The notes beneath the pieces are model-generated. The model saw only the letters and a list, made by a program, of their open reading frames with translations, did no database searches and was not told the origin of the DNA. A stretch of 64,000 nt of DNA. It comes from an uncultured Alphaproteobacteria bacterium. Its GTDB lineage: Bacteria; Pseudomonadota; Alphaproteobacteria; RF32; CAG-239. Below are positions 1-64,000 of the stretch, piece by piece. Location of the stretch: positions 18,375 to 82,374 of the forward strand of contig CALXTE010000003.1 of the NCBI GenBank assembly GCA_944391345.1, given 5' to 3'. The position numbers were made by a program, and so were the translations under genes. How positions within the stretch are numbered: position 1 is the stretch's first letter; the number at the start of each line of letters is the position of its first letter.

Positions 1-19
1 GATTGGAAGATGGATAATC

Positions 20-57
20 TTTTTTTGTTGACTTTTGTCTAATCCTGCTTTATATCC
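20..57 (+). promoter_or_regulatory. Promoter-like cassette copy 1: T-run + GTTGACTTTTGTCTAAT 17-mer (27..43) with TTGACT -35-like and TATATC -10-like, about 63 nt upstream of the ATG at 108
   Basis: 17-mer identical to copies at 6205..6221 and 16041..16057; same spacing to the start codon in all three. Confidence 0.5.
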
Positions 58-107
58 CAAATTAGCGATTTGTATTTTTTTATTTATAATTCTTAAATTT
101 TATTTTT

Positions 108-542
108 ATGGATAATGATAATATTCAATTTCCGTTGCCGGTTCTTTATCAAAATGGGTGTCAATCATTGGCACCTTTGAAAAATGGTCTTAGGCCTGTT
201 GCTATTGTTGTCGGTGAGTTTGCTTTTATGGATGCGGCATCAAAAAGGATGCTCTTATCGTCGGCTCGACGGCATTGCAAGTCTTTGCGCTTTAAATCTT
301 TTTGTATTTCTATGGGGAGTAAGCGTGCTTGGAATGCTTTGTTAGAAAGGTCATTGGAAGATTTTAACAAGACGGCCGCGCTAATTGGCTTTAAGCCGAT
401 CGTTTTTGACGCGCCTTATTGGTTTGATCAAAAAGAAAGAGCCGAATATAGTATGGGGATTGTTGGTTTTCACCGTGTGCGCAGTATGCCTTCTGATACA
501 CTTTTGTTTTATAAGGTGCGGCCGGTTATAAAACTGAAATGA
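108..542 (+). CDS. Hypothetical protein (144 aa), no recognisable family; no SD, AT-rich leader
   Basis: Intact ORF bounded by the cassette promoter element and the shared terminator. Confidence 0.45.
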   Translation: MDNDNIQFPLPVLYQNGCQSLAPLKNGLRPVAIVVGEFAFMDAASKRMLLSSARRHCKSLRFKSFCISMGSKRAWNALLERSLEDFNKTAALIGFKPIVFDAPYWFDQKERAEYSMGIVGFHRVRSMPSDTLLFYKVRPVIKLK

Positions 543-550
543 GTTTTTAG

Positions 551-578
551 AGCTCTGCTTTGTGCAGGGCTTTTTTTA
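551..578 (+). terminator. Rho-independent terminator GCTCTGCTTTGTGCAGGGC + T-run
   Basis: Hairpin plus T7; near-identical to the terminator at 6829..6857. Confidence 0.6.
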
Positions 579-644
579 TTTTGTGCTTGATTTTTTAAAA
601 ATTTATGGTATAAGGTTGACATAGTTGGGAATATTAGTTTGAAA

Positions 645-671
645 GTGGGGTCAAAAAACCCCGCTTTTTTG
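645..671 (+). promoter_or_regulatory. Terminator-like hairpin (GTGGGGTCAAAAAACCCCGC + T6) in the rimP leader, 28 nt upstream of the start codon; possible attenuator of the rimP-nusA-infB operon
   Basis: GC stem plus T-run directly upstream of an essential operon; TTGACA -35-like at 615..620. Confidence 0.35.
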
Positions 672-698
672 TTAACTTAGTTAAAAGGAATCGCCCTT

Positions 699-1202
699 AT
701 GCAGGAACATCCGCTTTATTCTTTAATTGAGCCCGTTGTTGAAAAAGAAGGCTATGAGCTTATTCGGGTTTTGACGGTAGGCGCTAAAAATCCGACTTTG
801 CAGGTTATGATTGATCGCAAAGACGGGAAAAATATTACGGTTGATGATTGTGCCAAAGTTAGTCGTGCCTTGTCTGATGTGCTCGATGATAAAGATCCTA
901 TCGAAAGTCAATATTCTTTAGAGGTCAGTTCTCCGGGAATTGATCGCCCATTGACTAAGCCGGAACATTTTAAGCGTTTTGTCGGATATGAGGCGAAAAT
1001 CGAAACCTCTTGCGAAATTGAGAAGAGAAAGCGCTTTAAGGGTAAAATTATTTCTATTGATAATAAAGGTGTTATCTCTTTTGAAATGGATGACAAAGTT
1101 TATGCCATTCCTTTTGCTGATGTGGCAAAGGCCAAAATTTTAATTACCGATGCGTTGTTGCAAGAATTTGCCGATGCACAAGAAAATTCTGATTTACAAT
1201 AA
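699..1202 (+). CDS. rimP: Ribosome maturation factor RimP
   Basis: Protein similarity (EVSSPGIDRPL motif), AAGGAA RBS, position before nusA. Confidence 0.9.
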   Translation: MQEHPLYSLIEPVVEKEGYELIRVLTVGAKNPTLQVMIDRKDGKNITVDDCAKVSRALSDVLDDKDPIESQYSLEVSSPGIDRPLTKPEHFKRFVGYEAKIETSCEIEKRKRFKGKIISIDNKGVISFEMDDKVYAIPFADVAKAKILITDALLQEFADAQENSDLQ

Positions 1203-1228
1203 CTTTTACAAATAATGAGGATTTAATA

Positions 1229-2773
1229 ATGGAAAATATGGAAAGCATGCCGAGACCGGAAATTATCTTAGTTGCCGATACTGTGGCTCGTGAAAAAAAT
1301 ATTGACCGCGAAGATGTGTTTACGGCAATGGAAGTTGCCATTCAAAAAGGTGCTCGCTCTAAATATGGTGCAGAGCATGATATTCGCGCTAAAATTGACC
1401 GCAAAACCGGTGCTATTGCTTTGTCTCGTTATCGTGAAGTTGTGGCTGATGATGCCATTATCGAAAATGAAGCGGCTCAGTTGCCTTTGAAATTGGCAAA
1501 AAATTATAAAGCTGATGCTAAAGTCGGTGATTTTTTGGTTGATGCTCTTCCGCCGATTGATTTTGGTCGTATTGCCGCTCAAACCGCAAAACAGGTTATC
1601 GTACAAAAAGTTCGTGAAGCTGAACGCAATAAGCAGTTTGAAGAATATAAAGAAAAAATCGGTACAATTGTTAACGGTACGGTTAAGAGAATCGAGTTTG
1701 GCAATGTTATTCTTGATATTGGTAAAACCGAGGCTATTTTGCGTCGTGATGAAATTATTCCGAGAGAAAAGTTTAAGAATGGCGACCGTATTCGTGCGTA
1801 TGTTCTTGACGTTCGTCGCGAAAACAAAGGTCCGCAAATCTTTTTATCTCGTACTTGCCCAGAATTTATGGCTAAGCTCTTTACCCAAGAAGTTCCGGAA
1901 ATTTATGACGGGATTGTTAAAATTATGGGGGTTGCCCGTGATCCGGGATCAAAGGCTAAGATTGCCGTTAAGGCAGATGATATGACGGTTGATGCCGTCG
2001 GCGCTTGTGTCGGATTGCGCGGTATCAGAGTTCAAGCGGTGGTTAATGAACTCCAAGGTGAAAAAATCGACGTTGTTCCTTATTCTGAAGACAAGGCACA
2101 GTATATTGTCAGCGCTTTAGCTCCGGCAGAAGTTACAAAAGTTGTTCTTGATGAGGAAAATAATCGTATTGAAGCGGTTGTGGCTCAAGACCAGTTCTCT
2201 ATTGCTATCGGTCGTCGCGGTCAGAATGTAAAGCTTGCTTCTCAGCTTTTGGGTTGCGATATTGATGTTTTGACCGAAGAACAAGAGCAAGAGCGTCGTT
2301 CTAATGAAAACAAGGTTCGTTCTCAGCGCTTTATGGAGGCTTTGGATGTTGATGAGATGATTGCGCATCTCTTGATTGCCGAAGGCTTTTCTACCGTTGA
2401 TGAGATTGCTTTGGTTGATTTGTCAGAGCTTTCTGAAATCGAAGGTTTTGATGAAGATGTGGCTAAAGAATTGCAGAATCGTGCAAAAGAATTTGTGGCT
2501 AAGCGCGATGCCGAATTTGCCGATAAGAAAAAGTCTCTCGGTATTGACGATCAGCTTATGGGTATCAATGGTTTGGACCAAGATATGATTTTGACCCTTG
2601 CTGAAAAAGGTGTTAAAACTCTTGATGATCTGGGTGATTTGGCGGCCGATGAGCTTATTGAAATGCTCGGTGAAAATGTTATTTCTCAAACCGAGGCCAA
2701 TAAAATCATCATGGAAGCCCGTGAGCACTGGTTTACTGATGAGGAAAATGCTTCTGACGGAGAAAAGCTGTAA
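1229..2773 (+). CDS. nusA: Transcription termination/antitermination factor NusA
   Basis: 514 aa with S1/KH/AR domains; TGAGGA RBS. Confidence 0.95.
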   Translation: MENMESMPRPEIILVADTVAREKNIDREDVFTAMEVAIQKGARSKYGAEHDIRAKIDRKTGAIALSRYREVVADDAIIENEAAQLPLKLAKNYKADAKVGDFLVDALPPIDFGRIAAQTAKQVIVQKVREAERNKQFEEYKEKIGTIVNGTVKRIEFGNVILDIGKTEAILRRDEIIPREKFKNGDRIRAYVLDVRRENKGPQIFLSRTCPEFMAKLFTQEVPEIYDGIVKIMGVARDPGSKAKIAVKADDMTVDAVGACVGLRGIRVQAVVNELQGEKIDVVPYSEDKAQYIVSALAPAEVTKVVLDEENNRIEAVVAQDQFSIAIGRRGQNVKLASQLLGCDIDVLTEEQEQERRSNENKVRSQRFMEALDVDEMIAHLLIAEGFSTVDEIALVDLSELSEIEGFDEDVAKELQNRAKEFVAKRDAEFADKKKSLGIDDQLMGINGLDQDMILTLAEKGVKTLDDLGDLAADELIEMLGENVISQTEANKIIMEAREHWFTDEENASDGEKL

Positions 2774-2813
2774 TGGCTTTTCTCCGCTTTGGCGGCTTTT
2801 GAGGTGAAACATA

Positions 2814-3383
2814 ATGGAAAAAGATATTCTTAGAAAATGTATTGCCAGCGGCGAGATAAAGTCTAAGACCGATATGCTCCGTTTTGTGTTGGTTAACGGC
2901 AATACGGTGGTGCCCGATTTTTATAAAAAACTGGCAGGTAAGGGTATCTATGTTTCTAATTCAAAAAAACTGCTCGAAACAGCCGTAAATAAGCATCTTT
3001 TTGCTAAAGTCACAAAGGGAAAAGCTCATGAGGAAGATGCTCTTGTTCAAATGGTTGAGGCTTTGTTGAAGAAAAAATGCTTTGATATGCTGAATTTGGC
3101 TCGTAAAGCCGGACAATTTGTTGCCGGTTTTGAAAAAGTTAAAGAGGCGATTGTGAAAAATAAAGCGGCTTTTTTGTTAGAGGCAGGTGATGCCGGCGAT
3201 GATGGTCATCAAAAGATTTTGGCCGTTGCCGGTGATTTGGAAATTTTTGATTTATTTACTGTTGAGGAGTTGGACAAGGCACTGGATAAGGTTAATACAG
3301 TTCATGCCGCTTTGCTTAAAGGCGATATGGCAAAGGCTGTTTATAGAGAACTAAAACGTTATGAGCAGTTTATAAATGCATAA
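2814..3383 (+). CDS. YlxR (DUF448)-like RNA-binding protein fused to an L7Ae-like domain, nusA-infB intergenic gene
   Basis: Motif LRFVLVNG...GKGIYV; conserved position between nusA and infB. Confidence 0.75.
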   Translation: MEKDILRKCIASGEIKSKTDMLRFVLVNGNTVVPDFYKKLAGKGIYVSNSKKLLETAVNKHLFAKVTKGKAHEEDALVQMVEALLKKKCFDMLNLARKAGQFVAGFEKVKEAIVKNKAAFLLEAGDAGDDGHQKILAVAGDLEIFDLFTVEELDKALDKVNTVHAALLKGDMAKAVYRELKRYEQFINA

Positions 3384-3413
3384 ATTAAAAAGACGATATG
3401 GAGAAAGATATTA

Positions 3414-5918
3414 ATGACAGAAGATAGTGCAAAAAGCAGATTGACATTATCAGGGAAGTCTACCCTTACCCTTAAAAATGTGGGTGATGGCGCTAAAAGC
3501 CATAATGACGGCAAAAAGGTCGTTCAGGTTGAGGTGCGCAAAAAAAGAATTATTTCTGCCGCAAAAAAAGAAGAACCAAAAGTGCAGATTGATGATGCTA
3601 CCGCTGCTAAGCTTAAACTGATTGCCGAAGCAAAAGAGCATGAGGCAAAACGTCGTCTTGAAGAAGAAGAAAAAGAACGTCAACGCCAGTTGCGTCGCGA
3701 GCAAGAAGAGGCTCTTAAAGCTCAAAAACAAGCTGAAGAACAAGAAAAAGAAAAGGCTCAGAGCCAGCAAAAAGCTGAAAACAAACCGGTCCAACAGCTT
3801 GAGCCTCAGGCTGAGATTAATCCTGAAAAATCGGCTGTGGCGGAAGAACGTGCGGTTGCAAAGGCTAAAGACAAAAAAACTCGTGATTTTGACGATGAAG
3901 AAGATAGTGATGATGAGGGCGCTTATCGTTCTCAAAAAGGCGGAAAATCTTTAAGCAAAGAAGAGGTTTTTGAACAAGAACGCAAGAAAATTATGAAGCG
4001 CAGCTTTGAACCGCAACGCCGCGGCGGCAAAGTTAATCTTCATAATGTTATGGGCGCAATGGATGATGATGACGATGATTATGGCTACGGAGCACCTCGT
4101 CGTCGTTTTAAGAAAAAACAGCCCAAGCCCCAACAAGCGCCGCAACAGCCGGCTGAAAAAATTGTAAAAGAAGTTGTTATTCCTGAAATTATTACTGTTC
4201 AGGAACTGGCTAACCGTATGGCAGAAAAGAGTGCCGAAGTTATTAAAAAACTGATGGCTCTCGGGGTTATGGCAACGATTAATCAGCCGATTGATGCTGA
4301 TACGGCTCAAATTGTGGTTGAAGAATTTGGACACAAGGTTAAACGTGTGGCAGATAGTGATGTGGAGCAAGGTTTGACCGGACCGGAAGACAAGGCTGAA
4401 GATTTGCAGCCCAGAGCACCGGTGGTTACGGTTATGGGACACGTTGACCATGGTAAAACATCTCTGCTTGATGCTTTGCGCGAAACCAATGTGGCCGCCC
4501 GTGAAGCCGGTGGTATTACCCAGCATATCGGTGCTTATCAGATTGAAGTTGCCGGTGGTAAAAAAATTACCTTTATTGATACGCCGGGGCATGAAGCATT
4601 TTCCGAAATGCGTGCTCGCGGTGCAAAAGTTACGGATATCGTTGTGTTAGTTGTGGCTGCTAATGATGGTATTATGCCGCAGACCGTCGAGGCTATTCGT
4701 CATGCTCAGGCCGCCGAGGTTCCGATTGTGGTGGCAATTAATAAAATTGATTTGCCCGGTGCAGATCCGATGAAAGTTAAAACAGCTTTGCTGCAGCACG
4801 GAATTGCCGTTGAAGAAATGGGCGGTGATAGTTTGTGCGCCGAGGTTTCTGCCAAAAAGAGAATTAATATCGACAAGTTGGTCGAAGCAATTTTGCTGCA
4901 GGCTGAAATCCTTGATTTGAAAGCTAATCCAAACCGTTTGGCACAAGGAGCGGTTATTGAAGCTAAAATGGAAAAAGGTCGTGGTTCTGTGGCTACGGTT
5001 TTGGTTCAAAACGGCACGCTTCGTGTCGGCGATATTTGTATTGCCGGAAAAGAATGGGGCCATATTCGCGCTATGTTTAATGAAAACGGCAAAAAAGTTA
5101 CCGAAGCCGGTCCGGCAACACCGGTCGAAATTCTTGGTTTGCAAGGAACACCGGCCGCCGGTGATGATTTTGTTATTGTTAAAGATGAGGCCCAAGCCAA
5201 AGAAGTTACCAATTATCGTATTCGCAAAGAGCGCGATGCAAAGCTGGTTAAGAGCGCAAAATCAGCTATGGAGCAAATGCTTGATAAGATTAAGTCCGGT
5301 GAAGTTAAACATCTTCCGGTTATTATCAAAGCTGATGTTCAAGGCTCTATCGAAGCGATTGAAGGTACCATCAAAAAACTCTCTAATGATGAAGTCAGTG
5401 TTCAGATTTTGCACTCTGCCGTAGGTCCGATTTCGGATTCAGATGTTACCTTGGCAAAGGCTTCAAATGCCTTTATTATCGGATTTAACGTTCGTGCTAT
5501 TCCGCATGCGCGTGATCTTGCTCGTCAAGACGGCGTTGATATTCGTTATTATTCCATTATCTATGATGTGGTTGATGATATTAAGAAAGCGCTGGAAGGA
5601 ATGTTAACCCCCGAACTTAAAGAAAAGATTATCGGTTATGCCGAAATTCGTAATGTCTTTAATATTACCGGTGTTGGTAAAGTCGGTGGTTGTATGGTTA
5701 CCGAAGGTTATGTTAAACGTGGCGCAAAAGTTCGCCTGTTGCGTGATAACGTTGTTATTCACGATGGTGCTCTTGCGCAGCTCAAACGTTTCAAAGAAGA
5801 CGTCCGTGAAGTAAAATCCGGTTATGAATGCGGTATGAGTTTTGAAAACTACAACGACATTCAAGTTGGTGATTTTATTGAGTGTTATGAGGTGGAGGAG
5901 ATAGCTCCAACCCTTTAA
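3414..5918 (+). CDS. infB: Translation initiation factor IF-2
   Basis: 834 aa; GTP-binding motifs [28 protein letters not shown]; K/E/Q-rich N-terminus. Confidence 0.97.
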
Positions 5919-5924
5919 AAGTTT

Positions 5925-6047
5925 ACTCTGTGGTCGACTAATACAGATTTTGCGGATAGGAAAAATGCTCATGTACTACTGTGTACACTGCGCTTTTTCC
6001 TTCCTTAAATCTTATTACTCGACTCATTCTCCAAACTTTTTGAAAAG
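5925..6047. repeat. Intergenic repeat unit, type 1 (...GGTCGACTAATACAGATTTTGCGGATAGGAAAAATGCTCATGTACTACTGTGTACACTGCGCTTTTTCCTTCC...CTCCAAACTTTTTGAAAAG), directly after the infB stop
   Basis: Near-identical to 10460..10590 and 11456..11580; internal inverted repeats GGATAGGAAAAATGC / GCGCTTTTTCCTTCC and GTGTACAC. Confidence 0.8.
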
Positions 6048-6154
6048 TCATCTAGAGGTATTTTACGCTGTCTCGAAAAATTCATGTACTATTTGTGTAC
6101 ACTAAAATTTTTCTCGCAGCTAGAAATGCCTCTATCTGTACTATTATCCCCAGT

Positions 6155-6189
6155 TTTAAGTTCGTATAATGGTCGACTAATACAGATTT
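6155..6189. repeat. Partial repeat head (AAGTTCGTATAATGGTCGACTAATACAGATTT) abutting the cassette promoter element; a degenerate core fragment lies at 6081..6112
   Basis: Matches the 5' end of type-1 units. Confidence 0.6.
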
Positions 6190-6197
6190 GGATATCG

Positions 6198-6236
6198 TTT
6201 TTTTGTTGACTTTTGTCTAATAATATTTTAGTCTTT
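6198..6236 (+). promoter_or_regulatory. Promoter-like cassette copy 2 (17-mer at 6205..6221)
   Basis: Exact 17-mer and T-run; about 60 nt upstream of the ATG at 6282. Confidence 0.5.
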
Positions 6237-6281
6237 TTTTGTTTTTTTTATTATGATGTCAAATTTAATAATTATACTTAT

Positions 6282-6824
6282 ATGGAAAAAAAAGAAGTTT
6301 TAGATCGGATTTTTGCTCTCATGAAGGATGCAGATATATCTCCGGAAGAAGTTGCCCATTATTTTGGCGGATATTTTGTAAAAAAGGGTGGGCCTCGAGA
6401 ACGTTTTTCGTTTGAAGTTATTTATGAGAATGATAAACGTTCATGGTTTCCTTTACAAGGCGTGCAGCCAAAGGCCTTGATTATTGCGGGAAAGGCTGTT
6501 TTTATTAACCATTCGACTGATCATTTAGATTGGTTTGAGTCCGGAAAATATTGCGAAGAACAAACTATTCTTGGTAAGAAATGTTCTTGCGGTGATCGGC
6601 ATTTTTGGCTGGTTGAGGTTCGACCACGCTTGACGCAGATTAATATTCAGCGTGTAAGAATGGGGTTTGAACCACTTTGTCCTCATGATATTTTGTGGAC
6701 AGACAACGAATGTGGACTCGGAAGAGGAGCCGGAATAGTTTATTTTTCCGGAAGTCCTGATAATCTTGAGGCCAGCGGAAAGCTTAATGCCTACTTTGCC
6801 TGTCCGGTTGCTTCTTTAGATTAA
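6282..6824 (+). CDS. Hypothetical Cys-rich protein (180 aa) with no recognisable family, occupying the usual rbfA position between infB and truB
   Basis: Intact ORF. The track start at 6213 is a TTG inside the promoter element; the first ATG is at 6282. Flanked by the cassette promoter and the shared terminator. Confidence 0.5.
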   Translation: MEKKEVLDRIFALMKDADISPEEVAHYFGGYFVKKGGPRERFSFEVIYENDKRSWFPLQGVQPKALIIAGKAVFINHSTDHLDWFESGKYCEEQTILGKKCSCGDRHFWLVEVRPRLTQINIQRVRMGFEPLCPHDILWTDNECGLGRGAGIVYFSGSPDNLEASGKLNAYFACPVASLD

Positions 6825-6828
6825 GAAA

Positions 6829-6857
6829 AAGCTCTGCTTATGCAGGGCTTTTTTTGG
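6829..6857 (+). terminator. Rho-independent terminator GCTCTGCTTATGCAGGGC + T-run
   Basis: Near-identical to 551..578. Confidence 0.65.
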
Positions 6858-6933
6858 TTTTAAATCAGTTGACAGGGGGCGGTTTATCCTTTATCACCTT
6901 CGGTATAAGGTTTTAATGTTACGGAATTTTGGA

Positions 6934-7839
6934 ATGAAACATAAGGGGCAAGACATAAACGGTTGGTTGATTATAGATAAACCTCGCGGAATGGGCTCAA
7001 CCGAGGTTGTGCGCCGTACAAAACGTATTTTTAAGGCAAAGAAAAACGGGCATGCCGGAACACTTGATCCTTTTGCTACCGGAGTTTTGCCGATTGCTTT
7101 CGGTGAGGCGACAAAACTTTTGCCGTTTGTAACCGACGGGGTTAAAGAATACGAATTTGTGGTGCAGTGGGGGGCCGCGACTAATACCGATGATTCTGAC
7201 GGTGAAATTATTAAGCGCTGTGATAAAATTCCGACGCAAGAAGAAATTCTTAATATTTTGCCAGCGTTTTTAGGCAAAATCATGCAGGTGCCGCCGGCTT
7301 ATTCCGCTCTTAAAATAAACGGGCAGAGAGCCTATGATTTGGCGCGGAAAGGGGTTGACTTTTCTATTCCGCCGCGCGAGGTTGAAATTTTTGAGCTTGA
7401 ACTTGTCGAAATTCTGCCGGCGAATCGGGCAAAGTTTCGCGTGGTTTGTTCAAAAGGAACTTATGTGCGCACTTTGGGACATGATATTGCTCAAAAACTC
7501 GGTACTTTGGGCTATTTGCAGGAGCTTCGGCGTTTAAAATGCGGGCAATTTGACCTTAGACATAAAATTTTACTGGAAAATTTAGAAAATATGGTGTATG
7601 GTGATGCCCTAAATGAAGTTTTGCTTCCGATAGAAACATTTCTGTGCGACATCACGGTTATTGCTGTTTCGGAAGTTGAGGCCGCTAAGCTTAAACTCGG
7701 GCAGGCGCTCTCGCCAAAGGCTTTTGATGTTCAAAAGCTTGTCGGGCAAGAGGCGGTTGCCGTTTGTGAGGGAAAGCCGGTGGCCGTGGTGCGAATCGAG
7801 GAGCGCAGAATTGCTCCCGTTCGTGTGTTTAATCTTTAA
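6934..7839 (+). CDS. truB: tRNA pseudouridine(55) synthase TruB (alternative start at 6916)
   Basis: Motif [11 protein letters not shown]...GHAGTLDP; TTGACA/TATCAC promoter-like at 6873..6900. Confidence 0.9.
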
Positions 7840-7862
7840 AATTAAAAAAAGGAAATATACAG

Positions 7863-8132
7863 ATGTCGATTAGTCAAGATGAAGTTAAAGATATTGTCAG
7901 CAAATTTGGTTTGAATCCGAATGATACCGGTTCTCCGGAAGTTCAAATCGCTATTTGGACCGCTCGTATTAACAAACTTATTGAACATTTTAATGTTCAT
8001 AACAAAGATTTGCACTCTCGTTTGGGCTTGATGAAGATGGTTAGCCGTCGTCGTCACTTGCTCGACTATCTTAAAGCTAAAAACAGCGACAGATATCAGA
8101 ACATTATTAAAAAGCTGGATCTGCGTAAGTAA
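7863..8132 (+). CDS. rpsO: 30S ribosomal protein S15
   Basis: 89 aa, strong similarity; RBS AAGGAAA. Confidence 0.97.
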
Positions 8133-8224
8133 GAGACTTTTGGCGTTTGGAGGGAAGAGGCCGTTTTTCTTTTAGCGGCAAAGAAAGTTTTTAGCTTTTG
8201 GCTCTTTCTTCCAAGCGCTTTTTT

Positions 8225-8246
8225 GCCCCTCGGGGCTTTTGTTTTA
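8225..8246 (+). terminator. rpsO terminator GCCCCTCGGGGC + T-run
   Basis: GC hairpin followed by TTTTGTTTT. Confidence 0.6.
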
Positions 8247-8268
8247 ATTATTATGCTTTATTAAAAAT

Positions 8269-8295
8269 CCCGTGACTTTTATGACCAAGTCAGGG
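8269..8295 (+). promoter_or_regulatory. pnp 5' leader hairpin (CCCGTGACTT...AAGTCAGGG), candidate RNase III / autoregulatory site
   Basis: Long imperfect stem about 50 nt upstream of the pnp start; analogous to the known pnp leader architecture. Confidence 0.35.
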
Positions 8296-8341
8296 TGAGG
8301 TTTATAAAGATGTTAAAGATGTTATGAAAGGTGTTTGAAAT

Positions 8342-10459
8342 ATGGTCGAATTGAATATTTGCCGCAAAGAATTGGATTGGGGCGGCAGAAAATTGGTGTT
8401 GGAAACAGGTAAAGTTGCGAAGCAGGCTCTCGGTGCCGTTGAGGCTACTTATGGCGGAACAACGGTTTTGGCTACCGTTTGTGCTGCAAAAGAGGCTGCG
8501 CCCGATCAGGATTTCTTCCCTTTGACCGTTAACTATCAAGAAAAATATTATGCTACCGGTAAAATCCCCGGCGGATTTATGAAACGCGAAGGCAAGCCTT
8601 CCGAGCGCGAAGTGCTTATCTCTCGCTTGATTGACAGACCTATTCGTCCGCTGTTTCCGGATGCTTTTAAAAATGAAGTTCAAGTTATTTGTACCGTTCT
8701 TTCTCATGACCAGCAGACAGATTCCGACGTTGTGGCGATGATTGCCGCTTCCGCCGCTTTGGCAATTTCGGGTATTCCGTTCCTCGGGCCTATCGGTGCT
8801 GCTAAAATCGGTTATAAAAATGGTGAATATATCTTGAACCCGACAATTGAACAGCAAAAAGAATCTGAACTTGAGCTGGCAGTGGCCGGTACATCCGAAG
8901 GTGTGCTGATGGTTGAATCTGAGGCTCAGGAGTTGTCCGAAGAAACCATGCTTGGCGCGGTTATGTTCGGATTTGAAAACTTCCAGCCGGTTATTGCCAT
9001 GATTAACGAAATGGTTAAAGAAGCCGGAAAGCCGCGTTGGGAAATGCCGAAATTCCCGCCGGAGTTTGATGAACTCTACAACAAGCTTGAAAAAGGCTTT
9101 ATCTCTAAGTTTGAAGAAGCTTTCAAAGAAACCGATAAACTGAAACGCGGTGAGCTTGTTGCTCAGGCTTCTGAAGAGTTTAAGGCAACCCTTGATCCGG
9201 AAAATGAGTTTGAACAAAAGTTTGCTCAAGATGCTATCGAAAAATTGATGCACAAAGTTGTTCGTGAAAAAGTTTTGACAACCGGCAAACGTATTGACGG
9301 TCGTGATACCAAAACCGTTCGTCCGATTTGGTGCGAAGTTGATGTTTTGCCGATGGCTCATGGCTCAGCTATCTTTACTCGTGGTGAAACTCAGGCTTTG
9401 GTTGTTACAACCTTGGGTACGGGCGAAGATGCTCAAATTGTTGACGGTTTGATGGAAGAATATAAAGAAGACTTTATGCTGAACTATAACTTCCCGCCGT
9501 TCTCGGTTGGTGAATGTGGTCGTATCGGTAGCCCCGGACGTCGTGAAATTGGTCACGGAAAATTGGCTTGGCGTGCTATTCACCCGATGATGCCGAAAAA
9601 TAAAGATACTTTCCCTTATACCGTTCGCGTTGTTTCTGAAATTTTGGAATCAAATGGTTCTTCTTCAATGGCAACGGTTTGCGGAACAACAATGTCTTTG
9701 ATGTCGGCCGGTGTGCCAATGGCTAAACCAGTTGCCGGTATTGCTATGGGCTTGATTAAGGAAGATGACGGGCGTGTGGCTGTCTTGACCGATATTCTCG
9801 GTGATGAAGACCACCTCGGCGATATGGACTTCAAGGTTGCCGGTACAAAAGACGGTGTTACCGCTTTGCAGATGGATATTAAAATCACATCAATCACCAA
9901 AGATATTATGAAAACTGCTTTGGCTCAGGCTCATGAAGGTCGTATCCATATTTTGGGTGAGATGGCAAAGGCTATTTCTGAACCGCGTCCTCATGTTTCG
10001 GACAAAGCACCGCGTATTGTTGCAATTAAGATTCCGGTTGATAAAATTCGTGAAGTTATCGGTTCAGGCGGTAAGGTTATTCGTGAAATTACTGAAAAAA
10101 CGCACTGCAAAATTGATATCAGTGACGACGGTGTTATCAAAATCGCTTCGCTCAAAAAAGAAGACGGTGATGCCGCTCTTGAATGGATTACCGGTATTGT
10201 TGCCGAGCCGGAAGAAGGCAAAATCTATCATGGTGTTATTACCAAGATTATGGATTTTGGCGCTTTTGTTCGCTTCCTTGGAACAACCGAAGGTCTGGTT
10301 CACATTTCTGAAGTCAAGAATGAGCGCATTGCTTCCGTTTCCGACTTCTACAAAGAAGGTGACTCAATTTGGGTAAAATGTCTTGGCACGGACAACCGCG
10401 GCAAGGTTAAGCTTTCTGCGAAGAGAGTTAATCAGGAGACTGGGGAAGACCTCGAATAA
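8342..10459 (+). CDS. pnp: Polyribonucleotide nucleotidyltransferase (PNPase)
   Basis: 705 aa with RNase PH x2, KH and S1 domains; RBS AAAGGTG. Confidence 0.97.
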
Positions 10460-10600
10460 AAAAGTTCGTATAATGGTCGATTAATACAGATTTAGCGGAT
10501 AGGAAAAATGCTCATGTACTTCTATGTACACTGCGCTTTTTTCTTCCTTAAATCTTATTACTCGACTCATTCTCCGAACTTTTTGAAAAGTTCGTGTTAA
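10460..10600. repeat. Intergenic repeat unit type 1, directly after the pnp stop
   Basis: About 90% identical to 5925..6047 and 11456..11580. Confidence 0.8.
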
Positions 10601-10603
10601 AAA

Positions 10604-10634
10604 CAAAGAGATTGTTTTGCAATCTCTTTGTTTG
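10604..10634. terminator. Bidirectional terminator (CAAAGAGATTG-TTTTG-CAATCTCTTTG) between pnp (+) and the HTH gene (-)
   Basis: Perfect 11-bp stem with flanking A/T runs. Confidence 0.7.
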
Positions 10635-10635
10635 T

Positions 10636-10878
10636 TTAAGATGCTTTGATGAGTTCAAATTTTAATTTATAATTATAAATGGCGGCGATGACGGCGACGC
10701 GTCTTAATCCAAAAGCTCGGCCTTGTTCGACATTTTTAATCCGGCGGCGTGACAATCCGCTTATTTTTGATATATTATCAATGCTTAATTGGTGTTCTTG
10801 TCTAAGTTCATATAATCTCTTTCCGACTTCGGCTCGATTATCTTCTAAATAAATGATTTGTTCTTTTTTTATTCCCAT
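10636..10878 (-). CDS. XRE/Cro-type helix-turn-helix transcriptional regulator (80 aa)
   Basis: Motif QLSIDNISKISGLSRRRIKNVEQG; perfect AAGGAG RBS 8 nt before the ATG at 10878 (the longer track start at 10914 lacks an RBS). Confidence 0.7.
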   Translation of the reverse strand: MGIKKEQIIYLEDNRAEVGKRLYELRQEHQLSIDNISKISGLSRRRIKNVEQGRAFGLRRVAVIAAIYNYKLKFELIKAS

Positions 10879-10914
10879 TTTTTCAGCTCCTTTTTTATTT
10901 TGTGGTAAAAACAA

Positions 10915-11060
10915 AGCCTGCCAAGAAGGCAGGCGGAGCTAAACAACTGTTTACACACAGTCACCGTTATTCAATATATTAGCGGTACTCCGCCCAAAAG
11001 CGGAGGATTTTATTATTATGTAGGTGTTGTTTAGGCACCGTCGGTTACCTCTAACCGACA
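10915..11060 (-). other. Structured non-coding region upstream of the HTH gene with three hairpins (CCTGCC..GGCAGG, CTCCGC..GCGGAG, CGGTTA..TAACCG); the first acts as a terminator on the minus strand
   Basis: Inverted repeats read directly; no ORF. Confidence 0.2.
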
Positions 11061-11094
11061 ATGTGAGTATAAATAATGGTGATAGAGTTTGCAA

Positions 11095-11292
11095 GGAAAA
11101 GTTTGTATAACGGGCAACTAATACAGATTTAGCGGGTCTCCTCCATCCTCACGTACTACTTTGTACGCTGCGGTGTCGTCGCCCTAAAATCTTATTATTT
11201 GCCTCGTTCTCCAAACTTTTACAAAGTTTATATAACGGGTAACTAATACAGATTTAGCGGGTCTCCTCCATCCTCACGTACTAGTTTGTACC
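11095..11292. repeat. Repeat cluster part 1: type-2 unit (11095..11225) plus a truncated type-2 head (11226..11292)
   Basis: Shared AACTAATACAGATTTAGCGGGTCTCCTCCATCCTCACGTACTA core; related to type 1 at both ends. Confidence 0.75.
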
Positions 11293-11394
11293 AATTCCGA
11301 CTAAACCTTTGTTGCGAAAGCTGTCGCATTCTAACAAAGGAAAGTCTCATTGCTTATCCTTAAAGAAAGCACATTCAAGTGCTTTCTTTTGCGG
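11293..11394 (+). ncRNA. Candidate small RNA or insert inside a split repeat unit; two hairpins, the second (AGAAAGCAC-ATTCAA-GTGCTTTCT + TTTTG, 11364..11394) is an intrinsic terminator on the + strand
   Basis: Unique about 100 nt between a repeat head (11226..11292) and the matching repeat tail (11419..11455); terminator orientation. Confidence 0.25.
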
Positions 11395-11418
11395 CAGTGA
11401 TACTTTTGCCCTTGACGC

Positions 11419-11607
11419 CTACTACTCGACTCATTCTCCGAACTTTTTAAAAAACTCGTATAATGGCCGATTAATACAGATTTTGCGGATAGGAAAAATG
11501 CTCATGTACTTCTGTGTACACTGCGCTTTTTCCTTCCTTAAATCTTATTACTCGACTCATTCTCCAAACTTTTTGAAAAAACTCGTATAACGGGCAACTA
11601 ATACAGT
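11419..11607. repeat. Repeat cluster part 2: type-1 tail (11419..11455), full type-1 unit (11456..11580), type-2 head (11581..11607)
   Basis: Direct sequence identity with the other copies. Confidence 0.8.
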
Positions 11608-11628
11608 GTTATAAAGCTAGCAAATATT

Positions 11629-12201
11629 CTACGAATGTTGTTTTTGGCCGATGAGGTTGGAGTAAGCGGCCATGCCTTTTTCCAGTAAAGTCGGCAGGGT
11701 TTCGCTTATCATATCAATCTCGGCTAAAATGGTTTCTTTATCAGCTTTTGAAAAGCCGCCTAAAACATAATTTACAACTTCTTCGCCGTGTCCTTGCGGG
11801 TGGCCGACGCCAATGCGGATGCGGTTGTAATTCGGTGTAATTGCGGCGTCAATGGATTTTAGCCCGTTATGTCCGCCGGCGCCGCCGCCAAGCTTGGCTT
11901 TGAGTTTGCCGACCGGCAAGTCCATGTCGTCATGGATAACCACAATATTTTGCGGTAAAATCTTATAAAAAGAAGCGGTTTTAACGACAGAATTGCCGGA
12001 TAGATTCATAAAAGTTTGCGGCTTTAGCAAATAAACCTTTTCATTGCCGATTTTTCCTTCGGCAATGAGGCCGTCAAACTTGTTTTTAAACGTTCCGAAC
12101 GCATAGTTTTCATGCAGAGCATCAGCCGCCATAAATCCGACATTGTGGCGGGTGCCTGAATATTCTGCTCCGGGGTTTCCTAAACCGACAATCAAAAACA
12201 T
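11629..12201 (-). CDS. pth: Peptidyl-tRNA hydrolase
   Basis: Motif MFLIVGLGNPG...HNG. Confidence 0.95.
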   Translation of the reverse strand: MFLIVGLGNPGAEYSGTRHNVGFMAADALHENYAFGTFKNKFDGLIAEGKIGNEKVYLLKPQTFMNLSGNSVVKTASFYKILPQNIVVIHDDMDLPVGKLKAKLGGGAGGHNGLKSIDAAITPNYNRIRIGVGHPQGHGEEVVNYVLGGFSKADKETILAEIDMISETLPTLLEKGMAAYSNLIGQKQHS

Positions 12202-12213
12202 ATTTTTTTACCT

Positions 12214-12241
12214 TCAAAAAAAACGGGAGCTTGGCTCCCGT
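12214..12241 (-). terminator. rplY terminator (CGGGAGC-TTG-GCTCCCG + T-run on the minus strand)
   Basis: Hairpin with adjacent A8 on the plus strand. Confidence 0.6.
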
Positions 12242-12311
12242 TCTATGAGCAATTCATCATCGCAAAGCCCATCCGAGAGAAGCATAGTGGACGACTTTCA
12301 CGATGAAAAAT

Positions 12312-12602
12312 TTACTTTCTGAGAAAATCGACGTGAATAGCTTTGTCGCTAACCGGATGAAATTGAACATCCTGACATTTAACGGCATAGTTTTTACCGT
12401 CAACGTTAACGTCAATGTCAAAGCTGTATAAGCCAGCCATATCCAAAGCTTTTTCAACTTGAACAGGGTCAAGACTAATCATGACCGGAGCTTCTTTTCC
12501 ACCATAAATTACGGCAGGAATACGGCCCTCACGACGACATGCGCGAGCTGCCCCCTTACCTGCTGTTTCACGCTTTTTAGCATTAAAAATAAAATCAGCC
12601 AT
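12312..12602 (-). CDS. rplY: 50S ribosomal protein L25, short (E. coli-like, 96 aa) form
   Basis: Similarity to short L25 (IPAVIYGG...); no Ctc C-terminal extension. Confidence 0.88.
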   Translation of the reverse strand: MADFIFNAKKRETAGKGAARACRREGRIPAVIYGGKEAPVMISLDPVQVEKALDMAGLYSFDIDVNVDGKNYAVKCQDVQFHPVSDKAIHVDFLRK

Positions 12603-12733
12603 TTTTAAAATTCCTTTATTAAAAAAACAAATTTTGTGCCTTAAAACCTCCAGGGGTGTTCTAAAGCAAATTCTGTTTACCGCTTATTTGTTTAAAATGC
12701 AAGAACTTTTTTGCAAAAATATTTGATTTCTCA

Positions 12734-12772
12734 TAAAAAAATACAGAGCTGTTTGGGCTCTGTATTTTTTTG
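12734..12772. terminator. Bidirectional terminator (ATACAGAGC-TGTTTGG-GCTCTGTAT flanked by A7/T7)
   Basis: Perfect stem with A/T runs. Confidence 0.65.
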
Positions 12773-12775
12773 TTT

Positions 12776-13153
12776 TTATTCTTCTTTGGGAATTTGTTCT
12801 TCCAGCTTGTGTGATTCTGTGCCGATTTTTGTGCTGACGTAAAAGCTCAAAATTACCGGAAGAATGTACTTCATAAAGTTTTCAGTGACACCGGTTAAAA
12901 TAAAGGTGTTTATAACAGAATAGTTTAATGCTAAAACAAATAAACTCCACATTTTTTCATTCAGATGTTTTAGTTTGGTAATTTTATTTTCGTTTTTTTC
13001 CTGTTTTTTTAAGATGTCGTTAAACTTACTTTTTAAATAGGAAAAATATGCAAAAGATAAAATCACCAGTAGAAACATAATAATCAGGTAGAGATTTTCT
13101 AATACGACTTCTTTCATAACATCAAATTTTTGTTGTTTATAATAAAAACACAA
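12776..13153 (-). CDS. Small integral membrane protein (3 predicted TM helices), unknown function
   Basis: Hydrophobic segments; AT-rich; alternative start at 13117. Confidence 0.5.
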   Translation of the reverse strand: MCFYYKQQKFDVMKEVVLENLYLIIMFLLVILSFAYFSYLKSKFNDILKKQEKNENKITKLKHLNEKMWSLFVLALNYSVINTFILTGVTENFMKYILPVILSFYVSTKIGTESHKLEEQIPKEE

Positions 13154-13174
13154 GCAGCATTTGTTTTCTATAGA

Positions 13175-13654
13175 TTAAGCTGTTTCCGGTTCAACTTTTA
13201 GCCGATCACTGGTGCAGACGATGACCTTTACGGCCACTGTGTCACCGATTTTGTATTTTTGACGAGAAGCATTAACCAGCTCTGCCGGAAAACTCTCGTC
13301 TTTGTTGGCTATATTAAGTTCACCAAAAATTCGTCCGCTTTCTATTCTCTCTACTTTGAAAAAATGAGTTTCATTTTCCATAACGGCTTTAAACTCGTTT
13401 TCTACAAATGATAAAGAATATAGATTGGTTCCTAGTCCGAACACAATTGCCCCGTAAATCCAGCGACTGCTTAATACATCATGAAAATAACAAATGATGC
13501 TGAAAACAATCAAAAGGAAAAAACAAAATAAAACCCATAACTTCCATAAAAGTTGTTTGTCAAAGTTCCAAAAGGGGGTTTTGAACAGTGCATAAAAGAA
13601 ATTTGCCAGATTTCCTAAAATGATAATCCACAAAAAAATTTCAAGCGTTTCCAT
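13175..13654 (-). CDS. Membrane protein (159 aa): N-terminal 3 TM helices plus C-terminal beta-rich soluble domain; paralog of 13764..14243
   Basis: About 30% identity with its neighbour along the full length; conserved 5' region. Confidence 0.6.
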   Translation of the reverse strand: METLEIFLWIIILGNLANFFYALFKTPFWNFDKQLLWKLWVLFCFFLLIVFSIICYFHDVLSSRWIYGAIVFGLGTNLYSLSFVENEFKAVMENETHFFKVERIESGRIFGELNIANKDESFPAELVNASRQKYKIGDTVAVKVIVCTSDRLKVEPETA

Positions 13655-13730
13655 AACAATAAGGTTTATAGATTAATAATCAAAATAATAGTTCTCTGAT
13701 TTTCAAGTAGCATTTTAATTTTAAAGAGTC

Positions 13731-13766
13731 AAACAAAAAGGAGAGCCCAAAGCTCTCCTTTTTTTA
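13731..13766 (-). terminator. Terminator between the two paralogs (AGGAGAGC-CCAAA-GCTCTCCT with A/T runs)
   Basis: Hairpin plus T-run on the minus strand. Confidence 0.55.
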
Positions 13767-14243
13767 ATTTTCAGCAGGTTCAACAATGATTTCATTCGGA
13801 TGGCACAGCAGAACTCTGACCGGAATAATTTCACCATAGTGATAATCGGCATAAAGCGGACATACGAGCCGCGCTTCAACAGTTTCTTTAGTGCTATGAA
13901 TGGCTAATGTTCCTCGCACTTTATTGTTTTGCCACGATGTTAGGCGAAATAGATGAATTTCTCCATACATAACGGAGTTAAATTTTTCATCAAGAAGATG
14001 TCTGCTAATTAGCCCCATAATGACGGTAAGCACAATTATTGCCAAATACCATGCTTGTTGGGCATTTTCTTTTTGAAAATAAACATAGCTTAAAATGCCA
14101 AGTACTAAAATACACAAGCCATTAGCCGTTTTCCAAAAAGAACGTTTGTAGTCGTTCAGAAATGGTCGTTTGATAACGGCATAGATAAATTCCAATAGGA
14201 ATAAGGTGCAAATAAGACCCATAAAAAATTCAAGTGCTGTCAT
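13764..14243 (-). CDS. Membrane protein (159 aa), paralog of 13175..13654
   Basis: Same architecture; upstream 14244..14310 about 85% identical to 13655..13730. Confidence 0.6.
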   Translation of the reverse strand: MTALEFFMGLICTLFLLEFIYAVIKRPFLNDYKRSFWKTANGLCILVLGILSYVYFQKENAQQAWYLAIIVLTVIMGLISRHLLDEKFNSVMYGEIHLFRLTSWQNNKVRGTLAIHSTKETVEARLVCPLYADYHYGEIIPVRVLLCHPNEIIVEPAEN

Positions 14244-14345
14244 AAAAATAAGGTTTTATAAATTAATAACTAAAATAATAATTCTCTGATTTTTAAGTAG
14301 CACCTTGTGACAAAAATGTCAAATAAAAGATTTATGCTTTGGTTC

Positions 14346-14816
14346 TTAGCCTTGAGGGAAGAGGTGGGTTTGGCGCAAGCCTTCACCCAAGACCATGGCC
14401 GCCGAAATCGCCATATTAATCGAACGAGCGTTTTTGTTCATCGGGATTAAAAGCCGTGCATCAACAGTTTCATGAACTTCTTGCGGAACGCCGGCGCTCT
14501 CTCTGCCCATTAAGATAATGTCGTTTTTTGCAAAACTGAACTCAGTATAAGGATTTGACGCATGAGTGGTCATTAAAACCAAGCGCCCGTATTCTTCGGG
14601 ATGGCTTTGGCGAAAAGCTAAGAAATCTTGCCAAGAATTATGTCGGCGGTAGGATACTTGTTCCAGATAGTCCATACCGGCGCGGTGCATGGCTTTTTCA
14701 TTAAAAATAAAGCCGCAAGGTTCAATGATATCCAGAGCAACGTCCAAACAAGCCCCAAGCCGCAGTAATGTGCCGGTATTTTGCGGAATGTCGGGTTGAA
14801 ACAAAGCTAAGCGCAT
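14346..14816 (-). CDS. trmL: tRNA (cytidine/uridine-2'-O)-methyltransferase TrmL (SpoU family)
   Basis: 156 aa, SPOUT motifs. Confidence 0.8.
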   Translation of the reverse strand: MRLALFQPDIPQNTGTLLRLGACLDVALDIIEPCGFIFNEKAMHRAGMDYLEQVSYRRHNSWQDFLAFRQSHPEEYGRLVLMTTHASNPYTEFSFAKNDIILMGRESAGVPQEVHETVDARLLIPMNKNARSINMAISAAMVLGEGLRQTHLFPQG

Positions 14817-14832
14817 TTTTTTGCCTTACCAT

Positions 14833-15945
14833 TTATACATTGAACAAGAAGAGTAAGACATCGCCGTCTTGGACGACATAGTCTTTGCCTTCGGAGCGGA
14901 CTTTTCCGGCTTCTTTGCAGCCTTGTTCGCCGCCAAATTTGATGAAGTCATCAAAGGAAATGGTTTCGGCGCGGATGAAGCCTTTTTCAAAGTCAGAGTG
15001 GATGATTCCGGCGCATTGCGGGGCTTTTGAGCCTTTGATAAAAGTCCATGCCCGAACTTCCTTTGGTCCGCAAGTGAAGTAAGTTTGCAAGCCTAAAAGC
15101 TTGTAGCCGGCGCGGATAATCTTGGCTAAGCCGGTTTCTGACAAGCCTAAAGAGTCCAAAAATTCTTTTTTCTCTTCTTCATTATCAAGCTGGGCAACTT
15201 CGGATTCGATTTCGGCCGAGATAATGACCGCTTCGGTTCCTTCTTTTTTGGCACGTTCTTCAACTTGTTTAGAAAACTCATTGCCCTCAGCGGCGGAAGC
15301 TTCATCGACATTGCAAACGTATAAAACCGGTTTTGAGGTTAAAAGCTGGAGCATTTCGTATTGTTTATAAGCCTCTTTATCCGATTTATCCGGTGCGGCG
15401 GAACGTGCCGGTTTGCCGGCGCGAAGAGCTTCGATAATCGGTTCCATAACTTGGGCGCGGATTTTGGCCTCTTTGTCACCACCGGTTTGGGCTTTTTTCT
15501 TGGTTTGTTCAAAGCGTTTTTCCAAAGACTCTAAGTCGGCAATCATTAACTCGGTTTCGACAATGTCGGCGTCGCGAATGGGGTCTACCGAGCCTTCGAC
15601 ATGGGTGATGTTGTCGTCTTCAAAACAACGCAAAACGTGAATAATCGCGTCGACCTCACGGATGTTGGCCAAAAACTGGTTGCCTAAGCCTTCGCCTTTA
15701 GACGCACCTTTTACTAATCCGGCAATGTCAACAAATTCAAGTTGAGTCGGCGTGACCATGCGTGGTTTTACAATTTCGGTCAGCTGTTTTAATCTTTCGT
15801 CCGGAACGGCGACGCGGCCGGTGTTCGGCTCAATCGTGCAAAACGGAAAATTTGCCGCCTGTGCCGCAATCGTTTGTGTTAAAGCGTTAAACAACGTCGA
15901 TTTTCCGACATTCGGCAAACCGACTATTCCGCAATTAAACCCCAT
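14833..15945 (-). CDS. ychF: Ribosome-binding ATPase YchF
   Basis: Motif [18 protein letters not shown]; TGS domain. Confidence 0.95.
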
Positions 15946-16032
15946 TAAAAAAACTCCTTAAAAACAAAATCTTAAAAATTGATTTGGTTATAACCGAATT
16001 CAATTGAGATTGCAACCGCTTTTTTGAGGTGG

Positions 16033-16075
16033 TTTTTTTTGTTGACTTTTGTCTAATTGGTGGTATGTTAGGTTC
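16033..16075 (+). promoter_or_regulatory. Promoter-like cassette copy 3 (17-mer at 16041..16057) upstream of thyA
   Basis: Exact 17-mer plus T-run, 57 nt before the thyA ATG. Confidence 0.5.
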
Positions 16076-16114
16076 AATTCACTTTATTATTAATTCTTAA
16101 AATATTATTTTTTT

Positions 16115-16900
16115 ATGAAACAGTATCTTGATTTACTTAAAGACATTATTGAAAACGGTCATGACAAAGAAGACCGCACCGGTACAGGAACACGCTCGGT
16201 TTTTGGACGTAGTATGAGGTTTGATTTATCGCAAGGATTTCCACTACTGACAACAAAGCGGATGTTTCTGAAAGGTGTGATTTCCGAGCTGTTGTGGTTT
16301 GTCAAAGGGGACACAAATATTGAGTTCCTGCATGATAACGGTGTTCATATCTGGGATGAATGGGCTGATGAAAAAGGTGACCTCGGGCCTATCTATGGCG
16401 CGCAATGGCGCAACTGGGATAACCTTGGTATCGACCAATTGCAAAAGCTGGTGAAAGATATCAAAAACACGCCGGACAGTCGACGGCTTATTGTTTCGGC
16501 TTGGAATCCTACGCAGCTTGATGATATGGCTTTGCCGCCGTGCCATATGATGTATCAATGCTATGTGCAAGACGGGAAGCTGTCGCTTATGATGTATCAG
16601 CGTAGTGGTGATATGTTTCTCGGTGTGCCGTTCAACATTGCCTCTTATGCCTTGCTGACCATGATGTTAGCGCAAGTCTGTGGGCTTGAAGCCGGTGAGT
16701 ATATTCATGTTTTGGGTGATGCTCATATCTACAAAAACCACTTTGCGCAGGTGAAAGAACAACTCTCTCGTGAGCCGTATCCTCTGCCAAAGATGATTTT
16801 GAACCACAAGGTTCATGAAATCGATGGCTTTACGCTTAAAGATTTTACGCTGGAAGGATATCAGTATCATCCGGCGATTAAGGGAAAAGTTTCGGTTTAA
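16115..16900 (+). CDS. thyA: Thymidylate synthase ThyA
   Basis: 261 aa, PCH catalytic motif; not adjacent to folA. Confidence 0.97.
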
Positions 16901-16916
16901 ATTTTTTTCTTTGTTT

Positions 16917-16946
16917 CGGGGTTGCCTGCGGGCAGCCCTTTTTTTA
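16917..16946 (+). terminator. thyA terminator (GGGTTGCCTGCGGGCAGCCC + T7)
   Basis: GC hairpin plus T-run. Confidence 0.6.
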
Positions 16947-18305
16947 TTTTATCAGCAGGCGTTGTGTGCGGGCAATGCTGGAAGTTATTTTTCGGATATT
17001 CTCGGTTAATTCCATATTTTCGTATATATATAATGCATCATGAAAATATTCCATGGCTTCTTCAAAATGAGAATTGCCGCCGCCGTTTTGCCCCAGTTGA
17101 TAATGAATGTTGCCGATGGCTTCTTGGATATGTGCCCAAGCCAGAGGATTGCGACGTTCGGTAACCACCTTTTGTTGGTTGCGGTAGCTGTTTATTGCTA
17201 CTTCGGAAATCTCGGTGCTGTGGGTTATGCTGCCCAGTAAGGCGAGCATTTTTCCCAGTTGACCCTGAATCTCGGCCCAAAAGGTTGGAAATAGTGCAAA
17301 GGTATATATTTTTTCGGCTTCTCTTAGGTGAAAAACAGCGTCTCTTAAAGCCTGTAAATCCTCTTTTTGTTTCCAATAATTATAATACAAGTTTGACAGT
17401 TTGTAAGATATGTAGCCATAGTCATAAGCATAAGTGTATTTGCTTAAATATTTTTGGGCTTGGCGGTAATAGCTGATTGCGCCGCGGTAGTAATTAATCG
17501 GATTGCGGGTTGTGCATTGTGAAGCCGAATCGTATAATTGTCCAAAGTGGTAATATATGCAGCCCAGATGAATCGGATTGCTGATTAAATCTTGTTTTTT
17601 TAAGGCCGCATTCAAAAGCTGGTTAATGGTGCGGAAGTTTCTGCCGTCTTCTTCTTCATGGGCGTAGCTCAGATATATTATGCCTAAAAAATTTAATATA
17701 TAAGGCAAGTATTCCTCAGGCATGTTTTTGGCCGAATCGTCTTTGCTCAGGTTGTAAATCGTTCGTTTTAAAAGGTAACGGCGGTAGATTCTTTGTTGTG
17801 CATCAAGAGGGCTGATGGCGCTGAGAATGGCGCCGTTTATCAAATTATGGATGGCCGGCGGAAACAAGGCCGGATTTTCTAAAAATGCGGCCGGAATATA
17901 AAGGCTGTCCAGTAAGCTGACAAAGGATTTGTCCTCGGTTTCATATTGTTTTCCGGTCTGAAAATTTAGCCTGATTTTATCGCCTTCTCTTTTGCCCCAG
18001 ATGATGACATCGGCTTTGGTGCGATCAAGCAGAGATTGTCCTCTGTCTATTAGGTCAAATATGGTGCGGCTTTCAAGTGATAATATATTTTGCGGATAAT
18101 CATATTCGTAATAAAAGCTTTTGAAGTAATCCGCTTCGCCAATCAGGCGCGCTAAAGTTTTGCCGGAATCATTTTCTACATTGTCGGCAAATTCAATAAC
18201 TCCGACTGAAAAATAAATATGTTTGTAATCTGCAAGGTTTAAGGGTTTTTCTTTGGCCTTTTGCGGATGATGTATCAGACTGAAAAGCTTTTGGATTAAG
18301 TTCAT
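16944..18305 (-). CDS. TPR-like repeat protein (453 aa, Tyr-rich helical repeats)
   Basis: Repeated ...YY..A..YL... helical motifs; no catalytic motif recognised. Confidence 0.55.
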   Translation of the reverse strand: MNLIQKLFSLIHHPQKAKEKPLNLADYKHIYFSVGVIEFADNVENDSGKTLARLIGEADYFKSFYYEYDYPQNILSLESRTIFDLIDRGQSLLDRTKADVIIWGKREGDKIRLNFQTGKQYETEDKSFVSLLDSLYIPAAFLENPALFPPAIHNLINGAILSAISPLDAQQRIYRRYLLKRTIYNLSKDDSAKNMPEEYLPYILNFLGIIYLSYAHEEEDGRNFRTINQLLNAALKKQDLISNPIHLGCIYYHFGQLYDSASQCTTRNPINYYRGAISYYRQAQKYLSKYTYAYDYGYISYKLSNLYYNYWKQKEDLQALRDAVFHLREAEKIYTFALFPTFWAEIQGQLGKMLALLGSITHSTEISEVAINSYRNQQKVVTERRNPLAWAHIQEAIGNIHYQLGQNGGGNSHFEEAMEYFHDALYIYENMELTENIRKITSSIARTQRLLIK

Positions 18306-18309
18306 GCGA

Positions 18310-19356
18310 TTAGTCTTTCATTTTGTTTCCGCCAGTTAGGGTGCCGACATTGGTCTTGATGTCTTTAATAATCGTTGTATGAATTTCTTTTAATGTCGGA
18401 ATGTTTTCTTTCCAATGCCAAAGGCGCTGGAAAAACCAGATGCAGCTGATGAGGCTGAATAAGGGTAAAGAATAGCCGTTGGGGGAAAAAGCTGCGAAGC
18501 CTCCCAAGATGATTAGCAGCAAGAGCAGTTTGCTTATGGCTGTTGTGATTTCGGCCGGGGATAGCTCACTTAGGCCAATTCGATAAAAATCGGTGTTTAG
18601 TGCGAGTTTTTCCTTGGTGGCACGGGTTATAAAATAGCGGCCGATGCAGATGATGATTTGGTAAATGAAAAACATATTAAAGCAGAGTATGCAACTGCCG
18701 GCGCCTTCGGTGGCGGCTTTTAGATTTAGCCATCCTAAAATGAAGCCGATGCTCCAGCTTTGGGCTTTGGATAATTTTAGTTTTGCCGGATAGTTGTCAA
18801 ATATTTGCCAGGCGCAGAAGATACTTATGGCACAAAGGCTCATAATCCCTATAAATGTCGGTGCGGCGCCGATTAAGCTTAGGCCGCCGATGCCGATTAA
18901 TGTTCCTAAACTTTGAATGCCGGTTATGCCGTTGGTGGTGGTTAGCCAGCTGAAACAATAAGCATAAACCGTCCAGAACAAAATTAACAAACCTCTATCG
19001 GCCCAAAAGTCTAATTCTTCGCCAAATATTATGCCATTGCTCGGAAGAGTAAAGCTTGCGATTTCGGCACCGAGGAAAATTATTAATAAACCGAGCTTGG
19101 GAAATTTTTTGAGCAAGACATAGAGAAGAGCGCTAATAACAGCTAAGGCGGGGAGCTCCCAGACATAAAGTGCGGAGATGAAGTCTGTTTGATGCGGCAG
19201 TGCAAAGTATAGTCCTATCCAACCGGCAAAAATTGTTCCCCATAACAACCAAAAAGTTCCTTTGCCGCTATGTGCAGAGATTTGTTTTAATCCAACAAAG
19301 CTGATTAAAAAGCTGAGAATTACGGCGATTGCGATTGCTGTTATGCTTTGTTCCAT
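18310..19356 (-). CDS. Polytopic membrane protein (348 aa, about 10 TM helices); possibly a degenerate glycosyltransferase family 4-like protein
   Basis: Hydrophobicity pattern only. Confidence 0.55.
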   Translation of the reverse strand: MEQSITAIAIAVILSFLISFVGLKQISAHSGKGTFWLLWGTIFAGWIGLYFALPHQTDFISALYVWELPALAVISALLYVLLKKFPKLGLLIIFLGAEIASFTLPSNGIIFGEELDFWADRGLLILFWTVYAYCFSWLTTTNGITGIQSLGTLIGIGGLSLIGAAPTFIGIMSLCAISIFCAWQIFDNYPAKLKLSKAQSWSIGFILGWLNLKAATEGAGSCILCFNMFFIYQIIICIGRYFITRATKEKLALNTDFYRIGLSELSPAEITTAISKLLLLLIILGGFAAFSPNGYSLPLFSLISCIWFFQRLWHWKENIPTLKEIHTTIIKDIKTNVGTLTGGNKMKD

Positions 19357-19432
19357 AAGCGCTTTTGCCCCAAGATAGTTTTTGTTCTTCTTATTTTATA
19401 TTATGTTTTCTTTTTGGCTTCAACTATTACAA

Positions 19433-20350
19433 TCAGGTTATGCTAAGGTATGTGTGATAAATCTTTTTCAGACCTTGAGCCAAATGCTCTACCGTGCAGT
19501 CGTTGCGTCGTGAATAGCGCAAAATATAGTCGCAGAAAAAGCTGTATTCGCCGCTGCGGTTTTGGCTTAGGCTTTCTACTAAGGCAAAAGTATAATTGGC
19601 CGGAACAGATTTTGCGCCTTCCAGCAGTTTTTCCGCCGAAATGTTGTTTTTTTCAACCGCAGAGATGCTGCTGATTTCTTTGAAATATTGTTCCAGAACG
19701 GCGGTGTCGCTTTTGTTTTTGAATATTTGATTTATGTTTTTGCCACAGACGGCGCTGGCCAGTGAACAGCCCATGTAGCAATAAAACTTTTCTTTTGATT
19801 CATTGGGATTGTCATTATTGAACTTTATTCCCGAAGGGGCGAAAAGCTTTTCAAGTTTGTATAATGTTGCTTTTTCGGGCAAAGTGTAAAATATCAGCTC
19901 CGGAATTTTGCCATAGGCAAAAAGGTGATTGCTTTTGCGGTTGACCCAGCCGTCAAACCAAACTTGTATGACATTGGTTTCCAGACTTCTTTTTACCAAG
20001 GTAATGTCTTCGCACAGAGAAACGCAAACCGTGGGGCAATGTGCCAGTTTTTCTTTTCCCAGTCGGAATATGTCAGCATTTATATCTTGGGGGTTGGAGG
20101 CAATGATGACAAGTTTGCCTTCCTCTTTGGTCCAGAAAGAGGTGGTGAATCTTATATCGCTTTTTTTGATGCCGGAATCTTCTTTTATGCTAAAGTCGGT
20201 TGCGCCTAAGTTGCCTTCATCGCGCTTGTCGGTTAAGACAATAACCCGTTCTCCTGCAAGTTGGAATTTTGAAGCCAGATATAGCCCCACGGCGTTTAGT
20301 CCAAGAATGTATATCGGTTTTTCCTTCGCAGAGGTGTCGTTTGCAATCAT
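19433..20350 (-). CDS. Divergent ketopantoate reductase (PanE/ApbA)-family protein, 305 aa
   Basis: N-terminal Rossmann-like IYILGLNAVG; C-terminal ESLSQNRSGE resembles the PanE SMLQD region; 4-nt overlap with rsmB. Confidence 0.45.
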   Translation of the reverse strand: MIANDTSAKEKPIYILGLNAVGLYLASKFQLAGERVIVLTDKRDEGNLGATDFSIKEDSGIKKSDIRFTTSFWTKEEGKLVIIASNPQDINADIFRLGKEKLAHCPTVCVSLCEDITLVKRSLETNVIQVWFDGWVNRKSNHLFAYGKIPELIFYTLPEKATLYKLEKLFAPSGIKFNNDNPNESKEKFYCYMGCSLASAVCGKNINQIFKNKSDTAVLEQYFKEISSISAVEKNNISAEKLLEGAKSVPANYTFALVESLSQNRSGEYSFFCDYILRYSRRNDCTVEHLAQGLKKIYHTYLSIT

Positions 20351-21627
20351 CTTTCTTTTACCTTTTGCAGTTTTGCAATAAAAAACGAATCCAGTCCGCC
20401 ATATTCGGAGAGCATGTAGCTTAGCGTAGATACATAGCCTTCCGGCGTGATGGCTTCTTGCAGAGAGGCCGGCCCTTGATGTTTGATGTCGGCTTCTTGC
20501 AAGCTTATTAGCTGAAAGTTGTTGTCTTTTTCAAGAAAATGGCGGACTTGGCTTTTGCCTTCGGCTTTGGCCAGAGAACAGATGCAGTAGACTAAATAGC
20601 CGCCGGTCTTTAGGGCTTTGCCGCATTCTTGTAAAATCGAACGCTGTATTTCAGCCTGTTTTTTGATGTCGGATAAGCTTTTATGTTGCATAATCTCGGG
20701 ATGGCGGCGAAATATGCCAGTTGCCGAGCAGGGGGCATCAAGTAAAATATGGTCGTATTTTTCGCCCTCATAATTTTGCAAAAAACTTACGGCATCTGCA
20801 CACACAATTCCTTCAGTATTTAGATGTAATCTTTCTAAATTTTTTTTCAATGTTTCAAGTCTGGGCGCAGACGAATCGAGAGCCGTTACTTTGGCGCCGG
20901 CAGATATGAGCTGTGCCGTTTTTCCTCCGGGGGCAGCACAAAGGTCAAGAATCCGTTTGGTTTTGATATCACCCAGAGTTGATACGGCCAAAGTGGCGGC
21001 AAAGTCTTGTACCCACCATGCGCCTTCTTGATAACCTTCCAAACCGGTTATTGCCCCTTTTGAAAAAACAGCGATGCTGTTGTTAGCTATTGGTTTTCCA
21101 CCTAATTTTTCGGCCCAAAGTTCGGGCGATTGCTTGGTTGTGATGTTTAGCGGCGGTTCGCCTTTTTGCGCGGCTGCTTCCATCTTTTTGATTTGTTCAG
21201 GCGTGTAGTCTTGCTTTAATATTTTTAAAAAGTTTTCAGGAAAAAAAGGCGCCGGTTTTAAGCTCTTAGTTTTGTGCTCAGCGACTTTTCTTAAAACGGC
21301 GTTGACCATGCCGCTTTGAAATTTTCCGCCATGTTTTTTGCAGAGTTCAACCCATTCGTTTATGGCGGCATAGGCCGGTGTTTGCATAAAGCGTAATTCT
21401 GCCGCGCCAAGCAATAAAATTGTTTTGGTCGTTTGTTCTTTGGGCGGAAGAGGCTTTTTTATATATTGTTTGAGAATCGACTCCAGTTCAACCCAATGGC
21501 GAAACAGGCTTTGTGACAGCATTTTGATAAAGCCGGAATCTTCTTCCTTGGCATCTATTTGCATAAGTGCTTTTTCTTCAAGGCATTTATTCACTGCTTT
21601 TAGGGTTTTTTCTCGTGCGTTTGTCAT
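20347..21627 (-). CDS. rsmB: 16S rRNA m5C methyltransferase, RsmB/Sun family
   Basis: NusB-like N-terminus; motifs DLCAAPGGKT and PCSATG. Confidence 0.85.
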   Translation of the reverse strand: MTNAREKTLKAVNKCLEEKALMQIDAKEEDSGFIKMLSQSLFRHWVELESILKQYIKKPLPPKEQTTKTILLLGAAELRFMQTPAYAAINEWVELCKKHGGKFQSGMVNAVLRKVAEHKTKSLKPAPFFPENFLKILKQDYTPEQIKKMEAAAQKGEPPLNITTKQSPELWAEKLGGKPIANNSIAVFSKGAITGLEGYQEGAWWVQDFAATLAVSTLGDIKTKRILDLCAAPGGKTAQLISAGAKVTALDSSAPRLETLKKNLERLHLNTEGIVCADAVSFLQNYEGEKYDHILLDAPCSATGIFRRHPEIMQHKSLSDIKKQAEIQRSILQECGKALKTGGYLVYCICSLAKAEGKSQVRHFLEKDNNFQLISLQEADIKHQGPASLQEAITPEGYVSTLSYMLSEYGGLDSFFIAKLQKVKER

Positions 21628-21747
21628 CTTTTTTCCTTCTTTTGAAATTTATTTTAGTTCTTTTAGGGTTAATTGCAAGTTAAACCCTTGAGTTTTTTCT
21701 ATTTGCTTTCTATAATAGCAAAGAATTTTTTTATTGAGGATAGAGCT

Positions 21748-22203
21748 ATGAAAAAATATTTGTGTTTGTTTGTCGGACTGTTGATGTTAAACGGATGTTC
21801 TTATCTGCGTGAGGTTTGGCCTTTCGGAGATGAAAAAACTGCGGAAAATCAAACTCAAGAAGCCGTTGTTGAGAAGGCTGATGCCCTGAAAGTTAATCCT
21901 TATTTGTGGCAGGCTGCTCTTGATAAACTTTCTTTTATGCCGTTGGCGTCATCTGATGCCGAAGGCGGTGTGATTGTTACTGACTGGAAGACGTTTTCTA
22001 ATAATGAGCAGTTTAAGGTTGTGGTCCATATCTATTCTCAAAAATTGCAGGCGAACAGCCTTAAGGCAGAAGTTTATAAAAGACGACTTAAGAACGGAGC
22101 GTGGGTTGACGATACCGTCGATAACCGACTCTCCGCTGAAACCGAAAATGCTATCTTGATGCAGGCCAGAGAACTGTATCATCGTGATGTTATGACACGT
22201 TAA
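21748..22203 (+). CDS. Lipoprotein (DUF3576-like) conserved upstream of leuS
   Basis: Lipobox LLMLNGC; GAGGA RBS. Confidence 0.7.
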   Translation: MKKYLCLFVGLLMLNGCSYLREVWPFGDEKTAENQTQEAVVEKADALKVNPYLWQAALDKLSFMPLASSDAEGGVIVTDWKTFSNNEQFKVVVHIYSQKLQANSLKAEVYKRRLKNGAWVDDTVDNRLSAETENAILMQARELYHRDVMTR

Positions 22204-22222
22204 TATTTAAGGAATTTTTAGT

Positions 22223-24709
22223 ATGACAGGAAATGCACACTATAACGGTTGCGCCTCTTTTGAGGAATGGCAAAAACAATGGGATGTTGAAGACCGTTAT
22301 AATTTTAGAACAATCGAATCGAAATGGCAGAAAATTTGGGATGATGAAAAGGCTTATAAGGTTGATATTGATAAGTCTAAAGAGAAGTTTTATGCTTTGG
22401 TTGAATTCCCTTATCCTTCCGGTGCCGGACTTCATGTCGGGCATCCGCGTTCTTATACCGCGCTTGATGTGATTGCGCGCAAGAAAAGAATGCAGGGCTT
22501 TAATGTTCTTTATCCGATGGGTTTTGATGCCTTTGGTTTGCCGGCAGAAAATTATGCCATTAAGACCGGGGTTCATCCGGCCGTTTCAACCAAGAAAAAT
22601 ATTGAAACTTTTACGCGTCAGCTGAAGTCGCTCGGTTTTAGCTTTGATTGGGACAGAAGTTTTGCCACTTGTGATCCGGAATATTATAAGTGGACACAAT
22701 GGATGTTTATCAAGCTGTTTGAAAAAGGCTTAGCTTATAAAGATAAAATTGCCATTAACTGGTGCCCGTCTTGTAAAGTCGGATTGGCAAACGAAGAAGT
22801 GGTTAATGGATGTTGCGAGCGTTGCGGTGCTCAGGTTGTGCGCCGTGATAAAGAACAGTGGATGGTGGCTATTACCAAATATGCTGATCGTTTGATTAAT
22901 GATTTAGATGATTTGGATTTTATCGATCGGGTTAAGTCTCAGCAAGTTAATTGGATTGGTCGTTCCGAAGGGGCTGAGCTTGATTTTGAGCTGTGTCTTG
23001 ATGACGGAACACCGCTGGAAGGTAAAAAGCTTAAGGTCTTTACAACGCGTCCGGATACTGCTTTCGGTGTGACCTATATGGTTATGGCGCCGGAGCATGA
23101 ATTTGTTGCGGAGTTGATGCCGCGTTTTGCTAATCAGGAAGATATTAAAAACTATGTTGCCGAGACGGCTAAGAAGTCTGATTTGCAACGTACGGCCGAT
23201 GATTCTAAAACCGGTGTTGAACTCAAAGGAATTAAGGCTAAAAACCCATATAACGGGGCGCTGATTCCGGTCTTTATTTCCGATTATGTTTTAACCGGCT
23301 ACGGAACAGGTGCGATTATGGCGGTGCCGGCGCATGATCAACGCGACTATGATTTTGCCAAGAAGTTTAATCTGCCGATTATTCAAGTTTTGGAAGGCGG
23401 CGATATTTCTGAAAAAGCATGGGAAGAAGACGGTGCCCATATTAATTCCGGCTTTTTGAACGGAATGAACAAAGAAGACGGTATTCGCGCCGCTATTGAT
23501 TTTGCCGCTAAAAATAATTTTGGTAATGCCAAAGTGAACTATAAGCTGCGTGACTGGGTTTTCTCTCGTCAGCGTTATTGGGGTGAGCCTATTCCGATGG
23601 TTTATTGTGAGCATTGCGGTTGGCAGCCAATTCCGGAAGATCAGCTGCCGTTGACCTTGCCGGAAGTGCCGGATTATTTGCCTAATGATGAAGGCGAATC
23701 GCCTTTGTCAAAAGCAGGGGCTTGGCTTGAAACAACTTGTCCGAAATGCGGCGGTAAGGCACGTCGTGAAACCGATACCATGCCAAACTGGGCCGGCTCG
23801 TCTTGGTATTTCTTACGCTATTGTGATCCACACAACGACAAAGAATTTGCCTCTAAAGAAGCATTGGAATATTGGATGCCGGTTGATTGGTATAATGGCG
23901 GTATGGAACATACAACCTTGCACTTGCTCTATTCTCGTTTTTGGCACAAGTTTTTGTATGATTGCGGACTTGTTCCGACCAAAGAACCTTATAAAAAACG
24001 TACGTCACATGGTATGATTTTGGCTTCGAACGGCGAAAAAATGTCAAAGTCACGCGGCAATGTTATTAATCCTGATGATATTGTTGATGCTTATGGTGCC
24101 GATACCTTCCGTTTGTATGAAATGTTTATCGGGCCGTTTGACCAAACCGCAATGTGGTCTGATGAAAGTTTGATGGGCGTTTATCGTTTTGTAAACAAAG
24201 TTTATGGCTTGTTCAAAAAGGTAAATAAGTCTGCCGTTGCTTCCGAAAAAGATTTGCGTGCAATGCACAAGTGTATTAAAGAAGTGACCGAGAGAATCGA
24301 CCAGATGAAGTTTAACACCGCCGTTTCTTCTTTGATGACTTATACAAATTATTTGTCAGATAAGGCTGAAATTGCACCTGAACTTTATGAGAATCTGATT
24401 GTATTGCTCTGTCCGTTTACGCCGCATTTGTCTGAAGAAATGTGGGCGCGCCTCGGACATGAGGGGCTGGCGGTTATGGCTGCTTGGCCGAAGTTTGATA
24501 AGAACTTGGCTGAAGACAGCGTTGTGACAATTGCCGTTCAGCTTAACGGTAAAATGCGCGGTACAATCGAAATGCCGAAAGATACGCCTCAGAACGAGGT
24601 TGAAGCAGCGGCACTCAATTTGGATAATATTCAGCGCCAAACTGCTGGGAAGACAATTCGTAAAGTGATTGTCGTTCCGAATAAAATTGTTAATATTGTG
24701 GCGGCTTAG
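22223..24709 (+). CDS. leuS: Leucine--tRNA ligase
   Basis: 828 aa; HVGH and KMSKS motifs. Confidence 0.97.
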   Translation: MTGNAHYNGCASFEEWQKQWDVEDRYNFRTIESKWQKIWDDEKAYKVDIDKSKEKFYALVEFPYPSGAGLHVGHPRSYTALDVIARKKRMQGFNVLYPMGFDAFGLPAENYAIKTGVHPAVSTKKNIETFTRQLKSLGFSFDWDRSFATCDPEYYKWTQWMFIKLFEKGLAYKDKIAINWCPSCKVGLANEEVVNGCCERCGAQVVRRDKEQWMVAITKYADRLINDLDDLDFIDRVKSQQVNWIGRSEGAELDFELCLDDGTPLEGKKLKVFTTRPDTAFGVTYMVMAPEHEFVAELMPRFANQEDIKNYVAETAKKSDLQRTADDSKTGVELKGIKAKNPYNGALIPVFISDYVLTGYGTGAIMAVPAHDQRDYDFAKKFNLPIIQVLEGGDISEKAWEEDGAHINSGFLNGMNKEDGIRAAIDFAAKNNFGNAKVNYKLRDWVFSRQRYWGEPIPMVYCEHCGWQPIPEDQLPLTLPEVPDYLPNDEGESPLSKAGAWLETTCPKCGGKARRETDTMPNWAGSSWYFLRYCDPHNDKEFASKEALEYWMPVDWYNGGMEHTTLHLLYSRFWHKFLYDCGLVPTKEPYKKRTSHGMILASNGEKMSKSRGNVINPDDIVDAYGADTFRLYEMFIGPFDQTAMWSDESLMGVYRFVNKVYGLFKKVNKSAVASEKDLRAMHKCIKEVTERIDQMKFNTAVSSLMTYTNYLSDKAEIAPELYENLIVLLCPFTPHLSEEMWARLGHEGLAVMAAWPKFDKNLAEDSVVTIAVQLNGKMRGTIEMPKDTPQNEVEAAALNLDNIQRQTAGKTIRKVIVVPNKIVNIVAA

Positions 24710-24722
24710 TCAGGAGATGAGA

Positions 24723-25271
24723 ATGCGGAAATCGGCTCTGATTTTAATCTTGTTCCTTATTACCGGATGTGGTTTTTCTCCGCTGTATGTGGAGCGCGAA
24801 TCCGAAAGTAAGTGGTATTATAATGCAAATTTCAATCCCTCTATTGTTGAGGAAATGCAGCAGATTAAGGTCGAGCCGATTGCCGATCGTTTCGGGCAAC
24901 AGCTGCGCAACAATCTTCTGGATTCTTTGACTCCGAAAGGAACGCCTAAGAATCCTAAATATCGTTTGTTTGTTAAACTGACAAGCAAGCGTTCTTATGA
25001 CCAAGCTCTTCGTCAAGATATTACTGCTACTCGTCGTATGGTGGTCTTTAAGGTTACATATTATATGATGGAAGGGACGAAAAAGCTCTTTACCAGTAAC
25101 AGCATCGCCTATACCAGCTATGATATTTTGAAAAATCCTTATTCAACAACCGTGGCGGAGCAAAAGGCAGATACCGATGCTGCAAAAATTATCGGTGATG
25201 ATATTGCTCTGCGCATAGGCGCTTATTTCCACTCGGTTATTACAAAACAGGGGTCAACCAGTGATATTTAA
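24723..25271 (+). CDS. lptE: LPS-assembly lipoprotein LptE
   Basis: Lipobox LITGCG; AGGAG RBS; leuS-lptE-holA synteny. Confidence 0.7.
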   Translation: MRKSALILILFLITGCGFSPLYVERESESKWYYNANFNPSIVEEMQQIKVEPIADRFGQQLRNNLLDSLTPKGTPKNPKYRLFVKLTSKRSYDQALRQDITATRRMVVFKVTYYMMEGTKKLFTSNSIAYTSYDILKNPYSTTVAEQKADTDAAKIIGDDIALRIGAYFHSVITKQGSTSDI

Positions 25272-26307
25272 GTCTCCGCAGATAGACCGCTATTTGAAAA
25301 AGCCGGACAATGCTGTTAAGTTTTGGCTGGTGTATGGCTCAAATGAAGGCTTGATGTCGGAATATGTGCGTAATCTGACAAAGGCTATCAGCCCCGATAT
25401 TTATGATCCGTTTCAGGTGGTGTATCTTAACGGAGAAGATGTGAACGCTGATGCCGGTTTGCTTATCGGCGAATTTAATGCACAATCTCTGATGGGAGGA
25501 CGTCGGGTTATTGTGATTAAAAATGCCGACAATAACCTTACTAAAATTCTTAAGTCTTTATTTGATGATGCAAAGTCGGACACGCTTTTAATTATTTATT
25601 CGGCGTCTTTGAACAAGAAGTCTTCTTTGGTGAAGTTTGCCGAAGATGCTGAGTTTGCCGGTGTTATTGCTTGTTATGAAGACCGTGATGAAGATGTTTT
25701 TTCAACCGTCAGAACCTTTTTGAGCGAAAACGGCGTGTCTGTCGGAAATGAGGCGCTGCAGCTTTTATGTGCGCGGCTTTCTAATGACCGAAAAAGCAAT
25801 TTGGGCGAGCTGGAAAAGCTGGTGACTTATCTCGGCGATAAGAAAACGGTTTTGCCCGAAGATGTGCGCGCGGTGGTTAGTGATACGGCGTCTTCTTCGA
25901 CCGATGATGTTTGTTTTTTTGCTGCCGGTGGTTTGAAAGATAAAACGCTTCAAGCTTATCAACGTTTGTTGAATGAAGGGACTGATCCGGCGCAAGTGGT
26001 GCGTTCTTTGTTTTATCATTTTCAGAAGATTTTGGTTTGTCTTGGGTCTATGGAAAATGGTGACACGATAGACACAGCGGTGAAAAAGCTGGTGCCGAGG
26101 ATTATTTTTTTCCGCGAATCGAGCTTTAAGAAACAGCTTAGTATTTGGAATCGTGATCGCGTTTTTAGTGTTTTGGAACTGCTCTATAACTGCGAAAGAG
26201 ATACGCGTAATGCGGCTATGCCGGTTGAGGAGATGGTCAGTTATTTGTTGATGCAGATTTCTTCGGCCGCGGCTAATGCTGCCGCAAAACTCAGCCGAGG
26301 TTATTAG
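25261..26307 (+). CDS. holA: DNA polymerase III delta subunit (GTG start)
   Basis: 348 aa; synteny after lptE. Confidence 0.8.
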   Translation: MIFKSPQIDRYLKKPDNAVKFWLVYGSNEGLMSEYVRNLTKAISPDIYDPFQVVYLNGEDVNADAGLLIGEFNAQSLMGGRRVIVIKNADNNLTKILKSLFDDAKSDTLLIIYSASLNKKSSLVKFAEDAEFAGVIACYEDRDEDVFSTVRTFLSENGVSVGNEALQLLCARLSNDRKSNLGELEKLVTYLGDKKTVLPEDVRAVVSDTASSSTDDVCFFAAGGLKDKTLQAYQRLLNEGTDPAQVVRSLFYHFQKILVCLGSMENGDTIDTAVKKLVPRIIFFRESSFKKQLSIWNRDRVFSVLELLYNCERDTRNAAMPVEEMVSYLLMQISSAAANAAAKLSRGY

Positions 26308-26599
26308 GCAATATTTTTTGTAGCTGTTTTTGAGAAATCTGCCCTTGGATGTGAAATAGTTTATATCCCTTTTTTATTAGGCTGCGTCCATAGAGGCGAT
26401 TGTAGTAAAAGCCTAAGATAGGTGATGCAGCGCCTAAGGTGCAGAGCCACAAGGTTAAAAACAAGAGGCTCTGTTTCAAATTGCGGTGGTACAGCGGAAC
26501 CAAAAAGCAAAACAGCAATACGCTCCAAGAGTAACCGGTTGATACGGTTTTTAACTTCTCGGTGCGGGGGTTTTTTAAGATAAGTTCAGCTTTTTTCAT
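26291..26599 (-). CDS. Small membrane protein (102 aa, 2 TM helices)
   Basis: ORF with hydrophobic segments. Confidence 0.4.
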   Translation of the reverse strand: MKKAELILKNPRTEKLKTVSTGYSWSVLLFCFLVPLYHRNLKQSLLFLTLWLCTLGAASPILGFYYNRLYGRSLIKKGYKLFHIQGQISQKQLQKILPNNLG

Positions 26600-26703
26600 T
26601 TAAAGTTCCTTGCTGATTTTCGTGCTTGCTTTCTTTATAGACTTTATTTATAAAAAAATAAAGCAAAATAAGAGGGTTAAATTTTTTATTGTGGAATTTT
26701 GTG

Positions 26704-27399
26704 ATGTATAGCGAAAAGTTTAAAAAATTTATTGATATGTGGCGGGTGGATTTTGCCATCGAGCGCACGATTGATGAAAAAGTTTGTGTCGATCGCGACG
26801 GCAAGCCGCTGCCGTGGTATACTTATCCGGCAATAGAATATTTGTCGCAATTTGATTATAGCGATAAAAAAATTTTTGAATTTGGTTGCGGAAATTCATC
26901 TTTGTTCTGGGCGGCGCGCGCCAAAAATGTGGTGAGTATTGAAGATAATCCAAAGTGGTTTGATAAGTGGCAACACGAATTTAATGAAGAGAATTTGGAT
27001 GTTCGCTGGCGTGATGAAGGCGAAATTTATGAGAATGCCATATTTGAAGATGATTGCCGCTATGATGTGATTGTGGTTGATGGTAAAAGGCGTGCCGAAT
27101 GTGCTAAAGCCGCAGTTAATGCCCTTGCTGACGGCGGGCTGATTATTTTAGATGACAGCGACCGTATCAACACCAGCCAAGAATACAAAGATGCGGTTGC
27201 GGCTTTGAAAGCGGCCAATTTGCTGCAAGTCGATTTTTATGGTTTTTGCCCGATGAATAATTATACTAAAACAACGTCTTTGTTCTTTTCTCGAAATTTT
27301 GATTTTAAGTCAAAATATGAGGTTCAGCCGATTAACGGTTGGGGAAATTTGTGGAGTTTGTCACGCCGCGAGCGCAAAGAACGTTATAAGGAAAGCTAA
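26704..27399 (+). CDS. Putative class I SAM-dependent methyltransferase-like protein
   Basis: Motif I-like EFGCGNSSLF and IIILDD; TTG alternative start at 26689. Confidence 0.4.
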   Translation: MYSEKFKKFIDMWRVDFAIERTIDEKVCVDRDGKPLPWYTYPAIEYLSQFDYSDKKIFEFGCGNSSLFWAARAKNVVSIEDNPKWFDKWQHEFNEENLDVRWRDEGEIYENAIFEDDCRYDVIVVDGKRRAECAKAAVNALADGGLIILDDSDRINTSQEYKDAVAALKAANLLQVDFYGFCPMNNYTKTTSLFFSRNFDFKSKYEVQPINGWGNLWSLSRRERKERYKES

Positions 27400-27440
27400 A
27401 AAAATAACCTTAGAGTTTGGTGCTCTAAGGTTATTTTTTT
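27399..27440. terminator. Bidirectional terminator (AACCTTAGAG-TTTGGTG-CTCTAAGGTT + T7)
   Basis: Perfect 10-bp stem. Confidence 0.7.
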
Positions 27441-28515
27441 AGTCCTCTAGGTAAAGACTGCTATGTTTGTAATTTTCAATGGCGTGGCGAATCAGGACGC
27501 CGATAATGGCCGCTAAAGGAACGGCAATCATCAAGCCTAAAAAGCCCAGTAAAACACCGCCGGCCAGTAAGGCAAACATTATCCATACCGGATGAAGGCC
27601 AACGCTGTCGCCGACTAATTTCGGGGTTAGGAAGTTGCCTTCTAAAAATTGGCCGACGACAAATACGCCGACAACTTGAGCAATCGGTCCTAAGCTGTCA
27701 AACTGAGCAAAAGCGACGCCTAAGCTGACCAAAAAGCCGGTGATGCTGCCAACATAAGGAATGAAAGAGATGACGCCGGCGATAAAGCCAATTAAAACAC
27801 CAAGTTCTAGGCCGACAAAGTAAAGTCCGGCGGAATAAAAAGCACCGAGCAAAATGCAGACGCTTAATTGTCCGCGGATGAAGCCGGCTAAAGTACGGTC
27901 GATTTCTTTGGCTTGAATACGAATCGATTTTTTTGATTTGCGTGGCAATAAGCTATCAATCTTTTTGATGAAGCCATCCCAGTCACGTAACATATAAAAG
28001 GCAACAACCGGCGTAATAAGCAGCAGAGAAATAATGTTCATCAGAGCGAATCCGCTGGTGATGACGCCTTGTAAAACTTTGCCAAAGAGTTTTAAGTTAT
28101 TGGCCATATTGCTCTTTAGGTAACTTTTGACTTTGTCAGCATCCAGAGCAGGGATATTTTTTTGCAAGTCATTAATCCATGGTTCAAGTTTTTTGGTTAA
28201 TGAGGCCAAATATTCCGGTACAACAGAGATAAAGCGCGTGATTTGATCGTTGATTACACCAAGGAGCAAAATGACGGACGGTACAATGATGAGCACTAAA
28301 GCCAGCAAAACGAGAAAGGTGGCTAAAGTGCGGTTCATGCCCCATTTATTTATTTTTCTGACCCATGGGTCAAGCAGATATCCGATGATGATGCCGGCGA
28401 CAAATGGCAATAAAACCGAGCGCAAAATGTATAGTCCATAGCAAAAGAGGATGAATAGAGCGAGCCAAAACATCCAGTTGCGATTAGTGGTTAAGGGTTT
28501 GTCGGCGGTCATCAT
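27439..28515 (-). CDS. AI-2E family transporter (PerM-like)
   Basis: 358 aa, 8 TM helices. Confidence 0.85.
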   Translation of the reverse strand: MMTADKPLTTNRNWMFWLALFILFCYGLYILRSVLLPFVAGIIIGYLLDPWVRKINKWGMNRTLATFLVLLALVLIIVPSVILLLGVINDQITRFISVVPEYLASLTKKLEPWINDLQKNIPALDADKVKSYLKSNMANNLKLFGKVLQGVITSGFALMNIISLLLITPVVAFYMLRDWDGFIKKIDSLLPRKSKKSIRIQAKEIDRTLAGFIRGQLSVCILLGAFYSAGLYFVGLELGVLIGFIAGVISFIPYVGSITGFLVSLGVAFAQFDSLGPIAQVVGVFVVGQFLEGNFLTPKLVGDSVGLHPVWIMFALLAGGVLLGFLGLMIAVPLAAIIGVLIRHAIENYKHSSLYLED

Positions 28516-28518
28516 GTT

Positions 28519-29571
28519 TTATGCTCCCGTGCTGAGGTTATAATATCCGTTCATATCCTGAAGGTTTAAGCGATAAGCCTTTAAGGCGGTTATCAAGTCA
28601 TAAATTTGACCGATGTATTCCAGACGGAATTGGACTTTGCCTTTGCCCATGGCTTCAATTTTTACACTGCTTATCTGGGGAATGTTTTTGAGCTGATTTT
28701 CGGTTTTAATCCAATCAGATAATTTTTGATAGCTGAACATTCCGATTAATTCCTGTCGGCTTGTGTCAGAAGCAATGTTTTGTTCCTGAATGGTGCTGTC
28801 GATATAAGCAGCGACCTCGGGAATCGCTTTTTGGAAAAGCTCAGGGCTTCTTTCTCCGCTGATGTCTATGGTTTTTGATGGTTGGCCGTTGTAGGGCATG
28901 ATGTTTATTCTTAATCCTTCAATGCCGTTATAAACCGCATCTAAAACATAGATGTTGCGGGTATTAAGGTGGCTGGCAACAAGATCTAATGCTTGGCCGT
29001 TGAGTTGGAGCGCTTTGTTGCCGTCTAAAACAGAGTAAACCATGCTGTCGGCCGGAACAGATATATAATTGTTCTCGCTGCCGGTTTTAGGCGATTGTTC
29101 CCAAGCTTTGCGCCACTCATTGCGGCTTTCCCACAGCAGAGGAGAATCGCCCGAAAATTCACGAAATACGGGAACAACAATGATGTTTGAAGCTGTGCGG
29201 ATAACGTAATTTATCCCTTGTTCTTCCATATAAGTTTTTAGCAGGTCATTATTTATGCGGACTTTAAGCGTGGCGATATAGCGCACGTTTGAGGCTTTTT
29301 CCGAGATGACCTCAGCTTCTTGAATGAAGTTTACCAGTTGATCGTCGGTTAAGCCTGACAGACGCGCTAATCCCTCGCTGTCAGTAGACTTTCCGGCAAC
29401 GGTCAAAAAAGCTTTGCGATAAGCTTCTTTCATGCCTTTTTCTCGGGCGGAGGCTGCATCTTGGGCTGTGATGTCTATGCTGACTTCTGCAACATATTTT
29501 TCACTGCTTTCTGCGCTGGCCGTGTGTATGATGCCAAAGCTCATCAATAGGGCTAAAATTATTTTGTACAA
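28519..29571 (-). CDS. Periplasmic protein with signal peptide (DUF2066-like)
   Basis: N-terminal signal peptide; alphaproteobacterial conserved family. Confidence 0.5.
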   Translation of the reverse strand: MYKIILALLMSFGIIHTASAESSEKYVAEVSIDITAQDAASAREKGMKEAYRKAFLTVAGKSTDSEGLARLSGLTDDQLVNFIQEAEVISEKASNVRYIATLKVRINNDLLKTYMEEQGINYVIRTASNIIVVPVFREFSGDSPLLWESRNEWRKAWEQSPKTGSENNYISVPADSMVYSVLDGNKALQLNGQALDLVASHLNTRNIYVLDAVYNGIEGLRINIMPYNGQPSKTIDISGERSPELFQKAIPEVAAYIDSTIQEQNIASDTSRQELIGMFSYQKLSDWIKTENQLKNIPQISSVKIEAMGKGKVQFRLEYIGQIYDLITALKAYRLNLQDMNGYYNLSTGA

Positions 29572-29582
29572 GGTGATGCTCC

Positions 29583-29999
29583 TTATCCGACAATTTCTGT
29601 TTCGCTGAAGAAAAATCCAACTTCTCTTTTGGCTGATTCAGGCGAATCTGAACCATGTACCGAATTTTTTTCTATTGAAAGGGCAAAGGTTTTGCGAATC
29701 GTTCCTTCTTCTGCAACGGCAGGATTGGTGGCGCCCATAATTTCACGGTAGTGCGCAATCGCGTTTTCTCCTTCCAGTACCTGAACAACAACCGGACCTG
29801 ATATCATTTGTTGGACCATGCTGTCAAAAAAGACTTTATCTTTTAATTCATGATAAAATTCTTCGGCTTGGCTTTGAGTTAAGCGAATCCGCTTTTGGGC
29901 AACAATGCGTAAGTCTGAGGCTTCTATCATTGTGTTGATTTGGCCGGTGATGTTGCGAGCGGTGGCGTCCGGTTTGATGATTGAAAGTGTTCTTTCCAT
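29583..29999 (-). CDS. ndk: Nucleoside diphosphate kinase
   Basis: Motif [11 protein letters not shown]...NSVHGSDS. Confidence 0.95.
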
Positions 30000-30169
30000 G
30001 GTTTTTATCTACCCTTCCTATGCGGTTAAAATAATCGTGCTCCAAAAATTTATTTGATGTTATTCTATTTACATTAAAAAATCAAAAGTTTTTTGTGGAC
30101 AATTTGCTTGAAGCATTGTTTATTAGTTTTAGCAAAATTTTTTATATATGTTTTTTTAAGGATAATGTC

Positions 30170-31174
30170 ATGGCTTATAGTAAATATTTGCGCGGCTTGA
30201 TGGATAAAGCAAAGCTGTTGCATAAGACTATTGTTTTACCTGAGGGTGAAGATTTGCGCATTTTGGAGGCAGCTCATATTATTGCTTCTGAAAAAGTGGC
30301 AAAAATTATTATTCTCGGTAATGAAGATGAAATCAAAAATCATTTTGCTTCCAAAGGCTGGGGTTTAGATGATATTTCTATTGTTAAGCCGGAAAACTCT
30401 CCGCATTTGCAGGAATATACCAATTTGTTGTATGAACTGCGCAAGGACAAAGGTTTAACGCAAGAAGATGCCGCTAAACTTGCTCTTAATTATAACTATT
30501 TTGGAACACTGATGATTAAAGCCGGTCATGCTGACGGTATGGTTTCGGGGGCTAATCATTCAACTGCTGATACCGTTCGTCCGGCTTTGCAGATTATTAA
30601 ATCTGCCAAAAAAGGTCGCTCTGTTTCTTCTTGTTTGATTATGGTTTCAAACGACAAGCCTTATCTGTTTTCGGACTGTGCAATCGTGATTAATCCGACA
30701 GACCGCGAAATGGCAGATATTGCCCTTGATGCTGCAGAAAGTGCTTTGAAGTTTGGAATCGAGGCTAATGTGGCTATGTTGTCTTATTCGACTTATGGAT
30801 CCGGCAAAGGTGATGCGGTTGATAAAGTTAAGCGTGCAACCGAGTTAGCTAAAGCTGATTTGAAGAGTGATGAATATAAAGATTTGCCTATTCGAATCGA
30901 TGGAGAAATGCAAGCTGATGCTGCCCTTGATGAAGTTGTTGCTAAGAAAAAAGCTTCTGCCAGTGAAGTTGCCGGTAAAGCCCGTGTTTTAATCTTTCCG
31001 TCACTTGAGGCCGGAAATATCGGTTATAAACTTTTGCAACGTCTTGGCGGTTGTGAGGCTTATGGTCCTATGCTTCAAGGGTTGAATGCTCCGGTTAATG
31101 ATTTGTCTCGCGGGGCTTTGGTTGATGATATTGTCGGTGTTATTGCCATTACGGCTTTGCAGGCACAAAAGTAA
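30170..31174 (+). CDS. pta: Phosphate acetyltransferase (short PTA_PTB-type)
   Basis: 334 aa from the AAGGA-preceded ATG; the 75-nt N-terminal extension in the track is unlikely. Confidence 0.85.
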   Translation: MAYSKYLRGLMDKAKLLHKTIVLPEGEDLRILEAAHIIASEKVAKIIILGNEDEIKNHFASKGWGLDDISIVKPENSPHLQEYTNLLYELRKDKGLTQEDAAKLALNYNYFGTLMIKAGHADGMVSGANHSTADTVRPALQIIKSAKKGRSVSSCLIMVSNDKPYLFSDCAIVINPTDREMADIALDAAESALKFGIEANVAMLSYSTYGSGKGDAVDKVKRATELAKADLKSDEYKDLPIRIDGEMQADAALDEVVAKKKASASEVAGKARVLIFPSLEAGNIGYKLLQRLGGCEAYGPMLQGLNAPVNDLSRGALVDDIVGVIAITALQAQK

Positions 31175-31183
31175 CGGGAGGTT

Positions 31184-32368
31184 TTGATGAAAAAAATTTT
31201 GGTTCTTAACTCGGGGTCGTCTTCGCTTAAATATCAGCTTTTTGATGTTGAGGGTGATAATTATACCGTTGTGGCAAAAGGTAATGCCGAGAGAATCGGT
31301 ATTTATGGTTCTTTTGTCAGCATTAAAGCCGGTGATAATGATAAGGTTATTAAAGAAGTGGCTCTGCCTTCTCATAACGAGGCTATCCGCGAAGTTTTGA
31401 ATCTTTTGCTGGGCAGTGTTTTGAAAAGTCTTGATGAACTTGATGGTGTTGGTCACCGTGTGGTTCAAGGCGGAAGCTATTTTGACCGCTCAGTTTTGGT
31501 TGATGATGAAGTTTTGCAAAAAATTGATGATCTATCAACTTTAGCGCCGCTGCATAATCCGGCTGCCGTTCTTGGTATTAAGGCAGTTAAAAATGCATTG
31601 CCGAATGTGCCGCAAGTTGTGGCTTTTGATACGGCTTTTCATCAGACAATGCCGCGTGCCGCTTATTTGTATCCGTTGCCTTATGAACAATATAGCGAAC
31701 ATCAAATTCGTCGCTATGGTGCTCATGGAACGTCTCATAAGTATGTTTCCGAAGTTGCGGCCAAGCTTATGGGCAAAACCGGAAAATTTGTGACTTGTCA
31801 CCTTGGTAACGGAGCTTCAATCTCTGCTGTGGTTGATGGCAAGTGTGTTGATACTTCTATGGGATTTACGCCTTTGGCCGGTATTATGATGGGAACTCGT
31901 TGCGGTGATATTGATCCGTATATTCCGCTTCATATTATGAAATATCAGCGTAAAACCGTTGATGAGGTTAATGATATGCTGAACAAACAAAGTGGTATGC
32001 TTGGTTTGTGCGGTTATTCTGATAATCGTGATGTTGAACAAAAGTGCAAGGAAGGTGATGAAAAAGCTCTTGCCGCTATGGAAGTTTATGTTCATACGAT
32101 TATTCGTTTTATCGGGTCATATATCGCAGTTATGGGCGGTGTTGATGCGATTATCTTTACGGCGGGAATCGGCGAAAATGCGCCTTCTTTACGTAAGGAA
32201 ATTTGTAAGCGCTTGGCTTATCTCGGAATTGGGCTTAATGAAGAGAAAAATGCTTTGAAAGGTGAAACGGTCGAGATTTCGACTCCGGATTCTAAAGTTA
32301 AGGTCTTTGTTATTCCGACAAACGAAGAGCTTATGATTGCCAAAGATACGGTCAATTTGGTAAAATAA
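31184..32368 (+). CDS. ackA: Acetate kinase
   Basis: Motif ILVLNSGSSSLKYQLF. Confidence 0.95.
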   Translation: MMKKILVLNSGSSSLKYQLFDVEGDNYTVVAKGNAERIGIYGSFVSIKAGDNDKVIKEVALPSHNEAIREVLNLLLGSVLKSLDELDGVGHRVVQGGSYFDRSVLVDDEVLQKIDDLSTLAPLHNPAAVLGIKAVKNALPNVPQVVAFDTAFHQTMPRAAYLYPLPYEQYSEHQIRRYGAHGTSHKYVSEVAAKLMGKTGKFVTCHLGNGASISAVVDGKCVDTSMGFTPLAGIMMGTRCGDIDPYIPLHIMKYQRKTVDEVNDMLNKQSGMLGLCGYSDNRDVEQKCKEGDEKALAAMEVYVHTIIRFIGSYIAVMGGVDAIIFTAGIGENAPSLRKEICKRLAYLGIGLNEEKNALKGETVEISTPDSKVKVFVIPTNEELMIAKDTVNLVK

Positions 32369-32381
32369 TTTGTTTTTTGAA

Positions 32382-32418
32382 AAAGGGCAGGACTTTTTAA
32401 GTCATTGCCCTTTTTTTA
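32382..32418 (+). terminator. ackA terminator
   Basis: AAGGGCA...TGCCCTT stem plus T7. Confidence 0.6.
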
Positions 32419-32477
32419 ATATAATTACGGATTATATTTTTTCTGACCGTTAAAAAAATTTTTTTCAGGAGGAACTT

Positions 32478-32987
32478 ATGAATAAATTTTCTTTTGCTTT
32501 GATTGCCGCTCTTTTGGCTAGCGGAAGCGCTATGGCAGAAATGTCTGCTGAGGTGCAAAATGCCCCTTCTTCAAACCAACAAGAAGTGGAAGTTTTTGGT
32601 GAAGCCGAAAATGCTAATGGAACAGAAAATGTTATGTTTTTAGAGCAAAGCAACAGTAACGAAAATCCTCTTGGAAATCCGATTGTTGAGCAACCTGCCG
32701 ATAATTCATCAAATGCATCAGCAGGAATGACACCGGATGCTTCGACTCCGGATGTTTCGGTGGCTCCGGTAGCGGCTCCGGTACCGTCTAATGTTGTTTC
32801 AGAGTCTGAGCCTCAAGATCCGACTATTGCTCAAGAGCCGAATCCGGCACAGGTTAATAATCAGATTCAAAACACCCTTTATGAGTCTGGTGGTAGAATT
32901 TATGATGTTCAATCTTATCCGGACACGGATGTTGAGCGGATTCAGGCTGAACCTCAACCAACCATTACGGATTACCCAACATATTAA
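32478..32987 (+). CDS. Secreted Pro/Ser/Asn/Gln-rich low-complexity protein with signal peptide
   Basis: Signal peptide MNKFSFALIAALLASGSAMA; AGGAGG RBS. Confidence 0.55.
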   Translation: MNKFSFALIAALLASGSAMAEMSAEVQNAPSSNQQEVEVFGEAENANGTENVMFLEQSNSNENPLGNPIVEQPADNSSNASAGMTPDASTPDVSVAPVAAPVPSNVVSESEPQDPTIAQEPNPAQVNNQIQNTLYESGGRIYDVQSYPDTDVERIQAEPQPTITDYPTY

Positions 32988-33004
32988 TATATTGAAAATT
33001 CAGA

Positions 33005-33041
33005 AAAATCTCACTTTTTAGCAAAAAAGTGAGATTTTTTG
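33005..33041 (+). terminator. Terminator (AAATCTCACTTTTT-AGC-AAAAAGTGAGATTT)
   Basis: Perfect stem plus T-run. Confidence 0.7.
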
Positions 33042-33106
33042 TCAAAAAAATTAATTTTAGGGCTAGCATTGTCTTTAAAAATGTGATATATTGTGCGCGT
33101 CAAAGG

Positions 33107-33122
33107 GCGAGAGTGCTCTCGC
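33107..33122 (+). promoter_or_regulatory. Perfect palindrome GCGAGAG-TG-CTCTCGC just downstream of an extended -10 (TGATATATT at 33083..33091) in the cdnL promoter region; candidate operator
   Basis: Read directly from the sequence. Confidence 0.3.
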
Positions 33123-33151
33123 ATTAATCATTTTATAATAGGTTTGAAGGA

Positions 33152-33664
33152 GTGATGATGAATAAAAAACTTTCTTCGGGTATTGCTTTTAATTCAGGGG
33201 ATTTTGTTGTATATCCAGCTCATGGTGTCGGTAAAGTTTCTGATATTTCTAAGCAGAAAATTGCCGGTTCGGAATTGGAATTGATTGTGGTTAATTTTGA
33301 TAAAGATAAAATGACACTTCGTATTCCTATGGCAAAAGCAGATACCGTCGGGTTGCGTAAAATTTCTGAAGCGTCGACTATGGATGATGCCGTTAATGTT
33401 CTTAAAGGTAAGGCGAAGGTTAAAAAGATTATGTGGTCGCGCCGTGCTCAGGAATATGAAAACAAAATTAATTCCGGCAATCCGATTGCCATTGCCGAAG
33501 TTGTTCGCGATTTGTATCGTCAGGATAATTTGGCTGAGCAGTCTTATAGCGAACGTCAGATTTATGAGCAAGCTCTTGGTCGTCTTGCTAATGAATATGC
33601 CGTTTGTCACAATATTTCTTCAGACGAGGCTACTCAGAAATTGATAGAGGTTTTGGCTAAGTAA
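33152..33664 (+). CDS. cdnL: CarD/CdnL-family RNA polymerase-binding transcription factor
   Basis: Motif FNSGDFVVYPAHGVGKV. Confidence 0.85.
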   Translation: MMMNKKLSSGIAFNSGDFVVYPAHGVGKVSDISKQKIAGSELELIVVNFDKDKMTLRIPMAKADTVGLRKISEASTMDDAVNVLKGKAKVKKIMWSRRAQEYENKINSGNPIAIAEVVRDLYRQDNLAEQSYSERQIYEQALGRLANEYAVCHNISSDEATQKLIEVLAK

Positions 33665-33687
33665 AAAATCTTTTATCTTCCATGGTT

Positions 33688-33714
33688 GGAGGGGCTGTTG
33701 CCCCTCTTTTTTTG
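33688..33714 (+). terminator. cdnL terminator (GGAGGGGC-TGTT-GCCCCTC + T8)
   Basis: Hairpin plus T-run. Confidence 0.7.
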
Positions 33715-33876
33715 TTATCGAATCGAAAAATTTATATTTTTTAAAATCAATAGTTTTTTTTGCTCTTGCAAATATGTGTGGATAATGCTGTGAACAAGTT
33801 GTTATCCGGTTGCTTCATTATTTTTCAAAATTTAAAATTTACTTGTAATTGTTTCTTTTCAAGGATTTTTTTTGAA

Positions 33877-34308
33877 ATGATAAATGAAGAAAATTTTGTA
33901 ACTTCGACAACAGATGATATTGTTATTTCAGCTTGCACCGTTGAGTTGGAGCAAGATGAGAAAGACTTTGAAAACAAAGATAAGTTTGTTTACGGTTACT
34001 ATTTGTGTATTGAAAATAATTCTTCAGAAAAAATTCAGCTGGTCGGTAAAAACTGGAATATTACCGACGCAAAGGGAAATAATTTTCGTGATGATTCTTT
34101 AGGCTTTAAGGGTGAGATTCCGACACTGGAGCCCGGAGAATATTATGAATTTACAAGTGTGGCGCCTTTATCAACGCCAAGCGCCGTTTTTTACGGAAGC
34201 TGCAAGGTGCTTAAGGAAGGTCGCGGCGTTACCGAAGATGTTAAGGTTCCGACATTTTTGCTGGGGAATCGTTCTGCTGTTTCGAAAACACCGCAGGTAT
34301 TGAACTAG
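33877..34308 (+). CDS. apaG: ApaG (DUF525) domain protein
   Basis: Start at the ATG preceded by AAGGA; the long track N-terminus is rejected. Confidence 0.65.
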   Translation: MINEENFVTSTTDDIVISACTVELEQDEKDFENKDKFVYGYYLCIENNSSEKIQLVGKNWNITDAKGNNFRDDSLGFKGEIPTLEPGEYYEFTSVAPLSTPSAVFYGSCKVLKEGRGVTEDVKVPTFLLGNRSAVSKTPQVLN

Positions 34309-34315
34309 GTTCTTT

Positions 34316-35716
34316 TTATTTGTTTTTAATCAACTGATTATATTCTGCTTTTTTATGCGCCAGCATTTGGCCGTTTTCGCCTGTAAGCGGAGCAAACTTG
34401 CGGGCAATCGTATATTGCGGCAAGCGTTGTTTGATGTCTGCAATATCCTGATTCCAAGCGGTTGGGTGAATGCGGATTTTTTTGCTTTGTCCGGCGGAAA
34501 CGCGCGGCGTGATTTCGCCGCTGTCGGCGTCTTCAAATTCGGATAATTTTAATTTGATATTTTCCAGACTATTTGGTGCTAAAAACTCAATTTCCTCATC
34601 GCTGTTGATGTAATTGCGAAGCTCAAAAACGGCGTCATCGCCTTGCCATTCAACAATCGAGCCGGCAAATAACCAGTCGCCTAATGTGCGGGTGTATTCG
34701 TAGTTTTGGCTGATGTTGGTGAGCTTTCCGTCGTGGAATCCGAGGCAGTAGCCGCGGTTTTGAAGGGTTTCTAATTCACCCATGTATTTTGTATAATCCC
34801 ATTCTTGCGGATTGTTATACCAGTCGTCAATTGCCTTACGATAGGTGCGGGCAACAATGCCGGCGTAGTATTCGGTTTTGTTGCGGCCTTCGACTTTGAG
34901 CGAATCCATGCCGATGCTCAATAAATCCGGTAGACGCGGCAGCAAGCACATATCTTTTGAGTTCAAAATATAACCGCCGTGTTCATCCTCGACAACCTCA
35001 TAATATTCTCCGGGGCGGAATTCTTCTTCCAGCAAAAATTCAAAGCTGTCTTTATTGTGGTCATCAATAACCAATTCTTTAATCGTGCCGTCTTTGAGGC
35101 GGAGGTGAAGTTTGTAATGCCAACGGCAGCAATGAGCGCATTTGCCTTGATTGGCGCTGCGGTCAGCCAAATAGTTGGAAATCAGGCAGCGCCCCGAATA
35201 AGACATACACATGGCCCCATGCATAAAGCATTCGAGCAAAATATCGGGGCAGTCTTTGCGAATTTGTTTCATCTCCTCAAAAGTGACTTCACGCCCTAAA
35301 ACGCAGAGTTTGGCGCCCTGTTGCTGCCAAAATTTTACGGCCAAAGATGAGCAGATATTGGCCTGTGTTGAAACAAATAAATTTAGTTCCGGTGCGTGTT
35401 CTTTGACATACATAAAAACCCCAGGGTCGGCAATCAGAACGCCATCGGGTTTTAATTGGCGCAGGGTGTCTACAAAGGTCGGAAGTTTTTCAACGTCGCG
35501 GTTGTGCATGAACAAGTTTAAGGTCAGGTATATTTTTTTGCCACGTTCATGAGCAAAGGCAATGCCTTCTTGTAAATCTTCCATGGTCATTTTTGATTGT
35601 GCGCGCAGGCACATATCAGGCGTGCCGGCGTAAACGGCATCGGCACCGTATAAAATTGCGGTTTTTAATTTTGTCAGCGAACCGGCCGGCAAGAGTAATT
35701 CAGCTTTTTCCAGCAT
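34316..35716 (-). CDS. Peptidase U32 family protein (YegQ/RlhA/UbiU-like), 4-Cys cluster
   Basis: 466 aa; motif GRCLISNY...CAHCCRWHY. Confidence 0.85.
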   Translation of the reverse strand: MLEKAELLLPAGSLTKLKTAILYGADAVYAGTPDMCLRAQSKMTMEDLQEGIAFAHERGKKIYLTLNLFMHNRDVEKLPTFVDTLRQLKPDGVLIADPGVFMYVKEHAPELNLFVSTQANICSSLAVKFWQQQGAKLCVLGREVTFEEMKQIRKDCPDILLECFMHGAMCMSYSGRCLISNYLADRSANQGKCAHCCRWHYKLHLRLKDGTIKELVIDDHNKDSFEFLLEEEFRPGEYYEVVEDEHGGYILNSKDMCLLPRLPDLLSIGMDSLKVEGRNKTEYYAGIVARTYRKAIDDWYNNPQEWDYTKYMGELETLQNRGYCLGFHDGKLTNISQNYEYTRTLGDWLFAGSIVEWQGDDAVFELRNYINSDEEIEFLAPNSLENIKLKLSEFEDADSGEITPRVSAGQSKKIRIHPTAWNQDIADIKQRLPQYTIARKFAPLTGENGQMLAHKKAEYNQLIKNK

Positions 35717-35798
35717 TTTTTTGTTCCCAGTTAGTCTTTCCTTAAATCTTTTGTTCGCATACTAACATAAAAATTTATATTTTAAAGGATTTAATGCG

Positions 35799-36707
35799 AT
35801 GAAAAAAGTTATGGTTCTGATGGGCGGTTTTTCGGCCGAACGTGAGGTTAGCCTTGTCAGCGGAAAAGGTGTGGCCGAAGCGTTGCATCACAAAGGCTGT
35901 GAGGTTTTGGAATATGATTTGCGTGATGCGTGGAATCTGATTGAAGTTTTGCGTCGTGAAAAGCCTGATGTCGTGTTTAATGCTTTGCACGGAAACTGGG
36001 GTGAAGACGGTGAAATTCAAGGGCTGTTGGATTTGTTGCAGATTCCTTATACGCATTCCGGTCTTAAGGCCTCTGCCGTTGGAATGGATAAAGCACTTAC
36101 CAAGCTGGTGGCGGCTGATTGCGGAATCAAAGTTGCCGAATCCGAGAAAATGACTTTTGCCGAATTTAAGAAACACGGAACAAAAATTCCTCTGCCTTAT
36201 GTGGTTAAGCCGGTGGCTGACGGTTCAAGCGTCGGCGTGTTTATTGTAAAGATGCAAAAAGATGTGACTCAGGTTGTTTATCCTGATGAACAGGCTCTTA
36301 TTCTTGTTGAAAAATATATTGCCGGACGCGAATTGACTTGTGCCGTGTTTGATAATCGCGCCTTGGCGGTTACCGAGCTTTGTCCGCAGACAGATTTTTA
36401 TGATTATCAGGCAAAATACACAGCCGGAATGACAAAGCATGTTTTGCCGGCAGATTTGCCCCAAGCGGTTGAAGATAAAGTCAAAGACTATGCTTTGCGC
36501 TTGCATCAGGCTTTGGGATGTAATATGCTGTCACGTAGTGATTTTCGTTATAATGAAGAAGACGGTGTTGTCCTTTTGGAAGTTAACACAAACCCCGGAA
36601 TGACGCCGCTTTCTTTGGTGCCGGAGCAAGCAAAATATTGCGGAATTTCGTATGAAGACTTGTGCTATCGTTTGGTAACGGAAGGAGCAAAGGTGCGAAA
36701 GTTTTAA
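35799..36707 (+). CDS. ddl: D-alanine--D-alanine ligase
   Basis: 302 aa, ATP-grasp. Confidence 0.9.
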   Translation: MKKVMVLMGGFSAEREVSLVSGKGVAEALHHKGCEVLEYDLRDAWNLIEVLRREKPDVVFNALHGNWGEDGEIQGLLDLLQIPYTHSGLKASAVGMDKALTKLVAADCGIKVAESEKMTFAEFKKHGTKIPLPYVVKPVADGSSVGVFIVKMQKDVTQVVYPDEQALILVEKYIAGRELTCAVFDNRALAVTELCPQTDFYDYQAKYTAGMTKHVLPADLPQAVEDKVKDYALRLHQALGCNMLSRSDFRYNEEDGVVLLEVNTNPGMTPLSLVPEQAKYCGISYEDLCYRLVTEGAKVRKF

Positions 36708-36721
36708 GGGGATAAAGAGCC

Positions 36722-37657
36722 ATGAAAAATGTTATCGTTGTTATTGCCGGACCGACGGCTTCGGGAAAATCAGGACTTGCTCTTGATGTCGCCAAGGCTT
36801 TGGATGGGGCGGTAGTTAATGCCGATTCAATGCAGGTTTATGCCGATACGCCTCTTCTTTCCGCTTGCCCAAGTGATGATGATAAAAAGCGCGTTCCTCA
36901 CTATCTTTATCAGATGTGGCCGGCGGCAAAAAATGGTTCGGTCGTTGATTGGCTTAATGAAGCTGAAAAAGTTATCCGCCTCTTGTGGTTTCAGGAAAAA
37001 ATTCCAGTTGTGGTTGGCGGAACAGGGCTTTATCTTGACAATTTGATTAACGGAACAACGCCTATTCCCGAAACATCTTCAGAAGTGCGGTTGAAAGTTG
37101 CTCAGATTTTGAATGAAAAAGGAGTTAATGGGCTTCATCAAATGCTGGCAGCTTATGATGAAGAAACAGCGCAGAGGCTTTCGCCGAATGATACAACGCG
37201 TGTTCGCCGAGCCATGGAAGTTTTTTATGATACAGGAAAGCCACTCTCTTATTGGCATAGCTTGCCAAAAATAAAAAGGCTTCCCGAGGCGCGTTTTTTT
37301 AGTGTTAAGCTGGTTCCATCTATTCGTGAATTGGAGGAAAATTGTTCCGTTCGGTTTGATAAGATGATTAATCAAGGTGCATTAGACGAGGTTAAAAAGC
37401 TTTCTGCCCTTCATTTAAATGAAAAATTGCCGGCTATGTGCGCACTCGGTGTGCCTGAACTTTTGCGTTTTGTGCGGCAAGAAATTTCTTTGCAAGAGGC
37501 GGTGGCTTTGGCAAAATTGCATACACGCCAATATGCTAAACGTCAACGTACTTGGTTTAATAATCAAATGTTGGCTGATATTTTGTTTGAGCATTGTTAT
37601 CGCGGTGAAAATGAGCTTTTGGAAAATCTTATCGAAGGTGTGAAAAAACTGTTATAA
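36722..37657 (+). CDS. miaA: tRNA dimethylallyltransferase
   Basis: Motif GPTASGKS. Confidence 0.92.
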   Translation: MKNVIVVIAGPTASGKSGLALDVAKALDGAVVNADSMQVYADTPLLSACPSDDDKKRVPHYLYQMWPAAKNGSVVDWLNEAEKVIRLLWFQEKIPVVVGGTGLYLDNLINGTTPIPETSSEVRLKVAQILNEKGVNGLHQMLAAYDEETAQRLSPNDTTRVRRAMEVFYDTGKPLSYWHSLPKIKRLPEARFFSVKLVPSIRELEENCSVRFDKMINQGALDEVKKLSALHLNEKLPAMCALGVPELLRFVRQEISLQEAVALAKLHTRQYAKRQRTWFNNQMLADILFEHCYRGENELLENLIEGVKKLL

Positions 37658-37719
37658 ATTCTTGCAAGTATTGTATTATCGTTATACATATAATAATCAA
37701 TTTGTATTTAATTTTATGA

Positions 37720-38781
<1,062 letters not shown>

Positions 38782-38854
38782 TTGTCTTAATCAGAGTCGA
38801 TGAAAGAGGCGCTTGGCCTCTTTTGTCGGCTTTTTTACTTTTATCAGAGGTGTC

Positions 38855-39733
38855 ATGAAACGCAGAAGAGTCTTGTTTATGCAATTAAGCCAAATTAGGC
38901 AGTTGCTTAAAAAGTTTGCTCTGGTGATTTTGTTTCTTATTGCGTTTGTGATGATGCTGCTTAATAAAACAGACACGGTTCTGATTGATAAAACATCTTC
39001 TGTGGCGACAGATATTGTTACGCCGGTGGTTGATGTGTTGATTTTGCCGGCGCGGTTGTTGGCAAATGCTTATGATTATCTTAAAGATTTGTCTTTGGCT
39101 CACAAGGAAAATCAGTTCCTTAAGGCCGAAAATCGTCGTTTGCGGCTTGTGAGTGAACGGGCTCGTTCTCTCGAGATTGAGAATCGGCTGTTGGCTAAGC
39201 TTTTGAATTATACACGTCCCGATGAGGAAAATTTGGTAACGGCTCGCGTTGTGGCTGAAGAAGGTGATGCTTTTTCTCATTCGCTTATTGCCTATACGGG
39301 CAAAGACACAACCGCACAAAAAGGACAGATTGTTTTGACCGAAAAAGGTGTGGTTGGTCGGCTTGATAAAGTCGGGCAGCTTTATAGCAAAATTCTTATG
39401 ATTACCGATATTAACTCTCGTATTCCGGTGATGATTGAAAATACACGCGTTCGTGGAATTTTGGCCGGTGATAATGAGTTGAATCCAAAGCTTGTTTTTA
39501 CGCCGTTGTCGGCAAATATTCAGGAAGGTGACAGAGTTGTTACTTCCGGTGTGGCCGGTGTTTTTCCCTCAGGGTTGCCGGTGGGTGTGGTTTCTCATGT
39601 GTCTAAACGTGAGATTAGGGTGTTGCCGTTTGCTGATTTGAACAAAGTTGAATATGTGAAAATTGTGTCTTTCCCGATTGAGGAGGCAGAAACTCCTTCC
39701 GAAAATAAAGCGGAGGAAAATGCCGATGAATGA
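38855..39733 (+). CDS. mreC: Rod shape-determining protein MreC
   Basis: GAGGTG RBS; synteny. Confidence 0.85.
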   Translation: MKRRRVLFMQLSQIRQLLKKFALVILFLIAFVMMLLNKTDTVLIDKTSSVATDIVTPVVDVLILPARLLANAYDYLKDLSLAHKENQFLKAENRRLRLVSERARSLEIENRLLAKLLNYTRPDEENLVTARVVAEEGDAFSHSLIAYTGKDTTAQKGQIVLTEKGVVGRLDKVGQLYSKILMITDINSRIPVMIENTRVRGILAGDNELNPKLVFTPLSANIQEGDRVVTSGVAGVFPSGLPVGVVSHVSKREIRVLPFADLNKVEYVKIVSFPIEEAETPSENKAEENADE

Positions 39734-40244
39734 GGATTGGGGTGAAACACTTAAACTTTCAATACAGAAAATATTGCCTTTATTGACTTCGGTGATTTGG
39801 GTGGCGCTTTCTTATATGCCGTTTGATGTTCTGTTGCCGACAAATATTCATGCTAATGTTGCGGTTATTTGTGCTTATTATTGGATTTTGCATCGGCCGG
39901 ATGTGTTTAATTTGTTTTCGGTGTTTTTTCTGGGGTTGTTTGAGGATATATTGACCTCTGCTCCTTTGGGCTCAAGTATTTTTCAGCTTTTGCTTTTGTA
40001 TGTGCTTGTGGGCTATATGGTTAAATATTTTAACGGAAAGTCTTTTGAACTTTTGTGGCTTGGGTTTTTGCCATTGGCTTTTGTGGTGATGTTTGCTCGG
40101 TGGTTTGTGGTTTCTATTTATTATGCAGATTTTTTGCCCTTTGCATTACTTATGTTTTCTTTCTTATTGGCGTCTGCCGTTTATCCTTTGGTGACACTGG
40201 TAAATGTTTGGATTCAGAATAAGCTTATGACGGACGAGGCGTGA
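39726..40244 (+). CDS. mreD: Rod shape-determining protein MreD
   Basis: GGAGGA RBS 7 nt upstream; 5 TM helices; synteny. Confidence 0.7.
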   Translation: MNEDWGETLKLSIQKILPLLTSVIWVALSYMPFDVLLPTNIHANVAVICAYYWILHRPDVFNLFSVFFLGLFEDILTSAPLGSSIFQLLLLYVLVGYMVKYFNGKSFELLWLGFLPLAFVVMFARWFVVSIYYADFLPFALLMFSFLLASAVYPLVTLVNVWIQNKLMTDEA

Positions 40245-40245
40245 T

Positions 40246-42069
40246 ATGAATCGTGATAATGATAAAGGTAAAGTTCTGTTAAAACGCTCGCTGATTATGG
40301 CTTGCGGCATGGTGTTTTTGTTGTTGTGCATTATCTTTAGACTATATTATTTACAGGTTTATCAGGCCGACAAATTTAAGATGTTGGCTGATGAAAACCG
40401 AATTTCAACACGTCTGTTGATTCCGCAGCGCGGGATTATTTATGACAGAAATGGGGTGGTGCTGGCTACTAATGAGCAAAATTTTCAGGCTCTTATTGTG
40501 GCAGAGCAAACCGCAGATGTTCAGCAGACACTTGATTCCTTCAAAAAAATTATGCCGCTTGAGGATTTTGAAGAAGAGCGGATTAAGCGAGATTTGAAGC
40601 GCAATAAGAGCTTTGTTCCGATTAAAGTTAAAGACAATTTGACTTGGGAAGAAGTGTCAAAAATCCAGTTGAATGCTTCAGATTTGCCGGGGATATTTAT
40701 TGATGAAGGGCTGAACCGCTATTATCCTTATGGTGAAAAAATGGCACAGGTTCTTGGCTATGTGGCGGCTGTTTCCGATACGGATGTGAAAGATGATCCT
40801 TTGCTTGAAGTGCCGGGGTTTCAAATCGGAAAGTCCGGTATTGAAAAGTTTTTGGAGAAAAAATTGCGTGGAAAAGGCGGAATCCTCAAAATGGAAGTTA
40901 ATGCCTATGGCCGCGTTATGAAAGAAATTGAGGAAACGGAAGGTGTTCCCGGCGAAAATATTACCCTTACGCTTGATGCCAGATTGCAGGAAAAAGCTTT
41001 TGATGCTTTTGGGGAAGAAAGCGGGGCTGCAATTTTGTTGGATGTGCATAGCGGTGAAATCTTAGCCTTTGTTTCAACTCCGGCCTTTGATCCTAATGCT
41101 TTTACGCGCGGATTGAGCCACCAAGAGTGGAATGATTTGCAGACTAATGAAAAGAAACCTCTTATTAACAAAGCTATCCAAGGGCAATATTCTCCGGGAT
41201 CGGTCTTTAAGCCGATTGTGGCGCTGGCTGGATTGGAAGCGGGGGCCATAAAACCGGATACACGTTATTTTTGTGCCGGAAAAATGTTTTTGGGTGACCA
41301 TCCGTTCCATTGTTGGAAGCGTGCCGGACATGGTTATTTGGGTGTCGTCGAGGCTTTAATGCATTCTTGTGATATTTATTTTTATGAAACGGCTCAACGT
41401 GTGGGAATTGATAAAATTGCCGAAGTGGCGCGTCGCTTTGGACTGGGCAGCAAAATAAATATCGGGCTTGAGCATGAAAAAGCCGGACTTATTCCGGATA
41501 AAGAATGGAAGTTGAAGCGTTTTGGTGAGCCGTGGCAGGTTGGCGAAAGTCTTATCTCTGGAATTGGGCAAGGGTATATTTTGGTAACGCCTTTGCAGCT
41601 GGCGACAATGACGGCTCGTCTGGTTAATGGCGGCTATGAGGTTGTTCCGACCTTTTTCCCGATTGATGACCTTAATTTGCTCAAAATTAAAAAAATTAAT
41701 GTTTCTGATACTTATCTTGATGTGGTGAAACAAGGAATGTTTGATGTTGTCAACCATCTTCACGGAACGGCTTGGGCTTCGCGCTTTGATTATAAAGGCA
41801 TGAAAATGGCCGGTAAAACAGGGTCGGTTCAGGTTCGGCGTATTACGCTGAAAGAGCGTCAGAGCGGTATTATTAAGCAAAAAGATTTGCCTTGGAAGTA
41901 TCGTGATCATGCTATTTTTATCGGTTATGCGCCGGCAGACAACCCAAAATATGCGGTGGCGGTTGTGGTGGAGCATGGTGGTGGCGGATCTTCCGTAGCG
42001 GCGCCGATTGCCAGCAAAATTTTGTATGAGAGTTTGGTTTTGGATCCGGTTGATTATCGAAAGCACTAA
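40246..42069 (+). CDS. mrdA: Peptidoglycan transpeptidase PBP2
   Basis: SxxK, SxN and KTG motifs. Confidence 0.92.
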   Translation: MNRDNDKGKVLLKRSLIMACGMVFLLLCIIFRLYYLQVYQADKFKMLADENRISTRLLIPQRGIIYDRNGVVLATNEQNFQALIVAEQTADVQQTLDSFKKIMPLEDFEEERIKRDLKRNKSFVPIKVKDNLTWEEVSKIQLNASDLPGIFIDEGLNRYYPYGEKMAQVLGYVAAVSDTDVKDDPLLEVPGFQIGKSGIEKFLEKKLRGKGGILKMEVNAYGRVMKEIEETEGVPGENITLTLDARLQEKAFDAFGEESGAAILLDVHSGEILAFVSTPAFDPNAFTRGLSHQEWNDLQTNEKKPLINKAIQGQYSPGSVFKPIVALAGLEAGAIKPDTRYFCAGKMFLGDHPFHCWKRAGHGYLGVVEALMHSCDIYFYETAQRVGIDKIAEVARRFGLGSKINIGLEHEKAGLIPDKEWKLKRFGEPWQVGESLISGIGQGYILVTPLQLATMTARLVNGGYEVVPTFFPIDDLNLLKIKKINVSDTYLDVVKQGMFDVVNHLHGTAWASRFDYKGMKMAGKTGSVQVRRITLKERQSGIIKQKDLPWKYRDHAIFIGYAPADNPKYAVAVVVEHGGGGSSVAAPIASKILYESLVLDPVDYRKH

Positions 42070-42078
42070 GAGGAAAAA

Positions 42079-43227
42079 ATGTATAAACCTTATGAAACAA
42101 GTTTTCGTGCACAGCGAATGTCAATTAAAGAAAAACTGATGAATATTAGTTTTTGGTATGTGTTTTTTATTTGTTTGTTAGCCGCTATCGGTGTGACGAT
42201 GCTTTATTCGGCCGCTAACGGGAGTTGGTCTCCTTGGGCGATTAATCAGCTTATGCGTTTTGGGGTCGGCTTGGGCGTGATGATTGTTTTTGCGCTTATC
42301 GATATTCGCTTGTTTATGCGCTATGCTTATGTGTTTTACTTTTTTACGCTTATTCTTTTGTTTATTGTTGAAATTGGCGGGCATGTGGGAATGGGTGCGC
42401 AGCGTTGGATTAATTTTGGTTTTTTCAAGCTACAGCCATCCGAATTGATGAAAATAGCACTGGTTCTGGCTTTGGCTCGGTATTTTCATGCATCTTCTTT
42501 GCAAAGTATTGAAAGCGTGAAGGGAATGGTGCCGCCTTTGTTATTGGCTTTGGTTCCGGCCGGACTGGTTATTATTCAGCCTGATTTGGGAACCGGACTT
42601 ATGCTGATTATGACGACAACTGCAATTTTCTTTTGTGTCGGTGTGCAGATATGGAAATTTGCGGTGCTGGGAGTGGGAGCTGTGATTATGGCGCCGATTG
42701 CTTGGCATTTTTTGCATGATTATCAAAAAAATCGTGTTCTTACTTTTCTTAACCCTGAGCGCGATCCTCTGGGCGCCGGATATCATATTATACAATCTAA
42801 AATCGCTTTGGGGTCGGGCGGTGTGTTTGGAAAAGGTTTTCTTAAAGGAACGCAGAGCCATCTTAACTTTTTGCCGGAAAAGCATACGGACTTTATTTAT
42901 ACCATGCTTTCGGAAGAATTTGGTATGATTGGTGCCGTTGCCGTTATTTTGATTAATTTTTGTATTATTGCTTATGGTTATTCTTTTGCTTTTAAAAGCA
43001 GCAGCTATTTTGGTAAAATTTTGGCCATTGGCTTAACAACAAACTACTTTTTGTATGTGTTTATTAACACGGCAATGGTATTGGGACTTATTCCGGTGGT
43101 GGGAATTCCGCTTCCGCTTATTTCTTATGGCGGAACAGTGATGCTTTCTATTATGGCAAGCTTTGGAATTTTACTGTCGGTTCATATTAATCGTAATATT
43201 TCTGTCGGAAAAGAATCGTCTTTTTAA
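42079..43227 (+). CDS. rodA: Peptidoglycan glycosyltransferase RodA (SEDS family)
   Basis: 382 aa SEDS. Confidence 0.92.
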   Translation: MYKPYETSFRAQRMSIKEKLMNISFWYVFFICLLAAIGVTMLYSAANGSWSPWAINQLMRFGVGLGVMIVFALIDIRLFMRYAYVFYFFTLILLFIVEIGGHVGMGAQRWINFGFFKLQPSELMKIALVLALARYFHASSLQSIESVKGMVPPLLLALVPAGLVIIQPDLGTGLMLIMTTTAIFFCVGVQIWKFAVLGVGAVIMAPIAWHFLHDYQKNRVLTFLNPERDPLGAGYHIIQSKIALGSGGVFGKGFLKGTQSHLNFLPEKHTDFIYTMLSEEFGMIGAVAVILINFCIIAYGYSFAFKSSSYFGKILAIGLTTNYFLYVFINTAMVLGLIPVVGIPLPLISYGGTVMLSIMASFGILLSVHINRNISVGKESSF

Positions 43228-43940
43228 TAGCCGAGACGTTGTTCCAGTTCAATGAGGCTGTGCGCCGAAAGATATGGGTTGCACAGCTTTTCTTCTTTTA
43301 GGCTATAAGGGCCGGCGGGCAAGCCCTTTTTGAGGTTGGTTTGGGCTTGTTCAAGATATTTGATGACTTCCGGTGCGTTGTTGCTTATCCTTAGTGCATC
43401 TCTGGCGCCGTAAAGTGTGTATTCGTGTCCGGGGTAAAACTTTACGTCATCGGGTAATTTTTGAATTTTTTTGAGGGATGACCACATTTGTTCTATGGTT
43501 CCTTCAAAAATGCCGCCAATGCACAAGTTAAATAAGACATCTCCGGTAAAAAGGGCTTTGTCTTTGGCAAAATACCATAAGACGTGACCGATTGTGTGGC
43601 CATCGGCGCTGATGATTTGGGCCGGTGTTTCTCCCAGATTGAAAATTTCTCCTTCTTTTATTCCGATATCTATTCCGGGGATGCGGGCGGCATCTGCGGC
43701 ATTGCCGACAATGCGAGCGTGGAACAAGGATTTTAGCTCGAGATTGCTGTCGGTGTGGTCAAAATGATGGTGGGTATTCAAAATATATTCGGGTTGAATA
43801 TTTTGCTGGTTGCAAGCCTCAATTATCGGAGCTGATTCTGAAGGGTCAATAATTGCACTTATACCGCTTGCTTCGTCACTAATCAGGTAAGAATAATTAT
43901 CCATTGTGCCGGCGCGGCAGAGAATCGATGTTATTTTCAT
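43224..43940 (-). CDS. gloB: Metallo-beta-lactamase fold hydrolase, hydroxyacylglutathione hydrolase-like
   Basis: HHHFDH motif; 1-nt overlap with the upstream HD-GYP gene. Confidence 0.7.
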   Translation of the reverse strand: MKITSILCRAGTMDNYSYLISDEASGISAIIDPSESAPIIEACNQQNIQPEYILNTHHHFDHTDSNLELKSLFHARIVGNAADAARIPGIDIGIKEGEIFNLGETPAQIISADGHTIGHVLWYFAKDKALFTGDVLFNLCIGGIFEGTIEQMWSSLKKIQKLPDDVKFYPGHEYTLYGARDALRISNNAPEVIKYLEQAQTNLKKGLPAGPYSLKEEKLCNPYLSAHSLIELEQRLGY

Positions 43941-45622
43941 TAGAAATAATCCTCCGGACGGACTTCATCTATTTGACTGGGTGAAATGTATTGTTCTGCA
44001 TATTCTTTATATATTTCATTTTCTATGAAGACATGATACAAGTCAGGGTCGATGTGGCCGCTGTTTTTCATGTCTTTCATAATGCTCAGAACTTCACTTA
44101 ATTTCTTGGGTTCTTTGTAGGGGCGATCACTTGCTGTCAGGGCTTCAAAAATATCAGCAATGGCCATGATTTTGGCCGGTACGGACATTTGTGCGCCGGT
44201 GAGCCCATTGGGGTAGCCTTTGCCGTCAACGCGTTCATGATGAGCGCCGGCATATTCTACAACTTTTGAAAGTTCTTTGGGGAAATGGATGGCTTTGAGC
44301 ATGTCTATGGTGACGACAATATGTTCGTTTATTTTTTCTCTTTCCTCTTTATTGATGGTGCCCTTAGGAATTTCCAGATTGTAGAGCTCACCGTAGTTAT
44401 AGCCTTTGCTGATTAAGTCCGGACGATTTTGCAGCAGAGATTCATAGCCGGGGTTTTTGTAGGCTTTCATGTCTTTGATATTTTCTTTTTCGCTCCAAGA
44501 AAGGCCCAAGGTACGGTCAAAGTATCTGACAAATTTTATGTCGGTGAGTTTTTCGAGGCGCAGAATGTCGGCTTCGGTGACTTCGGTATCGCCGGTATTG
44601 CAACGTGCAATGAAGCTGAAATCGTCTTCCAGTTGTTTGACCTTGCCGATGAATTCTTTTTGGAGTTCCTCTTTGCTTTCTGCATTTGCCAGACGTTTTT
44701 TGAGGTAGTCAATATGAGCGTCGCGGCGCAGAATTTCGAATCTGTCGCGGATTTCGTGAATGCGGTTGTATATGGTTTCAAGCTTGGTGGCTTTATCAAC
44801 AATATATTCCGGGGTGGTGATTTTTCCGCAATCGTGCAGCCATGAGGCGATGTTTAGCGCATACCAATCATCGCGGCTCATTTCAAAATTCTTTAAGGGG
44901 CCGGTGGTTTGTTGTACGGCGGCTGTGGCCAACATTCGCGCAATGACGGGAACACGTTGACAATGGGCGCCGGTATAAGGTGATTTGGCGTCAATGGCGC
45001 GCGCGAGAACCTCTATGAAAGATTCCAAAAGCTGGTTGTAAGAGGCGCGCAGCTGTCGGTTTTCTATTGTTATGCCGGCCAAAGAAGTAATGGATTGAAG
45101 TTGTTTTTGCATTTCTTGATTATATGAAATGATTTTGCCATAATTGTCTTTGGCGTTGATAAATTGAATGACGGCAATTACGTGGCCTTTGCGGTTGATT
45201 ATCGGCAAAGACAAACATGATACGACGGTGTAGTTTAAGTCTGTTTCAAAGCGTTTGAATAATTTATTGTCATAATCAATTGCAGAGAAAACATTGGCAG
45301 AATTTAGAATTTCTTTATTGTAAGCGCAACTTTCGGCCATGCTTTTTATTGGTTTATTCTTTAATTCCGGCAGATATATGGTGGCGTAAAGCGAGATGTT
45401 GTCACTGCCGATTTTTTTGATGTTTAAGCTTTCTATACGCGTTACTTCAAGACTGAAAAAATTGTCATCATTAAGAATATATGTAAAAATGCCGTCTGAT
45501 TGGCTTATTTTTTGTGCGTAGCTCAAAATTTGGGACAAGACGATATCGTAATCTTTTTCTTTTAAGATTTTGTTGTTTAATTCCAGCAATTCGGACAACT
45601 GGTTTTCTGCTGATTCTGCCAC
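43940..45622 (-). CDS. GAF-domain HD-GYP phosphodiesterase
   Basis: HD..HHERVDGKGYP motifs. Confidence 0.85.
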   Translation of the reverse strand: MAESAENQLSELLELNNKILKEKDYDIVLSQILSYAQKISQSDGIFTYILNDDNFFSLEVTRIESLNIKKIGSDNISLYATIYLPELKNKPIKSMAESCAYNKEILNSANVFSAIDYDNKLFKRFETDLNYTVVSCLSLPIINRKGHVIAVIQFINAKDNYGKIISYNQEMQKQLQSITSLAGITIENRQLRASYNQLLESFIEVLARAIDAKSPYTGAHCQRVPVIARMLATAAVQQTTGPLKNFEMSRDDWYALNIASWLHDCGKITTPEYIVDKATKLETIYNRIHEIRDRFEILRRDAHIDYLKKRLANAESKEELQKEFIGKVKQLEDDFSFIARCNTGDTEVTEADILRLEKLTDIKFVRYFDRTLGLSWSEKENIKDMKAYKNPGYESLLQNRPDLISKGYNYGELYNLEIPKGTINKEEREKINEHIVVTIDMLKAIHFPKELSKVVEYAGAHHERVDGKGYPNGLTGAQMSVPAKIMAIADIFEALTASDRPYKEPKKLSEVLSIMKDMKNSGHIDPDLYHVFIENEIYKEYAEQYISPSQIDEVRPEDYF

Positions 45623-45693
45623 ACTTTTTCTCCTTCTTCAAAGAGTTGTTTGTTTTAATATAAGGTCTTTTCCTTAATTTTTAATCAACAAAA

Positions 45694-45728
45694 TAAAAAA
45701 ACCGAAGATGCTTCTTCGGTTTTTTAAG
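45694..45728. terminator. Bidirectional terminator (AAACCGAAGA-TGCT-TCTTCGGTTT)
   Basis: Perfect stem with A/T runs. Confidence 0.7.
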
Positions 45729-45764
45729 TTATGCCCCTAATTCTATAACTGTATTTATATGATT

Positions 45765-45971
45765 TTAGTGTGTTTTGGCTGCAGCTTCTCTCATTGCAGC
45801 GTTAACAGCGATTTCTTTTTCAGCTTTGCTGAGGATATTGGCAGCTTCTTTGGCGTCAAAATTTCTTTCTGCGTTGCTGGCCAGTGTTTTGGTTCCGCCT
45901 TTGGTGAAAAACTTTTTAGCTTCTCCGTTTCCGAAAATTTTTGCGGCGTTTTCTTTGGTAATATTTGACAT
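45765..45971 (-). CDS. Small hydrophilic K/A/E-rich protein (68 aa), unknown function
   Basis: Favoured over the overlapping + strand ORF by composition and terminator orientation. Confidence 0.45.
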   Translation of the reverse strand: MSNITKENAAKIFGNGEAKKFFTKGGTKTLASNAERNFDAKEAANILSKAEKEIAVNAAMREAAAKTH

Positions 45972-46168
45972 AACTTTTCTCCTTAACATATTTTTATTAT
46001 TTATTTTTGCCTCTCTCTTTTGTCTATTATCTCAATAATTTTAATCTTTGTCAAGAGGTTTCAACCAAAAAAGTGCAAAAATAATTATGTAATTGCTTTA
46101 TTTATACACGATTATATACTTAATTCAATAATGAATCTTTAATTTTTCAAAAAAATCGGAGCTTTTTT

Positions 46169-47758
46169 ATGTCTTTGTTTAAATCTGTGGCAACTTTTGG
46201 CGGTTTTACCCTTGTCAGCCGTGTGACCGGTTTTATCCGCGATATGGTGTTGGCAAATTTTTTGGGTGCCGGAAAAGTCGCAGATGCTTTTTTTGTGGCG
46301 TTTAAGCTGCCGAATCTGTTTCGCAGTCTTTTTGCCGAAGGCGCTTTTACTTCAGCTTTTGTGCCGATGTTGTCTTCAAAAATGGTGGCGGAAGGGCAAA
46401 ATAAAGCGATTGTGTTTGCCTCTCAGGCTATTTCGGTTTTGACATTCTTTTTGCTGATTTTTACAATTATTATGGAATTTTTTATGCCGGAATTGATGCT
46501 GGTTTTGGCTCCGGGGTTTGCTGATGATCCTGAAAAACTTGAGTTAGCCACGGTTTTATCTCGATTGACTTTTCCGTTTTTGCTCTTTATTTCAATCGTT
46601 TCTTTTCAATCGGGGATTTTGAATGCTTTGAATAAGTTTGCTGCGCCTGCCGCTGCGCCGGTTATTCTGAATCTGATGATGATATTTTCAGTTTTTATTT
46701 TTGTGCCTTTGGGAACAACGCCGGCTCATGGAATCGCTTTTGGTGTTAGTTTTGCAGGTGTGTTGGAAATTTTGTGGCTGGCTTTTTTTCTTAAGCGTGC
46801 CGGTGTGGTTATTCGTCCGCAATGGAATATTCGTCGATTGATAAAACACGAAGATATTAAAATTTTGTTCAAGCGTATTGCTCCGGGGGTGTTGGGCGCC
46901 GGTGTTTATCAGATTAATATGATGGTGGATACAATCATTGTTTCTTTGGTAGGGACAGGGGCTATTTCTTGGCTTTATTATGCGAATCGGTTGCAGCAGC
47001 TTCCGCTTGGAGTGATTGGCGCTGCTATCAGTGTGGCTTTGTTGCCTATCTTGTCTAAAAGCATTAAAACCGGTGATGTGGAAGAAACGAATCGCCTTCA
47101 GTCGCGTGCGGTTGAATATGGGGCGTTGCTTTCTTTTCCGGCGGCAGTGGCGTTGATTGTTTTGGCCGAGCCGATTGTTAATATTTTATTTCAGCATGGA
47201 AAATTCGGTGCTCATGAAACGCAGATGACTGCTTATGCGGTGATGGCTTATTCGGTCGGGTTGCCGGTTTATGTGTTGGTCAAAGCCTTGACCCCTAATT
47301 TTTTTGCCAGAGGCGATACAAAGACGCCGGTTAAATATAGTATTGTCGTATTTGTTTGTAATATGGTGTTTTCTATTCTTTTGATGAAGCCGTTTGGGCA
47401 TGTCGGAGTGGCTTTTGCGACAACTTTGGCGGCCTTTGTGTCTTTTTATCAATATAAAAGAGGGTTGAAAAAACGTGGCTATTGGAAGTTTAGCAAAGAA
47501 CTGAATATCAAAATCTTTTATATATTGTTGTCTTCACTGATTATGGGGGGCGTGCTTTACGGCTGCTTGTTGGCTTTGAATCAAGCTTTTGGTGATTGGT
47601 TGGCCTTGGCTTATTGGAAAAAATGCGGACTTTTTGCAGTTTTGTGCATTTTGGGTGTTGCAAGTTTTGGGATTATGGCTAAACTAACTCATATATTTGA
47701 TTTTAATGAGCTGCGCCGCTTGTTGCCGCATAAGGGAAAAGTTAATGCTGAAAAATAA
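46169..47758 (+). CDS. murJ: Lipid II flippase MurJ
   Basis: 529 aa, 14 TM helices. Confidence 0.95.
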   Translation: MSLFKSVATFGGFTLVSRVTGFIRDMVLANFLGAGKVADAFFVAFKLPNLFRSLFAEGAFTSAFVPMLSSKMVAEGQNKAIVFASQAISVLTFFLLIFTIIMEFFMPELMLVLAPGFADDPEKLELATVLSRLTFPFLLFISIVSFQSGILNALNKFAAPAAAPVILNLMMIFSVFIFVPLGTTPAHGIAFGVSFAGVLEILWLAFFLKRAGVVIRPQWNIRRLIKHEDIKILFKRIAPGVLGAGVYQINMMVDTIIVSLVGTGAISWLYYANRLQQLPLGVIGAAISVALLPILSKSIKTGDVEETNRLQSRAVEYGALLSFPAAVALIVLAEPIVNILFQHGKFGAHETQMTAYAVMAYSVGLPVYVLVKALTPNFFARGDTKTPVKYSIVVFVCNMVFSILLMKPFGHVGVAFATTLAAFVSFYQYKRGLKKRGYWKFSKELNIKIFYILLSSLIMGGVLYGCLLALNQAFGDWLALAYWKKCGLFAVLCILGVASFGIMAKLTHIFDFNELRRLLPHKGKVNAEK

Positions 47759-48755
47759 GATTGCGGACTTTGGGAAAAATATTGTTTCTCGTTTAAAGAG
47801 ATTTCGGACGACCGGCGATGGTTTGTTGCGCGGGTCTTCTTTGTTTGTGAAATCTTGGGGGCGCTTGCTGGCTGTGATTGCCGCGCTTATCTTTTGCTTG
47901 TATTATCCCATTGGGGCGTATTTGATTCATCATATTGATAAAAATGTTGATTATGATGTCAGGCCCGATAAGTCAACGCAATCTGCCAGTGTGGAGATGG
48001 CGGCTTCTATCATAAATCGTGAAGTTAATGAAAATATGTGGACGCCGAATCTGCCTTTTTTCTTTCCGTCTTATTTTTTGGATGATATGCCGAACTTTCA
48101 GTTGGGTGTGATTTCTGCCGTGCAGACTTCGATTAGTGCTTTAAGCCAGAAGATTTCTTCCGATAATGTTCCTGATGATAAAGATTATCCGCTAAAAACG
48201 GCGGCTGAGTTATTATCTTATCCGGGGACGGTTTGGCTGCTTGATCCTCAAAATAAAATTAAGCCGGTGCCGTCTTCGGCAAGGCAGTACCGAAAAGCAA
48301 GGCGCGAGCTTTTATTGTTTAATCAAAAATTAGCACAAGGTGAGGCTTTGTTTTATCGTAGTCCACAGGATTTAGCCTTTATATTAAAAAAGATGTCCGG
48401 GGTTTTGAAAAAATCGGAGCAAGATTTGGCGGATCAGGTTCGAGAATATAGCTCAACCTTTTGGGATATGAAGGCTGATGATATGTTCTTTTTTGTGCAG
48501 GGGCAGGCCTATGGATTTTTGCTGATGATGAAGGCTTTTGCTGTGGATTATCGTGAGCAGATTGTCGATTTGGGACTCTATGAAGAATGGACACATCTGC
48601 TTAAAGCTTTGGAGAACGGGGTCTTGATTTCTCCTTGGTGGGTCAGAAATGCCGATGAAAACAGTTCTTTTGCGCCGAACCATCTTGATTATTTGCGCCT
48701 TTATTTGCTAAAAGCTCAGATTTTGGCAGATAAGCTTCAGAGGCGGTTGTCTTAG
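47745..48755 (+). CDS. DUF2333-like membrane-anchored protein conserved after murJ
   Basis: AAGGGA RBS; overlaps the murJ stop. Confidence 0.55.
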   Translation: MLKNKIADFGKNIVSRLKRFRTTGDGLLRGSSLFVKSWGRLLAVIAALIFCLYYPIGAYLIHHIDKNVDYDVRPDKSTQSASVEMAASIINREVNENMWTPNLPFFFPSYFLDDMPNFQLGVISAVQTSISALSQKISSDNVPDDKDYPLKTAAELLSYPGTVWLLDPQNKIKPVPSSARQYRKARRELLLFNQKLAQGEALFYRSPQDLAFILKKMSGVLKKSEQDLADQVREYSSTFWDMKADDMFFFVQGQAYGFLLMMKAFAVDYREQIVDLGLYEEWTHLLKALENGVLISPWWVRNADENSSFAPNHLDYLRLYLLKAQILADKLQRRLS

Positions 48756-48774
48756 TTTTTTAGGAATTTTGATT

Positions 48775-49311
48775 ATGCTTATTGAAACTCAAATTACTCC
48801 CGATGCTGATGTGATGAACTTTTTTCCAAACCAACCCCTTTGGGAAAAAGGGCAGGCGGAGTTTGTTGATGCAAAGTCTTTACGCAAGTCTCCTTTGGCT
48901 GAGGCCTTGGTGGATTTGGGGCAAATTGTTTCGGTCTTTATTGCGCCGGATATGATCTCGGTTAAAAAAGAATCAACTGCTTCGTGGGAAGATTTGAAGC
49001 CGTTGGTTATGGCGGAGATTATGGATTTTTTAGCTACCGGTGAAAAAGTGGTTTTGTTTTCCGATGCTGATAAAGATGATGAGATTGTGGCTAAAATTAA
49101 AGGACTTTTGGACGCAAGAATCCGTCCGGCGGTTAAACAAGACGGCGGCGATATTGCCTTTTTGCGCTATGCGGACGGTATCGTGTATGTTGAAATGAAA
49201 GGGGCTTGCGCCGGTTGTCCTTATGCTGCGGTTACCCTTAAAGAAGGGGTGGAAAAAATTTTGAAGACTTATATTCCGGAGGTTAAAGCTGTCGAAAATT
49301 CTAAGGCATAG
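48775..49311 (+). CDS. nfuA: NifU/Nfu-type Fe-S cluster protein
   Basis: C-terminal CAGCPYA motif. Confidence 0.8.
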   Translation: MLIETQITPDADVMNFFPNQPLWEKGQAEFVDAKSLRKSPLAEALVDLGQIVSVFIAPDMISVKKESTASWEDLKPLVMAEIMDFLATGEKVVLFSDADKDDEIVAKIKGLLDARIRPAVKQDGGDIAFLRYADGIVYVEMKGACAGCPYAAVTLKEGVEKILKTYIPEVKAVENSKA

Positions 49312-49354
49312 TTTATTCTTATTTTGTGTTTGTTCGCTTTTTTTCTTTTCATGT

Positions 49355-50170
49355 ATGGAAAAAGCGATGGCCTTAGATGTGCCGAAAGTTTCAGCCGCTG
49401 AGCTTGAAAAAATTTTTAAGGAAAATGACTATAATAATTTTCTTTTGCCCAAAAATTGGCAATATCCGAGCATATTTGTTGAGACGCTGCCTTATGATTA
49501 TACTTCCATAAAGTCTGAAATGGAGCAACGGCGCCTTTTTATTATGACTTTGATTCCTCTGGCGCTTAAACTCAATCAAGAAATTTTGTATGAGCGAAAT
49601 GTAATCCTTTATATTAATTATAAATATCAAACAGAAACGCTTGATAAAACAGATATTGAAATTATTGAGAACTTTGCGCGTAAATATGATGTTTTTACGC
49701 CCGAAAAAGGAGAGGCCAGAATCAGCCTCTTGTTGCAAGAATTGTTGCGTCGGGTTGATGCTGTTCCTCCTTCGATTATGGTTGCGGCGGCGGCTCTTAA
49801 TACAAATTGGGGTAATGCCAAGTTTTTGCCGGCGTCAAATGCTTTGTATCGCGAGTTGGTTTGGTATTCTGACGAAGGTTTAATTCCTGAAGACGAAACA
49901 GAAGAAACGGAGTATCGTATCAGAATCTTTCCGTCACTTTATGAGGCAATGAAGTCTTTTGCTTTGCGGCTTAATTCTTCGGTTGATTTTCCGGAGTTTC
50001 GGTGGCTCAGAAGTCGCCAGCGTTATGGTGGGCAGGTTCTGTCCGGAAAATTTTTGATTGCTTTTTTGGTCTTTGCTTCTGAAATAGAAAATTTTGTTGG
50101 CATGATGGATTATATTATTACGTTTTATCGGCTTAATGAGGTTGATCAGTTTGCCGTCTTAAAGGACTAG
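49355..50170 (+). CDS. Bax-like / glucosaminidase-domain protein (COG2992)
   Basis: Family similarity. Confidence 0.55.
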   Translation: MEKAMALDVPKVSAAELEKIFKENDYNNFLLPKNWQYPSIFVETLPYDYTSIKSEMEQRRLFIMTLIPLALKLNQEILYERNVILYINYKYQTETLDKTDIEIIENFARKYDVFTPEKGEARISLLLQELLRRVDAVPPSIMVAAAALNTNWGNAKFLPASNALYRELVWYSDEGLIPEDETEETEYRIRIFPSLYEAMKSFALRLNSSVDFPEFRWLRSRQRYGGQVLSGKFLIAFLVFASEIENFVGMMDYIITFYRLNEVDQFAVLKD

Positions 50171-50261
50171 CTCTTTGATTAATCTTGTTACAAAAGTTTA
50201 ATATTTTTTTATAAAAATTTGTTGTACAATGGTTTTAGGTGAATAGATTAGGTGTTGCGCT

Positions 50262-51371
50262 ATGGCAAATAATAAAGAGCTTACACTGGAAGATGTTTCC
50301 CGCTTGGGGCATAATCCTTCCGTTGAAAACAAAATTATTACTGTAAACAAGCTTTCTTCTCTTTACAGTCAGCCGAATTTGACTTTGCGTGAAAGAAAGC
50401 TGGCTGAAGATATCTTTCGGATTATGGTGGAAGATGTTGAGGTTAAAGTACGACAGATTTTATCCGAATGTTTGAAAAACGCTAAAGATATTCCCAGTGA
50501 TTTGGTGAAAAAACTGATTTCTGATGAGAACAGCGTTTCTATTCCATTCATTAAATATTATCAGGGGCTGAGTGATGCTGAACTGATAGATATTATTAAT
50601 GCCCAAAATATTGATAAACAGAAGGCCGTTGCTCAACGTCGTAATCTGTCAAATGAGGTTTCGGGCTATATTGTTGATTATTGTCCGGAAGATGTTGTTG
50701 TTACACTGATTTCTAATAATTCAGCAAATATACTTGAGAATACTTTTCAAAAGATTATTACAAAATATGATCACAATGACACGATTAATCGTTGTTTGGT
50801 TTATCGCGAAGAGTTACCGGTTACCGTTATTGCCAAGATTTTGGATTCTTTGTCCGAAGATTTGAAAAAGCGCTTGATTTTGAAGCATAATCTTCCGGTT
50901 GACTTTGCAACTGATATTATTGAGCAAGTTAAAGAAAAAGTTACGCTTAAAGTGTCGGCCGAATATAGTACCGATAAGCAAGTAGAGGCTTTGGTGCACG
51001 AGCTTTATGCTTCTAACAAATTGACTCCTTCCTTGGTTGTGCGGTCAATTTGTATGGGTGATTTGAAATTTTTTGAATATGCTATTGTTTATCTTTCAAA
51101 TACGCCGATTGTTGAGGTTCGCAAGATTTTGTTCAACACACAGCTTGATTTTGTGGTTCGTAATTTGCTTCGCAAGGCCTTTATCCCGAAAAATTTCTTT
51201 CCGGCCGTTTTCAGTGCCTTGAAAGTTATTAAGGAAATTCGCTTTGATTTGCGCAATAGCAGCAATCAGACTTTTACACATAAAGTTATTGAGCGAATCT
51301 TGTCTTATGCTAATGTTGATGAAGAGTTGGATAAAAAAGATATTGACTATCTTATCTCAAAAATTAATTGA
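50262..51371 (+). CDS. DUF2336-like protein
   Basis: Family similarity, alphaproteobacterial. Confidence 0.5.
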   Translation: MANNKELTLEDVSRLGHNPSVENKIITVNKLSSLYSQPNLTLRERKLAEDIFRIMVEDVEVKVRQILSECLKNAKDIPSDLVKKLISDENSVSIPFIKYYQGLSDAELIDIINAQNIDKQKAVAQRRNLSNEVSGYIVDYCPEDVVVTLISNNSANILENTFQKIITKYDHNDTINRCLVYREELPVTVIAKILDSLSEDLKKRLILKHNLPVDFATDIIEQVKEKVTLKVSAEYSTDKQVEALVHELYASNKLTPSLVVRSICMGDLKFFEYAIVYLSNTPIVEVRKILFNTQLDFVVRNLLRKAFIPKNFFPAVFSALKVIKEIRFDLRNSSNQTFTHKVIERILSYANVDEELDKKDIDYLISKIN

Positions 51372-51410
51372 AAGCACCGGCAGGCATCTTAGATGCTTGT
51401 CTTGAATATA

Positions 51411-51460
51411 AAAATAAGCTGCGGCGTTCATTTTTTGGGGACGCGGCAGCTTATTTTTTA
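51411..51460. terminator. Bidirectional terminator (AAGCTGCGGCGT...ACGCGGCAGCTT)
   Basis: Long stem with A/T runs. Confidence 0.65.
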
Positions 51461-51682
51461 GGCTTGGGAGGATAAAGAGTTTTTATAATGCGAGGCACGA
51501 TATGTGGAAATACCTATAAGACACCATGCTCCAACATAAATTATTCCAGCCCAAAAGCTCCATGAGAACAAAAAAGCGCTGATTGTTGCAACTATTAAAA
51601 CAAGCAGCAAAGTGTAAAAAAATGCTTTCATAATATATAAAATTATAGGTTTTAGGATTATAGAATACAGTGTTTTTGACAA
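51458..51682 (-). CDS. Small membrane protein (74 aa)
   Basis: ORF with 2 TM helices; weak support. Confidence 0.3.
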   Translation of the reverse strand: MSKTLYSIILKPIILYIMKAFFYTLLLVLIVATISAFLFSWSFWAGIIYVGAWCLIGISTYRASHYKNSLSSQA

Positions 51683-51698
51683 AATACAAGCATTTTGT

Positions 51699-52352
51699 TT
51701 AAATTAATTTGTTTATTTCTGCGCGGAGTTCTTCCAGTCCGATGTTTTTTTCAGAGCTGGTGGCGATAATTTCATTATAAGCCGCGGCGTGATTCTTGAT
51801 TTCATTCAATATGCCGGTTTCTTGATTTTTAAGTGCTTTGAGGCTGATTTTATCAATCTTGGTTAAAATGATTTGATAAGTCACGGCAGCTTTATCAAGC
51901 ATTTCCATGACTTCTTTATCAACCTTTTTTAGGCCGTGACGCGAATCGATAAGCAAAAATACGCGTCTTAAATTTACTCGGCCTCTGAGATAATCAAATA
52001 TGAGTTTTTGCCACTGTTTTACCAAACTTTCGGGCGCCTCGGCATAGCCATAACCGGGGAGGTCAACAACATGAATTTTATTGTTAAGATTAAAGTAATT
52101 CAGCTGTTGGGTTCTTCCGGGGGTGCTTGATGTTTTGGCTAGTTTTTTCTGGTTAAACAGGGCGTTTATCAGGCTTGATTTGCCGACATTAGAGCGGCCG
52201 GCAAAGGCGATTTCTTCAAGCTCGGATAAGGGAAGCTGCGACAGATTGGCAACGCTTAAGACAAAGCTTACGGGCTCTTTGAACAGAGCATTGCCGGCGG
52301 CTTTTTCTTCCGGTGTAAATCTGTCGTGTGCTTCTTCCATTTTAGACTCCAT
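51699..52352 (-). CDS. engB: GTP-binding protein EngB/YihA
   Basis: Motif GRSNVGKSSLIN. Confidence 0.9.
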   Translation of the reverse strand: MESKMEEAHDRFTPEEKAAGNALFKEPVSFVLSVANLSQLPLSELEEIAFAGRSNVGKSSLINALFNQKKLAKTSSTPGRTQQLNYFNLNNKIHVVDLPGYGYAEAPESLVKQWQKLIFDYLRGRVNLRRVFLLIDSRHGLKKVDKEVMEMLDKAAVTYQIILTKIDKISLKALKNQETGILNEIKNHAAAYNEIIATSSEKNIGLEELRAEINKLI

Positions 52353-54027
52353 ATTTTCTCATTATCAGTTTTTGCTGGATGATGGATAAGATATTGGTCA
52401 AGGTCCAATAGATAACCAATCCGGATGCAAAATGTCCGAGCATGAAGGTAAAGATTATCGGCAGCCATGTGAATACGCGGGCCTGATCTTTGTTCATCGG
52501 TGCCGGATTTAGTTTTTGTTGGATATACATGGTTAAGCCCATGATAATCGGCCAAACACCGATGTTCAGCAAGCTTGGAATCGGTAAATGCGACCAAACC
52601 GAAATTGTCAAAGGATCCGGTGCGGACAAGTCTTTTATCCAGCCGATGAACGGTGCATGGCGAATTTCAATAGCGATATTCAAAACTTTGTACAAAGAGA
52701 AGAATACCGGTATTTGTATTAACAGCGGCAAGCAACCGGCGGCCGGATTTATCTTTTCTTTGCGATAAAGCGCCATGGTTTCTTGCTGGAGTTTCATTTT
52801 GTCATCGCCATAGCGTTCTTGCAGGGTTTGAATCTTAGGCTGTAATTTCTTCATCTTTGACATGCTTTCATAAGATTTGCCGGCAATCGGGTACATGGCG
52901 ACTCTCAGCAAGGCTGCAAATAGCAAGATTGCCCAGCCCATGTTGCCAATCAAATTGTATAAAAAGTCAAGAATGTAGAAAAACGGTTTGGTCAAGAAAT
53001 AGTACCAGCCAAAGTCTACGGCTAAATCAAATTTTGGAATATTGTAGTGATTTTTGTATTCATCAAGCAGTTTAATCTCTTTAGCACCGGCAAAGAACTT
53101 AATGTTTTTGGTTGCGACAGCGCCCCGGGCGATTGTGGTTGCCTCACCAAGATAGTCAACTTGATATGATTTTTCGTTATTGCGGCGGGCTTTGACGGTA
53201 TTTTTTTCGCTGCCGTCAAGAATAAAGGCACTGAACCAATAGTGGTCAGAAAAGCCGGCCCAGCCGTTGGCGGTGGTAAATTTTTCGCTTTCTCCGGGGT
53301 CAAGGTCTTTGAATTTTATTTCATGGAGGTTGTTATCCAAGACGCCGGTGATTCCTTGATGCACAACAGCGTTGGAGCCGCTTTCTTGGTCCGGACTATG
53401 GGTAATTAAGCCATAAGGATAGAGCGTTATATCTTTATTGGAGTTGTTTTCGACGCTGTCGGCAATCGTAAACATGTAATTTTTATCGAGGGTGATGGTA
53501 CGAACAAATCTTAATCCTTGTCCATTGTTCCATTCCAAAACAATCGGGCTGTCTGGGGTGAGCTCTTTGCCTTTTACCTGCCAGATGGTTTTGCTGTTGG
53601 GGACGCGGACGCCGGCCTGTGTGCTTAACCAGCCGAATTCGGCAAAATAGGGGCTCTCAGTTTGGGCCGGTGTTAGTAATTCAACATCTGGGCTGTCCGG
53701 TGATAAGGTTTGTTTGTATTTATCAAGCATTAAATCATCAAAACGGGCACCTTCAACACGGATTGAGCCTTTAACCGCGGCGTTGCTGATTTTTATTCTT
53801 GGGTTTTGTTGCAAGACTTGTTCAACCGGATAAATTTCTTCTTCGGCAGAAGTTGCGGTTGCGGCGATTGGTTCCTGCTTTTCCGGCATGGGGGTACTTG
53901 TTTGTGTTTCTGTTGCGGGGAGTGGTTGTTCCGGCTGCGGAAATAGGTAGCGGCTGGCAATAATGACCAGAGCGCAGAGGATGGTCGCCAGTATTATCCC
54001 TTTGGTGTTATTTTCTTCATCGTACAT
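52342..54027 (-). CDS. yidC: Membrane protein insertase YidC
   Basis: 561 aa. Confidence 0.95.
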   Translation of the reverse strand: MYDEENNTKGIILATILCALVIIASRYLFPQPEQPLPATETQTSTPMPEKQEPIAATATSAEEEIYPVEQVLQQNPRIKISNAAVKGSIRVEGARFDDLMLDKYKQTLSPDSPDVELLTPAQTESPYFAEFGWLSTQAGVRVPNSKTIWQVKGKELTPDSPIVLEWNNGQGLRFVRTITLDKNYMFTIADSVENNSNKDITLYPYGLITHSPDQESGSNAVVHQGITGVLDNNLHEIKFKDLDPGESEKFTTANGWAGFSDHYWFSAFILDGSEKNTVKARRNNEKSYQVDYLGEATTIARGAVATKNIKFFAGAKEIKLLDEYKNHYNIPKFDLAVDFGWYYFLTKPFFYILDFLYNLIGNMGWAILLFAALLRVAMYPIAGKSYESMSKMKKLQPKIQTLQERYGDDKMKLQQETMALYRKEKINPAAGCLPLLIQIPVFFSLYKVLNIAIEIRHAPFIGWIKDLSAPDPLTISVWSHLPIPSLLNIGVWPIIMGLTMYIQQKLNPAPMNKDQARVFTWLPIIFTFMLGHFASGLVIYWTLTNILSIIQQKLIMRKYGV

Positions 54028-54108
54028 TAAAATTGCTCCGTTTTGATGAATTTGTTATTCAAGAATCTGTTTTGAAATTTAATCTATATTTCTAAGAAAC
54101 GCAAGGGT

Positions 54109-54405
54109 TTAATCTTGTTTTTGTTTTTTGGGTGGAACGGGGTCGTATCCTTGGCCGCCCCAAGGATGGCAGCGCAATATTCTTTTGGTGCCGAGCCATA
54201 GCCCTTTGATTATGCCATGAACTTGAATCGCCTCAATCATGTATTGTGAGCAGGTTGGACGATAGCGGCATACGCCGGGGAAAAACGGTGATATATATCT
54301 TTGATAAAGTTTAATCAGAATTATCAGAAGAAATTTCAGCAGTTGTGTCAGCAGATTTTTCAGAAAGATTAGTGGCGTTTTCTTCTTTGAGGCTGAGTTT
54401 TGCAA
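54109..54405 (-). CDS. yidD: Membrane protein insertion efficiency factor YidD (start possibly internal; overlaps rnpA)
   Basis: Motif YQRYISP...[10 protein letters not shown]...LRCHPW. Confidence 0.8.
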
Positions 54406-54733
54406 GTTTTTTTAATCCCCATTTTAAGTCTTGGCAGAGGTCTTTGTATGAACAATCGGCGGTGTTATAGCGTCCGATTAGTACATAGGTGTTATTTTTT
54501 TGAGCAGCTTGCGGAAATATCTCTCTTACGGCGGCTCTTAAGCGGCGGCGGGCGCGATTGCGAACATGGGCTTTGCCGATTTTTTTGGTGGTGGTGTAGC
54601 CAACAAAAACGTTTTGTTGTTCAGGTGATAAATTTTGAGCCGCCTGCAAGATGACCGTGGGTGTTACCACCCTTAGCCCCTTGTTGGCGACTCTGACGAA
54701 ATCTTTACGTTTTTTTAGTGTTAAAATTTCCAT
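54311..54733 (-). CDS. rnpA: RNase P protein component
   Basis: Start at [12 protein letters not shown]; the longer track start overlaps rpmH. Confidence 0.85.
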
Positions 54734-54749
54734 TTGCTTGGCGATTGCT

Positions 54750-54884
54750 CTAAGCTGAAATTTTAGCACGTCCTCTAGCACGGCGCGCTGCTAATACTTT
54801 GCGTCCGTTTTTGGTGGCCATGCGTGCACGGAAGCCGTGACGGCGAGCTCTTACCAATTTACTTGGCTGATAGGTACGTTTCAT
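54750..54884 (-). CDS. rpmH: 50S ribosomal protein L34 (44 aa; below the ORF-track cutoff)
   Basis: Translation [44 protein letters not shown]; GGAGAAA RBS. Confidence 0.92.
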
Positions 54885-55015
54885 TTCATTTCTCCGGTTA
54901 AATGCGAGGCTTGTGCCTCTGGTTGTTTATTTTTAGTTAAGCTCAGGTTCCTGAGCCTCGGAAACGCCTAATTTATAGCGGGCAATTGTTTGATTGTCAA
55001 GAAAAAACTCTTTGC

Positions 55016-55048
55016 AAAAATAAAGACCGGATTTCCGGTCTTTATTTG
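55016..55048. terminator. Bidirectional terminator (AAATAAAGACCGGA-TT-TCCGGTCTTTATTT)
   Basis: Perfect stem. Confidence 0.7.
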
Positions 55049-55064
55049 GTTCTTTATGTTATGT

Positions 55065-55790
55065 TTAGCGGCGGTCACCAAACAGGCGGAGCAACGCAAT
55101 AAACATATTGATAAAGTCAAGGTAAAGCGCTAAGGCGCCGGCAATAGCCTTCTTGGTGTAGCTGTCTGACGAATCGCCTTCAAAATACATCTGGCGAATC
55201 TTTTGGGTGTCATAAGCGGTTAAGCCGGTGAAAGCGATAACGGCCAGAATTGACAAGGCATAAGACAAGCCGGGGCTTTGCATAAACAAGTTTACGATAG
55301 AGGCAATGACAATTCCCCAAACGCCCATAATCAAGAAAGAGCCCATTGCCGTCAAATCTTTTTTAGTGGTGTAGCCGTATAAGCTCATGGAGCCAAACAT
55401 GGCGGCCGTAATTAAAAAGATGCGGGCAACGCTGGCGCCGGTGTAAATCATTAGGGTTGGTGCAAGAGAGATACCCATTACGGCAGAAAATCCCCAGAAC
55501 AGTCCTTGAACCTGACGGCTGGTGCCTTTGACCAAAACCCAGTTAAACGCAAAAACCATAACCAGCGGGGCAAATAAGATTATCCAGCCTAATGCTGACA
55601 TGCCGGTGGCATAGCCTTGGGCATTAAAGCTGAAAAATATTCTTAACAATGACGGCGAACTTAGTAATATATAAGAGGCCAAAGCGGTTACTGCCAGTCC
55701 TCCGGCCATGAAGTTATATACTTTAAGCATATAAGTCCGCAAGCCTTCGTCAATGACCGAACGGGCTTGGGTGTTGGTGTTTTCTATCAT
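55065..55790 (-). CDS. Bax inhibitor-1/YccA family membrane protein
   Basis: 7 TM helices, 241 aa. Confidence 0.85.
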   Translation of the reverse strand: MIENTNTQARSVIDEGLRTYMLKVYNFMAGGLAVTALASYILLSSPSLLRIFFSFNAQGYATGMSALGWIILFAPLVMVFAFNWVLVKGTSRQVQGLFWGFSAVMGISLAPTLMIYTGASVARIFLITAAMFGSMSLYGYTTKKDLTAMGSFLIMGVWGIVIASIVNLFMQSPGLSYALSILAVIAFTGLTAYDTQKIRQMYFEGDSSDSYTKKAIAGALALYLDFINMFIALLRLFGDRR

Positions 55791-55870
55791 TAATATTTTC
55801 TCCTTTATAAAGGTGTTGTATGTTGTTTATTTTTAATATAGGGTGCTTTTTTGTTAAAATCAATAGTGCT

Positions 55871-56581
55871 TTATTCGTAGCCGTATAACTCTTTGCCATG
55901 CTCTTTCAGCCAGCGTTCGCCTTGTTCATAATCCGGACAAAGCTTGGCAACACACTGCCAAAAGCTGCCCGAATGATTTTGATGTTTGAGGTGGGCTACC
56001 TCGTGTACCATCAAGTAGTTTATGACAAAGTCAGGTGCTAAGGATATGCGCCAGTTGTAGTTCAGATTGTTTAGGCTGGAGCAGCTGCCCCAGCGTGACT
56101 TGGTGTCTTTTATGGTGATGTCGTGGATTTCTTCGCCCAATTTCTTGGCGTATTTTTTTGAACGTTTGTAAAATTCGTCTTTGGCCTTTTTTTTGATAAA
56201 ATCTTTAATGCGGCGATGCATGAATTCTTCTTCGCCCGAAACAAGGAGGTTTCCTCCTTCTATTTTTACGCCCAAGCGTCTTTCCGGAGCATGTTTGATT
56301 TCAAGGGCTTGGCCAAATAAGCTTATTTTTTCGCCATTGAAAAACAGGCGACGTTCGGGGAGCTTTTGCAAGGTGGTTTTTACCCAGTCTTCATGGCTTT
56401 TGATAAACTCAAAGGCTTTTTTTTGACTGCAATAGCGCGGAAGTGTCAGAACGGCAATTCTTTCTTTGCTGTCTATTCTCAAGGTTAGTTTTTTGGCTCG
56501 GGCTGACTTGTTGACCTTTAGCGGAAAGTCAAATTCTTGCTCGAGGTTATAGGTCTTGCCAGTCAATAATGTAATTTTCAT
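55871..56581 (-). CDS. YgjP-like (DUF45, M48-type HExxH) metal-dependent hydrolase
   Basis: Motif MVHEVAHLKH. Confidence 0.8.
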   Translation of the reverse strand: MKITLLTGKTYNLEQEFDFPLKVNKSARAKKLTLRIDSKERIAVLTLPRYCSQKKAFEFIKSHEDWVKTTLQKLPERRLFFNGEKISLFGQALEIKHAPERRLGVKIEGGNLLVSGEEEFMHRRIKDFIKKKAKDEFYKRSKKYAKKLGEEIHDITIKDTKSRWGSCSSLNNLNYNWRISLAPDFVINYLMVHEVAHLKHQNHSGSFWQCVAKLCPDYEQGERWLKEHGKELYGYE

Positions 56582-57059
56582 AGTCTTCTATTCCTGTTTC
56601 CGAAACCGTGTTGCGGTTGCGAATCGACATTCGTGCCTCATGAACGCTATCTGCTCGTCCGGTTAGCAAAGGGTGCCAGTCAGGGAGAGGGTGACCGTTG
56701 TCTAACAGCCAATAGGCGCAGGTCTTGGGTAGCCATCGCGGTTTTTCGCGAATCGCCGCAAGGTCTATGTCTCGGCAGTCCGAAACCTTTTCAAAGCGGT
56801 GTTCGTAGATTTTGCAGAGGCAGTTTTGGCAATCTAAAAAGCGGCAGCGGGTGTTGGTGAACTTGATTTTTCCCTTAATTTCGATTTTGTTCAAGCAGCA
56901 TTTGCCGCAGCCGTCGCATAACAGCTCCCATTCTTCTTTGCTCATGTCTTCGAGTTTTTTCTTTTCCCAAAAGCGGGTGGCAATCAGTTGTTGATTGTTG
57001 AAGCGTGATTGCGGTGAAAAATGCTCTTCTTCAAGCGGGTAGTCTTTGTTGTTTGCCAT
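56547..57059 (-). CDS. YcgN/YkgJ-family Cys-cluster protein (UPF0260), copy 1
   Basis: Motif CxxCGxCC...C. Confidence 0.7.
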   Translation of the reverse strand: MANNKDYPLEEEHFSPQSRFNNQQLIATRFWEKKKLEDMSKEEWELLCDGCGKCCLNKIEIKGKIKFTNTRCRFLDCQNCLCKIYEHRFEKVSDCRDIDLAAIREKPRWLPKTCAYWLLDNGHPLPDWHPLLTGRADSVHEARMSIRNRNTVSETGIEDYENYIIDWQDL

Positions 57060-57439
57060 TATAGGTCATCCCAATCAACAATATGGTCTTCAAGCTCGTT
57101 TTCAGAGACTTCCGTTTCAGATATGCAGCGGCTTTTGATGCTGCTGAAAGGTGCTGGTTCACGCCCTTCGGCCAAGCGGCGATAGGCACAACTATCCGGC
57201 ATCCATCTGATGTTTTTGACATTGTCTTTGGTGAGTTTTAAACATTCGGGAACAAGCTCACAGCGGTTTTCGTAAACAGAGCAGCGTCCATGCTCTTGGT
57301 CATAATATTTACAGACAATGTCGGTATAAAAAATTTCTTCCGTTTCATCGTCTTGGAGTTTTAGCAAGCAGCATTTGCCGCAGTGGGTGCAGATGTTTTC
57401 CCATTCTTCTTCGGTATAGTCTTCAAGCTTTTTGGACAA
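57059..57439 (-). CDS. YcgN/YkgJ-family Cys-cluster protein, copy 2 (tandem paralog)
   Basis: Motif CTHCGKCC; same C-terminal IVDWDDL tail. Confidence 0.7.
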   Translation of the reverse strand: MSKKLEDYTEEEWENICTHCGKCCLLKLQDDETEEIFYTDIVCKYYDQEHGRCSVYENRCELVPECLKLTKDNVKNIRWMPDSCAYRRLAEGREPAPFSSIKSRCISETEVSENELEDHIVDWDDL

Positions 57440-57512
57440 GGTTTTTCTCGCTTTAATCTTTTTGTAAGTAACTTGCGCTATAATAGCATTGTTTTGGTAA
57501 AGGGGAAGAAAA

Positions 57513-57824
57513 ATGTTTAAATGGCTGGCGAATTTAATTATTAAAACACCAATTCAAGGGACTTGCTCTTGTTGTGAAGGCAAAAAAGAACGCCTGCGGC
57601 AGATGCAAAAAGTTATTTTGAATGAAGAAAGTCCGAATCCGGAAATAGATGAAGTTTCTTCTTGCTCGGGCTGTTGTTCTTGTTCTTCGCCGGAAGCCAA
57701 CCCTTATGAAGGGCTAAACCTTTCGTCTTCAATGCAAGGGCGATTTGAATTTAATCAAGAAAGCGGCACGTTTAAACGCACGATTAATTATTCGGCCGAA
57801 CAGAATGATAAGCCCACCGACTAG
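57513..57824 (+). CDS. Small Cys-rich protein (CSCCEG...CSGCCSCSS), unknown
   Basis: Good RBS AGGGGAAG; a 52-aa antisense ORF overlaps its 3' end. Confidence 0.35.
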   Translation: MFKWLANLIIKTPIQGTCSCCEGKKERLRQMQKVILNEESPNPEIDEVSSCSGCCSCSSPEANPYEGLNLSSSMQGRFEFNQESGTFKRTINYSAEQNDKPTD

Positions 57825-57895
57825 CATGTAAAATACACGGAAAAACATCAACCCGAAGATAATCAGTGTATTTTTGATTTCTTTCATTTTTATGC

Positions 57896-59377
57896 TTATC
57901 CTATTTGGTCAGGCAGGTTTTCTTCGCGAACAAGATTGCCAAACTGGGCAAATTCGCCGTTCCAGAAAAGCTGAACCGTGCCGGTTGGGCCGTGACGCTG
58001 TTTTCCGATAATCACTTCACCAAGGTTTTCGGTTTTTCTTAGTCTGGTTTCCCATTCTTCTATACGGTTTTGGAAGTGTTCCGGTGTTTCTCCGGCGTGT
58101 TGTTTGGGCTCTTCGTTTTTAATATAATAGTTTTCACGGAAGACAAACATGACGATATCCGCATCTTGCTCAATAGAGCCGGATTCTCTTAAGTCAGACA
58201 TGACCGGACGTTTGTCGTCGCGTTGCTCAACGCCACGGTTTAATTGTGACAAAGCTATGACAGGAACGTTTAATTCCTTAGCTAAAATCTTTAGACCGCG
58301 AGAAATCTCGGAAAGTTCTTGAACGCGGTTGCCTTCGCTTTTTTTATTGCCACTGCCGCTAATTAATTGGATATAGTCGATGACGATTAAGCCCAGCCCT
58401 TTATTGCGTTTTAGGCGGCGGGCACGGGTGCGAATCGTGTTGATGTTTACTCCGGGGGAATCATCAATGTATAACGGAATGTTTTCCAGCTCGCGGACGC
58501 CGGCGGCGACTCTGATAAACTCGGATTCTTCAAGTTGACCGGTTCTCATCTTGTGGCTGCTGGTTTGGGTGACGGTTGATAAAATACGGCTGGCCAACTG
58601 GTCTGCTGACATTTCCAGCGAGAAAAAAGCGACTCCGCGATTCTTGGGGTCGACTTCGCTTTCTTTGGCGCGGCTCATATATTCGGCAACGTTAAAGGCA
58701 ATATTGGTCGCCAGTGCGGTTTTTCCCATGGCCGGACGACCGGCTAAGATGATTAAGTCGGAATTATTCAATCCGCCGGTTTTGGCGTCGAGCGCATCTA
58801 ATCCGGTTGGTAAGCCTGATAATTTTCCTTCTTTCTGATAAGCTTGCTCTATCATACTTAGCGAACTGGTTAAGGCTTCTCCGAAAGACACGAATCCGCC
58901 GTTGATGTCTCCTTGGTTAGAGAGCTCAAATAAGCGTTTTTCGGCCTGTTCTATTTGGGCATTGGCGTCGTTATCCAAGTCTTCTTCCATGGCCGAATTG
59001 ACGATGTCGTAGCCGGTGGCTATGAGCTCTCTTCTTAGGTATTTGTCATAAATAAATTGGCCGTAATATTCGACATTTGTTAAAGGAGAGGCACTGTCGG
59101 CTAATTTTAACAAGTATTTGTGGCCGCCGACTTCGTTTAAGCTGCCTTCTTGTTCAAAGTAGTTCTTTAGGGTGATGACGTCGGCAATGTGGCCTCTTTG
59201 TATTAGTTTTGAGATGACCTCAAATATCTTGGCGTGGATTGAATCGGCAAAGTGAAAGGGTTTTAAGTATTCGGAGACTTTTTCAAAAGCTTTGTTATTG
59301 ACCAATATTGCACCGAGAAGAGCTTGTTCAGCTTCCAAGTTTTGCGGCAATACAGCGTTATCAGGTTTTGTCTCCAT
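57896..59377 (-). CDS. dnaB: Replicative DNA helicase DnaB
   Basis: 493 aa, Walker A GRPAMGKT. Confidence 0.97.
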   Translation of the reverse strand: METKPDNAVLPQNLEAEQALLGAILVNNKAFEKVSEYLKPFHFADSIHAKIFEVISKLIQRGHIADVITLKNYFEQEGSLNEVGGHKYLLKLADSASPLTNVEYYGQFIYDKYLRRELIATGYDIVNSAMEEDLDNDANAQIEQAEKRLFELSNQGDINGGFVSFGEALTSSLSMIEQAYQKEGKLSGLPTGLDALDAKTGGLNNSDLIILAGRPAMGKTALATNIAFNVAEYMSRAKESEVDPKNRGVAFFSLEMSADQLASRILSTVTQTSSHKMRTGQLEESEFIRVAAGVRELENIPLYIDDSPGVNINTIRTRARRLKRNKGLGLIVIDYIQLISGSGNKKSEGNRVQELSEISRGLKILAKELNVPVIALSQLNRGVEQRDDKRPVMSDLRESGSIEQDADIVMFVFRENYYIKNEEPKQHAGETPEHFQNRIEEWETRLRKTENLGEVIIGKQRHGPTGTVQLFWNGEFAQFGNLVREENLPDQIG

Positions 59378-59475
59378 ATTATTTTGTCCTTAGTTTTTTT
59401 TAGTTCTGTCGTATGATGGCAAAAAAATTTTTTCTTGGCAATGCTTATTTTGGCTTCCCTTTGTGGATTATGGGG

Positions 59476-59507
59476 ATAAAAAATCCCGCTCTCTTGCGAA
59501 AGCGGGG
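59476..59507 (-). terminator. rpmB terminator (minus strand)
   Basis: CCCGCT...AGCGGG hairpin plus T-run on the minus strand. Confidence 0.6.
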
Positions 59508-59535
59508 CAAAACAACCTAACCTAATTGTTTTTGA

Positions 59536-59811
59536 CTAAGCTTTGCTAATTTGCTTTTTGATTTTAACAGCCTCAGCAGAAAGTTTGCTGTTAGAGGTTG
59601 ATTCCAAATAAGCGTCTAAGCCGCCATTGTGCTCAATAGAACGCAAGGTTTTAGAGCAAATTTTTAACTTAAATACTTTGCCAAGTTTTTCACTCAAAAG
59701 TGAAACAACTTGAAGATTCGGCAGAAAACGACGGCGGGTTCTGTTGTTTGCGTGGCTGACATTGTTGCCGCTCATTACGCCGGTGCCGCTGATTTCACAT
59801 TTTTTTGACAT
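59536..59811 (-). CDS. rpmB: 50S ribosomal protein L28
   Basis: MSKKCEISGTGVMSGNNVSHANNRTRRRFLPNL; AAGGA RBS; the longer track start is rejected. Confidence 0.9.
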   Translation of the reverse strand: MSKKCEISGTGVMSGNNVSHANNRTRRRFLPNLQVVSLLSEKLGKVFKLKICSKTLRSIEHNGGLDAYLESTSNSKLSAEAVKIKKQISKA

Positions 59812-59964
59812 GGTTTTTTCCTTAATTTTTCTTAACAAAACAAAAACTCGTTGCCTCTTAATAGACGCAAATTTGCTTAGAGTCAAGTGAAAAATTATTA
59901 TTTCTTGTTGTTTTTGCAAAAAAACAGCGTATTTCCGCTTTGAGAAATACGCTGTTTGACGTTT

Positions 59965-60324
59965 TTAATCCGGTTGCTGACCGTTGATTTCTTTGATTAT
60001 CTCAAACATTTGTTTGGCCGCAGGCGCATTTTTGGTCCCAAGGGTCTTAACGTTGAGGTCATGAAGCGCCGCTTGACTAATCTGATATTTTGCAGCGTAG
60101 TCTCTTAGGTTTTGTCTTATCTCTCGGCAAGTGTTTTGTGCATTTGGTTTGCAGAGGTTGCCGGCTGCTGTGTGACTGTGTCTTTGAAGATAACAACACA
60201 TGCGGTAGAGCAAAACGGCTTCAGAATCGCTGCGCAGCTGATGTTCTTGCGTGTAGCTGTGAATTTTGTAGAAATTTTCGGTAGCAACAAGGCTCTGTTC
60301 GTCTTTTAATAATAATCTTTCCAT
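59965..60324 (-). CDS. Hypothetical protein (119 aa, Cys/His-containing), next to tRNA-Arg
   Basis: ORF only; no RBS. Confidence 0.35.
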   Translation of the reverse strand: MERLLLKDEQSLVATENFYKIHSYTQEHQLRSDSEAVLLYRMCCYLQRHSHTAAGNLCKPNAQNTCREIRQNLRDYAAKYQISQAALHDLNVKTLGTKNAPAAKQMFEIIKEINGQQPD

Positions 60325-60460
60325 AAGCGTATAAGATTTGGTGAATAATAATAGTTAATTCGGGCTGAACATAGCAAAGTTTATTGTGATTGTCCAGTAT
60401 AATTATTGAAATTTTTGCTTGAGTCTTTTTTGTAAATGAATTATTACTGTCTTATTCGAT

Positions 60461-60537
60461 GTATCCGTAGCTCAATTGGATAGAGTGTTGGCCTCCGACG
60501 CCAAAGGTTGTGGGTTCGATCCCCGCCGGATACGCCA
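60461..60537 (+). tRNA. tRNA-Arg (anticodon CCG)
   Basis: Manual cloverleaf: acceptor GTATCCG/CGGATAC, anticodon loop CTCCGAC, T-loop TTCGATC, encoded CCA; promoter-like TTGAGT-17-TATTAC upstream. Confidence 0.9.
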
Positions 60538-60543
60538 GTCTTT

Positions 60544-60576
60544 AGCGCCTTTGATGAAGGCGCTTTGTCTTTTTTA
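60544..60576 (+). terminator. tRNA terminator (AGCGCCTT-TGATG-AAGGCGCT + T-run)
   Basis: Hairpin plus T-run. Confidence 0.65.
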
Positions 60577-61074
60577 GAACAAAGGATTGTAGGCCCATTG
60601 TAGGAGAGCTTGCCTTTGGCGCTTGCGGCAATCAATGTCACCGATATAGCAATTTTTTATGACTTGGGCTTTGTGGCGCTTAAAGGCTTTCCAGCGTTTG
60701 ATTTGTATGATGTCTATTTCAGGAAGTCTACGACCGTAGTAGTAACGGCAATACCACTGAAACCAGCCCCTGACATCCGGGGCGATTATCCAGCCTCTTT
60801 TTTGCCATTCGCTTAAAGGCAGGCGAGATTTTATTTGAAAATAATTTTGCTTGATGTCGGGGCAAGTTGGAGAGAGCCTGGCATTGGTAAACCATTCTTT
60901 GGGAAATTCTTGTTGGCAGTCGTTGAGGTAATGGCCTTCAAAAACCCCCATTTCAAGCATTTGTGGCGGCGTTAATTCCGGCGTGAAATCAGCGGCAAAG
61001 TTTGTTCCTGTTTTTTCGGTCAATTCATAGGTGTAACCCTGCTGCATTTTGTCGTCTACCCGTATTAATGTCAT
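60574..61074 (-). CDS. Hypothetical protein (166 aa, Trp/Tyr/Arg-rich), divergent from the DNA methyltransferase gene; candidate cognate nuclease
   Basis: Strong AAGGAG RBS before the ATG at 61074 (the longer track start at 61122 has none); possible PD...(E/D)xK-like residues APD / EIDIIQIK. Confidence 0.5.
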   Translation of the reverse strand: MTLIRVDDKMQQGYTYELTEKTGTNFAADFTPELTPPQMLEMGVFEGHYLNDCQQEFPKEWFTNARLSPTCPDIKQNYFQIKSRLPLSEWQKRGWIIAPDVRGWFQWYCRYYYGRRLPEIDIIQIKRWKAFKRHKAQVIKNCYIGDIDCRKRQRQALLQWAYNPLF

Positions 61075-61205
61075 GATATTGCTCCTTGAGTTTTTTACAA
61101 TATATTCACTTTGTGAAAACATGGCAAGAGTTTGGGATTATTCTGTTGACGCTCTTGCACTGATGGCTTAAATCGTATAATTTGGTGGTGTAAGAGAGGT
61201 TTTCT

Positions 61206-62006
61206 ATGGAAATGCTGGAAAAATATAAGTTATATAATGGTGATTGTTTTGAGGTGTTGAAAAATTTTCCTCCTGAAACGTTTGATATGATTTTTGCTGA
61301 TCCGCCTTATATGTTGTCCGGTGAGGGAACTGCTTGCAAAAACGGCAAGCTCGTTTCTATTAATAAAGGAAATTGGGATAAAAGCAACGGTATTGAAGAA
61401 GATTTTGAATTTCATAAAAAATGGTTGGCAATGTGTAAAGGTTTGCTTAAGCCGAACGGAACTATTTGGGTTTCGGGGACTTATCATAATATTCTTTCCT
61501 GCGGTTATGCCATGCTTTTGCTGAACTATCATATTCTTAATGATATTGTATGGTTTAAGCCTAATGCCAGTCCAAATATCTCTTGCAAATATTTTACGGC
61601 CAGTCACGAAAGTTTGCTTTGGGCCAGAAAAGATAAAAAAGCTAAGCATTATTTTAACTATAAGGCAATGAAGGAAGGGTATTTCCCTAATGATTTTATT
61701 AAAAAGCCTAATATGCAGATGCGTAGTGTTTGGGCCATTGCCGCAACAAAGCCCAGTGAAAAGCTCCACGGACGGCATCCGACGCAAAAGCCTTTGGAAT
61801 TGTTGGAACGCATTATTACGGCTTCTACCCAAGAAGGTGATTTGATTCTTGATCCGTTTATGGGGAGCGGAACAACCGGTGTGGCCGCCCTTAAGCTGGG
61901 TAGAAAATTTGTCGGGATTGATGCCGAAAAGCAATATGTTGAACTGGCTGAGCGGCGGATTTCAGAGGTCGTGAATAATCCGCAAATTACGGGACTGAAA
62001 TTATAA
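61206..62006 (+). CDS. N6-adenine DNA methyltransferase, beta class (CcrM/M.HinfI-like, GANTC-type), lacking the CcrM C-terminal domain
   Basis: Motifs FADPPY (IV) and DPFMGSGTT (I); 266 aa; AGAGAGG RBS. Confidence 0.9.
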   Translation: MEMLEKYKLYNGDCFEVLKNFPPETFDMIFADPPYMLSGEGTACKNGKLVSINKGNWDKSNGIEEDFEFHKKWLAMCKGLLKPNGTIWVSGTYHNILSCGYAMLLLNYHILNDIVWFKPNASPNISCKYFTASHESLLWARKDKKAKHYFNYKAMKEGYFPNDFIKKPNMQMRSVWAIAATKPSEKLHGRHPTQKPLELLERIITASTQEGDLILDPFMGSGTTGVAALKLGRKFVGIDAEKQYVELAERRISEVVNNPQITGLKL

Positions 62007-62015
62007 CAGGTTGCC

Positions 62016-62702
62016 ATGTATCGTCGTTTATCAGACATGGCCGATGAAAAGTATCGGCTTTTTGCCTTAAAGCTTTTGCCTGAGGTGTGTCAGGCAAAAT
62101 TGCTGGGGGTGCGGTTGCCGAATCTACGTCATTTGGCTAAAGAAATTGCCCGCGGTGATTATCAAAGCTTTTTGGCTCTTGAGGTGCCGCCGTTGTTTGA
62201 AGCGGAAATGCTGTTTGGTTTTGTTATTGGTTATGCGCCGCTGTCCGATGATGAAAAATTTTCTTATCTCGAGCGCTTTTTACCGTTGATTGACAACTGG
62301 TCGGTGTGTGACAGTGTGTGTTGTTCTCTTAAATTTTCGGATAAGAAAAAGCTGTGGCGCTGGCTTGAATCTAAATTAAAAGCTTGTTCTGCGCAAGAGT
62401 ATGTGGTGCGCTTTTGTTTTGTGATGATGTTGAATAATTTTGTTGCGGCAGATTATTTGCAACAAATCTTGACTTTGGTTCGGCAATGCCCTTCATCGGC
62501 TTATTATGTGAAAATGGCGCAGGCTTGGCTTTTGTCGGTTTTGTTTGTGGCTTTTCCCAAAGAGGTGGAGGCTTTTATTTTTGATAAAAAAACCGATGCT
62601 TTACTCCTTTCGCTCACGGTGCAGAAAATTTGTGATTCCCTGCGGGTTGCGCCAAGTGTAAAGCAAAGGTTGCGTTTGTTAAAAAAGAGTTTTGTGTCTT
62701 AG
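62016..62702 (+). CDS. DNA alkylation repair (AlkD-like HEAT-repeat) protein, 10 nt downstream of the methyltransferase
   Basis: Helical repeat composition with DNWSVCD and YVVRF motifs. Confidence 0.5.
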   Translation: MYRRLSDMADEKYRLFALKLLPEVCQAKLLGVRLPNLRHLAKEIARGDYQSFLALEVPPLFEAEMLFGFVIGYAPLSDDEKFSYLERFLPLIDNWSVCDSVCCSLKFSDKKKLWRWLESKLKACSAQEYVVRFCFVMMLNNFVAADYLQQILTLVRQCPSSAYYVKMAQAWLLSVLFVAFPKEVEAFIFDKKTDALLLSLTVQKICDSLRVAPSVKQRLRLLKKSFVS

Positions 62703-64000
62703 TGCCAGGGTAATTCGGTTTGTTGGTGGCAGTATAGATATTTTGTTCCCAGCTGTTTTATGGTATAGCGGTAGCCAATGGCGACAATCAACGAAGCTCC
62801 AATCCAAGCAATCGGGCTGGCTAAACATATTCCTACATATCCAAAGTTTGCTGCTAAAACTATTGCCGCAAAAGAACGAAGTAAAAGCTCGGCAACGCTT
62901 GAAATTACTGGCATGAGCGGTTTCCCCAGTCCTTGTAAGGCGTTGCGGTAGATGAAGATTTGACCTAAGAAAAAGTAAAATAAGACACTAATATTTAAGT
63001 AAGCTTTGGCTTGGCGAATAACTTCTTGATTGTCTTCTTTAACAAAAATTTGAACCATGTTTTCGCCGATTGTGAAAATCATAATCGCCATAAAAATGCT
63101 TAAGCCCAAAGATATCATCGAGCAGTTGAAAACGCCTCTTCTGATGCGGCCGATTAAGCCCGCGCCATAGTTTTGGGCAACGTAGGTGGCCATGGCAATG
63201 CCAAAAGAAACCATCGGCTGTACCGCTAATTGTTCTATTCTGGAGGCCGAGGTAAAAGCAGCAATCGTATTCGGGCCAAAAGAATTGCACACACTTTGTA
63301 AAACAATGCTGCCCAGAGCGATAATTGAAAACTGAATCGACATCGGAATCGCAATTTCCAAGTGCTCTTTGCAAAAAGCCCAGTCAAAGCGCCAGTCTTT
63401 TTTGGTGATTCTTAAAATCGGATATTTTCTGTGAATGTGGATGTAGCACAAAATGACGGAAAGGCTTAGCGCCGTTACCGTGCCTAGTGCCGAACCTCTG
63501 ACGCCAAGGCTGACATATTTTATCAAAACAAAGTTTAAGATGACATTGATAATAGTGGCAAATATCAGAAAATACAGCGGGGTTTTGCTGTCGCCCAAGG
63601 CTCTTAGCAGACTGGCCAAAAGATTGTAATAAACAATCATGATTAATCCCATGGTGATGACTTTCATGAAGTCATAGGCTTGGGCAAATATTTCTTGCGG
63701 AACATTCATCCATTGCAAAAGTCTGGGTAATATGAGCAAGGTTATGCCGCTTATGCATAAGGTATAAGCCCCGCAGATGAGAATCGAGGCAGCGGCCGAG
63801 CGGCGGACATTCTTTATATCATTAGCACCGAATCTTTGTGCTGTTATAACCGTTAAGCCCGAGGTGAAGCCAATGGTCAAACCCATTAATAAAAAGAACA
63901 ACGGGCCGGTCGAGCCAACAGCGGCCAAAGAATTTACACCCAAAAGGCGGCCGACGATAATCGTGTCCGAGATGCTGTATATTTGCTGAAAAACATTGCC
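62699..64000 (-). CDS. MATE family efflux transporter (N-terminus beyond the window end)
   Basis: 12-TM MATE similarity; in-frame extension upstream (...DTIIVGRLLGVNSLAAVG) continues to the window edge. Confidence 0.85.
   Translation of the reverse strand, partial: GNVFQQIYSISDTIIVGRLLGVNSLAAVGSTGPLFFLLMGLTIGFTSGLTVITAQRFGANDIKNVRRSAAASILICGAYTLCISGITLLILPRLLQWMNVPQEIFAQAYDFMKVITMGLIMIVYYNLLASLLRALGDSKTPLYFLIFATIINVILNFVLIKYVSLGVRGSALGTVTALSLSVILCYIHIHRKYPILRITKKDWRFDWAFCKEHLEIAIPMSIQFSIIALGSIVLQSVCNSFGPNTIAAFTSASRIEQLAVQPMVSFGIAMATYVAQNYGAGLIGRIRRGVFNCSMISLGLSIFMAIMIFTIGENMVQIFVKEDNQEVIRQAKAYLNISVLFYFFLGQIFIYRNALQGLGKPLMPVISSVAELLLRSFAAIVLAANFGYVGICLASPIAWIGASLIVAIGYRYTIKQLGTKYLYCHQQTELPWH

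Follow-up and report, generated by a model that had tools for sequence, protein, structure and literature searches.

Introduction

The closest described counterparts of the methylase presented here belong to three-gene cassettes of the DpnII type. In Streptococcus pneumoniae, such genes form the dpnMAB operon, and DpnA methylates GATC sites on single-stranded DNA (PMC3812788). The documented role of DpnA is accessory to those of DpnM and of the DpnII endonuclease. DpnA (also called M2.DpnII or DpnIIB) and the second methylase of LlaDCHI, from Lactococcus lactis plasmid pSRQ700, are beta-class N6-adenine methylases of about 255-270 aa, devoid of a C-terminal domain. LlaDCHI was related to DpnII by Moineau et al. 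1995, as cited in PMC4190342. GATC methylases may also be solitary. Indeed, M.Phi93DAM of lactococcal 936-type phages has no cognate endonuclease, and its protection from DpnII-type cleavage was demonstrated (PMC4190342). Finally, CcrM (Caulobacter, Sinorhizobium) and M.HinfI, which recognize GANTC, share the beta-class architecture of the catalytic domain.

Here we describe a methylase gene found within a 64-kb stretch of DNA from an uncultured gut alphaproteobacterium, hereafter called the window. Its product resembles DpnA and the LlaDCHI second methylase, with which it shares loop signatures. Unlike them, it has no DpnM or DpnII gene beside it, and its gene stands alone between alphaproteobacterial chromosomal core genes. 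It differs from CcrM and M.HinfI by the lack of the C-terminal domain of about 90 aa, by the lack of a fixed locus in the lineage and by its predicted target, GATC. As for M.Phi93DAM, the enzyme is solitary, with GATC as predicted target and without cognate endonuclease; however, M.Phi93DAM is phage-encoded, whereas the window gene is chromosomal, with core genes on both sides. Overall, the locus carries a fairly ordinary orphan methylase and is neither a restriction system nor a tRNA-borne island.

Organization of the Locus

All genes and motifs listed in a preliminary description of this DNA were found again at the same positions. On the left side, hyp119 (59965-60324, minus strand) is an open reading frame for a small, fast-evolving protein of 119 aa having no family match in Pfam, NCBIfam, PADLOC or PHROGs. 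Its positional orthologues in relatives are 28-86% identical, with a dN/dS of about 0.1. A tRNA-Arg(CCG) gene (60461-60537, plus strand; ARAGORN) follows, at a position kept in relatives. A consensus scan gave a terminator-like hairpin with a T-run (60544-60564, plus strand), placed after the tRNA and before the 3' end of the next gene. The next gene, p166, is on the minus strand. Its open reading frame spans 60574-61122 (182 aa); translation most likely begins at the ATG at 61074, which yields a protein of 166 aa (60574-61074), with AAGGAG located 7 nt upstream and homologues beginning at the same place. The methylase gene (61206-62006, plus strand; 266 aa) is then found, without any convincing sigma-70 promoter upstream of it in a promoter scan. 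The AlkD-like gene (62016-62702, plus strand; 228 aa) begins 10 nt beyond the end of the methylase stop codon. On the right side, a gene for a MATE efflux transporter (62699-63943, minus strand; Pfam MatE, 2.6e-46) forms a conserved flank.

The window was compared by blastn with the loci of three close relatives, L006, L008 and L013. In these, the gene order is DnaB-L28-hyp119-tRNA-Arg-p166-AlkD-like-MATE, without methylase, and the AlkD-like gene directly adjoins p166 in all three. Synteny between the window and L006 is interrupted only at 61060-62012, where L006 has an intergenic spacer of 116 bp and the window has about 950 bp in its place. What varies is thus a cassette of about 0.95 kb, carrying one gene and lying between the divergently transcribed ancestral genes p166 and AlkD-like; hyp119 is outside this insertion. 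G+C is 0.36-0.37 in windows within 61000-61749 and about 0.40-0.48 in most flanking windows. The only repeats found around the methylase segment are short and of the kind expected by chance. No dpnM or dpnB remnant was found beside the methylase, and DNA similarity to other copies is confined to the coding region (61223-61960). In an 89%-identical relative (L001/L005), a third, unrelated sequence is present at the contig end, about 64 nt upstream of p166.

Affiliation of the Methylase

The methylase matches the Pfam family N6_N4_Mtase (E=6.5e-62). Its DPPY motif (residues 32-35) precedes FMGSGTT (residues 218-224), in the order typical of the beta class. The nearest relatives, 67-78% identical, are the middle genes of cassettes made up of a DpnM-like gene, a methylase and a DpnII endonuclease. 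For instance, a 78%-identical homologue (P0127) has a D12-class methylase (PF02086) encoded on one side and a DpnII endonuclease (PF04556) on the other. Among the 15 metagenome loci with at least 67% identity, the DpnM-like gene is directly upstream in every case and the DpnII endonuclease is downstream in 10. The best annotated match is the second methylase of LlaDCHI (53.4%), also the middle gene of a three-gene cassette, and the middle gene of a similar staphylococcal plasmid cassette encodes a protein 51.4% identical to the window methylase. A viral-contig scan for a phage origin of the methylase gave only distant matches, at most 43% over near-full-length alignments.

In a neighbor-joining tree, the window methylase groups with solitary copies from three other loci (L090, L091, and L092). 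The sister clade of this solitary group consists of copies from complete cassettes, and CcrM sequences branch far outside. Two signatures are common to the window methylase and the cassette methylases and missing from CcrM: (M/F)LS after DPPY, and PN(I/L/M)(S/G)C(K/R)(Y/N)FT. Moreover, like the cassette methylases and unlike CcrM, the window methylase has neither the 5-residue insert before HPTQKP nor the C-terminal domain. The window methylase and its gut-clade relatives differ from the Firmicute enzymes by an insert of 8 residues at about positions 158-165, which reads FPNDFIKK in the window protein. From these comparisons, the window enzyme is most likely a solitary methylase of the DpnA/M2.DpnII type, with GATC as predicted target. 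It is regarded as an orphan derivative rather than as a member of an intact system because no DpnM or DpnII homologue was found in the 64-kb window (tblastn, E<1e-6) and because no flanking remnants are present. As a whole, we consider it probable, with good confidence, that the locus holds an orphan beta-class N6-adenine methylase derived from the DpnA-like second methylase of a DpnII-family (GATC) cassette and brought in by a single-gene insertion.

Two other affiliations have to be considered. The gene could be a detached part of a complete DpnII-type system located elsewhere in the genome, where it would pre-methylate incoming single-stranded DNA as in pneumococcus. Such a role would correspond to the accessory one documented for DpnA; the lineage does hold DpnII-type cassettes and strongly avoids GATC, and the part of the genome inspected amounts to 64 kb. 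However, in every cassette-bearing locus examined, the cassette genes are next to one another or at most about 0.6 kb apart, and neither partner gene occurs within the window. In addition, the three nearest relatives, which are L091, L092, and loci of the same lineage, are also solitary, at least 900 bp having been searched on each side. That the nearest copies are themselves solitary suggests that a whole subclade has inherited the orphan state, and a detached part of this kind seems unlikely.

Still less probable is a truncated CcrM/HinfI-type GANTC methylase, either a short replacement of CcrM or the remnant of a HinfI-like system. The best match among solved structures is indeed CcrM (6pbd, E=4e-59), over the entire catalytic domain, and the NCBIfam CcrM model NF050803 is the top match in that collection. 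Yet the score, 251.3 bits, is far under the model cut-off of 830. The alignment covers residues 16-262 of the 366 residues of 6pbd, the methylase stopping at the counterpart of about CcrM residue 262-270, and leaves out the C-terminal DNA-binding domain (about 80-90 aa), to which nothing in the methylase corresponds when it is aligned with the Sinorhizobium and Azospirillum enzymes. The preliminary description was therefore right in stating that the gene is not the cell-cycle CcrM. Its assignment to the CcrM/HinfI type is not supported, since phylogeny, neighborhood and sequence signatures all group the enzyme with the second, DpnA-like methylases encoded in DpnII cassettes. The methylase is closer in identity to the DpnII-cassette methylases than to CcrM (44.5% with the Sinorhizobium enzyme, 43-45% overall), is nested among them in the tree and carries their loop signatures. 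Contrary to what would be expected of a core cell-cycle gene, close relatives lack it at the syntenic locus. Hence, in this case, the nearest solved structure points to the wrong specificity, and neighborhood and phylogeny suggest GATC instead. DpnA-type and CcrM/HinfI-type methylases are related beta-class enzymes, and the gap in whole-length identity between them is moderate (53% vs. 44.5%).

Site counts were also considered. In the window, GATC is the lowest of the 256 tetramers, with 58 occurrences observed for 200.7 expected (O/E 0.29). In gut alphaproteobacterial loci (555 kb), the ratio is 0.33, vs. 1.10 in marine ones. GANTC, which would be the target of a CcrM/HinfI-type enzyme, gives 0.72-1.0 depending on the background model, with no clear depletion. 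GATC avoidance is also seen in relatives without methylase at the locus; it reflects the history of the lineage and not the activity of the window methylase. The host clade consists of uncultured gut bacteria having a strong GATC-avoidance signature.

Genes Flanking the Methylase

The p166 protein belongs to a family that is very widespread and highly conserved, yet Pfam has no model for it and the PDB no structural relative. Homologues form 6814 clusters. They occur in uncultured gut and rumen Alphaproteobacteria as well as in marine and other free-living ones, and p166 is still 61-65% identical to its homologues in Ruegeria, Hoeflea, and Shimia; this level is kept as far as Rhodobacteraceae and in marine Alphaproteobacteria. 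Searches of Pfam, NCBIfam, PADLOC, and PHROGs gave nothing and a PDB sequence search gave only noise. The AlphaFold2 model (pLDDT 90.7) has no fold match in the PDB. Four cysteines are invariant in the family, and fusions to HNH_3, DUF5872, and a STAND-type NTPase occur, though rarely. Clustering of the neighbors at 80 related loci identified no conserved partner, the commonest being an ABC ATPase (13 of 80). In two contigs, p166 carries an in-frame deletion of 420 bp and the methylase is kept; these natural deletion alleles show that p166 is dispensable in some strains.

The preliminary description saw in the divergent methylase and small protein the layout of a Type II restriction-modification pair, p166 then being a novel small endonuclease. 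The two genes are indeed divergent neighbors, p166 fits no known family, one rare homologue is fused to an HNH_3 domain and the in-frame deletion with retention of the methylase resembles the loss of an endonuclease. Nevertheless, we hold this pairing to be highly improbable. In L006, L008, and L013, the closest relatives, p166 and the AlkD-like gene persist without methylase, and a methylase homologue lies within 6 kb of p166 at only one of the 80 related loci. Conservation of p166 across alphaproteobacterial orders, together with its thousands of homologues, is unlike the behavior of restriction enzymes, which are fast-evolving and patchy. Furthermore, relatives of the methylase pair with DpnII-family endonucleases and never with p166. 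Neither p166 nor the AlkD-like protein has a nuclease match in PADLOC, Pfam, or NCBIfam, and the predicted fold of p166 matches no nuclease of the PDB. p166 is thus not a restriction endonuclease, although it could not be attached to any known family either.

The AlkD-like protein passes the PF08713 model with 26.9 bits (cut-off 21), and the profile of its family matches AlkD in the PDB (E=3e-4). In its AlphaFold2 model (pLDDT 96.4), AlkD is the top Foldseek match (probability 1.00, TM-score 0.62-0.65). The WxxxD and W positions of the AlkD active site (W109, D113, and W187) are matched in the alignment by three residues that are invariant in the family, W95, D99, and W171. The protein therefore belongs to the AlkD-like family, as previously proposed, by its score, its HEAT-like-repeat fold and its Trp-Asp-Trp positions; from the sequence and the model, it is probably a DNA glycosylase. 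It shares the Pfam family of Bacillus cereus AlkD but only about 12-14% sequence identity with it. The suggestion that the methylase and the AlkD-like gene form a functional module is not supported. Indeed, the AlkD-like gene is the ancestral neighbor of p166, and the insertion placed the methylase immediately before the AlkD-like start codon. Because it predates the methylase at the locus, we do not consider it functionally tied to it.

That a genomic island, now degraded, integrated at tRNA-Arg and spans all of 59965-62702 is hardly credible. The segment does adjoin a tRNA and, in a relative, a tRNA-Met beside p166 holds an integrase-bearing prophage, showing that tRNAs near p166 can be integration sites. 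However, synteny with L006, L008, and L013 extends over hyp119, tRNA-Arg, p166 and the AlkD-like and MATE genes, and variation is restricted to the 0.95-kb methylase segment, which p166 separates from the tRNA. In agreement with the preliminary description, which had nonetheless presented the locus as a tRNA-associated accessory one, no integrase was found among the open reading frames and Pfam matches of the 64-kb window, and a repeat search with 3 mismatches allowed gave no second copy of the tRNA 3' end in it. Except for the methylase, the locus and its neighbors are kept in relatives. For annotation, the lesson is that a methylase, a small uncharacterized protein and a tRNA can mimic a restriction-modification island, and that comparative synteny reduces it to the insertion of one gene.

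Possible Role of the Solitary Methylase

As an orphan of the DpnA type, the methylase would modify the adenine of chromosomal GATC sites and, if the property of DpnA has been kept, those of single-stranded DNA as well. By analogy with the systems described above, the chromosome and the DNA exchanged with neighbors could then be shielded from the DpnII-type endonucleases that circulate in sister lineages. Post-segregational killing by DpnII cassettes, whether invading or departing, might be blunted in the same way. Immunity is proposed as the benefit because no cognate endonuclease is found nearby. As for the AlkD-like gene, the insertion would have deprived it of its native upstream region, and it is probably co-transcribed with the methylase now. 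The adjacency of the two genes looks like an accidental product of the insertion, not like a functional module.

A broader proposal, which we regard as rather doubtful, is that a single-strand GATC activity makes the solitary methylase an “exchange passport” and that, separately, p166 and the AlkD-like protein constitute a DNA-damage module. If the first part were true, incoming and outgoing single-stranded DNA (transformation, conjugation) as well as the chromosome would be pre-methylated in populations where DpnII cassettes come and go. Carriers could trade DNA with DpnII-bearing neighbors and resist takeover by a cassette. If the second part were true, p166 would act on DNA and would have a new fold.

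Selection and Spread

Two lineages whose present nucleotide identity is about 90% inherited the methylase from a common ancestor, in which it was acquired. Compared with the L086 lineage, the gene has a dN/dS of 0.04, with dS of 0.39-0.42. It has thus been kept intact since its acquisition, under strong purifying selection. The locus offers a clean natural case of a methylase derived from a restriction-modification system, living without this system, strongly selected and passed between lineages by homologous recombination. The same gene arrangement is present in 16 contigs. One contig, L085, is mosaic: to the left of the tRNA its identity to L006 is about 100%, and its right side is window-like, with the methylase. 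The identity profile places the recombination breakpoint at tRNA-Arg. On at least one occasion, therefore, homologous recombination within the conserved flanks has carried the methylase into a different background.

Genomic Context of the Methylase Gene

Ordinary genes border the region: on one flank those for DnaB and ribosomal protein L28, on the opposite flank that for a MATE transporter. ORF calls, a tRNA scan and Pfam searches recovered every feature listed in the preliminary description. A small protein of 119 aa, hyp119, is encoded on the minus strand (59965-60324). tRNA-Arg(CCG) follows on the plus strand (60461-60537), with a hairpin and T-run on its 3' side (60544-60564). The next ORF, on the minus strand (60574-61122), encodes p166. 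Translation probably begins with the ATG at 61074, which gives a protein of 166 aa, has AAGGAG 7 nt upstream and is where homologues begin as well. On the plus strand are then found a 266-aa methyltransferase (61206-62006; Pfam N6_N4_Mtase, 6.5e-62), whose residues 32-35 read DPPY and residues 218-224 FMGSGTT, and a 228-aa AlkD-like protein (62016-62702; PF08713).

The locus is conserved in relatives and the methylase alone is extra. In L006, a relative with a 98% identical DnaB, the gene order is MATE, AlkD-like, p166, tRNA-Arg, hyp119, L28, DnaB, and the methylase is absent; the AlkD-like gene also directly adjoins p166 in the more distant relatives L008 and L013. The nucleotide alignment of the window with L006 covers 56001-61059 and 62013-64000, and the unaligned middle measures 953 bp in the window vs. 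116 bp in L006. Homology returns 3 nt before the start codon of the AlkD-like gene, so the insertion replaced the native upstream region of this gene. The G+C content is 0.36-0.37 in windows within 61000-61749 vs. about 0.40-0.48 in most flanking windows. The locus is not an island integrated at the tRNA gene, as the tRNA-associated position had suggested: it is syntenic in relatives, and neither repeats flanking the inserted segment nor a second copy of the tRNA-Arg 3' end were found in the window. Overall, the initial observation is confirmed, and what it describes is an orphan methylase, derived from a restriction-modification (R-M) system and inserted into a conserved locus.

Other variation was seen around the locus. 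Upstream of p166, the contig L001/L005, from a relative with 89% identity to the window, ends in a third sequence that is unrelated to the other two (positions 1-94); the stretch joining p166 to the AlkD-like gene may therefore be a hotspot of variation or rearrangement. L008 (6658-6734) and L013 (6600-7122) carry tRNA-Arg(CCG) in the opposite orientation with respect to p166, and hyp119 is also inverted in L013. The hyp119 protein, which has conserved cysteines and matched no known family, evolves much faster than its neighbours (43% identity in L001 vs. 98% for DnaB; dN/dS about 0.1). Farther away, tandem CxxCxxCC paralogues (YcgN-like, PF03692) of 170 and 126 aa, at 56547-57439 (minus strand) and 57513-57824 (plus strand), adjoin a cysteine-rich ORF of 103 aa, and all three are kept in close relatives.

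A Methylase From DpnII-Type Cassettes

The nearest solved structure by sequence is CcrM (E=4e-59, residues 16-262). The methylase was nevertheless held from the start not to be the cell-cycle enzyme, and rightly so, since it scores 251 bits against the NCBIfam CcrM equivalog, for which the cut-off is 830, and the C-terminal domain of CcrM is missing.

Its relatives are found in cassettes of the DpnII (GATC) type, made up of a first methylase (DpnM), a second methylase (DpnA) and an endonuclease (DpnII). P0127, a homologous protein 78% identical to the methylase, has a D12-class methylase as its neighbour on one side and a DpnII endonuclease (PF04556) on the other. A metagenome scan, in which the cassette proteins then served as tblastn queries, gave 15 loci with at least 67% identity; a DpnM-like gene is immediately upstream of the methylase homologue in all 15, and in 10 of them a DpnII endonuclease is downstream as well. 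The best annotated match (53.4%) is the middle gene of the Dam-like/methylase/endonuclease cassette of Lactococcus lactis pSRQ700; this plasmid carries LlaDCHI, a system related to DpnII according to Moineau et al. (1995), as cited in PMC4190342. The middle gene of a staphylococcal plasmid cassette is 51.4% identical to the methylase, and Sinorhizobium CcrM 44.5%. In a neighbor-joining tree, the methylase groups with L090, L091, and L092, all solitary; this solitary group has as its sister a clade of complete cassettes, and the sequences of CcrM branch far outside, as outgroups. Sequence signatures separate the window and cassette methylases from CcrM in the same way. Both carry (M/F)LS after DPPY and PN(I/L/M)(S/G)C(K/R)(Y/N)FT in the loop after motif VIII, which CcrM does not, and both lack the five-residue insert that precedes HPTQKP in CcrM. 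These cassette relatives, the tree, the annotated matches and the signatures are the decisive evidence, and we conclude from them that the methylase is of the DpnA/M2.DpnII type, with GATC as its predicted target.

Another solitary copy, 72% identical (L176, 1855-4953), is found beside SNF2-related, PAPS-reductase/DUF3440, and ParB_N genes, a neighbourhood that looks like a defence island.

Maintenance and Spread of the Solitary Methylase

No homologue of DpnM or DpnII was found anywhere in the 64-kb window. Nucleotide similarity to other methylase copies is limited to 61223-61960; hence, nothing is left of any partner genes. The p166/methylase/AlkD-like arrangement occurs in 16 metagenomic contigs. 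One contig, L263 (metagenome ONAT22-1, SAMEA6814540), shows 100% identity to the window throughout the compared stretch of about 58956-63900. Against the approximately 90% identical lineage of L086, the methylase shows a dN/dS of 0.04 with a dS of 0.39-0.42; for the AlkD-like gene, dS is much the same (0.40-0.43) and dN/dS higher (0.11-0.12). The low dN/dS and the close dS values indicate that the methylase has long been at this site and is maintained by selection. Thus, the gene is intact, selected and solitary, with a DpnA ancestry.

The contig L085, compared over window positions of about 56257-63900, matches L006 at approximately 100% identity between DnaB and the tRNA; from the tRNA onward it is window-like (about 89%), methylase included. 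This mosaic places a recombination breakpoint at or near the tRNA gene: L085 is a recombinant, and it shows that the cassette moves between backgrounds via conserved flanks.

GATC Avoidance and Possible Function

GATC is the most under-represented of the 256 tetranucleotides in the window, with 58 occurrences vs. 200.7 expected from a maximal-order Markov model (O/E 0.29). In 555 kb of alphaproteobacterial MAG loci from gut and rumen (L007-L059) the ratio is likewise low (0.33), whereas marine and free-living Alphaproteobacteria (L060-L084) show no such depletion (1.10). CTAG is also low (O/E 0.30), and no clear depletion of GANTC was seen (O/E 0.72-1.0, depending on the model). GATC depletion agrees with a prolonged exposure of the clade to GATC-specific restriction, as do the DpnII cassettes found in it. 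The same avoidance is seen in relatives devoid of the window's methylase and is therefore uninformative on the activity of this enzyme.

A possible role can be proposed. The methylase would methylate GATC and thereby shield the chromosome from the DpnII-type endonucleases of neighbouring lineages. Single-stranded DNA in transit would possibly be protected too, as DpnA does during pneumococcal transformation (PMC3812788). A further gain may be that cassettes which invade or are lost no longer kill the cell. In lactococcal phages, orphan GATC methylases protect against DpnII (PMC4190342).

The AlkD-Like Gene

The family profile of the AlkD-like protein matches Bacillus cereus AlkD in the PDB (E=3e-4). 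Its AlphaFold2 model (pLDDT 96.4) has AlkD as top Foldseek matches (probability 1.00, TM-score 0.62-0.65), and the invariant W95, D99, and W171 align to the WxxxD and W positions of the AlkD active site. Profile, modelled fold and active-site matches together make a HEAT-like-repeat DNA glycosylase plausible. Co-transcription with the methylase is predicted and likely; the adjacency of the two genes is a by-product of the cassette landing site.

The p166 Family

The divergent arrangement of p166 and the methylase had been read as an R-M layout, with p166 as the restriction endonuclease. This reading is at odds with the conservation and neighbourhoods of p166 and with the lack of any nuclease match for its predicted fold. 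Homologue clusters number 6814 at 90% identity, the best 120 of these being at least 66% identical, and no Pfam domain was found among them; a word-free search of 1.84 billion representative proteins gave 1949 relatives (50%-identity representatives). When one genome per species was scanned, 80 loci came back. Many belong to gut and rumen alphaproteobacterial MAGs, and others, with p166 at 61-65% identity, to free-living Alphaproteobacteria, among them Ruegeria, Hoeflea, Shimia, and Sneathiella. When the window proteins were compared with these loci by tblastn, just one of the 80 showed a methylase homologue in the vicinity of p166, and neighbour clustering across loci revealed no conserved partner gene. 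The AlphaFold2 model (pLDDT 90.7) has an N-terminal beta-hairpin followed by helices; Foldseek gave no PDB fold match below E=2 and a single BFVD match, an uncharacterised viral homologue. Finally, two same-lineage contigs from different samples carry a clean in-frame deletion of 420 bp (window 60617-61036; L087 5207-5302, L089 1876-1971), which removes 140 of the 166 codons and leaves the methylase and flanks intact, so that p166 is dispensable in some strains. p166 is thus a conserved protein and not a restriction enzyme.

This uncharacterised family is the most intriguing side product of the analysis. Four cysteines and one histidine are invariant, and rare relatives carry a fusion to HNH_3, DUF5872 or a STAND-type NTPase. 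One relative has a p166 with 77% identity, and there the gene is followed by tRNA-Met and then by a Mu-like prophage (L002 10757-20501 and L003 1423-11167) with an integrase and a reverse transcriptase (RVT_1); given the latter, the prophage may contain a diversity-generating retroelement.
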